Source: Scyliorhinus canicula | Taxonomy: Eukaryota | Assembly: GCF_902713615.1 (NCBI RefSeq) | Contig: NC_052149.1 | Span: forward strand, 125,987,256 to 126,051,255 | Direction: 5' to 3' | DNA length: 64,000 nt | Part shown: piece by piece, positions 1 through 64,000 of the stretch | Numbering within the stretch: the first letter of the stretch is position 1 | How the letters are laid out: the number at the start of each line of letters is the position of its first letter | Program-made: the position numbers and the translations under genes | Notes under the pieces: model-generated | Databases searched by the model: none | What the model was told of the DNA's origin: nothing | What the model saw: the letters and a program-made list of their open reading frames with translations, nothing else

Positions 1-112
1 ATACAGGAGTGTAGTACTACTCAGTCGAGAAGATGTGTGATGAGATCAGATCAGTCCATAAGAGGGTCATTCAGGAGTCGGGTAACAGCGGGGAAGAAGC
101 TGTTTTTGAACC

Positions 113-327
113 CAGTAAGAAGTCTTACAACACCAGGTTAAAGTCCAACAGGTTTGTTTCAAATCACTAGCTTTCGGAGCACTGCTCCTTCATCAGGTGA
201 TTCACTTGAGGAAGGAGCAGTGCTCAGAAAGCTAGTGATTCAAAACAAACCTGTTGGACTTTAACCTGGTGTTGTAAGACTTCTTACTGTGCTCACCCCA
301 GTCCAACGCCGGCATTTCCACATCATG
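113..327. mobile_element. Penelope-like insertion with an ~88-bp inverted repeat
   Basis: 113-200 is the near-perfect reverse complement of 202-289. The insertion is flanked by the 11-bp duplication GTTTTTGAACC (102-112, 328-338). The family assignment is from recognition. Confidence 0.65.
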
Positions 328-840
328 GTTTTTGAACCTGTTAGTGCGTGTTCTCAGACTTTTGTATCTCCTGGTCGATGGAAGAAGTGGGAAGAGTGAG
401 TAAGCTGGGTGGGAGGGGTCTTTGATTATGCTGCCCGCTTTCCCAATGCAGTGGGAGGCGTAGACAGAGTCAGTGGATGGGAGGTGGGTTTGTGTAATGG
501 ACTGGGCTGTGTTCACGACTCTGTAGATTCTTACGGTGTTGGGCCGAGCAGTTGCCACACCAGGCTGTGATGCTGCCAGATAGGATGCTTACTATGGTGC
601 CTCTGTAAAAATTGGGAAGAGTTAATGTGGATATGCCAAATTTCCTTTGTTTCCTGAGAACGTATAGGCACTGTTGTGCTTTCTTGGTCACAGCCTCGAC
701 ATTGGTGGACAAGGACAGCTTATTGGTGATGTGCACACCTAGGAATTTGAAACTGTTAACCATCTCGGCACCATCTCCACCTCTACACCATTGATGCAGA
801 CAGGGGTGTGTATGATACTGCACTTCCTGAAGTCAATGAC

Positions 841-1140
841 TGATGGAACCATCAATTCACCAGACACGTGTTTCCGATATGAATCTAGGCTTTAATCAAC
901 TTACTTCAGAGCCAGCCTGTTACCCGTTGATGAACTCTTAGTGAACCCAGGCTGACTCTGGACAAGGGTATTTATACAGCTGCACTAGGAGGAGGAGTCA
1001 TGGGCGGAGCCAAGGGTTGAGCCCAGTACAAGTTCCTGAGTACTCCCAGCGCTACTCCTCCTAGTGGTAGGATAGCGCTACTGCGCTTACAAAGACAGTG
1101 TGAATTAACATATATACATCTATATATTACATTCACCACA
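841..1140 (-). mobile_element. Solo LTR, Gypsy (same family as 49868-50175)
   Basis: TG...CA ends, 5-bp TSD ATGAC, and termini (tgatggaaccatcaattcac / ttcaccaca) that match the LTR of the Gypsy element at 50 kb. Confidence 0.9.
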
Positions 1141-1931
1141 ATGACCAACTCTTCAGTTTCGCTGACATTGAGGGAGAGATTGTTGTCATTGCACCAGTCC
1201 ACGAGGTTCTCTATCTCCCTCCTGTACTCTGACTCATCACTGTTCAAGATCCGACCCACTATGGTTGTGTCATCAGCAAACCTGGACATGGAGTTGGAGC
1301 CAAACTTTGCCACGCAGTCGTGTGTGTATAGGAAATATAGTAGGGGGCTAGGTACGCAGCTTTAGAGGGCCCAGGTATTGAGGACAATCGTGCAGCCCCC
1401 CCAACCCCCACCAGCAGTAGAACCGGCATCGAAGAGGTGGCGCCTCTCCGGGTCCGAACCCCTCTCTCTCCCTCATCGGCCACGATGCCTGTTTCACGAT
1501 TGTTAAAAGCACAAGTGAACCTCGCAGTCGGGAACTCCCCCCGATGGAGGCGGAGAATCGCGGAGTCCTGGAGAATACCGGGTCAGGCACGCTGATATGC
1601 CAATGCCATTTTCTCTAAGTGAGGAATGGAACACAATGACGCTGCTGTCGAGGCCCTGGAGAATTGCCATTTTGTGTGAAACCGGCGCGCGCCATGATTT
1701 CAGAGTCAAAACAGATTCCCCACCGAATTGCATTTTGCGATTTTGGTGTTGGCCGACAGAGAAACCCGCCCAACATCTGTCCTTCCTGCAGTAACTGACT
1801 GCTTAACTAATAATGCAATGCCTCCTCCTCATTTACCCCCGCCCCTGTCTCGCCTGAAGATTTTATATCAGCTGCCAATCCTGCCCCTCCCTCAACCACA
1901 TCTCCGTGATGGCAACTATATCACAATTCCA

Positions 1932-2055
1932 CTGGCTGGATTCTCCGCCGGCGGATGCTTCATTTTGCCGGCAGCCCGGAGGTTTCCCAACGGTGTGGGG
2001 CTGCCCACAATGGGAAACTCCATTGTTTAGCTGGCGTAACGGAGCATCTCGCCAG
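1932..2055. mobile_element. Short GC-rich TIR element (MITE)
   Basis: Ends ctggctggattctccg / cggagcatctcgccag are imperfect inverted repeats of the GGGCGGGATTCTCC family. Confidence 0.55.
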
Positions 2056-2075
2056 TGGGGTGAAACAGAAATGTG

Positions 2076-2719
2076 GGGCGGGATTCTCCAACCCCCGCCG
2101 GGTCGAACAATAGCCGGGGGGCAGTGTGAAACCTGGGACCCCCCCTGGCAATTCTCCGGCCTGCGATGGGCCGAAGTCCCGCTGGTTCTATGCCAGTCCC
2201 GTTGACGTAGATCAGACTAGGTCCCTTACCGGCGGGACTGGCGGTGTGGGCGGGCTCCGGGGTCCTGGGGGGGCACGGTGCGATCTGGCCCCGGTGGGTG
2301 CCCCTCTGGTGGCCTGGCCCACGATTGGGGCCCCCGGTCGGGCCAGTGCCGTGTGGGCACTCTTTTCCTACGCGGCAACCATGTCAGCTTCCGCCATGGC
2401 CGCCGCGTAGGTGAACCCCCTCTGTGCATCCGCAGGGATGATGTCAGCAGCCGCTGACGCTCCCGCGCATGCGCGGACTTGCGCCGGCTGGCAGAGTCCC
2501 TTCGGCCCCGACTGGCATGGCGCCAAAGGCCTTCCATGCCAGCCGGCCAGGCGCCAACCACTCTGGGGCAGGCCTTGCCCCTAAAGGTGCGGTGGATTCC
2601 GCACCTTTAGGGCGGCCCGACGTCGGAATGGTTCACACTACTCCGTCCCACCGGGACCCCCCGCCCCGACGGGTATGGGAGAACCCGCCCGTGGTGTGGC
2701 GGGGTGGAGAATCCAGCCC
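2076..2719. mobile_element. GC-rich PIF/Harbinger-like MITE
   Basis: TIRs GGGCGGGATTCTCC / GGAGAATCCAGCCC, with a body similar to 28576-29293 and 59323-59672. Confidence 0.75.
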
Positions 2720-2759
2720 CACGTGTCAATCCTCGCCCTTAACTCATCCGCTTCACCTG

Positions 2760-3140
2760 TAATACTCCTGGCAATAAAGTAGATGCCATCCAGTCTTGCC
2801 TTACTCCCTTGAAACTTAATAAAGTTTTACTCCCGCTGACTCGATTGCTTTACTGAATTATGCTGCGTCCCTATTGTGCTAACATTCTGTGATCCCCGCT
2901 CCTTGCCAAATGATTTTAAACTCCTCCCAACACCACGAGCAAACCACAAGGATGTTAGTCCCTCTGTGTTTGAGATGTCGACTGTCCCGCTTGCACAGGT
3001 CCCACTTTCACCACAAATGGTCCCAGGATCTAGGAATTTACACCCCTCCCTCCTGCACCAGCTCTTAAACCACGCGTTAATCTGCATTATTCTCCTATTT
3101 CTGTGCTCACTCGCACCTGGCACTGGGAGTAATCCAGAGA
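2760..3140 (-). mobile_element. CR1 ORF1 (SGNH esterase) fragment
   Basis: Translation RNRRIMQINAWFKSWCRREGCKFLD. Confidence 0.65.
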
Positions 3141-3143
3141 TTA

Positions 3144-3457
3144 CAATAATAATAATAATCTTTATTGTCACAAGTAGGTTTACATTAACACTGCAATGAA
3201 TTTACTGTGATAAGCCCCTAGTCACCACATTCTGGTGCCTGTTTGGGTTCACTGAGGGAGAATTCAGAATGTCCAAATTACCTAACAGCACATCTGTCGG
3301 GACTTGTGGGAGGAAACCGGAGCATCCGGAGGAAGCTCATGCAGACACAGGGAGAACGTGCAGACTCCACACAAACAGTGACCCAAGCCAGGTATCGAAC
3401 CTGGGACCCTGGAGCTGTGAAGCACATAGTGCTACCCACTGTGCTACCATACTGCCC
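3144..3457 (-). mobile_element. tRNA-derived SINE (HE1/V-SINE-like head), GTGACAATAAA+(TAA)n tail
   Basis: The minus strand has A-box and B-box-like sequence (gtgggtagc...ggttcgatacc) and ends ttgtgacaataaagattattatt. Confidence 0.85.
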
Positions 3458-3465
3458 AACCCGAG

Positions 3466-4258
3466 GTGGTCTGTACTCTCCCCGCTAAGGGGAGTGGGAG
3501 TGTGTTCCACCTCTGTAGATCCTTTTTAACTTCCTCCACCAGGCTGGTCAGGTTTCCCTTGTGGATCTGTGTCCAGTCTCTGGCTATCTGGATCCCCAGG
3601 TATTGGAATCTATTCTGGGCTGTTTTAAACGGGAGCCCCTCCAGCTCTGTCCCTCCTCCCTGTTGGGGTTCACTGGGAATGCCTCACATTTTCCCAGGTT
3701 AAGTTTGTAACCCAAGAAGGCTCCGCGTTCTTTCAGGATCTGAATAATTGTCTCCAGTCCCTCCTGTGGCTTCGAGACAGAGAGGAGTAGGTCATCCACA
3801 TAGAGTGAGACTCTGTGCTCTCTGTCTCCTCTCCAGATTCCCTTCCAGCTTTTTGCATCCCACAGGGTTATCACCAGGGGTTTGATTGCTCGTGCGAACA
3901 GGAGCAGGGACAGTGGGCATCCCTGCCTTGTATTCAGAGCTGGCATCTTGAGAATGTTGTATCAGAGTCTCACCCAGTCGCCCGTCTCCAACCTCACATC
4001 CATGTAATATGGAGCGTGGTCGGAGATGACGATCACGGGATATTCTGATCCTATGATTCCTGGAAGCACCAATTTCCCCACTGCAAAAAGTCGATACGGG
4101 TGTATTCCCTGCGCACCTGCAAATAGAACATGAATTCCTTTTCTCCCAGGTGTAGGAACCTCCACAGGTCCACCGCCCCCATCTGCTCCATGAACGTTCC
4201 CAATTCCCGAGCCATGCCAGTCTTTTTCCCCGTGCTGGGGTTTGATTGGTTGGTCAGT
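3466..4258 (-). mobile_element. L1-clade LINE ORF2 fragments (endonuclease C-terminus fused by deletion to RT)
   Basis: Translations VISDHAPYYMDVRLE, TRQGCPLSLLLF...SLYVDDLLL...GYKLNLGKCE and LPLPLAGRVQT. Confidence 0.85.
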
Positions 4259-4263
4259 GTAGT

Positions 4264-7200
4264 TGTAGTACCCTCAATAACGTCGCAAGAGAGTAGAACG
4301 GTAAAGAAGGCTTTAATAAGCTAAGAACTAGCCTGATGCCGAGACGGGTACTTACTGGGTGCCGCCTGCAGGGCGGCCCCTTATATACAACTCCCTGGTG
4401 GGCGGAGCCGGAGGCGGAGTCCCCCAGGGTTCCAAGCCCGGTCTTAAAGGGGACATCACCTTACATGATGCTAAGGGTACAGTAATACAGTAACCATTCA
4501 TCACATTTACCCCCTGTTTAAAAAAACCAAGTCCGGCGGGGGTGAAGTGGAATCACAAGTCTATTTGTTTCGGCGGCCAGATCATCCTCATCGACCTCTT
4601 CAGCTCGGGCAGTGGTGCGGTGGACACAGATGTCTTAGTTGACGGTACATCTGGGAGCACGGTGGTCGGAGCTTTGGTCGGGTTGGGGTAGAGGTCCGGG
4701 GCGCAGGGGGAATAGCTGGGGCTGGAGGTAGCAGTGCCAGCGCCGGTGGGGGGTGGAGGGGGGGGCGCTAGGGGGCACGCGCGGTCGGTGTCCACCGACA
4801 TGGAGGGGGACCGGGGAGGGGGGCAGTAGTAGGTGCCAGGTCCCACAGGGGAACCATGAGGGGGTGGCGTCTGCTGTGGGGGAACCAGCGGGTGCCAGAT
4901 CGTGGAGGGAAACCGTGTCTTGCCTGCCGTCGGGGTGCTCGACGTAGCCGTATTGGGGGTTCGCATGTAGTAGTCAGACCCTCTCGACCTCAGGGTCCGT
5001 TTTATGGCTCCTCGCCTGCCTCCAGAGAAGAACAGGTTCCGGAGTTGTCAGCCAAGGTGGAGACCCCGGAGGTGGACTTCCTGGGGAAGACAAACCAGCC
5101 GTTGTGAGGGGTCTCATTCGTGGCCTTGCAGAGGAGCGACCTAATGGAGTGTAGGGTATTGGGTAGGACCTCCTGCCAGCGGGTGGTTGGGAGACTTCTT
5201 GACCGTAGGGCCAGAAGGACAGCCTTCCAAACTGTCGCGTTCTCCCTCTCCACCTGCCCGTTTCCCTGCGGGTTATAACTGGTTATTCTGCTTGAGGCAA
5301 TGCCCTTGCTGAGCAGATACTGACGCAGCTCTTGGCTCATGAACGATGTACCCCGGTCACTGTGGATATCAGCGGGGAAACCGAACAGCGTGAAGGTGCT
5401 GTGCAGTGCCTTGATCACGGTGGCTGAGGTCATGTCGGGACAGGGGACGGCGGATGGGAAGAGGGAGAACTCGTCGATGACGGTTAGAAAGTAAGTATTG
5501 CAGTTGGTGGACGGGAGGGGGCCTTTGAAGTCCACGCTTAGTCTCTCAAAGGGCCGGAGGCCTTTACGAGGTGAGCCTTGTCTGGCCGGTAGAAGTGCGT
5601 TGCACTCCGCACAGATCTGGCAAGCCCTGGTCATGGCCTTGACCTCCTCGGTTGAGTAAGGTAGGTTGCGGGACTTGATAAAGTGGGCAAGCCGGGTAAC
5701 CCCCGGGTGACAGAGGTCATTGTGGATGGCTTGCAGGCGATTCTCCTGCGCGTTGGCGCACGTGCCGCGGGACAGGGCACCTGGGGGTTCGTTGAGCTCC
5801 CCTGGACAATACTTGATATCGTACGTGTAGGTAGAGAGTTCGATCCTCCACCTCAAGATTTTATCATTTTTAATTTTGCCCCGTTATGCATTATCAAACA
5901 TGAAGGCTACCGACCGTTGGTCGGTGACGAGGGTGAACCTCCTACCGGCAAGGTAGTGCCTCCAGTGCCGCACAGCCGCCACAATGGCTTGCGCTTCCTT
6001 CTCGACAGAGGAGCGTCGAATCTCGGAGGCGGTGAAAGTCCGGGAGAAGAAAGCTACTGGTCTGCCTGCCTGGTTGAGGGTAGCAGCCAGGGCGAAGTCT
6101 GACGCATTGCTCTCTCCCTGGAAAGGGATGGTTTCATCCACCGTGTGCATAGCAGCCTTGATGATGTCGGCCTTGATACGGCTGAAGGCCGACCGGGCCT
6201 CAGCCATCAGGGAAAATGTTGTGGTCTTTATGAGTGGGTGGGCTTTGTCCGCATATCTGGGGACCCACTGGGCGTAATAGGAGAAAAGCCCCAAGCACCG
6301 TTTGAGGGCCTTGAGGCTGCGGGGGAGGGGAAGTTCCTTAAGGGAGCGCATGCGATCGGGGTCGGGACCTAGGACCTCGTTTTCCATGATGTAGCTGAGG
6401 ATGGCGAGTCGGGTTGTGTGGAACATGCATTTTTCCTTGTTGTAGGTCAGGTTGAGGGCTCGGGCGGTCTGGAGGAACTTTTCGAGGTTCGCGTCATGGT
6501 CCTGCTGATCATGGCTGCAGATGGTGACATTGTCCAAGTATTTGTATGTAGGCCGCAAGTCGTACTGGTCCACCATTTGGTCCATCGCCCTCTGGAAGAC
6601 GGAGGCCCCATTTGTGACACCGAAGGGGCCCCTGCGGAAGTGGAGGAGCCGGCCGGCTGCTTCGAAGGCAGTATAGGGGTGGTCTTTCGGTCGGATAGGG
6701 AGCTGGTGGTAGGCGGATTTCAGATAGATATTGGTATGGTAGCATGACTAGGGGTATTACGGTACCTGGGAGTGTGAGCTGCCATTGGTGCAGAGGGCTC
6801 GCTGCCCATTGGCCCAAGTACCGTGTCCTCTGGATTCTCATTGGTCGAGTGGAAGGTAGCTCCGCCTACGAGGCGGGGTATAAGAACCCGTGTTCCCAGC
6901 AGCCAGGTTATTTCTGTACTCCTGCTGCTGGGCACACTTCTTGCTGATTAAAGCTTTTTGTTTCGGACTACACCTATGTTTCGCGTCCATTGATTGTGCA
7001 TCAAGTGGAAAATACCCGGTATTGAGCGATCCGATTTACCTGTTCTGCTATGTGAGGAAGGGTGTACGCACGAGCTGCGTGAAACGGTTTATTATCTGGC
7101 TATAATCCATGACCATCCGTTTCATTTCCCCGGACCGGACTACCACCACTTGTGCTCTCCAGTGGCTCTTGCTGGCCTCGATGACCCCCTCTCCCAGTAG

Positions 7201-8618
7201 CCGCTGGACCTCTGACTTGATAAAAGTCATGTCTTGGGCACTATACCGCCGGCTCCTGGTGGTGACGGGCTTACAGTCGGGAGTGAAGTTCGCGAATAGA
7301 GAGGGGGGTGCGACTTTCAGCGTCGCAAGGCTGCGTGCCGTGAGGGGGGGCAGGGGTCCGCTGAACTTCAGTGTCAGGCTTCGGTGGCTGCATTGGAAAT
7401 CCAGCCCGAGCAGCAGGGGGCGCAGAGGTGAGGGAGGATATAAAGTTGAAATGAGCGTATTTGGCGCCCTGGATTGAGAGATCCGCAATACAATATCCCG
7501 TGATTTGGACCGAGTGGGACCCGAAGGCTAGGGCTATGGTTTGGTAAACGGGATGGGTGCGCAAGGAGCAGCGCCTTACCGTTTCTGGATGGATAAAGCT
7601 CTCCATGCTCCCGGAGTCGAAGAGGCATGGAATGTCGCCCCCGTTGACCTGGACCTGCATCATGGAATTCTGCAGGTGCTTTGGCCGCGTTTGCTCTAGG
7701 GTGATAGCTCCAAGTTGCTGGTAGTCCCGAGTCCTCAGCCGAGTCGGATTCGCAAAATGGCAGCTGCCGTTGGTCGCACGTGTCGGGTCGAGGAAATGGC
7801 CGCTGCCAAGATGATCGCCCCATGATTCGCACGAAGCAGATGACACGTCAGAAGGGGGTGTGTCCAGTCAGTGCGCAGCCTCGTTGCAAGGCCTGCGGCC
7901 TGTGAGCCTGATTTTCGGGCCTGATAATCCATTTGTTTCTGGCCCTTGGGCCTAGCCAGGCAGACCCTCGTGAAAAGCCCCTTCTTCCCGCAGTCGCTGC
8001 AGATGGCGGAGTGGGCTGGCAGCGCGGACGCGGGTGCTGGCCCTGCCCACAGAAATAGCACGGTGTGCCCCCGGTCTGAGCGGGTCGCTGCACGGTGCAG
8101 GCCCGTAGCATGGCCAAGTCTGGGGAAGTCCGAGGGGGGCTTGCAGGGTCCGTGGGGTACGTGCCCAGATTGTGGCGGGCCATTTCCAGTGAGGTGGCGA
8201 GCGTTACCGTGTCCTGGAAATCTTTTCCTTAATTTTCGAGTAGTCGCTGCCGGATGTAGGTGGAACGGATGCCGGACACGAAAGCGTCTCGGATGTGCAG
8301 GTTCACGTGGACTTCCCCCGTCACATCCTGATGATTGCAGTTTCTGGCGAGCGCGGTGAGTTTTTCTACGAACTCGTCTAGCGTTTCCCCTGAGTGCTGC
8401 CGGCAGGTAGAGAGCAGATGCCGGGCATGTACCTCATTTATGGGTTTGACGAACCCCTTGCGTTGGATCTCGACCGCCTCGTCATAAGTAGTCGCCTTCT
8501 CAATTGAGGCGGAGATTCTGTGACTCACCTGGGCGTGGAGTAGGCGCAGCTTGCGTGGCCCTAGGTGGGAGTCTCCGAGGATTCCAGGTAGGATTCCCCT
8601 CGCCCTCGTCCGTAGCAT
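4264..8618 (-). mobile_element. Ty3/Gypsy element A (Mag-like), 5'-truncated and frameshifted: gag-PR-RT-RH-INT plus 3' LTR
   Basis: Gag with two zinc-knuckle motifs (CYFCGQGQHPRPRC, CSDCGKKGLFTRVC), protease LFDSGS, RT YLDN, and integrase HNDLCHPG / VDFKGP / SDRG / GQVER. Polypurine tract at 4506-4518; LTR 4264-4505. Confidence 0.93.
6735..7003 (+). mobile_element. Solo LTR inserted in the RT of Gypsy A
   Basis: It splits the VFST|IDLKSAYH motif, is flanked by attgg/agtgg (5 bp, one mismatch), and is related to 30129-30431 and 10121-10363. Confidence 0.8.
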
Positions 8619-8701
8619 GAATGATATGTCTGTCCCACCCAGCCCTTCCTTACCAGCAGTCAGTCCTTTTCCCTCAGGTATGTCTCCTCGAGGTAGACTA
8701 T

Positions 8702-9005
8702 GGGTGGCATGGTAACACAGTGGTTAGCACTGCTGCTTCAGAGCGCCAGGGTCCCAGGTTCGATTCCCTGCTTGAGTCACTGTGCGGTACCTGCACATTC
8801 TCCGAGTGTCTGTGTGGGTTTCCTCCGGGTGCTCCGGTTTCCTCCCACAAGTCCTGAAAGATGTGCTGTTAGGTAATTTGGACATTCTGAATTCTCCCTC
8901 CTTGTACCTGAACAGGCGCCAGAATGTGGTAACTAGGGGCTTTTCACGGTAACTTCATTGAAGTGTTAATGTCAGCCTGATTGTGACAATAAAGATTATT
9001 ATAAA
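8702..9005 (+). mobile_element. tRNA-derived SINE, GTGACAATAAA tail
   Basis: Head cacagtggttagc...ggttcgattcc; ends gtgacaataaagattatt. Confidence 0.85.
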
Positions 9006-10120
9006 TTATAAATCATTATGTCAGCCTTCAGGCTTCTCAGGGGGCGAAGTCTCTGGATCTTTTCACTGGGCCGTTAAGTCCCTTTACGTTCCAGGTAACA
9101 ATCCTGGTGGGAGGTTTCTGACCCCCGTGGTCCTGCGGGATCACCCATACTTACCCGTTGGATGCGCCCCTGCAACCCTGGGTTTCCTTTTGAAAGGGGG
9201 CCGTCCAAAATGGCCCTGGTCGCTGCTCTCACCATGACGTCGGCCCCCTGTGCTCCAGGGTTTCCCTTTGTCCAGGGGGAACCCAACGCAGCCGTTAACT
9301 ATGTGTATGCCACGTGGGTGTGCCCCTGTGCTCCGGGGTCTCCCTTTGCCAAGGGTCCTCCCGAGTGGCTGCTTGCGGCACCATCTTGGTTCCTCGCCCT
9401 GTTCCACGCCTGCTGAGGCCTGTGTCTTCTCTCTGCCAAGCCTTTCCTGTCTTTCACTCCCTTTCTGTTCTGTGCAAACCCTCCCCATCCCCGTTACCCC
9501 CCCTCCATACCCCCCCACCACCCCATCTCCCTTCTGCCCTGTCCACCCCCCCCCCCCCCCCCCCCCCTTTAGCCAGACGCTCCCTCTCCCCTGGGAGGTG
9601 CGCTGCGGCATCCCTTACTGCCTGTCTTCCCGTGCTAGCCCTCCTCGCTAGTACGGTGCCTCCCCTCCCAGTGCTGATCTAGCCCTGTCCCTATTCTGCC
9701 TACCTGTCTCTATCCCGTACCTCGCCCCCTTACCTGCTTCCCCTATTCTTGCTCCCTTCTCTCTGTTTCCCATCTTCAAACCGAAAACCAAGACGAAAAC
9801 GAAAACGAGGCAGCATAGTCCCGCGCAAAAACACAGTCCATATTACAGTCCTTGGGCTGGATTATCCGATCCCCAACGGCGGAATCGCCTTTGGCAATGG
9901 GCCAGAGAATCCCCGATGACGACACAATTGCCGCTTTCGTGATGTTCCGCCCCCCTCATTGCCTGAGGCCAGCCCCACGATACTCCATCCCCAACCCACC
10001 GAGTTCCCGACTGCGTGGGACACATGTGGCTTCACCCGTCGGGAATTCAGCATGGCGTCTGTGGACTCAATCGAGTGCCGCTACAGTCGGGTCCCTTCCC
10101 TCAATCCCCTCCGTCAGACC

Positions 10121-10363
10121 TGTGGTAATCTCTACGACTGTATATAAGTGTGTGCTTGCATTAGGGGATGTACGACAGTACCTGTATTACAGGTTTTCCG
10201 GTAAGCCCGTGCCGGCTAGCTCCACCCACAGGGAGCAGTATAAATATTCATAAGTTTCCCTGAGATGCCATTCTACAGCTGCAGCCGGAGGAATAGCATC
10301 TCACTGTAATAAAGCCTCTCTTGTACCATATCGAGTTTTTTGTGTGCAATTGTTAGCGCCATA
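10121..10363 (+). mobile_element. Solo LTR inserted in L1 ORF1
   Basis: 5-bp TSD AGACC (10116-10120, 10364-10368). Removing the insertion restores VRIMGLTEGIEGRDPT. Confidence 0.85.
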
Positions 10364-11039
10364 AGACCCATGATGCGGACATTCTGCCGCCAGGACCTGT
10401 TCTCCTGGTCTTCGACCTTCCCCTTTAAGTTCCCCAGGGCTGCCACCAACCTCTTCACCTCGGCCTCCAGAGCTACGATCTTGTCGCTCGGGTCCGTTGA
10501 CGCCTTCTGCAGGTACAAGTTTGTCCTATCCTGTGCCTCCACCTTCTGTCCCAGGCCTTCTATCGTGCACTGAAAGGTGGCTATTGCTTCTGTAACCACC
10601 TCCTTCACCACCACCTGGAACTCTATTTTTATCGCTTCCTTCATGCCGGTCAGTTCCTTTTTATGACGCTCTTCTATCCGTCCCCCTGTGTAGGGGAGGG
10701 GGGTGTCGTTGTCCACTCCTGCTCTGCCGTTCGGATCGCTGAGCTCCCCCTGTCCTGGTTTGCCTGGGTCTCCACTTCACCTCGTGGGGCCGCCGGTCCG
10801 CTCGCCAGTTGCTCCTACCCCTTTCCTCTGCTTCTGCCTTCTCGTTGGCCATTCAAACTGCTGTTTGACGGCATCTTCTATTCCTACTCATCGCTGTTCC
10901 TGCCTTTTAAGTTTGTGGAAGGTTTAGGGGCAAAATCTCAAAACAAATTGTTACGTTAGGTCCAGCTGAGAGGAGAGCCACCTGATGTGTGTCTGCTCAG
11001 CACGTCACCACCACCGGAAGTCGGGTGAGGTGGAATTTC

Positions 11040-11960
11040 GGGGCTTCAGCGTACATGTGAAAACTAACGCTGTGTCTTTGGATCATGTCACCCAGGGGCA
11101 GCATGTAAATGATAAATAGGAGGGGCCATGGATTGATCCCTGGGGGACACCAGAGGTAACAGTGCTGGAACAGGAAGAGAAGCCATTGTAAGTGATTCTC
11201 TGACTGGGATTAGATAGATAAGAATGGAACCAGGGGAGAGCAGTCCCACCCAGCTGGGTAACAGTGGAGAGGTGTTGGAGGAGGATGGTGTGGTCACCGT
11301 GTCCAAGGCTGCAGACAGCTGGAGAAGGATGAGGAGGGAAAGTTTCCCTTTGTCACAGTCACACACAGTGTCATTTGTCACTTTGAGAAGAACCATTTTG
11401 TAATGTGACAGGGGCAGAAACTTGATTGGAGGGATTGAAACACAAGTCCCGGGAAAGATGGGAATGGGTTTTGGAGGAAACACCACGTTCAAGGAATAAA
11501 AACAGTTCAATGGGAATAGGATCGAGGGACAGGAAGTGGGTCTCATGGACAAGATGAGCTCAGAGAGGGCATGAGGGGAGATAGGAGAGAAACTAGAGAA
11601 AGATGTGAGTTCAGGGCCCGGGCAGGGGGGAGAATTAGAGGAAGTTTGACCAGATGGGCGAGTGACCGGGAGGGACGTGGCCGAGGCAGCTGATTGGATC
11701 GTCTCAATTTGAGTGACAAAGATGTCCATCAGCTCCTCCCACTTGTTGTTGGAGGTGAGGGTGGAGGGGACAGGGGAGAGGGGGTTTAAGAAGATGGCCG
11801 ACAGTGGAGAAAAGATCCCGGGGATTATCTTTACATTCCAGGATGATCCTGGAATAGTGAGCAGTTTTAGCAGATGGGAGTAGGAGCCGGGAATGTTTGA
11901 AGTGGTCCAGCCGGATCTGACAGTGGATGGAGTGACAACTGGATGACTTTAGGAATATTG
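11040..11960 (-). mobile_element. L2 LINE RT fragment
   Basis: Translation LLKVTNDTVCDCDKGKLSLLILLQLSAALDTV. Confidence 0.8.
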
Positions 11961-12435
11961 GATTCTAAGTATTGGGCAATTTAAGGGTTAAAGGTCTGGG
12001 GCTAGAGTGTGTTTGACTGCAGTGGTCATATATATTTTTTTTAATAATCCTGTTTTACTGGACTTGGGTGCACTCAGCTGCCAGAAAGTGAAATTAACAA
12101 AGGAATGTGTTTTTCAGTCTGGGCTAATAGACTGTGTTTGACTGTGAAAGTTACTGGGGAGATAATGGCCGGGTTGCTCCAAAAACGCGGCTGAGTGTTG
12201 ACGCCGGCGTAAACACCAGAGTGTTTCACGCCAGCGTCAATGGGCCTCTTGGCCCAGCGATTCTGTGGCCTACAGGTAGCCAGCACGGGGCCGGAGTGCT
12301 CTGCACTGCTCCAGCCGCTGACAAGCGGTCCTACGCTACTGGCCGCGGGTCCACGCATGCGTGCGGCGGCCACTTCCACGCTGGCGCCAAGTGACATGGC
12401 GGAGCCATACAGCAGGCCAACACGGAAGAAGATAG

Positions 12436-14328
12436 TGTGACGGTTGAGGAGTATTTATCTAAGATCTGCCTGAGTAGTCGAGGTTGTAAGCTACTAGACA
12501 AGGTCTTGTGAATATCTAAAGTAAGACTCGCTATATGGGAGATCTATTTATAGTAGACACAATGTGCCTTGCGTTCACTACCTTTGGTGTACAGGAGAGA
12601 CTGTGCCTTAGATGACTATCTTATCCTTAACGTGACTAAATAGTTCTAATTCCTGAGAGCTAGGCATGGGAAAGTGACCCTCCAGATAGCCTTAGAGGGT
12701 GAGAATATGATGAGTCTTAGTTAAATGTCACTCTTATTTATTAAAATAGACACGGATCTGTACGGCAAAATATATACGCAATTTATTTGAAGATAAAAGG
12801 GTAATACAAGTGTTTTGATAAATGATACAGTTTGACAGATACAGGATACGTGATGAGTTAGCCTGTGACCTTCTTAACTACATAATTGATTAAGCTACAA
12901 ACATTTCATACTCACAACGACTAGTAGTTGTCTCGGAATTCGATGCTCAATCACGAGCAGAATTCTACGAGTCGAGATAGCAGTTTAAACACCCAATAAT
13001 ATCCTAAACAGCTCTCCAAGCGAAACTCTAACTTTCGCAGCTTTTGCTTGAATATTTATATTGTTTTTACACTCAGGGAGAGGTAGGGAGTTTGAGGGGA
13101 GTTTTAGCATAGCCCCTGCTTCTGAAAAACAAGTTAACTCCCCACAGTTATTTCGAGACAAAGAACAATCTCTCTCTTAGTTGGCAAGGCCTTAGTTTCA
13201 GAGAGGCCTAACAGGGCACCTGTTTCTAAATATTCGAGGTTGATACCTCTGGTAGCTATCTCCAGAAAAACAGCAGCCTCCCTTCTTGGCGGGGTCTCTT
13301 GCCAAGCAGCAGCCTCCCTTAGTGACAAGGCCACGAGACAGGCAATAACCTCCCTTAGTGACAAGGCCACTAGACAGGCAATAACCTCCCTGAGTGACAA
13401 GGCCACTAGCCAGGCAATAACCTCCCTGAGTGACAAGGCCACTAGACAGGCAATAACCTCCCTTAGTGACAAGGCCACTAGACAGGCAATAACCCCCCTT
13501 AGTGGCAAGGCCACGAGACAGGCAATAACCTCCCTTAGTGACAAGGCCATGAGACAGGCAATAACCTCCCTTAGTGACAAGACCACTAGCCAGGCAATAA
13601 CCTCCCTGAGTGACAAGGCCACGAGACAGGCAATAACCTCCCTTAGTGACAAGGCCACTAGACAGGCAATAACCTCCCTTAGTGACAAGGCCACTAGACA
13701 GGCAATAACCTCCCTTAGTGACAAGGCCACTAGACAGGCAATAACCTCCCTTAGTGACAAGGCCACTAGACAGACAATAACCTCCCTTAGTGACAAGGCC
13801 ACTAGACAAACAATAACCCCCCTTAGTGACAAGGCCACTAGACAGACAATAACCTCCCTTAGTGACAAGGCCACTAGACAGACAATAACCTCCCTTAGTG
13901 ACAAGGCCACTAGACAGACAATAACCCCCCTTAGTGACAAGGCCACTAGACAGGCAATAACCCCCCTTAGTGACAAGGCCACTAGACAGGCAATAACCTC
14001 CCTTAGTGACAAGGCCACTAGACAAGCAATAACCTCCCTTAGTTGGCGAAGCTTATTTCCAGACAAGGCCATGAGACTTAATGAGTTCACTGCATCTGGA
14101 CTCTTACAAAGATAATACATATTAAAAAACATTATTGCGATAAGTAATGGTTTACATTGATAATGGACTGATCAATCAGTTTTTAACAACTGATCGAGTT
14201 TTTAATATCGGGTTAAATACATGATTTAACAGAGCATCAGCTCTGATCAGCTTTTAATATAAAGTGAATATATGATTTAATATAAAATGAGTTCTGATCA
14301 GCCTTTAATATAGGTGGATACCACCACA
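12436..14328 (-). mobile_element. Solo LTR-like element (1893 bp) containing a minisatellite
   Basis: tgtg...caca ends, 4-bp TSD atag/gtag, and AATAAA near the minus-strand 3' end. Confidence 0.7.
13310..14070. repeat. 36-bp minisatellite, about 20 copies (agtgacaaggccactagacaggcaataacctccctt)
   Basis: Direct tandem copies, which explain the SDKATRQAITSL-type ORFs. Confidence 0.97.
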
Positions 14329-15229
14329 GTAGGCCAGGCCCCTCATATCGAGCACGCCCGCCGATTGGTGGCCCCGGATCGCTGGCCTGTCCGTTGTGGA
14401 GGACCCCCCCCCCCGCCCCCCCGGAGACTGATCCCCCTGCCCCCCCCCCACCAGGGAGGGCCACCGCAGCCGCGACGCCGAGCTCCCGCCAGGTGGAACC
14501 ATACGTGAACCACGCCGGTGGGAACTCGGCCGGTCGACCGTGGAGGATCGCCATGGGGGCCTCTTTCAATGGCCCCTGACCGGCGCCACGTTGACTGCGT
14601 GCACGCGACTGGCGCTGATTCTCCGGTCGCCGGAGGTTCACCTCCCGCCGTCAGACCCGATCTCCATTCTCTGTCCCTGTGCCGAGCGTGATTTCGGCGC
14701 AGAGAAACCCGGCCAATGTGCTTTGCAGCCTGCAGACATAATTTGCTTTTTTTAGATTATGTCGACGAGGTCATTGCTGTGTGGAGCCACGGAAGGCAGA
14801 GAGACATTTTGTAAAGTTGTGCAGGATCAATGTTCATTTGGAGAAACTTTGCAGAGAGGAGTTGAATTCTGATCTGCCTGGGGCAGAGCCCACAATTCTC
14901 CCACATTCAGATGGATTGAGCGCTGTGTGTCTCTTTTCTTGTTCAAAGCGAATTGAGTTGTTTAAGGGGTAAGTGTGAGCTGTTATTTTGGGATGTGAAA
15001 TTTAACAGCTAGTATTGTATTCATATTAAACTTTTGTATTGAAATGACCAAATTCCATTTCTTCATGCAACCACTCCTGGAGGAAATAATTCTTTCCACA
15101 GAGTCTGACAAATAAACTTAAATATTGGATCCAGTTTCAGAGCCGCTGTTGGAGTCGAGTCTGGGATCATTTTAATGGATAAACCAGTTCTCCCCCACGT
15201 CCTTTCAAGTCTGCGTCACTTGGATTAAG

Positions 15230-15640
15230 TGAGTGGAGATGAGGCCGTAGCAGGGGGAACGGTCAGGGTGAGAGAGAGGAATGGTTTTATTGGGAACAAG
15301 GATATCAAAGGTGGAGGTGAGGGTGAGGTTGGGTAAATCAGTCGCTGCAGAAATGTTGTGGTGATCGGAGGGCTAGAGACAGATAGTTGGCATTTTGAAA
15401 GTGCCGTTGGAAGTGAATTGGGGAATAGGTTTTCCCAGGGATGGATACAGAAGGGGGTAGGGTTGGGGTGTGGAAGGGGGATGTGGGTGGGGAGTGATAC
15501 AAGGAAGTGATCAGTGATGGTCTTATCTGTGATTGAAACTATGGGAGTAGTGAGACCACGTGAGATGGTCAGATCAAGGGGGAGGTGGGAATATGGGTTG
15601 GAGAATTGTGATTGTGATGATTTAATCCCAGCAACTTTCA
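15230..15640 (-). mobile_element. L2-type endonuclease fragment
   Basis: Translation LDLTISRGLTTPIVSITDKTITDHFLVS. Confidence 0.6.
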
Positions 15641-15866
15641 GTCTCTTTTCTGATTTGAATCTTTCAACTCAGATATTCCAGATAAAACTGATCATTATAA
15701 AATGATTGATAATTGTCTTTGAATCCAAGCTTCTGCTGATGTGTCATTGATTGACAGGCCAACCAGCCAATCATGACAATCACTTGCTGAAATACAGCCA
15801 ATCAGCTGATGGGGAGGAGGAACATTTCCAAAGCACACACGAGACACAGACTGAATATTCTTAATG

Positions 15867-15872
15867 TTTATT
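15867..15872 (-). terminator. Probable poly(A) signal of the light-chain transcript
   Basis: First AATAAA I found on the minus strand downstream of the C stop, about 500 nt away. Confidence 0.55.
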
Positions 15873-16370
15873 ACCTTTTACAGATTTACATTGTCAGAAA
15901 GAAGACTTGAATAAACAGCCCAGCCAGAGAAAGCTGGAGAAATTCACAGGGAAAATATGGAGATTTTCTCAATGACATGAGAATGCTGTCCTTTAAAATG
16001 GTGACTAAACCTTAAATTGTAACTGCAGGGTGAGCAGGAAGGAGGTCTGGTTTCCTGAAGCAGAGATTTCAGGGGTCACGTTATTTTGGAACAGCTGACA
16101 GTCTTCAGCATCTTAGAGAGGTTTTACTTGGCATCACGAGTCTGCACTGTCCCATCAAACATTCCCAGGACAGATGCTGCATGGGATGACGTGCAGAGTA
16201 AATATCCCTCGACAATGTCCCAAAAACATGTCTTAACCCCTGACCCTCAGAAGTGCCTCAGTCCCGAGAAGGAGAGAGTTGTAATTCAGTGCTGACAATG
16301 ACCTTTGCCCTCCCAGCTCACCCCTGTTCTATTTAAAGTTGTGTCTCCTCCGTGGACTGTCTCTGACACT

Positions 16371-16699
16371 CTACGCACATTCTGATCTCCTGATGCTCTT
16401 GCTGAGGGCAGAGGAGAGGCTCACGTGGGTGAGGGCACAGGAGAAGCGGGCGTTGGATTCCCAGGCAGAGCCAGAGAGGGTCAGCAGGCTGCTGACGCTG
16501 TAGGTGTTGTCCGAAGCTCGCAGGTAGTTGCTGGTCTGAACCCCGTCCGAAATGGCTGCACCATCCTTCTTCCACTCCACCACCAGCTCATCGGGATAGA
16601 AGTGATTGGCAAGGCACACCAGGGTGGCAGTGCCCTTGGTCTTGACCTCCTCCAGGGAGGGGGGCAGCAGGGTCAGCGTTGGTTGTGAATTTTCACGGC
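16371..16699 (-). CDS. IGKC: Ig kappa constant-region exon
   Basis: Acceptor ctctttcag|gc, then RENSQPTLTLLPPSLEEVKTKGTATLVCLANHFYPDELVVEWKKDG...FSCALTHVSLSSALSKSIRRSECA*. Both C1-set cysteines, the Trp and the penultimate interchain Cys are present. Confidence 0.98.
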
Positions 16700-16859
16700 C
16701 TGAAAGAGAGGGAAAGGAATTTAAATCTCGACCATTATAAAGGATTTAATCTTCCTGAAGATTACCTGGGATCAAATCAATGTCAGTGTATATGTCTGTG
16801 CAGATGATCTAGATTGCTGGCAATCCATTCTCGGGAACTTCTTTAACCTGTACCGAAAA

Positions 16860-17080
16860 ATCCCAACAAGAAAAGAGGCAGTTTTGGACAGTTTTCGCGA
16901 TTAAATCTGGGCAGGCGAAGGGGTATCAGTGGAAGAGTATTTGGGTAATAGTGATCATAATTCAGTTCAATTTAGAGTAGTTATGGAAAAGGATAAAGAT
17001 AAACCAAGAGTAAAAGTTTTAAATTGGGGAAAGGCCACTTTTACAAAACTGGGATTTGCCAAAATGACTCTTCTACGTTA
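16860..17080 (+). mobile_element. CR1 endonuclease fragment in the J-C intron
   Basis: Translation LGNSDHNSVQFRVVMEKDKDKPRVKVLNWGKATF. Confidence 0.75.
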
Positions 17081-17104
17081 TTATTACTTATTTTTTCTGT
17101 TCGG

Positions 17105-17405
17105 TGAACCCAGGTTCGAATCCCATCACAGCAGATGGCCAAATTTGAATCCAATAAAAATTGAATTCAATGTTTAATGATGACCCTGAAATGACTGTTG
17201 ATTGTTGTAAAAGCCCATCTCGTTCACTAATGTCCTTTTGGGAAAGAAGTCTGCCGTCCTTACGTGGTCTGGCCGACATGTGATTCCAGGCTAACAACAA
17301 TTTGGTTGACATCTGGGAAAACACTTCTGAAATGCAGCCACTTAGAGGGCAATTAGGGATGGGCAATAACTGCTGGCCCAGAAAATGACACCCACACCAA
17401 TGAAT
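17105..17405 (+). mobile_element. Short SINE-like element made of the 5' head and 3' tail of the LINE at 29880-33605
   Basis: Shares ggttcraatccc...gttcactaatgtcc...tctgccgtccttac with 33320-33600, and ttagggatgggcaat with 29895-29915. Confidence 0.7.
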
Positions 17406-17821
17406 ACATTTAAAAAACAATTCACCCAGCAACGTGGAAAATTGCCCAGGTTTGTCCTGCACACACCAAACAGGACAAATCCAACCCGGCCGATTACTGC
17501 TCCATCAGGCTACTCTCGATCATCAGTAAGGGATGATCAACATTGCTATCAAGTGTCGTTCAGTCTTGGGGTCACTCAGCTCCTGACCTCATTACAGCCT
17601 TGGTTCAAACATGGACAAAAGAGCTGAACTCCAGAGGTGAGGCCAGAGTGACTGCCCTTTGACCTCGAGGCAGCATTTGACCAAGATTGGTATCAAGGAG
17701 CCCGAGCAAAACTGGAGTCAATGGGAATCAGGGGGAAAACTCTCCGCTGGTCGGAGTCATACCCAGCACAAAGGAAGATAACTGTGAATATTGGAGGTCA
17801 GTCATCTCTGTCCTCGGACAT

Positions 17822-18140
17822 CCACACAATCCCTACAGTGCAGAAAGAGGCCATTTGACCCTTTGAGTCGGCACCAGCCCTCCAAACAGTACCGCACCCA
17901 GGTCCACTCCCCCGGCCAATCCCCACAGACCAATCTAACCTTTGGATTCTAAGTCACAATTTAACCTGGCTAATCCACTTAACCTGAATTTTCTTGGACT
18001 GTGGGAGGAAACCGGAGCACCCAAAGAAAACCCATGCAGACAGCGGGAGAACGTGCAAAATCCATAAAGTCACCCAAGGTTGGAATCGAACACATGTCTC
18101 CGGCGCTGTGAGGCAGAAGTGCCAACCACTCTGCCACCAT
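17822..18140 (-). mobile_element. tRNA-derived SINE with CR1-type 3' tail
   Basis: SINE head plus the tail acagtgcagaaagaggccatt, similar to CR1 3' ends. Confidence 0.8.
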
Positions 18141-18887
18141 GGACATTACTCACGGGTTCTTCAGGGGAGGCTCCGAGGCTCAACCAGCTTCAGCTGCTTC
18201 ATGAATGACTTTCTTTCTGTCATGAGGTCAGACGTGGGGATGTTCATTCATAACTGCACAATGTTCAGCACAATGTTCAGCACCATTCACAACTCCACAG
18301 ACACTGAAGCAGACCTTGCCCTATTACAACAAGGCCTGGACAAAACCCCGGTTTGGGCTGGCAACTGGCAAGTAACATTTGTGCCAGACAATGACCATCT
18401 CCAACAAGAGAGAATCTAACCATTAACCCTTCACATTCAAAGGCAGTACCTTCACTAAGTTCCCGATTATCAGCATCCTGCGGGTTACAATTACCAGAAA
18501 CTGAACTGGACTAAACATATAAATACTGTGACGACAGGAGCAGGTCAAAGATGAGGAATCCTGTGGCAGGTAACTCACCTCCTGACTCCCTAAAGCTTAT
18601 CCACCATTTACAAGGCACAAGCTGGGAGTGTGATGGAATACTCTCCACTTCCCTAGATGAGTGCAACCTCAAAAGCACTCAAGGAGCTCAACACCATCCA
18701 GGACAAAGAACCCCCACATGATTGGTACCCCACCCACAAACATTCTCTCCCTCCACCACTGATGAACAGTGGCAGCCGTCTGTACCATCTACAAGATGCA
18801 CTGCATGATCTCACCAAGGTTCCTTGGGCAGCAGCTTCCAAACCCACAACCACGACCATCTAGAAGGACAAAGGCAGCAGATACATG

Positions 18888-19635
18888 GGTCGGGATTCTC
18901 CAGGAATGTGGCTAAGTGTTGACACCGGCATAAACACCGGAGTGCTTCATGCCGGCATCAATGGGTGTCTTGGTCCAGCGATTCTGTATCCCACAGGGAG
19001 CCAGCACGGCACTGGACTGCTCTGCGCTGCTCCAGCTGCCGTACGCAGCTCTGCACTGCTGGCCGCGGGTCCCTACATACATGTGGCGGCCGCTTCCACG
19101 CCAACACTGCACAACATGGCAGAGCAACACAGCAGACCGGCACGGAAGAAGGTAGGCCCGCCGAAGGTGGTCCCCAATCACGGACCTGGCCGTCGTGGAG
19201 GCCCGATCACGGACCTGGCCGTCGTGGAGGCCCGATCACGGACCTGGCCGTCGTGGAGGCCCGATCACGGACCTGGCCGTCGTGGAGGCCCGATCACGGA
19301 CCTGGCCGTCGTGGAGGCCCATCCAGAAGACTGATTCCCCCCCGCCCTCCACCAGGACGGACACAGCAGCCACGACGCCGAGCTCCCGCCGGTTGCAACC
19401 ATATGTGAACCACGTCGGCGGGAACTCGGCTGGTCGACCGCGGAGAATCGCTGCGGGGGCCTCTTTCAAAGGTCCCTGACTGGTGTCGCGTTGATCGCGC
19501 GCATGTAACTGCCGCTGAATCTCCGGTCGCCGGAGAATCACGTCGCAGCGTCGGACCCAATCACGGGTCTGAGGCCCCATTCTGCGCCACCACACCGAGC
19601 GCCATTTCACCGCAGAGGCTCGGAGAATCCTGGTC
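18888..19635. mobile_element. Harbinger-like MITE with an internal 29-bp repeat (5 copies, 19178-19322)
   Basis: TIRs ggtcgggattctcc / ggagaatcctggtc, flanks atg/ttg. Confidence 0.78.
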
Positions 19636-19939
19636 TTGGGGTCAGCACTCCCCGGAACTTGGCCACCAAGTCACTAACCATCCTGACTTGGAAATATATT
19701 ACCATTCCTTCATTGTCACCGGATTCGAAATCCTGGAACTCCCTTCCTAACAGCACTCTCGGTGTATCTATACCGCAAGGACACCAGCGGATTCAGAAGG
19801 CAGTTCACCACCACCTTCTGAAGGCTATGAAGGATGGGCAATAAACGCTGGTCCAACCAAAAACTCCCACATCACAGAAATAAATTTCAAAATTGCAAAA
19901 TGAATTTGTGGTAGCAATTAAGAGAAGAAAAAGTTAACT

Positions 19940-20450
19940 TGTGTGTGGAGTTGGGAGACATGGAGATAGTTCTTAATGAATAATTGACATCAGTTTTCAC
20001 AAATGAGAGAGACAAAGCTGGCAATGGAAGAGTGATAATGTTGTACCGTTGTTTAAAAAGGGAGGAAGGGACAGACTGAGTCATTACTGACCAGTCAGTC
20101 TAACCTCAGTGGTGGGGAAATTATTGGAAATAATTCTGAGAGAAATTAGAATCATCATTGAGAGAGACACAGTTCGATTAAGGACGGTCAACATGGATTT
20201 GTGAAGGGAAGGTCCTGTCTGACTAACTTGATTGACTTTTTTGAAGAGGGAACGAGGAGTGTTGATGAGGGGAGGGAGTTTGATGTTGACAACATGGGTT
20301 TTCCAAGAACTTTGACAGTTCTCCAACAACAGACGTGTCTGAAAATTAAAAGCTGATGGAATCAAAGGGAAAATTGAAAATTGGATTTCAAATTGGTTCA
20401 GTGTCAGGAGGTAAAGGTTTGCTGTTAAACTGGTTAAATCATTTTGGAAT
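19940..20450 (+). mobile_element. CR1 RT fragment
   Basis: Contains gtaccgttgtttaaaaaggg...catggatttgtgaagggaaggtcctgtctgactaac, the PLFKKG / HGF..G.SCLTN region. Confidence 0.75.
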
Positions 20451-20499
20451 GTTATCTAAACATTTGTAAAGAAGGTTACTACAAATTCAGCACTGAAAT

Positions 20500-20725
20500 G
20501 GTTTCTTTTAATTTCGAGTACCCAATTCATATTTTTCCCAATTAAGGGGCAATTTAGCGTGACCAATCCACCTACCCTGCACGTCTTCGGGTTGTGGGGG
20601 TGAGACCCACGCAGACACGGAGAGAATGTGCAAACTCCACACGGACAGTGATCCGGGGCCGGGATTAAACCCGGGCACTCAGTGCCATAGGTAGTAGTGC
20701 TAACCACTGCACCACCATGCCACCT
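20500..20725 (-). mobile_element. tRNA-derived SINE, short A-rich tail, 11-bp TSD
   Basis: TSD AGCACTGAAAT at 20489-20499 and 20726-20736. Confidence 0.88.
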
Positions 20726-21110
20726 AGCACTGAAATTGCTAATAGTATAAGTTTTTAAAGACACAATGTCCCTTCAAGAGACTGTTAACCAGCCAGGAAG
20801 CTCAAACTATTGATCAGAATTTTTGGGGGAACAGGTTGAACATTAACAAGCCACACACAGAGCGGGAGAACTTTATCCCAGAACATTGGAGCAGACTTGG
20901 AGCAACACATTTCACAAAGGATTCTGATCGGAGGTCAGTACAGAAGTTTCTAGATTTAATTTCAAACCCTGCCGCCCAGCACTGGGCTGAGGTCAAGGGT
21001 GAGGCTACAATTAGCCTCAGTGTCCGGGGGTCAGACAGGGTCATTGCTCCAAATAACCCCCTGCTCTTTGGAGGCTGAGAGTGTGCGAACAATGGGCGAG
21101 GGTCAGGATC

Positions 21111-21165
21111 AGGAATCTCCAAAGTTAAAGAAAGATTTGCATCTCTGGAGCATCTGAACCACCTG
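21111..21165. promoter_or_regulatory. Candidate J-C intronic enhancer core
   Basis: AGGAATCTCC (kB-like, 9/10), ATTTGCAT 21135-21142, CATCTG 21151-21156 and CACCTG 21160-21165, all within 55 bp of non-repeat intron. Confidence 0.5.
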
Positions 21166-21834
21166 ATGTTGTCCTCAAATGTTTTGCAGCCAATTGTGCA
21201 CAGCAAGATCCCAAAACAGCAATGAGTCAATGAGCATTTGGAGGAATGTTGAATCAGGGATAAATATCGGACTGAACTCGACCCAAAGAGAAAGTAACTG
21301 AGAGTCTCCCCAAAAGCCTGGAACACTGAAGCCACTGGATTGTGAGCCCTGCTGGACCTGTTTGTCATCAGAACTTTGCTAAGAGATAAGCAGGGAGTGG
21401 AGAGAGCAGAGTTAAAGCTGGGGGAAGTGGGACCTCGGTGTCTCACTGGGCTGCTGCTGCTGCTGTGATCAGTTATATCAGAGAGTGTGACAGGGAGCCA
21501 GAGCTCACATCAAACTCTGCCCGTGTCTGTCACACGCAGACTGACAGGAGTCTAGTGAGTGATTTCACTCCATGGTCCAGGAATGTGAACACAGTCTGCA
21601 AACGTCCAGATCTCCTCCACACGGTGGGTAAAAGCTGCTTACTTATATCTTGCTGCTTAAAGGGGGGAATGGAACTAAAGAAATACAGCTGGGCACCCTG
21701 TTCTACACAGTGTTCTTCAATGAACCATTTCATTCACTGCAGCTCCCCAATAACACCTTCAACTATTCAGCATTTGTGTTTGAGAAAGTTTCAGTATTGA
21801 AAGGGTTAATAACGGAGGATTGGGGTTTACTTAC

Positions 21835-21869
21835 TCAGTCTGAGCTTGGTTCCTTTACCGAACGTAAGC
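21835..21869 (-). CDS. IGKJ: Ig kappa J segment, LTFGKGTKLRL(S)
   Basis: g ctt acg ttc ggt aaa gga acc aag ctc aga ctg a|GTAAGT. It has the FGxGT motif and a consensus phase-1 donor that is in frame with the C exon. Confidence 0.97.
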
Positions 21870-21908
21870 CACACTGACAGCTTCCAGTGCAGGGGCTGTA
21901 CAAAAACC
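21870..21908 (+). other. 23-bp-spacer recombination signal sequence of J
   Basis: Read away from J: CACACTG (one mismatch, position 5), a 23-nt spacer acagcttccagtgcaggggctgt, then ACAAAAACC. V12/J23 is the kappa configuration. Confidence 0.96.
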
Positions 21909-22268
21909 TCTGCTCTCTGCTTCACTCACTCACTCTCACCCTCTCTCTGTCTCTCTCTGTGTCTCTCACTCACTCATGTCTTTCTCTCTCACTCTTTCTC
22001 TCTCTGTTTCTCTCAATGTCTCTGTGTTTGTTGGGAGAGTTGAGAATTCTACTTTTCGACAATAAACCTTTCAGCTGCTATTCATATGTGGACATGGAGA
22101 GTAAGATGGAAACTTGAGGCCTTCAGTGAGCTGTGGACACCATGGGACTGGAGTGTGGAGTGTGTAGTGGACGGTGAGAATCATTTGTACAGTTTCCTTT
22201 CTTGTGTTTATTCTCTATTACATAAAACTGGGATGTATCAGTACAGGAGGTGGGAATATGTGTATTGG

Positions 22269-22296
22269 GGTTTTTGTAAGGCTCTGTATCACTGTG
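22269..22296 (-). other. 12-bp-spacer recombination signal sequence of V
   Basis: CACAGTG-atacagagcctt (12 nt)-ACAAAAACC. Heptamer and nonamer are perfect and abut the V coding end. Confidence 0.98.
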
Positions 22297-22594
22297 TAGG
22301 GGAAGCTGTAACCTTGCTGACAGTAATAATCAGCGACATCCTCATTCTGCACATTGCTGATTTTCAGGCTGTATTGTGTTCCAGATCCACTGCCGGTGAA
22401 TCGGTCGGATATTCCTGTGAATCGGGTTGAGGCAGAGTAGATCAGCAGAGCCGGTTTCTGACCTTCTCGCTGTTGATACCAAGCAACATAACTGCTAACA
22501 GATTGACTGGCCGTACAGGTGATGGTCGCGGTCTGGCCCAGGCTCAATGACAACACCGGGGGAGACTGGGTCATGATGATGTCTCCACTGATAC
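22297..22594 (-). CDS. IGKV: Ig kappa light-chain V exon (germline, unrearranged)
   Basis: Acceptor cccctcag|gtatcagt, then [99 protein letters not shown]. The conserved Cys, Trp and YYC are intact, with no stops. Confidence 0.98.
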
Positions 22595-22780
22595 CTGAGG
22601 GGTAATAGAGAAACAGAGTGAAGTAAGAACTGTCACAGAAAGAGCCTGTACAATGAGATATTGTTGGAGACACTGACTGTTCCTCTGCTTTCAGCATTTT
22701 CCCTTCAATCACAAGTCAGTAGAATTGGATTGAAATGGAGAGCAGGAAAATATTCAAGGTGGAAGGAGAGAGATTTGTAC

Positions 22781-22829
22781 CTGCGATGCAGAATGCCAGA
22801 GGCCAGATCAGCTGGATGGCTGAAATCAT
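22781..22829 (-). CDS. IGKV: Ig kappa (NS4-type) V leader exon, MISAIQLIWPLAFCIA(G)
   Basis: Minus strand reads gacaccATGatttcagcc...tgcatcgcag|gtacaa. It is 49 nt long, hydrophobic, has a phase-1 GT donor, and is followed by a 186-nt intron. Confidence 0.95.
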
Positions 22830-22888
22830 GGTGTCTGCTCCTGTCCCTGTGCCTGGTTACTGATAAACTCTCCCTTCACTGGGCTCTG

Positions 22889-22984
22889 CTTTATAAAGCT
22901 GCAGCCTGTGAGTGTCTGACTGCCCGTTCCTCAGTATGTAAATGGTATGAGGCAGAGACACCACGTCAGCACCTTCACTTCCTC
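22889..22984 (-). promoter_or_regulatory. V promoter: TATA box, degenerate octamer, CRE-like and PU.1-like sites
   Basis: On the coding strand: TATAAA 22890-22895 (61 nt upstream of ATG), ATTTACAT 22936-22943, TGACGTGG at about 22961-22968, and GAGGAAGTGAA 22974-22984. Confidence 0.65.
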
Positions 22985-23299
22985 TTCTTCTCTCTCACTC
23001 ACTCCCTCCCTCAGTATCTGTCCCTCAGTCTCTGCTCTCTCTCTCTCTCTTCCTGTCTCTTTTCTCCTGTGTCAGTTTCCCACTTTCTGCCTCTGACTCT
23101 CCCTCTCTCTGACTGTCTCTATGTATTCTCTTTCCTTTTTCTCTCTTTTTGTCCATCTCTCTCACTCTTTCTTTCTCTCTCTCTCTCTCAGTATCCCTCT
23201 ATCTCTCTGTACCATTCTCCATCATCCTGCAATTCTCCAACTGATCTCTGTAACTGGTGTCATTATTGGAGATTGGAACACTTTAAGTACTTGTGCAGC

Positions 23300-24420
23300 A
23301 GTTAAATGCTTCCCTCTCTCTCTCTCTGTCAGTCTGCCCCTCGCTCTCTCTTTCCCACACTCTCCCAGGTGGATCACAGTTAAATGCTTCCCTCTCTCTC
23401 TCTCTCTCTGTCAGTCTGCCCCTCGCTCTCTCTTTCCCACATTCTCCCAGGTGGATCACAGTTAAATGCTTCCCTCTCTCTCTCTGTCACAGTCTGCTCC
23501 TCGCTCTCTCTTTCCCACACTCTCCCAGGTGGATCACAGTTAAATGCTTCCCTCTCTCTCTCTCTGTCACAGTCTGCCCCTCACTATCTCTTTCCCACAC
23601 TTTCCCAGGTGGATCACAGTTAAATGCTTCCCTCTCTCTCTGTCACAGTCTGCCCCTCGCTCTCTCTTTCCCACACTTTCCCAGGTGGATCACAGTTAAA
23701 AGCTTCCCCCCCCCCCGTCCCCCCTCTCTCTCTATCACAGTCTGCTCCTCGCTCTCTCTTTCCCACACTCTCCCAGGTGGATCACAGTTAAATGCTTCCC
23801 TCTCTCTCTCTGTCACAGTCTGCCCCTCACTCTCTCTTTCCCATACTCTCCCAGGTGGATCACAGTTAAATGCTCCCCCCTCTCTCTCTGTCACAGTCTG
23901 CTCCTCGCTCTCTCTTTCCCACACTCTCCCAGGTGGATCACAGTTAAATGCTTCCCCCTCTCTCTCTGTCACAGTCTGTTCCTCGCTCTCTCTTTCCCAC
24001 ACTCTCCCAGGTGGATCACAGTTAAATGCTTCCCTCTCTCTCTCGGTCACAGTCTGTTCCTCGCTCTCTCTATCCCACACTCTCCCAGGTGGATCACAGT
24101 TAAATGCTTCCCTCTCTCTCTCTGTCACAGTCTGTTCCTCGCTCTCTCTTTCCCACACTCTCCCAGGTGGATCACAGTTAAATGCTTCCCTCTCTCTCTC
24201 ACTCTGTCAGTCTGTTCCTCGCTCTCTCTATCCCACGCTCTCCCAGGTGGATCACAGTTAAATGCTTCCCTCTCTCTCTCACTCTGTCAGTCTGTTCCTC
24301 GCTCTCTCTATCCCACACTCTCCCAGGTGGATCACAGTTAAATGCTTCCCTCTCTCTCTCTCGGTCACAGTCTGCTCCTCGCTCTCTCTTTCCCACACTC
24401 TCCCAGGTGGATCATAGTTA
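23300..24420. repeat. ~60-bp pyrimidine-rich minisatellite, about 19 copies, directly upstream of the V promoter
   Basis: Unit ctctcccaggtggatcacagttaaatgcttcc(ct)n...gtcacagtctgctcctcgctctctctttcccaca. Confidence 0.95.
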
Positions 24421-24864
24421 AATGTAGGATAAATCTTCCTCTGCTCTGCGTCAACAATGGAGGTTAACTCTTGACCCCAGAAGCATATCTTCTGAAGTAA
24501 GGCCCCATTTCCCACATTGACCATGCTGTGGCCTTGCTCAGTCAGACTGACAGATCATTGTCAGATTAAGGGTAGTTCTGTGCTGTTGGTCTATTCTCAC
24601 TGGGCACTGGTTCAGACACAATATTTAATGAAGGCCCAGCAGAGAGAGGATATCCTCACCCCATTAGTGTGAGCTGGAGGGACAGAGACTGAGCCACTGA
24701 TGCATCCTGTCCATTCAGAGCACATTCAGACCCCTTCCCCCCTCCTTCCCCTTCCATGGTCAGTCTCTGGGTCCTGGTGTTTAACTGGGATGAGGGTTGG
24801 ATAACCACACATTTACAACATAAAGGAACCATCCTCCTTATCGACCATGGTGTCCATGTCTTAA

Positions 24865-26315
24865 CTGACCCTCCAATCCGGACCAGTAAACATGGGCCTC
24901 CTTCCCACTGACCCTCCAATAGGGACCAGTAAACATGAGCCTCCTTCCCACTGACCCTCCAATAGGGACCAGTAAACATAGGCCTCCTTCCAACTGACCC
25001 TCCAATAGGGACCAGTTAACATGGGCCTCCTTCCCACTGGACCCTCCAATAGGGACCAGTAAACATGGGCCTCCTTCCCACTGGGCTCTCCAATAGGGAC
25101 AAGTAAACATAGGCCTCCTTCCCACTGGACCCTCCAATAGGGACCAGTAAACATGGGCCTCCTTCCCACTGGACCTCCAATAGGGACCAGTAAACATGGG
25201 CCTCCTTCCCACTGGGCCCTCCAATAGGGACCAGTAAACATGGGCCTTCTTCCCACTGGATCCTTCAATAGGGACCAGTAAACATGGGCCTCCTTCCCAC
25301 TGGACCCTCCAATAGGGACCAGTAAACATAGGCCTCCTTCCAACTGACCCTCCAATAGGGACCAGTTAACATGGGCCTCCTTCCCACTGGACCCTCCAAT
25401 AGGGACCAGTAAACATGGGCCTCCTTCCCACTGGACCCTCCAATAGGGACCAGTAAACATGGACCTCCTTCCCACTGGATCCTCCAATAGGGACCAGTAA
25501 ACATGGGCCTTCCTTCCCACTGGGCCCTCCAATAGGGACCAGTAAACATAGGCCTCCTTCCCACTGACCCTCCAATAGGGACCAGTTAACATGGGCCTCC
25601 TTCCCACTGGACCCTCCAATAGGGACCAGTAAACATGGGCCTCCTTCCCACTGGACCTCCAATAGGGACCAGTAAACATGGGCCTCCTTCCCACTGGGCC
25701 CTCCAATAGGGACCAGTAAACATGGGCCTTCTTCCCACTGGATCCTTCAATAGGGACCAGTAAACATGGGCCTCCTTCCCACTGGATCCTCCAATAGGGA
25801 CCAGTAAACATAGGCCTCCTTCCAACTGACCCTCCAATAGGGACCAGTTAACATGGGCCTCCTTCCCACTGGACCCTCCAATAGGGACCAGTAAACATGG
25901 GCCTCCTTCCCACTGGGCTCTCCAATAGGGACAAGTAAACATAGGCCTCCTTCCCACTGGACCCTCCAATAGGGACCAGTAAACATGGGCCTCCTTCCCA
26001 CTGGACCTCCAATAGGGACCAGTAAACATGGGCCTCCTTCCCACTGGGCCCTCCAATAGGGACCAGTAAACATGGGCCTCCTTCCCACTGGATCCTTCAA
26101 TAGGGACCAGTAAACATGGGACTCCTTCCCACTGGATCCTCCAATAGGGACCAGTAAACATGGGCCTTATTCCCACTGGGCCCTCCAATAGGGACCAGTA
26201 AACATGGGCCTCCTTCCCACTGGACCCTCCAATAGGGACCAGTAAACATGGGCCTTCTTCCCACTGGACCCTCCAATAGGGACCAGTAAACATGGGCCTC
26301 CTTCCCACTGGACCT
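24865..26315. repeat. 43-45-bp minisatellite, about 33 copies
   Basis: Unit ggaccctccaatagggaccagtaaacatgggcctccttcccact; period of 44 measured from 25021 to 25065. Confidence 0.97.
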
Positions 26316-26374
26316 CCTCTGAGCTTCAAGTCCACATCCTCTCCATCACGGAGGCCCCTAATTTCCATATCCAC

Positions 26375-26678
26375 TGATGTGACCATCAATTCATGAGACA
26401 CGTGGTTGGAAGTGAACAGTGGTTTTAATAGTCTTACAACAGAGGCTGCCTGCGACGTGATGAACTGGCAGGCAGGCTCACGACTGCAAAGCTTTATACT
26501 TCCGGTTAGTGGAAGGAGCCATGGGCGGAACCATGGGCGGAGCCAAAGGTGGAGCCCAGTACAATCTCCTCATCTCCCCCTATGGGCAGAGCCGCGCAAC
26601 TGCTCGTATACCGAGCTTACATGAATACAACACGTCATATAACAACAGTGTGAATTAAGAGGAGTGTGATTCACCACA
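26375..26678 (-). mobile_element. Solo LTR, Gypsy (841/49868 family)
   Basis: TG...CA ends and a perfect 5-bp TSD TCCAC. Confidence 0.9.
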
Positions 26679-27445
26679 TCCACAACGTTGTCCGTCTCTA
26701 CACTACATCAGCCCCTTGAGCACAGAACCCCTTATTCCGGCTTGTCCTGCCTTCTAACTCTATTATTCTGATATCCTCTCCTGGCTTCCTTTATTCACAC
26801 TCCCCATCCTGTCCCAAATCCAGTGGGTCTGTACCCTGTCACGCACAAACTGTTACCCCAGCAGTACCCCTGATCTCACTGACCTATTACCCCTAACCTC
26901 ATGAAAACATTGAAACATAGAAAATAGGTGGAGTGGGCCATTCGGCCCTTCAAGCCTGCACCACCATTCAATATGATCATTGCTGATTATGCAAATTCAG
27001 AATTCCACTCCCGCTTTCTCTCCATACCCCTTGATCCCTTTAGCTGCAAGGGCCACGTCTAGTTATCTCTTGAATATATCCAACGAACTGAACCCAACAG
27101 CTTTCTGTGGTAGAGGATTCCACAAGTTCACAACTCTCGGAGAGAAGCAGCTCTTCCTCATATCAGACCTGAATGGCTGCCCCTTATTCTCAGGCTGTGA
27201 CCCCTTGTTCTGGACGTCCCGAACATCGGGAACATTCTTCCCACATCCAGCCTGTCCAGTCTCATTAGGATTTTATATGTTTCTATGAATTCCCTCTCAG
27301 TCTTCTAAACTCCAGTACAAGCCCAGTCTTTCTTCAGTCCTGCCATCCCGGGAATTAGCCTTCGCTGTACACCCTCAATAGCAAGAATGTCCTTCCTCAA
27401 ACCAGGAGACCAAAACTGCACGCATTACTCAAAGCATGTCCTCAC

Positions 27446-27675
27446 ATAGGGCAGCACGGTGGCCTAGTGGTTAGCACAACCGCCTCACGGCGCTGAGGTC
27501 CCAGGTTCGATCCCGGTTCTGGGTCACTGTCCGTGTGGAGTTTGCACATTCTCCCCGTGTCTGCGTGGGTTTCGCCCCCACAACCCAAAAATGTGCAGAG
27601 TAGGTGGATTGGCCACGCTAAATTGCCCCTTAATTGAAAAAAAAAATAATTGGGTAGTCTAAATTTAAAAAAAAA
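27446..27675 (+). mobile_element. tRNA-derived SINE, poly(A) tail, 15-bp TSD
   Basis: TSD AAAGCATGTCCTCAC at 27431-27445 and 27676-27690. Confidence 0.9.
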
Positions 27676-27742
27676 AAAGCATGTCCTCACCAAGGTCCTG
27701 TATAACTGCAGCAAGGCTTCCCTGCTCCTATACTCAAATAAT

Positions 27743-28080
27743 GGGGCAGCACGGTAGCATGGTGGTTAGCATAAATGCTTCACAGCTCCAGGGTTCCAGG
27801 TTCGATTCCCGGCTGGGTCACTGTCTGTGTGGAGTCTGCATGTCCTCCCCGTGTGTGCGTGGGTTTCCTCCGGGTGCTCCGGTTTCCTCCCACAGTCCAA
27901 AGATGTGCGGGTTAGGTGGATTGGCCATGCTAAATTGCCCGTAGTGTCCTAAAAAGTAGGGGGGGGGGGGGCGTTGTTGGGTTACGGGTATAGGGTGGAT
28001 ACGTGGGTTTGAGGTGATCATTGCTCGGCACAACATCGAGGGCCAAAGGACCTGTTCTGTGCTGTACTGTTCTATTCTAT
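27743..28080 (+). mobile_element. tRNA-derived SINE with CR1-type tail (closely similar to 56982-57325)
   Basis: Ends cctgttctgtgctgtactgttctattctat. Confidence 0.9.
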
Positions 28081-28430
28081 AATTTTGCCATAAAGGCCAG
28101 CATACCATTAGCTTTCCTCACCGCCTGCTGTACCTGCATGCCGACCTTCAGCTACCGTTCCACCATGACATCCAGGTCTCGTTGCACTTTTCCTAAAGTG
28201 CCATCATTCAGAGAGTAATCTGCTTTTCTGTTTTTGCCACCGAAGTGCATAATCTCATATTACCCACATTATATTGCATTTGTCAAGTATTTGCCCACTC
28301 AGCCAGCCTGTCTCGGTTACCCTGCAGCCTCTTTGCATTTTCCTCACGGCACACAGTCACCCAGCTTAGTGTTGTCTGCAAATTTAGAGATATTGCATGC
28401 AAATCTTATTTCAATATCATTAATGTATAT

Positions 28431-29362
28431 TGACCTGTTACCCCTAACCTCACTGACCTGTTACCCCAGACCTCATTGACCTGTTACCCCTAACCTCATT
28501 GACCTGTTACCCCTAACCGCACTGACCTGTTACCCCTAACCTCACTGACCTGTTACCCCTAACCTCACTGACCTTGGGCGGAATTATCCGACCCCCCGCA
28601 GGGTCAGGGAATTGCCTGGGGCCGGTGTAAATCCCACCCCCGCCGTGGCCGGAATTCTCTGCCACCCGGGAATCGACAGGGGCGGGAATCACGCCCTGCC
28701 GGTCGGCGGGCCCCCTGCAGCGATTCTTCGGCCCGGGATGGGCTGAAGTCCCGCCGCTGTCAGGCCTCTCCCGCCGACGTGGTTTAAACCACCTCTGTGC
28801 CGGCGGGATTGGTGGCACGGGCAGGCCCCCGGGGTCCCGGGGGGGGGGGGGGGGGGGGGGGGGGGCGCGGGGCGATCGGACATCGGGGGTGCCCCCACGG
28901 TGGCTTGGCCCTTGATCGGGGCCCACCGATCGGTGGGCGGGCCTGGGCCGCGGGGGCACTCTTTTTCTTCCGCCGCCGCCACGGCCTCCACCATGGAGGA
29001 GGCGGAAGAGACACCCTCCACCGTGCATGCGGCAGTGGTGACGTCAGCGGCCACTGATGCTCCGGCGCATGCGCGGACTCATGCCGACCGGCGAAGGCCT
29101 ATCGGCCTGCCCCGATGCCGGGCGGCGTGGCGCCAAAGGCAGTTGGCGGAGCGGGAGCCACTCCGGCGCGGGCCTAGCCCCTAAAGGTGCGGAGAATTCT
29201 GAACCTTTGGGGAGGCCCGACGCCGGAGTGGTTGGCGCCACTCCGCTACGCCGGGACCCCCCCCGCCCCGCCGGGTAGGGGAGAATTTCGCCCATGTTTC
29301 CCGGGTGCCTGTGACCTATTACCCCAGACCTCACTGAACTGTTACCCCTTACCTCACTGACC
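28431..29362. repeat. 23-bp minisatellite (cctcactgacctgttacccctaa) interrupted by a MITE
   Basis: About 6 copies before 28576 and 2-3 after 29310, with a related unit at 26871-26902. Confidence 0.85.
28576..29293. mobile_element. Harbinger-like MITE
   Basis: TIRs gggcggaattatcc / ggagaatttcgccc. Confidence 0.8.
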
Positions 29363-30128
29363 CACAATCTCTGTCCTCCAATTACCTTCATGGAAGCGTC
29401 ATTCCTCCCTACCCTTGTGTTCTGCTGCAGACTCACATTGTCTCCCTCACCCCTCCATCTTCTGACTCTGGTCTCCTGCCCATCGCTGTTTGCTTCATCC
29501 CACCATTGGCAGCAGAGCTTTCAGATGCCTTGGCTCTGCTCTCTGAACTCTGACCTTTAATCTCTTCCCCTCTCCTGGCTTCTTTTTTCTCCATCAAACT
29601 TAATCTGTTCACCTCAGCCTTTTATCAATCTTCCTAAGGTCCCCCCAACCCCTTCCCCGCTACTCTTACTGCCTCTCTGTGAAATATCCTGGGATGTTTT
29701 TACACATTAAGGCGCTAGATATATTCAGGATGCGAGTAAATTCTGGGTGGGGACAAAAGGGGACAAAATGGTGATGGATCTTGCAGTCAAATATCCTGCT
29801 GAGAGGGTCCAGAATGCCACACACAAAATAGGGAAGTAGGGTGGAGTTTTTTTAATGTTTCCATTTCTGGGACTTGGGGGTCACGATCCAGAACAGCTTT
29901 CATTGCCCATCCCTAATTCTCCTTGGAAAGGTGCTTGAACCGCTGCAGGCCCTTTGGTGTAGGAACATCCACTGTGCAGTTAGGGAGGGAGTTCCAGGAC
30001 TTTGACCCAGTGATAGTGAAGGAACGGCGATATATTTCCAAGTCAGAATGGTGAGTAACTTGGAGGGGAACTTACAGATGATGGTGCTCCACTTATCTGC
30101 TGCCCTTGTCTCTCTAGATGTCTCTCTT

Positions 30129-30431
30129 TGATGTACCATCAATCGGACTCGAGTCGTGAAGAAGTTCCAAATATCAGGCTTTAATGAACTAGTTGTGTGC
30201 CCGGCAGTCGACTTACAGAGAAAGGCCGACTGCCGGCTGTTACGGGTTCTTATACCCCGCCTCGTAGGAGGGGCTACCGGCCTCTCGGCCAATCGGCGAG
30301 CAGTCACATGACTAGCCTCAGCCAATTGGCAGAGAGGTACATGACCTGCCTGAGCCAATGGGCAGCGAGACCTCTGCACCAATGGCAGCACTGCTCTGAG
30401 GTACCGTAAACCTCCCAGTCATACCACCACA
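30129..30431 (-). mobile_element. Solo LTR (Gypsy, related to 6735-7003)
   Basis: tgatgtaccatcaat...ccaccaca, with reverse-complement similarity to 6735-6820. The TSD is not clean. Confidence 0.8.
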
Positions 30432-30736
30432 GATGGTAGAGGTCATGAGTTTGGAAGGTGTTGCCTGAGTAAACTTGGTGAGTTTCTGCAGGGCATCTTG
30501 TAGATGGTACACACAGCAGCTACTGTGCGTCGGTGGTGGAGGGAGTGATTGTTTTATGGAAGGGCTGTTAATCAAGCGGCTACTTTGTCCTGGATGGTGT
30601 CGAGCTTCTTGAGTGTTGTTAGAGCTGCACTCACCCAGGCAAGTAGAGAGTATCACACTCCTGACTTGTGCCTTTTGGTATCTCTCACCTCACCTCTGGC
30701 ATTCAGCTCTTTTGTCCATGTTTGAACCAAGGCTGT

Positions 30737-31637
30737 TGTAAATGTCCTTCCTGTTTATTCCTTTACTTCCCCTTTCTTTTATTTTTGCTATTACATCTTT
30801 AATCCATAGATAATTTATGGACCTGTCTCTTTAAGGAAAGTGGCCTGTGCCTTTAATTTGAACAGAAGAATCCAGAAAAGACTGCTGATTGCAGATTGGC
30901 CAGTGTCAGTGATGACTCGGTTTGACCGATTTGGCTGGTGGCCAATAAATGACCCCAAAAGGCCGTGTTCTGCCCGGTAACAGGTTGTGCTTGGATCTGT
31001 TCCCACTGAAATGGCTCAGAGACCTAATGTGGTTTCAGTTTCGCGATGGAAGGTGAGAGATAAAACTTATCTTTTTTGCATTTTGTTCCAGAAATAACCA
31101 CCAAATTCTCACCAAATGCCCACTTTGGGAATCAGCTCTCGCTGCAGAAAAGGCTGATGTGAAGCCAGGCGCCTGGGCTGGAAAAGCTGTGAGTAAGGTC
31201 TACTGCTGAACGGCAAAGAAGATAATTGCGAGCTGTAGTTCAGCAACGTTAATCCACACTCATACTGTGAAGAAAGTACATTAAAGAACTCATCATCTGA
31301 AGCAAGGACTCTTATCTTTTGATCTGAAGGCTTATTATTGTAACTCCTTTCCACCCCTCTGTGCTTGTTTGTCTAGTGTGTGTGGGTGGAGGGTGGGACG
31401 GTTAAAGGAGGAGTCAGGTGCTAACATGTCATTAAGCAACTGTGTTTACTGCATATTTCATATTTGTCCTTGTTATAAATAAAAAGTAATTGTGAATAAA
31501 CTTACAAACCTGGTGACTGTAATTATCAGATAGCCAAAGGCCAAATGTTTTGGGTATCTTTATGAGAATTATTGGTTAATTCACTTGTGTTGTGACTCTG
31601 GGCATGTGGGGCTGGAATTGACCGTGCACTTGCCCAG
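30737..31637 (+). mobile_element. Solo LTR, ~0.9 kb (family shared with 55716-56952)
   Basis: Inserted in LINE sequence aaggc|tgtaatg. The 3' ~170 bp (ttataaataaa...caaacctggtg...ggggctggaattgac) matches the reverse complement of 55720-55890. Confidence 0.75.
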
Positions 31638-34199
31638 TGTAATGAGGTCAGGAGCTGAGTGACCCTGGCACAACCCAAACTGGGCGTCCGTGAGCAGGTT
31701 ATTGTGAAGTAAGTACCACTTGATAGCACTGTTGATGACCCCTTCCATCAATTGACTGATGATTGAGAGTAGACTGATGGGGAGGTAATTGTCCTATTTC
31801 TTGTGGGCTGGATATGCCTGGGCAAGTTTCCACATTGCTGTACTGGAACAGCTTGGCTAGGGGTGCGGCAAGTTCTTGAGCACAAGTCGTCAGTACTATT
31901 GCTGGAATATTTACAGGGCACACAGCCTGTGCAGTATCCAGGGCCTTCAGCCATTTCTTGATATCACGTGGAGTGAATCGAATTGGGTGAAGATTGATAT
32001 CTGTGATGCTGCAGACCTCTGGAGGAGACCGAGACGGATCATCCACTTGGCACTTCTGGCTGAACATTATTGCGAATGTTTGATCCTTGTTTTTTGCACA
32101 GATGTGCTGAGTTCCCACATCATTAAGGGTGGAGATATTTTGGAACCTCCTCCTCCAGCGGGATGTTTAATTATCCACCACCATTAACAACTGGATGTGG
32201 CAGGACGGTAGAGCTTAAATATGATCCATTGGTTGTGGGATCGCTTAGCTCTGTCTGTCACTTGCTGCGTGTGCTGTTTGGTAGCTTCCCCAGGTTGACA
32301 CCCCATTTTTCGGTCTGCCTGGTGCTGCTCCTTGTGTCCTCCTGCACTCTTCATTGAACCAGGGTTGACCCCCTGGGTTGGTGATAATGGTCGAGTGAGG
32401 AATATGTTGGGCCTTGAGGTAACAGACTGTGGTTGAATACAATTCTGTTGCTGCTGATGGCCCACAGCATCTCACGGGTGCCCAATCTTGAGTTGCTTGA
32501 TCCCTTTGAAGTCTATCCCATTTTGCATGGCAGTAGTGCCACACATGATGCAGGGTTCCTCAATGTGAAGATGGGACTTTATCCCTGCGTGTGGTGGTCA
32601 CTCCTACCAATACTGTCATGGACAGATGTATCTGTGGCAGGCAGGTTGGTGAGGATGAGGTCAAGTATGTTTGTCCCTCTTGTTGGTTCCCTCACCACCT
32701 GCTGCAGTCCCAGTCTAGCAGCTATGTCCTTTATAACTCTGGCCAGCTCGGTCTGTGGCAGTACTACTGAGCCACTCTTGGTGATGGACATTGAACGTCC
32801 CAGAAAACAATTGCCCCATTTCCTCAGTGCTACTTCCAATTAGTGTTCAACATGGTGGAGTTCTGATTCATAAACTGCAGTCGATGGTAACCAGCAGGAG
32901 GTTTCCTTGTCCATGTTTGACCTGGTACCATGAAGCTACATGGAGTCTGGATTCAATGTTGAGGATTCCCAGGGTGACTCCCTCCAGACTGTATCCCACT
33001 GTGTCACCACCTCTGCTGGGTCTGTCCTGCCGGTGAGACAGGACATACCCAGGGATGGTGATGGTGGTGTCTGGGACATTATCTGTAAGGTATGATTCTG
33101 TGGGTGTGACTATGTCAGGCTGTTGCTGACTAGTCTGTGGGACAGCTCTCCCAATTCTAACACAAGCCCCCAGATATCAGGAAGGAGGACTTTGCAGGGT
33201 CGACAGGGCTGGGTTTGCTGTTGTTGTTTCCGGGGTCTATGTCGATGTCGGGTGGTCTGTTCGGTTTCATTCCTTTTAGAATTTTCAGCGATTTGATACA
33301 ACTGAGTGGCTATTTCAGAGTCAACCACATTGCTGTGGGTCTGGAGTCACATGTAGGCCAGACCAGGTAAGGACGGCAGATTCCCTGCCCTAAAGGACAT
33401 TAGTGAACCAGACGGGTATGTGCGACAATCGACAATGTTTCATGGTCACCATTACTGAGACAAGCTTTTAATTCCAGATTTATTCATTGAATTAATTGAA
33501 TTTAAATTCCACCAGCTGCCATGGTGGGATTTGAACCTGTGACCAGAGCATTAGCCTGGGCCTCTGGATTACTAGTCCAGTGACATTACCACTACACCAC
33601 GGCCTCCCCCACATTGTGCTGTGGGGCTCCATGGAACTGTATCCCAGCATGGAGTGTCCCTCAGGAGGGGAGAGGGAATGTTCGGAGCCCTGAGCTCCAT
33701 TTCCCAGCCCAGGCATTTTGTCTTCCAATGAATGAATGAGATGCCAATTTGGAGCCAGGTTAGGGACAGTCTCGTGCTGTGGACCCAGGCCTACAAGAGG
33801 CAATTGGAGATATCCCTGAAAGGGAAAGATTGGCTGGGTTATGGGGATAGAGAGGGGGAGTGGGACTAATTGGGTAAGTCACAGCACGATGGGCAGAATG
33901 GCCTCCTTCTGTGCTGGAAGATTCGAGGCAGTGGACACGGTTCACAGTTTTCTCCCGTGTCAGTAACAAACATCCAGCTGCTCTGAGCCCCTTCTTTCAC
34001 TTCCTCTGTTGGTTACGTTTCAATCTTCCGATCTGACAGTCTTTGCTGTTATTTTTTACACTGGGGGTTTCTGCTGTGGTCTGAATCTCTAACAATAACT
34101 GTCCAATCAGTGACAAGAACAGCAGCTAAGAGCAGTCAGGACTGAGGAGCCAGGCTCACTGGGAAACACATTGGGAAGATCAAAGCCATCGTCTTCAGC

Positions 34200-34880
34200 T
34201 CCCGATACAAACTCCATCCCTCTCCCTGAGCTCTGTCTGCTGCTCAACCAGACTCTTTACAACATTGGCCTCATCTCTCTGTTCCTCCACAATTCCCAGC
34301 TTCCCACCATTTAGAAATGACTCTGATTTCTCTTTCTTTGGTCCAAAGTGGATGATTTCACAGCCCCACATTGAACTCCATCTGCCATTGTCTTCAGTCC
34401 CCATCACAATCTCTGTTCCCCAGACACTGATTCCATCCCTCTCCCTGGGCCTGTCTGACTCTGAACCACACAGTTCACAGCCATGGTGTCCTATTTGACC
34501 CTGAGATGACCTTCCCACCACATCATCCGCTCCATCACTAAGACGGCCTATTTCCCCCTCGGTAACATCGCCCAAGTCCGTCCTGCCTCACATCATCTGC
34601 TGCTGAGAATCTCCTCCATGTCTTTGTTCCCTCTAAACGTGACTATTCCAATGCTGTCCTGGCCGGCCTCACACCTACCACCCTCCGTAAACATCAGCTG
34701 ATCCAAAACTCTGCTGCCTGGATCTGAACTCACACCAAATCCCGTTCACCCATCACCCCCTCTGCTCACTGACCTACACTGACTCCCGGTCCAGCAATGC
34801 CTCGATTTTAAATTCCCATCCTTGTTCTCAAACCCCTTCCTGTCCTCTACCCTCCCTATCTCTGTAACCTCCTCCAAGCT
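34200..34880 (+). mobile_element. L2 LINE 3' fragments
   Basis: L2-type tail (gactattccaatgct...atccaaaactctgctgcc...cctcgattttaaaatt). Confidence 0.65.
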
Positions 34881-35273
34881 GCCTAACTTAGTGTGGTCAG
34901 TAACTTGGATATATGTCTCTCTATTCCTTCATCCAAGTCATTGAGAAATACAGTGAAAAGCTGAGGCTCCAGCTCAGATCCCTGGGGACATCACTATTCA
35001 CATCTTGCTGATTGGAGTCACACACATTATCCCGACTCCCTGTCTCCTACCTCCTAACTAATTCCTCATCCATTGCAAAAGCTTTCCTCAAATTCCATAT
35101 GCTTCCATTTTATCACCAGTCTCTCATGTGACACCTTCTTGACTGTCTTCTGGAAACCCATATAAATAACATCTGTTATATTAGTTGGAATAATGTATGT
35201 AACTCATTTGTTTATGCCGAGATGTACTTAACTTTGATGATGATGAATGCTAGAAGTCGTCCAGTGATAACAA

Positions 35274-35505
35274 ATAATTTTTTTTGTTTTTTATAAATTC
35301 CAATTCATTTTTCCCAATTAAGGGACAATTTAGCGTGTTCAATCCACCTACCCTGCACATCTTTGGGTTGTGGGGGTGAGACATACGTAAACACGGGGGG
35401 GGAATGTGCAAACTCCGCACGGACAGTGACCCAGAGCCGGGATCGAACCTGGGACCTCGGCGCCGTGAGGCAGCAACGCTAATCACTGCGTCACCGTGCT
35501 GCCCG
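35274..35505 (-). mobile_element. tRNA-derived SINE, A-rich tail, 10-bp TSD
   Basis: TSD GTGATAACAA at 35264-35273 and 35506-35515. Confidence 0.88.
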
Positions 35506-35956
35506 GTGATAACAACTCATTTATTGAGTTACTAATCAATTAACTTGTGGGTTTGATTCTTAAATACTTTTACTAGTTGTTAAATTACACAAGATAGAAT
35601 TAGATTAACTGTGAATTTTATACTTTGCACTCTGATCTCACTATACACTTCTGATCTCTAGCCACACCACACCCAAAGAGAGCCGGAAAACAAGTTGAGC
35701 TGACATTTATACCCCCTGTTAGTGTTGTCCTCTAGTGATCTTCCGAATATACTGACTACACATTATCCCTTTATGTATATACATAAACAGAGATCACTAC
35801 AACATCCATTGACATTCCCTTATCTATCAGTTGGTGACCTCGTTAACAAATGTAACCAGGTTAGTGAACCATGTCTGACCCTTTTTAAATCCTTGCTGAC
35901 TCGGATCAGTTCATATTTCTCACTCATTTTGTGTTGAATAACAGTTTCCAGTCAAT

Positions 35957-36270
35957 GGGCAGCGCGGTAGCACAGTGGTTAGCTTTGCTGCTTCACAGAG
36001 CCAGGGACCAGAGTTCGATTCCCGACTTGGGTTACTGTCTGTGTGGAGTCTGCACGCTCTCCCTGTGTCTGCGTGGGCTTCTTCCGGGTGCTCTGGTTTC
36101 TTCCCACAAGTCTTTAAAGACGTGCTGTTAGATGAATTTGACATTTTGAATTCTCCGTCAGTGTACCCGAACAGACACCGGAATGTGTCGACTGCGGGCT
36201 TTTCACAGTAACTTCATTGTAGTGTTAATGTAAGCCTACTTATGGCACAAATGAAGATTAATTATTTAAC
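35957..36270 (+). mobile_element. tRNA-derived SINE, GTGACAATAAA-class tail
   Basis: Head gggcagcgcggtagcacagtggttagc, ending gcttttcacagtaacttcatt...gtaagcctact. Confidence 0.85.
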
Positions 36271-36389
36271 AGACATAAACTGAGATGTTTGTTGCAAATG
36301 ACTCTAGTATACAGCTAGCACAGACCCGAAGGGCTGAATGGCCTCCTCCTGTACTGCAGACTTATCTGGCTCCTCAGCTGAAACATATG

Positions 36390-37876
36390 AGGCGAGATTC
36401 TCCAACCCCGGCCGGGTCGGAGAATCGCTGAAAGGGACGCGTTTCATACGACGCTGCTTCGACGCGGGTCCGCTGATTCTCTGGTGAACCCCCCGGGTGA
36501 TTCTCCCTGCACGATGGGCCGTGTGCCCTCTGGGTTAGGCCGAGTCCCGCCTACGCCGTTCTCGTATGGTCCTACCCGGCGGGACCTCGGCATTTATGTT
36601 GCGGGGGGCGGCCTGGTGGGGAGGAGGGGGATCCGACCCGGGGGGGCGGGTTTCCACAGTGGCCTGGCCCGCAATCGGGGCCTTCCAATCGGCAGGTGGG
36701 CTTATCCCAGTGGGGGCCTATGTTCCTCCGCGCGGGCCCCTGTAGCTCTCCGCCATTTTGCGTTGGGGCCGGCGCAGAGAAGGCAACCCATGCGCGAACT
36801 CACGCCGGCCGTAGCGCACATGCGCGGACCCCGTTCTGACACCCATATCGACAGCTGGAACAGCATAAGGCTCTCCAGTGCTGTGCTGGCCACCTGAGAG
36901 GCGCAGGATCGCAGATCCTTGGGGTGTAGCCATCTGGGATGGCCACTTCCAGAATACAAAATGGATGTTTGCAAAGATTGCAGGGAAATATGGACAATGC
37001 TAAGATAGCAGGCAGGCATAGAGCCTGCAGGTGTATTGGAACCACAGCTCCCAGACGAGACTGAAACTGTAGGTCCATTAACATATTGATGGCCCATCTC
37101 CGGGAACAAAGGGAGATACTCAAATAACCGATCTGGCTCCAGACCCCACGGCGCCAGTTCCCCAAACCGAAAGCGTAAACAAAGCCAGGCCAACGGCCAC
37201 CTAGGACACGCCCAGCCATCAGGGCATCCACCCCTTTATTGGTCAAGATCAATACGAGTGATCAAGATACGGCCCAATTGATTGGGGCCAAGTTCAAGGC
37301 CCGCCCAAAAGTGCGCAAAGCCCCTCTGGGTAGAAGAAGGCCCCGAGAGAGAATCTCTCTCTTGGACTCGGCTCTCGAAGCGGAGAGACCCGTCCACCAG
37401 CTGCACCAGAAGCGAGTAAGTCCAAGGTCAACGGTCACCATCAGACAGATGACCTTAGCTGTTCCCCTTCATCACTTCGAACCCAGCAGCCTCAGATCCG
37501 ATCAACGGCCATTGTTCCTCTGACTGAGTGGGCGCCCGAAGCTCAGTACTGGATTTAGCATTAATGATAGTTTAGTTTGTAGTATTTTGTGCACGAGTAG
37601 ATATTGCGGTGTCTGTAAATAAATAGTATTAACTTTGAACTAAATAACTGGTGTACCGGTTCTTAGATCAGTATTCAGGTTTAAACCTTGTGGCGGTATC
37701 AAAGATACCTGGCGACTCTAAAGCAAACGTAATTAGGATTAAGGAAGGCGACCATATTGACCGCCATATTTAGAACCAAATAAAGAGAGCAACAGGGGCC
37801 AGCTGATGCTGTCGTAAAACGCTCCAGCGTTTACAACGGTGTCAACATTTAGCCCCAGGATCAGAGAATCCCGCCC
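36390..37876. mobile_element. Harbinger-like MITE split by a solo LTR
   Basis: TIRs aggcgagattctcc / agagaatcccgccc, 3-bp TSD ATG/ATG. Confidence 0.78.
36925..37794 (+). mobile_element. Solo LTR, 870 bp
   Basis: TGTAG...CAACA ends, 4-bp TSD GGGG, and an internal AATAAA. Confidence 0.8.
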
Positions 37877-38360
37877 ATGGTCGGAACAGGAGGTGGGCTG
37901 GAGTTTAAACAATGAGTTGAATGTAGACGGAGTGTCATTAGTGGGTAATGGACAATGGACATTGTGTCCATGAGCTTCTTGAAAAGATGTCTTTCTCTGT
38001 TTCCCTTTCCAGCTCCAGGGCTCTCATTAAGGAGCTGAAAGAATATTTAGTGAAGAAGTTTCCGGACTGTGCGGGCTGTGTGAAGGGTTTGGGCAGTAAC
38101 TGATGATTGCAGCTCCTTGTTCTGTCTGTTCCTCCCTCCCCACTGATCAAACCGTTAACCTCCTGTCACAGTGAGTGAAATGAGAATGGATATCATAGCG
38201 TCAGTCACAGAAAACAACAGCCTCACTGTCTGAGACACTGGGACACACATCACTGCCTCACCTCAAAGAACGGAGCACTAATCCCCTCCCACCATGCTGA
38301 GAAACCATCCAGCATGGGAAATATACTGACAAACACCACCTCACACCCAGAGAACAGCTT

Positions 38361-38754
38361 NNNNNNNNNNNNNNNNNNNNNNNNNNNNNNNNNNNNNNNN
38401 NNNNNNNNNNNNNNNNNNNNNNNNNNNNNNNNNNNNNNNNNNNNNNNNNNNNNNNNNNNNNNNNNNNNNNNNNNNNNNNNNNNNNNNNNNNNNNNNNNNN
38501 NNNNNNNNNNNNNNNNNNNNNNNNNNNNNNNNNNNNNNNNNNNNNNNNNNNNNNNNNNNNNNNNNNNNNNNNNNNNNNNNNNNNNNNNNNNNNNNNNNNN
38601 NNNNNNNNNNNNNNNNNNNNNNNNNNNNNNNNNNNNNNNNNNNNNNNNNNNNNNNNNNNNNNNNNNNNNNNNNNNNNNNNNNNNNNNNNNNNNNNNNNNN
38701 NNNNNNNNNNNNNNNNNNNNNNNNNNNNNNNNNNNNNNNNNNNNNNNNNNNNNN
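38361..38754. other. Assembly gap (394 N)
   Basis: Run of N bordering a GA tract. Confidence 1.
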
Positions 38755-40707
38755 AGAGAGAGTGAGGGGAGAGAGAGAGAGAGAGAAATAGGAGAGAGAG
38801 GGAGAGAGAGAGGACAGAGAGTGAGAGAATGTGGAGAGCAAAGGGAGAGAGAGATACAGAGAGACAGAGGAGAGCGAGAATGGGAGAGATATTGAGAGAG
38901 AGAGGGAGAGAGAGGGAGATGGAAATATAGGATTGAGGTAGAAAGAGAGAGAGATGTCAAGGGCAGGAAGAAGAGCAAGAGAAATAGAGAGAAGGAGGCA
39001 GGTTGAGAAAGAGGGAAAGGTAGAGAGAGGGGGAGGAACAAAGAGAGAGGGATTTAGAGGGAGAACGAGAGAGAGCGAGGGAGGTAGAGAGCGGGAGGTA
39101 GAGAGAGGGAGGTAGACAGAGAGAGTGAGGGAGAGAGAAAGGGAGGTAGACAGAGAGAGTGAGGGAGAGAGAGGGAGGTAGACAGAGAGAGTGAGGGAGA
39201 GAGAGGGAGGTAGACAGAGAGAGTGAGGGAGAGAGAAAGGGAGGTATAGAGACAAGGATTAGGGAGAGAGAGAGGGGGAGACAGATATAGATTTGAGGTT
39301 GAAAGTGAGAGCGACGTTAAGGACAGGAAGAAGAGGGAGAGGGAGAGAAAAGGAGGCAGGTTGAGAGAGAGGGAAAGATAGAGAGAGAGGGAGATAGAGA
39401 GAGAAAGGTAGAGAGAGAGCGGCAGAGAGGGAGAAGGAAGAGATAGGGGTTGAGATAGAGAGAGCGAGATTGAGAGTGGGAAGTAGAGCCAGGGAGGGAT
39501 GTAGAGAGAGGAAGGTAGTGTGTAGAAGAGGGAGACAGAGCGTGTTGGGGTAGAGAGATTGAGAGAGGAGAGAGGGAGAGGGAGGTAGAGAGCGGGAGGT
39601 TGAGAGATGGAGGGAGTTAGAGGGAATGAGAGGGAGATGGAGAGAGAAGAGGGTGATAGAAAGAGGGAGAGAGTGGTAGAGGGACTGAGAGGGAAGTAGC
39701 GAGAGGAAGAGGGAGGTAGGGAGAGGAGGAGGTAGAATGAGTGCGAAGGAGGTAGAGAGTGGGAAAGGTGGTAGAGAGAGAGAGAGAGGGATGGTGGTAG
39801 AAGAGAGAGGGGGGAGGTAGAGAGAGTGAGAGGAAGGTAGAGACGGAGATGGATGAAAGAGAGGGAGAGGGAGGTAAAGAGGGGGAGAGGGAGTTAGAGA
39901 GGGATAGGGAAGTAAAGAGAGTGAGAGGGCCCTAGAGAGGGAGAGAGAGAGAGAGAGAGAGAGAGGTAGGTGGAGAGAGAGGGAGGTAGAGAGTGGGGGA
40001 GGGAGATATTTGGGTTGAGATAGAGAGGGAAAGATCGAGGGTGGGAAGTAGAGCGAGGGAGAGATGTAGGGAGAGAGTTAGAGAGAGAGGGACAGATGGT
40101 CGAGAGAGAGAGGGAGGTCGAGAAAGAGAGGGAGGTAGAGAGTGGGGGAGGGAGATATTTGGGTTGAGATAGAGAGGGAAGTAGAGCGAGGGAGAGATGT
40201 AGAGAGAGAGTTAGAGAGAGAGAGGGACAGGTGGTCGAGAGAGAGAGAGGGAGGTCGAGAGAGAGAGGGAGGTAGAGAGTGGGAGAGAGGGGGTTAGAGA
40301 GAGGATAGAGCAGGGCAGGGAGGTAGAGAGGGAGGGAGGTAGATGTCGGGAGAGAGAGCTAGAGAGAGGTGATTGGGAGGTAAAGAGAAAGAAGGTAAAG
40401 AGAGAGAGATGGTTGTAGAAAGGGGGAGGGTGGTAGAGGCAGTGAGAGGCAGAGAGAGGGAGAGGGATGTAAAGAGAGTGAGAGGAGGTAGAAAGAGAGA
40501 GAGAGGGGGGTCTAGAGAGGGAGGTAGCGAGAGAGAGGTAGAGAGAGGGAGAGAGGGAGATGGAGCATGATAGAGAGGTAAAGAGAGGGAGGGAGGTAGA
40601 GAGAGGACGAGGGAGGTAGAGAGGTTGAAATAGAGAGAGAGCGGTTGAGGGCAGGAAGTAGAGCGAGTGAGGGAAGTAAAGGTGGAACGGAGGTAGAAAG
40701 ATAGAGT
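38755..40707 (+). repeat. ~2-kb polypurine (GA-rich) low-complexity tract; similar tracts at 43886-44120, 44421-44865 and 49275-49690
   Basis: Almost exclusively G and A, with recurring gagagagggaggta motifs. Confidence 0.95.
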
Positions 40708-41738
40708 TACAATAATAATAATCTTTATTGTCACAAGGAGACTTACATTAACACTGCAATCAAGTTACTGTGAAAAGCCTCTAGTCGCCACATTCCATAA
40801 GACCATAAGACATAGAAGCAGAATTAGGCCACTCGGCCCATCGAGTCTGCCCTGCTATTCAATCATGGCTGATATTTTCTCATCCCAATTCTCCTGCCTT
40901 CTCCCCATAAACCCTGATCCCCTTATTAATCAAGAACCTATCTATCTCTGTCTTAAAGACACTCAGTGATTTGGCCTCCACAGCCTTCTGCGGCAAAGAG
41001 TTCCACAGATTCACCACCCTCTGGCTGAAGAAATTCCTCCTCATCTCTGTTTTAAAGGATCGCCCCTTGAATCTGAGATGGTGTCCTCTGGTTCTAGTTT
41101 TTCCGACAAGTGGAAACATCCTCTCCATGTCCATTCTATCTAGGCCTCGCAGTATCCTGTAAGTTTCAATAAGATCCCCTCTCATCCTTCTAAACTCCAA
41201 TGAGTACAGACCCAGAGTCCTCAAACGTTCCTCGTACGACAAGCTCTTCATTCCAGGGATCATTCTTGTGAACCTCCTCTGGACCCTTTCCAAGGCCAGC
41301 ATATCCTTCCTTAGATAAGGGGCCCCAAAACTGCTCACAATACTCCAAATGGGGTCTGACCAGAGCCTTATACAGCCTCAGAAGTACATCCCTGGTCTTG
41401 TATTCTAGCCCTCTTGACATGAATGCTAACATTGCATTTGCCTTCCTAACTGCCGACTGAACCTGCACGTCAACCTCAAGAGAATCGTGAACAAAGACTC
41501 CCAAGTCCCTTTGTGCTTCTGAATTCTGAAGCGTTTTCTCATTTAGAAAATAGTCTATGCCTAAATTCCTCCTTCCAAAGTGCATAACCTCACACTTTTC
41601 CACATTGTATTTCACTTGCCGCTTCATTGCCCACCCTCCTAGCTTGTCCAAGTCCTTCTGCAGCCCCCTTTGTTCCTCAATACTACCTGTCCCTCTGCAG
41701 GCCTTTGTATCATCTGCAAACTTTGCAACATTGCCTTC

Positions 41739-42110
41739 AGCACCTTCTTCCAGATCATGAATTACATAGAATTTACAGTGCAGAAGGAGGCCATTCGGCC
41801 CATCGAGTCTGCACCGGCTCTTAGAAAGAGCACCCTACCCCCTATCCAAGGTCAACACCTCCACCCTATCCCCATTACCCAGTAACCCCAACCAACACTA
41901 AGGGCAATTTTGAACACTAAGGGCAATTTATCTTGGCCAATCCACCTAACCCGCACATCTTTGGACTGTGGGAGGAAACCGGAGCACCCGGAGTAAACCC
42001 ACGCACACACGGGGAGGATGTGCAGACTCCGCACAGACACTGACCCAAGCCGGAATCGAACCTGGGACCCTGGAGCTGTGAAGCGATTGTGCTATCCACA
42101 AGGCTACCTT
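41739..42110 (-). mobile_element. tRNA-derived SINE with CR1-type tail (closely similar to 46350-46704)
   Basis: catagaatttacagtgcagaaggaggccattcggccc tail plus SINE head. Confidence 0.88.
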
Positions 42111-42527
42111 GTGGTCCCAGCACAGACCCCTGAGACTCACCACTAGTCACTGGCTGCCATCCTGAAAAAGACGCCTTTATCCCCACTCTGCCTTCTGCCA
42201 GTCAGCCAATCCTCTATCCATGCCAGGATCTTACCCTGAACACCATGAGCTCTTAACTTATTTAACAGTCCCCTATGCGGCACCTTGTCAAAGGCCTTCT
42301 GGAAATCCAAATAAATCACATCCACTGGTTCTCCCTTGTCTAACTTCCTTGTTACCTCCTCAAAGAAATCTAACAGATTTGTCAGACCACGACCTCCCTT
42401 TGACAAAGCCTTGCTGACTAAGTCCTATTTTACCATGCACTTCCAAGTGCTTCGCAATCTCATCTTTAATAACAGACTCTAAAATGTTACCAATGACCAA
42501 AGTCAGGCTAACCAGCCTATAATTTCC

Positions 42528-42902
42528 TTTCCTGCAGCTTTCTCCTCTTTGCTACCCGCTCCCCCTCCCCCCACACCTACAGTTCATCCTCTGATGTTAG
42601 TTTCTCTGCTGTTTGACCTTTCACATCTTTTGTCCTCTCTGGGGACTGCCATTAACACTCTTTCCCCTTGGTATCTGTGGCCATTAGTACCCAGTTTCCC
42701 TGGGTTTCAGTGGCTATGACTCATCTTTCATTCTCACTCCACAGTATAAATATTTCCCACTTTCTCTGTCTGTTAGTCATCGGACTCGAAACGTTAGCTC
42801 TTTTCTCTCCCTACAGATGCTGCCAGACTTGCTGAGATTTTCCAGCATTTTCCCTTTCGTTTCAGATTCCTGCATCCGCAGTAATTTGCTTTTCTCCAGC
42901 AG
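42528..42902 (+). mobile_element. Penelope-like 3' fragment
   Basis: gactcgaaacgttagctc...acagatgctgccagac motif, flanked by the duplication ATAATTTCC (42519-42527, 42903-42911). Confidence 0.65.
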
Positions 42903-43660
42903 ATAATTTCCCGTCTTCTGCCTCCCTCCCTTCTTAAACAGTGGTGTTAAATTAGCCACTTTCCAGCCTTTATGACCCTTCCTGCCTCCAGTGATTCCTG
43001 AAAGATCATCACTAATGCCTCCATAATATCCTCAGCTATCTCTTTTAGGACCCTGGGGTATTGTCCATCTGGTCCAGGTGACTTATCCACCTTCAGACCT
43101 TTCAGTTTCCCCAGAACCTTCTCCTTAGTCATGGTCACTGCATTCACCTCTGCCCCCTGGTTCTCCTGAAGCTCTGGCATCCCACTGGTGTCTTCCACCG
43201 TGAAGACTGATGCAAAGTAACAATCCAGTTTGTCTGCCATTTCTTTGTTTCCTATTATTACTTCTCAAGCCACATTTTCGCGTGGTCCAATGCCTATTTT
43301 TGCCTCTCTCTTACCTTTTATATATTGAAAAGATCTCTTCCCACCTCCCTTTATATTCCCAGCTAGTTTGCATTCATACTTCATCTTCTCGCCCCTTATT
43401 GCTTTTCTCATTGTCCTCTGCTCACTTTTAAAGGCTTCCCAATCCTCTGCTTTCCCACTAATCCTCGCCACTTTGTATGCTTTTTCTTTAGCCTTTATGC
43501 TGTCCTTGTCCTCCCCATAGCATGTTTCCTCCTCCTTAGGATGAATTTCTGTTGTGCCCTCCTCATAGCCCCCAAAAACTCCTGCCATTGCTGTTCCTCT
43601 GTCTTCCCTGCTAGTCTCCTTCTCCAATCAGCTCTGGCCAGCTCCTCTCTCATGTCTTTG

Positions 43661-43885
43661 TAGTTACCTGTTCGGGTACACTGAGGGGGATTTCAGAATG
43701 CCCAAATTACCTAATAGCATGTCTTTCGGGACTTGGGGGAGGAAACCGGAGTATCCGGAGGAAACCCACGCACACAAGGGGAGAATGTGCAGACTCCACA
43801 CAGACAGTGACCCAAGCCGGGAATCAAACCTGGGACCCTGAAGCTGTGAAGCAACAGTGCTAACCACTGTGCTACTGTGCTGCCC
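43661..43885 (-). mobile_element. tRNA-derived SINE (3'-truncated, GTGACAATAAA class)
   Basis: Head plus internal gtcccgaaagacatgctattaggtaatttgg. Confidence 0.85.
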
Positions 43886-44119
43886 TCAGTTAGAGAGAGA
43901 GTGGGAGGGAGGTAGAGAGAGGGAGGGAGGCAGAGCACGAGGGAGGGGGAGGTAGAGAGTGAGTGAGGTAGAGAGAAAGCGAGGTAGAGAGAGAGTGAGG
44001 TAGAGAGAGGGAGGGAAAAAGAGGGAGAGAGGAAAGTAGAGAGAAGGAGGTGGAGAGAGAGACAGAGAGGGAGATAGAGAAAGAGGTAGAGAGAGAGTTC
44101 GAGAGAGGGAGAGGGAGGT

Positions 44120-44420
44120 ATTGGATTTGTTTGTTTATTGTCACGTGTACCGAGGTACAGGGAAAAGTATTTTTCTGCGAGCAGCTCAAACATACCATTT
44201 AGTACATGAAAAGAAATTAAATAAAAATAAAATACATAAAAGGGCAACACAAGGTACACAATGTAAATACATAGACACTGACATTGGATGAAGCTTCCAG
44301 CGGTGTAGTATTAATCAGGTCAGTCTATAAGAGAGTCCTTTAGGAGTCTGGTAACTGCGGGGATGAAGCTGTTTTTGAGTCTGTTTGTGTGTTTTCTCAG
44401 ACTTCTGTATCTCCTGCCCG
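44120..44420 (-). mobile_element. Rex1/Babar LINE 3' end
   Basis: PSGRRYRSLRKHTNRLKNSFIPAVTRLL, then a 3' UTR ending cttttccctgtacctcggtacacgtgacaataaacaaac. Confidence 0.8.
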
Positions 44421-44865
44421 ATGGACGAAGTAGAGAGAGGGAAATGGAGTGTGGTAGGGAGGCAGAGAGAGGCAGGGAGAGAGAGAGGGAGGCAGAGACA
44501 GGGAGGGAGGTAGAGGGAGTGTGAGGGAAGTGGAGAGAGCGAGAGAGAGGTGATGATTGAGTGGGGCAGATAGAGAGAGCGGGAGGTAGAGATAGTGAAA
44601 GGAGGTAGAGATAGTGAGAGGAGGTAGAGAGGGAAGTGGAGGTAGAGGGAGGGAGCGGTAGAGAGAGCGAGAGGGGTAGAGAGAGGAAGGCAGAGAGATG
44701 GAGGTAGAGAATGAGGGAGGTAGAGAGCGATAGAGGGAGGGAGAGAAAGGAATGTAGAGTGATGAAGCTAGAGAGAGGCAGAGAGGGAGGTGGAGAGCGG
44801 GAGGTGGAGCGAGGGAGGTAGAGAGAGTGAGAGGAAGGTACAGAGGGGGAGGTAGTGAGAGGCAG

Positions 44866-58096: not shown

Positions 58097-58908
58097 GGCC
58101 ATGATCTTCCGGCCATGCTGTGCCGGAAAGCAGCTCACCGCGGTGCAGCGGTGCTGGGGAAAGCCAGGAGACCCCGCTCCCGGGATCTACCCGGCTCACA
58201 ACACGAATCTCGCAAGGTGCTGCAAGGTGAATCCCGACCATGGGCAGGATCACCTTTTAGCAAATCTGCATATTAGGGTGAGGCAGTAAGCCTAACTATA
58301 ATGTGCAGATTCGTGAGGTACCTGAGGCTTTGGGATTCAATCCCTTTACCTCGGTGACCTCGGGTTAGTGCCGCTTGGTCCTGGTCCCTATAACCGGGGA
58401 TTCCAGAAGGAATGGCATCATGGAGATCTCCAAGGTGATCAGCTGCATTCCCTTTGGGCAAGGTGGTGCCTTGCCACTGCTGGTGCCACCTGAGTACCCT
58501 GGCAGTGCCACCTGGGTGCCAGCCTGGCACTGTCAAGGTTCCCATGTGGCACTACCAGCTGTCATTTTTTGCACATGCTCGATTGGGCTGGGGTTGCCCA
58601 GTGTGGGTTGGGAGGGGACCCTCTTGCATTCGGGCTGGGCGGGGGGAGCTCGGAGATTCTTTTTGTGGCCTCTGAGATCGGTACGCCTTTTACAAATAGT
58701 TTCCCGATTTCTCGCTACAACGTGAAGGTCCAGCGGGCGGAGATTCCCAGTGTACCAAACGGGACTATGTGTGGCCTCGGCCTCGACATTCCCGTTCAAA
58801 GCCAATCGTGTTGAAAGTCCTTGTGTTTCTCAGCACGGCGAGTGCCGGGAATCATGTAGCTAAACGCACTCGCTCGGGAACTTTGTTCACTTTTGGAAAG
58901 ATCAGGCC
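58097..58908. mobile_element. Harbinger-like TIR element, second subfamily
   Basis: ggccatgatcttcc / ggaaagatcaggcc ends, flanks ttt/tta. Confidence 0.55.
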
Positions 58909-59322
58909 TTACGTATCTCTCTGGTTTGTAGCTGGAGCATTTTCATTTTAAAGTGATCCCAGATTCTAATAGTTTTATTGTTGAGCTGCTTTCATTAACT
59001 CTGCTTCAAATTGGATTTCTACCAAACTTCAAGCTTCACGTTTATTTTTACATTTTGGGAACAAACATATTTTAAATTCTTCTTTCTGCCCAGCAGCTGG
59101 CAGCATTTGAATTAATGTCAATTGTTGTCAAACCTTTTCAAATTAAAATTTCCTGTTGAGAACTTTATCAGGAACCAAACCTCAAATCATTATACTTTGT
59201 AAACTGTAATTTACACTATCAAAATTCAAATGACTTCTTCCTCATGTGTGTGAATTTGGATTCAGATTTAAAGGGACAGATTTTCTTTCCCTTCAATAAC
59301 ATCATCGTTTTTGAAAGGTCTT

Positions 59323-59672
59323 GTGCGGGATTCTCCGTCCCACCACCAGGGGGCGGTGTGAATCCCACTCCGCTGCCCAGATTCCGGCTGCCGGATTCTC
59401 CGTGTTGGGGGCAATTGGCAGCAGCTCCCCCAGCGATTCTCTGGCCCTCGATGATGCCAGCACACGCTGGCGCTTCCGCGCATGCGCCAACTCGGCCTGG
59501 CTGGCGGAGGCGCTTTGGCTCCATTTGGCTTGGCGGCAAACACTCCGGCACCGGCCTAGCCCCTGAAGGTGCGGAGGATTCCGCAAGTTCCAGGCAGCCC
59601 GATGCCGGAGTGGTTCCGCCGCCCCTCGCCGCCGGTACGGCCCATCCCGCCGGATAGCGGAGAATCCCGCCC
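59323..59672. mobile_element. Harbinger-like MITE (short)
   Basis: TIRs gtgcgggattctcc / ggagaatcccgccc, flanks ctt/ctc. Confidence 0.75.
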
Positions 59673-60140
59673 CTCGTGTTAAACAGTCTGATTCTCATTG
59701 GTCAGTGTGTTTATATCAGATCTCCTGTTCCCAAGCAGAAGATAACAATGGTCCTGAATGGGTTCAACCATTTTCTTTCTAGATAAAGTAAAGACTCAAA
59801 ACCATGACGATACTGTAACAATAAAAATCTTCAGATAAATTCTCCGATTATTAACGCTGCTGGAAATCTTGTTACATATAATAATAATAATCGTTATTGT
59901 CACAAGCAGGCTTACATTAACACTGCAATGAAGTTACTGTGAAAATCCCCTAGTCGCCACATTCCGGTGTCTATTCAGGTACACAGAGGCATTGGAGGTT
60001 ACCTCGAAATAAAAACACGAGGGTCCATTCTGCTCGAGAGGGAATGGATCCATTCAGCAATCAGAAAGCTCAAGCTGTGATTGGAAAGAGTGAAGTTCCT
60101 GTTAGTCTGCAAGCGGTTGCTGCAGTCTGGTTCATTTTAG

Positions 60141-60483
60141 GGTGGCACGGTAGCACAAGGGCGGCACAGTGGCACAGTGGTTGCTTCACAGCTCCAGGAT
60201 CCCAGGTTCGAATCCCTGCTGGGTGACTGTCTGTGTGGAGTCTGCACTTTCTCCCCGTGTCTGCGTGGGTTTCCTCCGGATGCTCCGGTTTCCTCCCACA
60301 ATCCAAAGACGTGTAGGTTAGGTGGATTGACCATGCTAAATTGCCCTCAGTGCCCAAAAAAGTACAGATGGGTTGCTGGGTTACGGGGATGGGGTGGAGG
60401 TGTGGGTTTGGGTAGAGTGCTTTCCAAAGGCCGGTGGAGACTCGATGGGCTGAATAGCCTCTTTCTGCACTGCAGATTCTATG
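60141..60483 (+). mobile_element. tRNA-derived SINE with CR1-type tail
   Basis: Head plus gggctgaatagcctctttctgcactgcagattctatg. Confidence 0.85.
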
Positions 60484-60689
60484 AACACAGGGAAAAGCTG
60501 TTGTATCTTTAGAGTCCATTCAAACTGTGGTCTCTGGTCAGAAATCTCAACTCGAACCTTATAGCTTCAAACTTTGGTTTGTTTCATTTTATTGTACTTA
60601 AATCCAACTCAGAATCCACATTGTGAGGCTTTGAACTCAGATTGCTGGAACAACACAAACAAATGACAATTTGGAGAAGGAAACACATG

Positions 60690-60813
60690 AGGTGGGATTG
60701 TCCGACCCCCCGCTGGAGGATTCCCCAACTTCCGGGCGGCCCGACGCCGGAGTGGTTCATGGTGCTCTTGGCACTGGGACGGGCCGCCCCGCAATTCCGG
60801 GAGAATCCCGGCC
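60690..60813. mobile_element. 124-bp minimal Harbinger-like MITE
   Basis: TIRs aggtgggattgtcc / ggagaatcccggcc, TSD ATG/ATG. Confidence 0.7.
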
Positions 60814-60865
60814 ATGAGATCTCACACACAAATTCTTCATTACACACAGACACACAAATATAACA

Positions 60866-61155
60866 GGGCGGCACGGTGGCACAGTGGTTAGCACTGTTGC
60901 TTCACAGCTCCAAGGTCCCAGGTTCGATTCCCAGCTTGGGTCACTGTGCGGAGTCTGTACGTTCTCCCTGTGTCTGTGGGCGTTTCCTCCGGGTGCCCAC
61001 ATTTCCCGAAAGATGTGCCGTGAGGTAATTTGGACATTCTGAATTCTCCCTCTGTGTACCTGAACAGGAGCCAGGATGTGGTGACTAGGGGCTTTTCACA
61101 GCAACTTCATTGCAATGTTAATGTCAGCCTACTTGTGACAATAAAAGTTATTATG
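60866..61155 (+). mobile_element. tRNA-derived SINE, GTGACAATAAA tail
   Basis: Ends gcttttcacagcaacttcattgcaatgttaatgtcagcctacttgtgacaataaaag. Confidence 0.88.
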
Positions 61156-61609
61156 TAAATATTTGTTTATTTCCATTCTTATAACATTTATCTGAACAGA
61201 TTAAAACTTTCAGACTCTAAACAAAATTTCAAGTAGCAGTGGGGGGTGGGGGGGGGGGGGGGGGTGGGGGGGGGGGGTGGAGGGGGGGGAAAGGAATCTT
61301 CGAGATTTTCACCGACAGGAACAATCTAAACGACCGAAACTCCCATTTCCTCAGCCCCTGTCTGTCACTGGTTATAAACCCACCGAGGGGTAACCCTCTC
61401 TCACTCTCTCTCTCTCTTCCCCCACAACAAAAGCTTCAGTGACTTTACTTCAATGATTTTTTTCAGTATTTAATTATTTACCAAACATTCAGCAAGCGAC
61501 TCGGCAACTCCCCAATCTAAATTTTTATCTGACGTTGCTGATGTTATGTTTATAGTCCGACCACTCTCATTGCTTTCTAACCAGGAGATGGATCCCTCAT
61601 TGTTTTCAC

Positions 61610-62195
61610 ACGTTTCTCACTACACCTGACACTAGGAAATGGTCAATACCGTTTTACTGCACCGGATCTCTCACTATACCTGTCACTAGGAAACGGTCAA
61701 TACCGTTTTACTGCATCGGGTCTCTCACTATACCTGACACTAGGAAACGGTCAATACCGTTTTACTGCACCGGGTCAGTCACTATACCTGACACTAGGAA
61801 ACGGTCAATACCGTTTTACTGCACCATGTCTTTCACTACACCTGACACTAGGAAACGGTCAATACCGTTTTACTGCACCATGTCTCTCACTACACCTGAC
61901 ACTAGGAAACGGTCAATACCGTTTTACTGCACCGGGTTTCTCACTACACCTGAGACTAGGAAACGGTCAATACCGTTTTACTGCACCGGGTCTCTCACTA
62001 CAGCTGACACTAGGAAAAGGTCAATACCGTTTTACTGCACCGGGTCTCTCACTGCACCTGACACTAGGAAATGGTCAATAACGTTTTCTCCGTTCCCTCG
62101 TGTCAGTCGTAGTGACAGACGTTTTGACTGCACTGCGTCACTCACTACACCTGAGACTAGGAAACGACCAATACCGTTTTACTGCACTGGGTCTC
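61610..62195. repeat. 54-bp minisatellite, about 10 copies
   Basis: Unit cacctgacactaggaaacggtcaataccgttttactgcaccgggtctctcacta (18-aa periodic ORF). Confidence 0.93.
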
Positions 62196-62199
62196 TCAC

Positions 62200-63722
62200 A
62201 GACTAGATTGTGTACACAAACTGGATTATGAAGTGTGATGTATCTGTGTACACAGACTGGATTATGAAGTGTGATGTACCTGTGTACACAGACTGGATTA
62301 TGAAGTGTGATGTACCTGTGTACACAGACTGGATTGTGAAGTGTGATGTACCTGTGTACACAGACTGGATTATGAAGTGTGATGTATCTGTGTACACAGA
62401 CTGGATTATGAAGTGTGATGTACCTGTGTACACAGACTGGATTATGAAGTGTGATGTACCTGTGTACACAGACTGGATTGTGAAGTGTGATGTACCTGTG
62501 TACACAGACTTGATTGTGAAGTGTGATGTACCTGTGTACACAAACTGGATTATGAAGTGTGATGTATCTGTGTACACAGACTGGATTATGAAGTGTGATG
62601 TACCTGTGTACACAGACTGGATTATGAAGTGTGATGTACCTGTGTACACAGACTGGATTGTGAAGTGTGATGTACCTGTGTACACAGACTGGATTGTGAA
62701 GTGTGATGTACCTGTGTACACAGACTGGATTATGAAGTGTGATGTACCTGTGTACACAGACTGGATTGTGAAGTGTGATGTACCTGTGTACACAGACTGG
62801 ATTGTGAAGTGTGATGTACCTGTGTACACAGACTGGATTGTGAAGTGTGATGTACCTGTGTACACAGACTGGATTGTGAAGTGTGATGTACCTGTGTACA
62901 CAGACTGGATTGTGAAGTGTGATGTACCTGTGTACACAGACTGGATTGTGAAGTGTGATGTACCTGTGTACACAGACTGGATTGTGAAGTGTGATGTACC
63001 TGTATACACAGACTGGATTGTGAAGTGTGATGTACCTGTGTACACAGACTGGATTGTGAAGTGTGATGTACCTGTGTACACAGACTGGATTGTGAAGTGT
63101 GATGTACCTGTGTACACAGACTGGATTGTGAAGTGTGATGTACCTGTATACACAGACTGGATTGTGAAGTGTGATGTACCTGGATACACAGACTGGATTG
63201 TGAAGTGTAATGTACCTGTGTACACAGACTGGATTGTGAAGTGTGATGTACCTGTGTACACGCACTGGATTGTGACATGTGATGTACCTGTGTACACAGA
63301 CTGGATTGTGAAGTGTGATGTACCTGTATACACCGACTGGATTGTGAAGTGTGATGTACCTGTGTACACAGACTGGATTGTGACATGTGATGTACCTGTG
63401 TACACAGACTGGATTGTGAAATGTGATGTACCTGTGTACACAGACTGGATTGTGAAGTGTGATGTACCTGTGTACACAGACTGGATTGTGTAGTATGATG
63501 TACCTGTGCACACAGACTGGATTGTGAAGTGTGATGTACCTGTGTACACAGACTGGATTGTGACGTGTGATGTACCTGTGTACACAGACTGGAGAGTGAA
63601 GTGTTATGTACCTGTGTACACAGACTGGATTGTGACATGTGATGTACCTGTGTACACAGACTGGATTGTGAAGTGTTATGTACCTGTGTACACAGACTGG
63701 ATTGTGTAGTGTGATGTACCTG
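62200..63722. repeat. 36-bp minisatellite, about 42 copies, with a 12-bp palindrome per unit
   Basis: Unit gtacctgtgtacacagactggattgtgaagtgtgat; CTGTGTACACAG is self-complementary. Confidence 0.98.
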
Positions 63723-64000
63723 ATGAGCCAGATATATCTCCAGTACAGGAGGAGTCTACTCAGCCCCTCATGTCTGTGCTAGCTGTATACTAGCGTTATT
63801 CACAACTAACATCTCAGTTTAATGTCTGTTATGGGGAAGTGACTGGAATCTGTGATTGGACACAAAATCAGTCAGAAATATGAACTGATCCGAGAGAGTC
63901 AGCACGGATTTAAATGAAAAATGAAATGGAATGAAAATCGCTTAATTGTCACGAGTAGGCTTCAATGAAGTTACTGTGAAAAGCCCCTAGTCGCCACATT

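Follow-up and report, generated by a model that had tools for sequence, protein, structure and literature searches.

Introduction

The kappa light-chain genes of mouse and human have an intronic enhancer, iE-kappa, which is situated nearer to C-kappa and behind a matrix attachment region. The mouse heavy-chain locus has the intronic enhancer E-mu, where sterile and antisense transcripts start, the antisense ones running through J and the recombination signals. In teleosts, the functionally tested immunoglobulin enhancers are located 3' of C or in the space between clusters. The light-chain enhancers of cod use variant octamers and E-boxes as working sites. Variant octamers and an E-box are also given as working sites in the catfish E-mu3' enhancer (PMC1800861).

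For sharks, a literature search found no description of an immunoglobulin or light-chain enhancer, nor of conservation in a J-C intron. The subject bears on the way in which the numerous small V-J-C clusters of these animals are turned on, rearranged and excluded. The cluster analysed here is found in a stretch of 64,000 nucleotides of Scyliorhinus canicula DNA (the window). A sequence-only reading had placed a candidate iE-kappa-like enhancer at 21100-21430, where a kB-like site, an octamer and two E-boxes are followed by a PU.1-type site. The explanation favoured here, held with moderate confidence, is that this motif cluster arose by the decay of a SINE in near-neutral intron, and that a different block, next to J, is a selected cis-regulatory module.

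The kappa cluster and the sequences compared

The cluster is unrearranged and lies on the minus strand (Table 1); the exons of the gene model were searched one by one, by reference. The translated V open reading frame is 79-87% identical in amino acids to shark proteins named "immunoglobulin kappa light chain-like", from Cetorhinus, Scyliorhinus torazame, Chiloscyllium, Heterodontus and Hemiscyllium. Paralogues of 20750-21900, V, C and the J-proximal block were sought, and no second kappa cluster was found within the 64-kb window. The J-C intron measures 5,136 bp, in agreement with the earlier figure of about 5.1 kb, and the distance of about 0.7 kb from J is also borne out, since the motif cluster lies 670-724 bp 3' of J.

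Table 1. Positions in the window of the kappa gene, the reported motifs, the intron blocks and the antisense exons
Feature	Position	Strand	Remarks
Leader	22829-22781	-	kappa gene
V-kappa exon	22594-22297	-	open reading frame
12-spacer recombination signal after V exon	22296-22269	-	
23-spacer recombination signal of J	21908-21870	-	heptamer 21876-21870, nonamer 21908-21900
J segment	21869-21835	-	
J-C intron	21834-16699	-	5,136 bp
C-kappa exon	16698-16371	-	open reading frame; spliced J-C reads carry the sequence of 16669-16698
Block 1, J-proximal conserved non-coding block	21296-21834	-	about 540 bp; from the 12-sequence alignment
Block 2, alignable intron segment holding the motif cluster	20940-21295	-	near-neutral divergence
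3' remnant of tRNA-derived SINE	21127-21272	-	about 146 bp, internal deletion; from profile match and full-length orthologous copies
kB-like site AGGAATCTCC	21111-21120	+	9/10 to GGGRNWYYCC, mismatch at position 1; 7 bp past the SINE tail, in flanking DNA
Perfect octamer ATTTGCAT	21135-21142	+	derived from the SINE tail (gene strand: AAATGCAAGT)
E-box CATCTG	21151-21156	+	in SINE remnant
E-box CACCTG	21160-21165	+	in SINE remnant
PU.1-type site GGGGAAGT	21421-21428	+	within block 1
First seen exon of spliced antisense RNA	21514-21623	+	donor GT at 21624
Antisense exon in V-J spacer	22075 to ~22173	+	then GTGAGA
Antisense-RNA exon	38013-38103	+	open reading frame ending ...KELKEYLVKKFPDCAGCVKGLGSN, then stop

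The comparison set consists of 11 kappa clusters from six other sharks of four orders, all of them galeomorph. S. torazame and Cetorhinus maximus contribute three clusters each (L002, L007 and L008; L001, L004 and L009), Heterodontus francisci two (L005 and L011), and Chiloscyllium punctatum (L003), Hemiscyllium ocellatum (L006) and Stegostoma tigrinum (L010) one each. Among the matches of the word searches there was no ray or chimaera kappa gene. S. torazame is closest to the window, with 87% identity across nearly the whole intron.

Several features outside the intron are shared with other sharks. Elements of the V promoter are conserved in six species (22889-22985, minus strand): a TATA box, TTTATAAAG, at 22889-22897, a perfect PU.1/Ets site, AGAGGAAGTG, at 22976-22985, and, at 22936-22943, a variant octamer, ATTTACAT, instead of the canonical one. 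Some 770 bp lying 3' of the C stop codon (15600-16370) are 68-97% identical in four to five distant species; such conservation seems to exceed the needs of a 3' UTR, and the segment could be a second regulatory candidate. Upstream of V there are two tandem-repeat arrays (23000-24300 and 24800-26300; a CT-rich array and a minisatellite), which align at 63-95% to the upstream flanks of the Cetorhinus, Heterodontus and Chiloscyllium clusters. Between them lies a non-repeat, non-coding block (24400-24800) that is common to four distant species.

The V-J arrangement differs in the Hemiscyllium cluster. Here V and J stand about 22 bp apart in the germline assembly (L006:3510-3536), without a V-J spacer, and the kappa gene resembles one whose V and J are joined in the germline. 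Behind this close-set pair, block 1 stays conserved.

Turnover of the motif cluster

All five motifs are present on the plus strand where they had been reported, and the 9/10 match of the kB-like site is confirmed. In 2,000 first-order Markov simulations of the 64-kb window, an octamer with at least two E2A-type E-boxes in 60 bp occurred in 2.35% of simulated windows, and the same combination with a kB-like site in 0.25%. The components are less striking: the window has three octamers where 1.5 are expected, and the other two are very common, the kB-like pattern with 187 sites and the E-box with 136. Given that the motif set was picked after the fact, the chance figures are suggestive at best. 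The simulations also flatter the cluster, because the tail of the SINE described below holds near-matches (ATGCAAGT, CACCTC and CGCCTG), from which one base change suffices.

One reading makes the kB-like/octamer/E-box cluster (21111-21165) the functional core of an iE-kappa-like enhancer, a core that the catshark lineage might have gained by exapting a SINE tail and adding it to an older element. The nominal rarity of the combination and its location in a kappa J-C intron speak for this view. Comparison with other sharks makes this unlikely. Firstly, among the nine sequences that align here, a perfect octamer is confined to the window and S. torazame L002. At its position Cetorhinus has GCTTGCAT, Heterodontus and Stegostoma ACTTGCAT, and Chiloscyllium AATTGCAT, with TTGCAT invariant in all nine, a point in favour of the cluster. 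Secondly, the second E-box is restricted to the same two sequences, with CACCTC, CAACTC or CACTTC elsewhere, and outside the catshark lineage no E-box stands at this position. The first E-box is inconsistent; it is replaced by CGCCTA, CACCTG, TGCCTG or CACATG, which are E-boxes in some lineages only. Thirdly, the PU.1-type site fails as support, as its GGAA core is found only in the window and the S. torazame clusters, the position being occupied by GGAGGT in Cetorhinus, Heterodontus, Chiloscyllium and Hemiscyllium and by GGATGT in Stegostoma.

The kB-like site appears to be the sole clustered motif with a compatible pattern in most species, which counts for the cluster. It is identical in S. 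torazame L002 and Cetorhinus L001 and L004, and reads AGAAATCTCC in Cetorhinus L009, AGGAGCCTCC in Heterodontus, AGGGGACTCC in Chiloscyllium and AGGAGACTCC in Stegostoma. Six of its ten columns are invariant, the frame AGG-R-N-N-CTCC is kept in eight of the nine sequences, and the variable bases fall mainly at degenerate positions; the full consensus is matched in no sequence. Taken as a whole, the motif columns show no excess invariance over neighbouring columns (16 of 30 against 48 of 114 invariant, p = 0.31).

The surrounding segment, block 2, gives a similar picture. In favour of the cluster, it is present at the same site in five of the six species; in Hemiscyllium L006 it was recovered in part. 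Its identity to five distant species is 71-82%, no better than that of alignable intron elsewhere (p = 0.37-0.90) and lower in Cetorhinus. Two of the three S. torazame clusters, L007 and L008, lack window positions 21343/21236-21035 and with them the motif segment, although the flanking sequences, block 1 and 21035-20824, can both be aligned. One contig of a related organism, B, skips 21061-21179. The motif cluster appears to be dispensable, because sister clusters are without it. Since it is retained in five of the six species and its kB-like site varies mainly at degenerate positions, block 2 may have a weak role.

SINE origin of the motifs

The interval had been described as the only large non-repeat part of the intron. 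This does not hold for 21127-21272, which is the remnant of a tRNA-derived SINE. Of the four clustered motifs only the kB-like site falls outside it; the two E-boxes and the octamer lie within its tail. Full-length copies of about 405 bp occupy the same site in Cetorhinus (L001, ~5870-6273) and Heterodontus (L005, ~15275-15676). These have a tRNA-like head, with an A-box-like CTCAGTGGGTAGCAC and a B-box-like GGTTCAAGTCCCAC, then a body, and a short, T-rich tail that ends in ...AAATGCAAG(T/C)CTTTCTTT. A profile of the full-length copies matches window 21277-21117 with E = 2e-21. The window and S. torazame L002 keep the 3' part of the SINE only, from which an internal stretch is deleted.

Heterodontus, Chiloscyllium, Hemiscyllium and Stegostoma have a second copy, at a distance of a few hundred bases. 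Profile searches of about 270 kb (the window and the 11 loci) found no further copies outside the intron site, and ARAGORN called no tRNA. A 40-bp core of the element recurs with different flanks in 7-11 other contigs per DNA run, an indirect sign that the family is dispersed. The ~405-bp unit is probably a common shark repeat. A second, unrelated SINE family is represented at 20510-20720, with more copies, for example, at ~17830-18140 of the window and in all three S. torazame clusters.

Because the tail contains near-matches to the motifs, the octamer and both E-boxes are best read as its single-base derivatives. The ancient SINE would have inserted before the split of the four galeomorph orders, and the octamer and both E-boxes would have arisen by point changes as its tail decayed in near-neutral intron (21100-21295). 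The motif cluster as such would then belong to the catshark lineage only. Given that the divergence of block 2 is that of the intron at large, the absence of the motifs from other clusters whose flanks align and their derivation from a repeat appear largely to undo the case for the cluster as an enhancer core. This removes a false lead, a motif cluster probably made by SINE decay, and replaces it with a sharply bounded candidate of 540 bp.

A conserved block next to J

Block 1 directly follows the J splice donor, aligns in all 12 sequences and is the only part of the intron that is complete in each of them. Its identity to the window is 97-98% in S. torazame, 92-93% in Cetorhinus, 85-92% in Heterodontus and 86-88% in Chiloscyllium, Hemiscyllium and Stegostoma. 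In its core (21405-21834), all 430 positions are aligned in all six species; MAFFT identities there are 97.7-97.9% for S. torazame, 92.9-93.2% for Cetorhinus, 91.2-91.7% for Heterodontus, 87.9-88.0% for Chiloscyllium and Hemiscyllium, and 86.2% for Stegostoma. Across the 12 sequences, 264 of 444 core columns are invariant, some of them in unbroken runs. By per-base BLAST counts, block 1 is 85-97% identical versus 68-87% for the remaining alignable intron (p 0.04 to 1e-12), and merely 3-45% of the rest of the intron can be aligned in distant species. The conservation of block 1 equals or exceeds that of the V exon (74-95%) and is like that of the C exon (83-96%).

Sharks evolve slowly and the comparison is limited to alignable DNA, so that block 1 could in principle reflect a locally low mutation rate or an alignment bias, and the motif cluster chance, with nothing functional in either. 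However, block 1 diverges at about one third to two thirds of the rate of the alignable remainder of the same intron in the same species pairs, and it alone among intron parts is complete in all 12 sequences; lack of function is therefore highly improbable. Block 1 (21296-21834) would be under strong purifying selection.

This selection would not be on a protein. Block 1 has stops in all six frames in every species, indels of 1, 4 and 25 bp, and no codon periodicity among its substitutions in the 12-sequence alignment. Two open reading frames that touch it, one of 210 amino acids on the minus strand (20814-21446) and one of 120 on the plus strand (21438-21800), were rejected on account of frame-breaking indels, stops in other species and the same want of codon periodicity. 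A structured RNA was likewise rejected: the RNAalifold covariation term is positive (+3.8), with 2 compensatory pairs in 136. No Rfam match was obtained in block 1, where SNORD88 scores 18.5 bits and so stays below its gathering threshold of 46 (E = 0.86).

Several motifs in block 1, short ones picked from a panel, are perfectly conserved: the POU-like AATGAAAT (21727-34), the IRF-type half site AGTGAAA (21563-69), the GATA motif AGATAA (21384-89) and TGCTGAA (21766-72). In ten sequences an E-box near 21690 reads CAGCTG; Hemiscyllium has CACCTG there and Stegostoma TAGCTG. In all three orectolobiforms (L003, L006 and L010) an insertion of 3.2-3.9 kb interrupts the block at 21404/5, and both halves are still conserved.

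The same three sequences share a small rearrangement. Positions 21555-21559 read GTGAG in them and CTCAC in all others, a 5-bp reverse-complement switch which turns an inverted repeat with CAGTGAG at ~21443 into a direct repeat. It looks like a template-switch mutation.

On these grounds block 1 is a better enhancer candidate than the motif cluster. The proposal of an iE-kappa-like element in 21100-21430 is thus upheld in part. An intronic element is plausible, given that 21296-21430 falls in the conserved block, while the motif evidence for it does not stand. The idea of an intronic control element gains support through another, bounded sequence that overlaps the last 135 bp of that interval.

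RNA from the locus

Two RNA runs were used, one from lymphoid tissue (X6) and one made with oligo-dT (X24). In X6, the V exon has a depth of 2e4-7e4, there are many V-J joints with added letters, and J is spliced to C. The depth within the intron is 27-47 across block 1 and about 7 across the motif cluster. In DNA, the contig with block 1 has a k-mer depth of roughly 70 and those with the motif cluster one of roughly 22. On this rough measure block 1 would exist in about three near-identical copies, one of which alone runs on into the motif segment, and such an arrangement would explain the ratio of RNA depths.

Since block 1 starts right at the splice donor of J and is part of the sense pre-mRNA, it might exert its effect there, for example by means of intronic signals which ensure that J is spliced to C over a long, repeat-filled intron. 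Cryptic splicing does occur in this gene. In the oligo-dT RNA, eight sense reads join a cryptic donor in the V exon (AAG|GTCAGA, 22463) to the C exon. Nevertheless, 540 bp of near-exonic conservation is far above the needs of known intronic splicing enhancers, no conserved RNA structure is seen, and the orectolobiform insertion splits the block with no loss of conservation in its halves. We regard a role in splicing as very unlikely.

Another 12 sense reads of the oligo-dT run use a cryptic acceptor at 22518, to which they splice a sequence located at 31092. The reads with either kind of odd sense splice seem to stem from sterile transcription of clusters that are not rearranged.

The locus also yields a spliced, polyadenylated antisense RNA. 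Its joint from 21622/3 to 22074/5, with GT..AG on the plus strand, is present in one X6 contig and five X24 reads. Other X24 reads join the same donor to a 30-mer that has an exact match at window 38013, where a strong acceptor precedes it. The X24 coverage of the antisense RNA is 0 at 21449, 10 at 21537 and 17 at 21618, which would place its 5' end within block 1, between 21450 and 21537; the first exon seen could have a further partner upstream. A TATA-like TTATATCA at 21472-21479 stands 35-60 bp before this putative 5' end and is conserved outside the orectolobiforms. The antisense donor is kept in six of seven species.

These data could mean that block 1 serves an independent antisense lncRNA as promoter and first exon, or that antisense transcription itself is what matters, and not a classical kappa enhancer. 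The spliced plus-strand RNA, in which the donor at 21624 is used for joints with both 22075 and 38013, fits this reading. So do the donor, which in the orectolobiforms is even nearer to consensus (GTGAGT), and the TATA-like motif, 35-40 bp ahead of the first covered bases. However, conservation runs 210 bp past the donor, as far as J, the TATA-like motif is lost in three orectolobiform species, and the RNA level is low (10-17 reads in X24). A short open reading frame from a conserved ATG, read off the alignment, changes mostly by replacement substitutions. We consider a lncRNA alone to be rather unlikely.

In the favoured explanation, block 1 would be the cis-regulatory module of the cluster, an intronic enhancer that also serves as an antisense germline promoter. 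Antisense germline transcription would run from it through J, the recombination signal of J and the V-J spacer. In such a role it would be comparable to iE-kappa or to the heavy-chain intronic enhancer of the mouse. Possibly, although this is more tentative, block 1 is an ancestral, cluster-autonomous control element of shark kappa genes, an enhancer and antisense germline promoter that opens J and its recombination signal and has been kept through all of galeomorph history. Were this the case, block 1 would be the first cis-regulatory element to be defined for an antibody locus of the cluster type. A natural experiment is at hand in that the motif segment is present in some clusters and missing from others.

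Comparison with known systems

The history of the SINE recalls AmnSINE1 and LF-SINE, from which conserved elements are derived: here too, an ancient SINE lies at an orthologous site across orders, beside a regulatory candidate. In contrast to them, the shark SINE part is neutral in its divergence and lost in some clusters, and so gives no sign of exaptation.

A likeness to the teleost enhancers is found in the presence of variant motifs, with the POU-like AATGAAAT in block 1 and the variant octamer ATTTACAT in the V promoter. The teleost elements differ in their position, 3' of C or between clusters, and in having been functionally tested, whereas the shark sites are known from their sequence.

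The mouse and human iE-kappa is likewise located in the kappa J-C intron. The window has a kB-like site beside E-boxes, and block 1 a conserved E-box. The differences are that iE-kappa is nearer to C-kappa, whereas block 1 abuts the J donor, that the kB-like site of the window has A at position 1, and that the E-boxes of its reported cluster are not conserved.

From mouse E-mu, block 1 differs in belonging to a light-chain cluster that has a single V and a single J, and in that its putative antisense start is placed from coverage. It is similar to E-mu in its position just downstream of J, and in the non-coding antisense RNA that passes back through J and the recombination signals.
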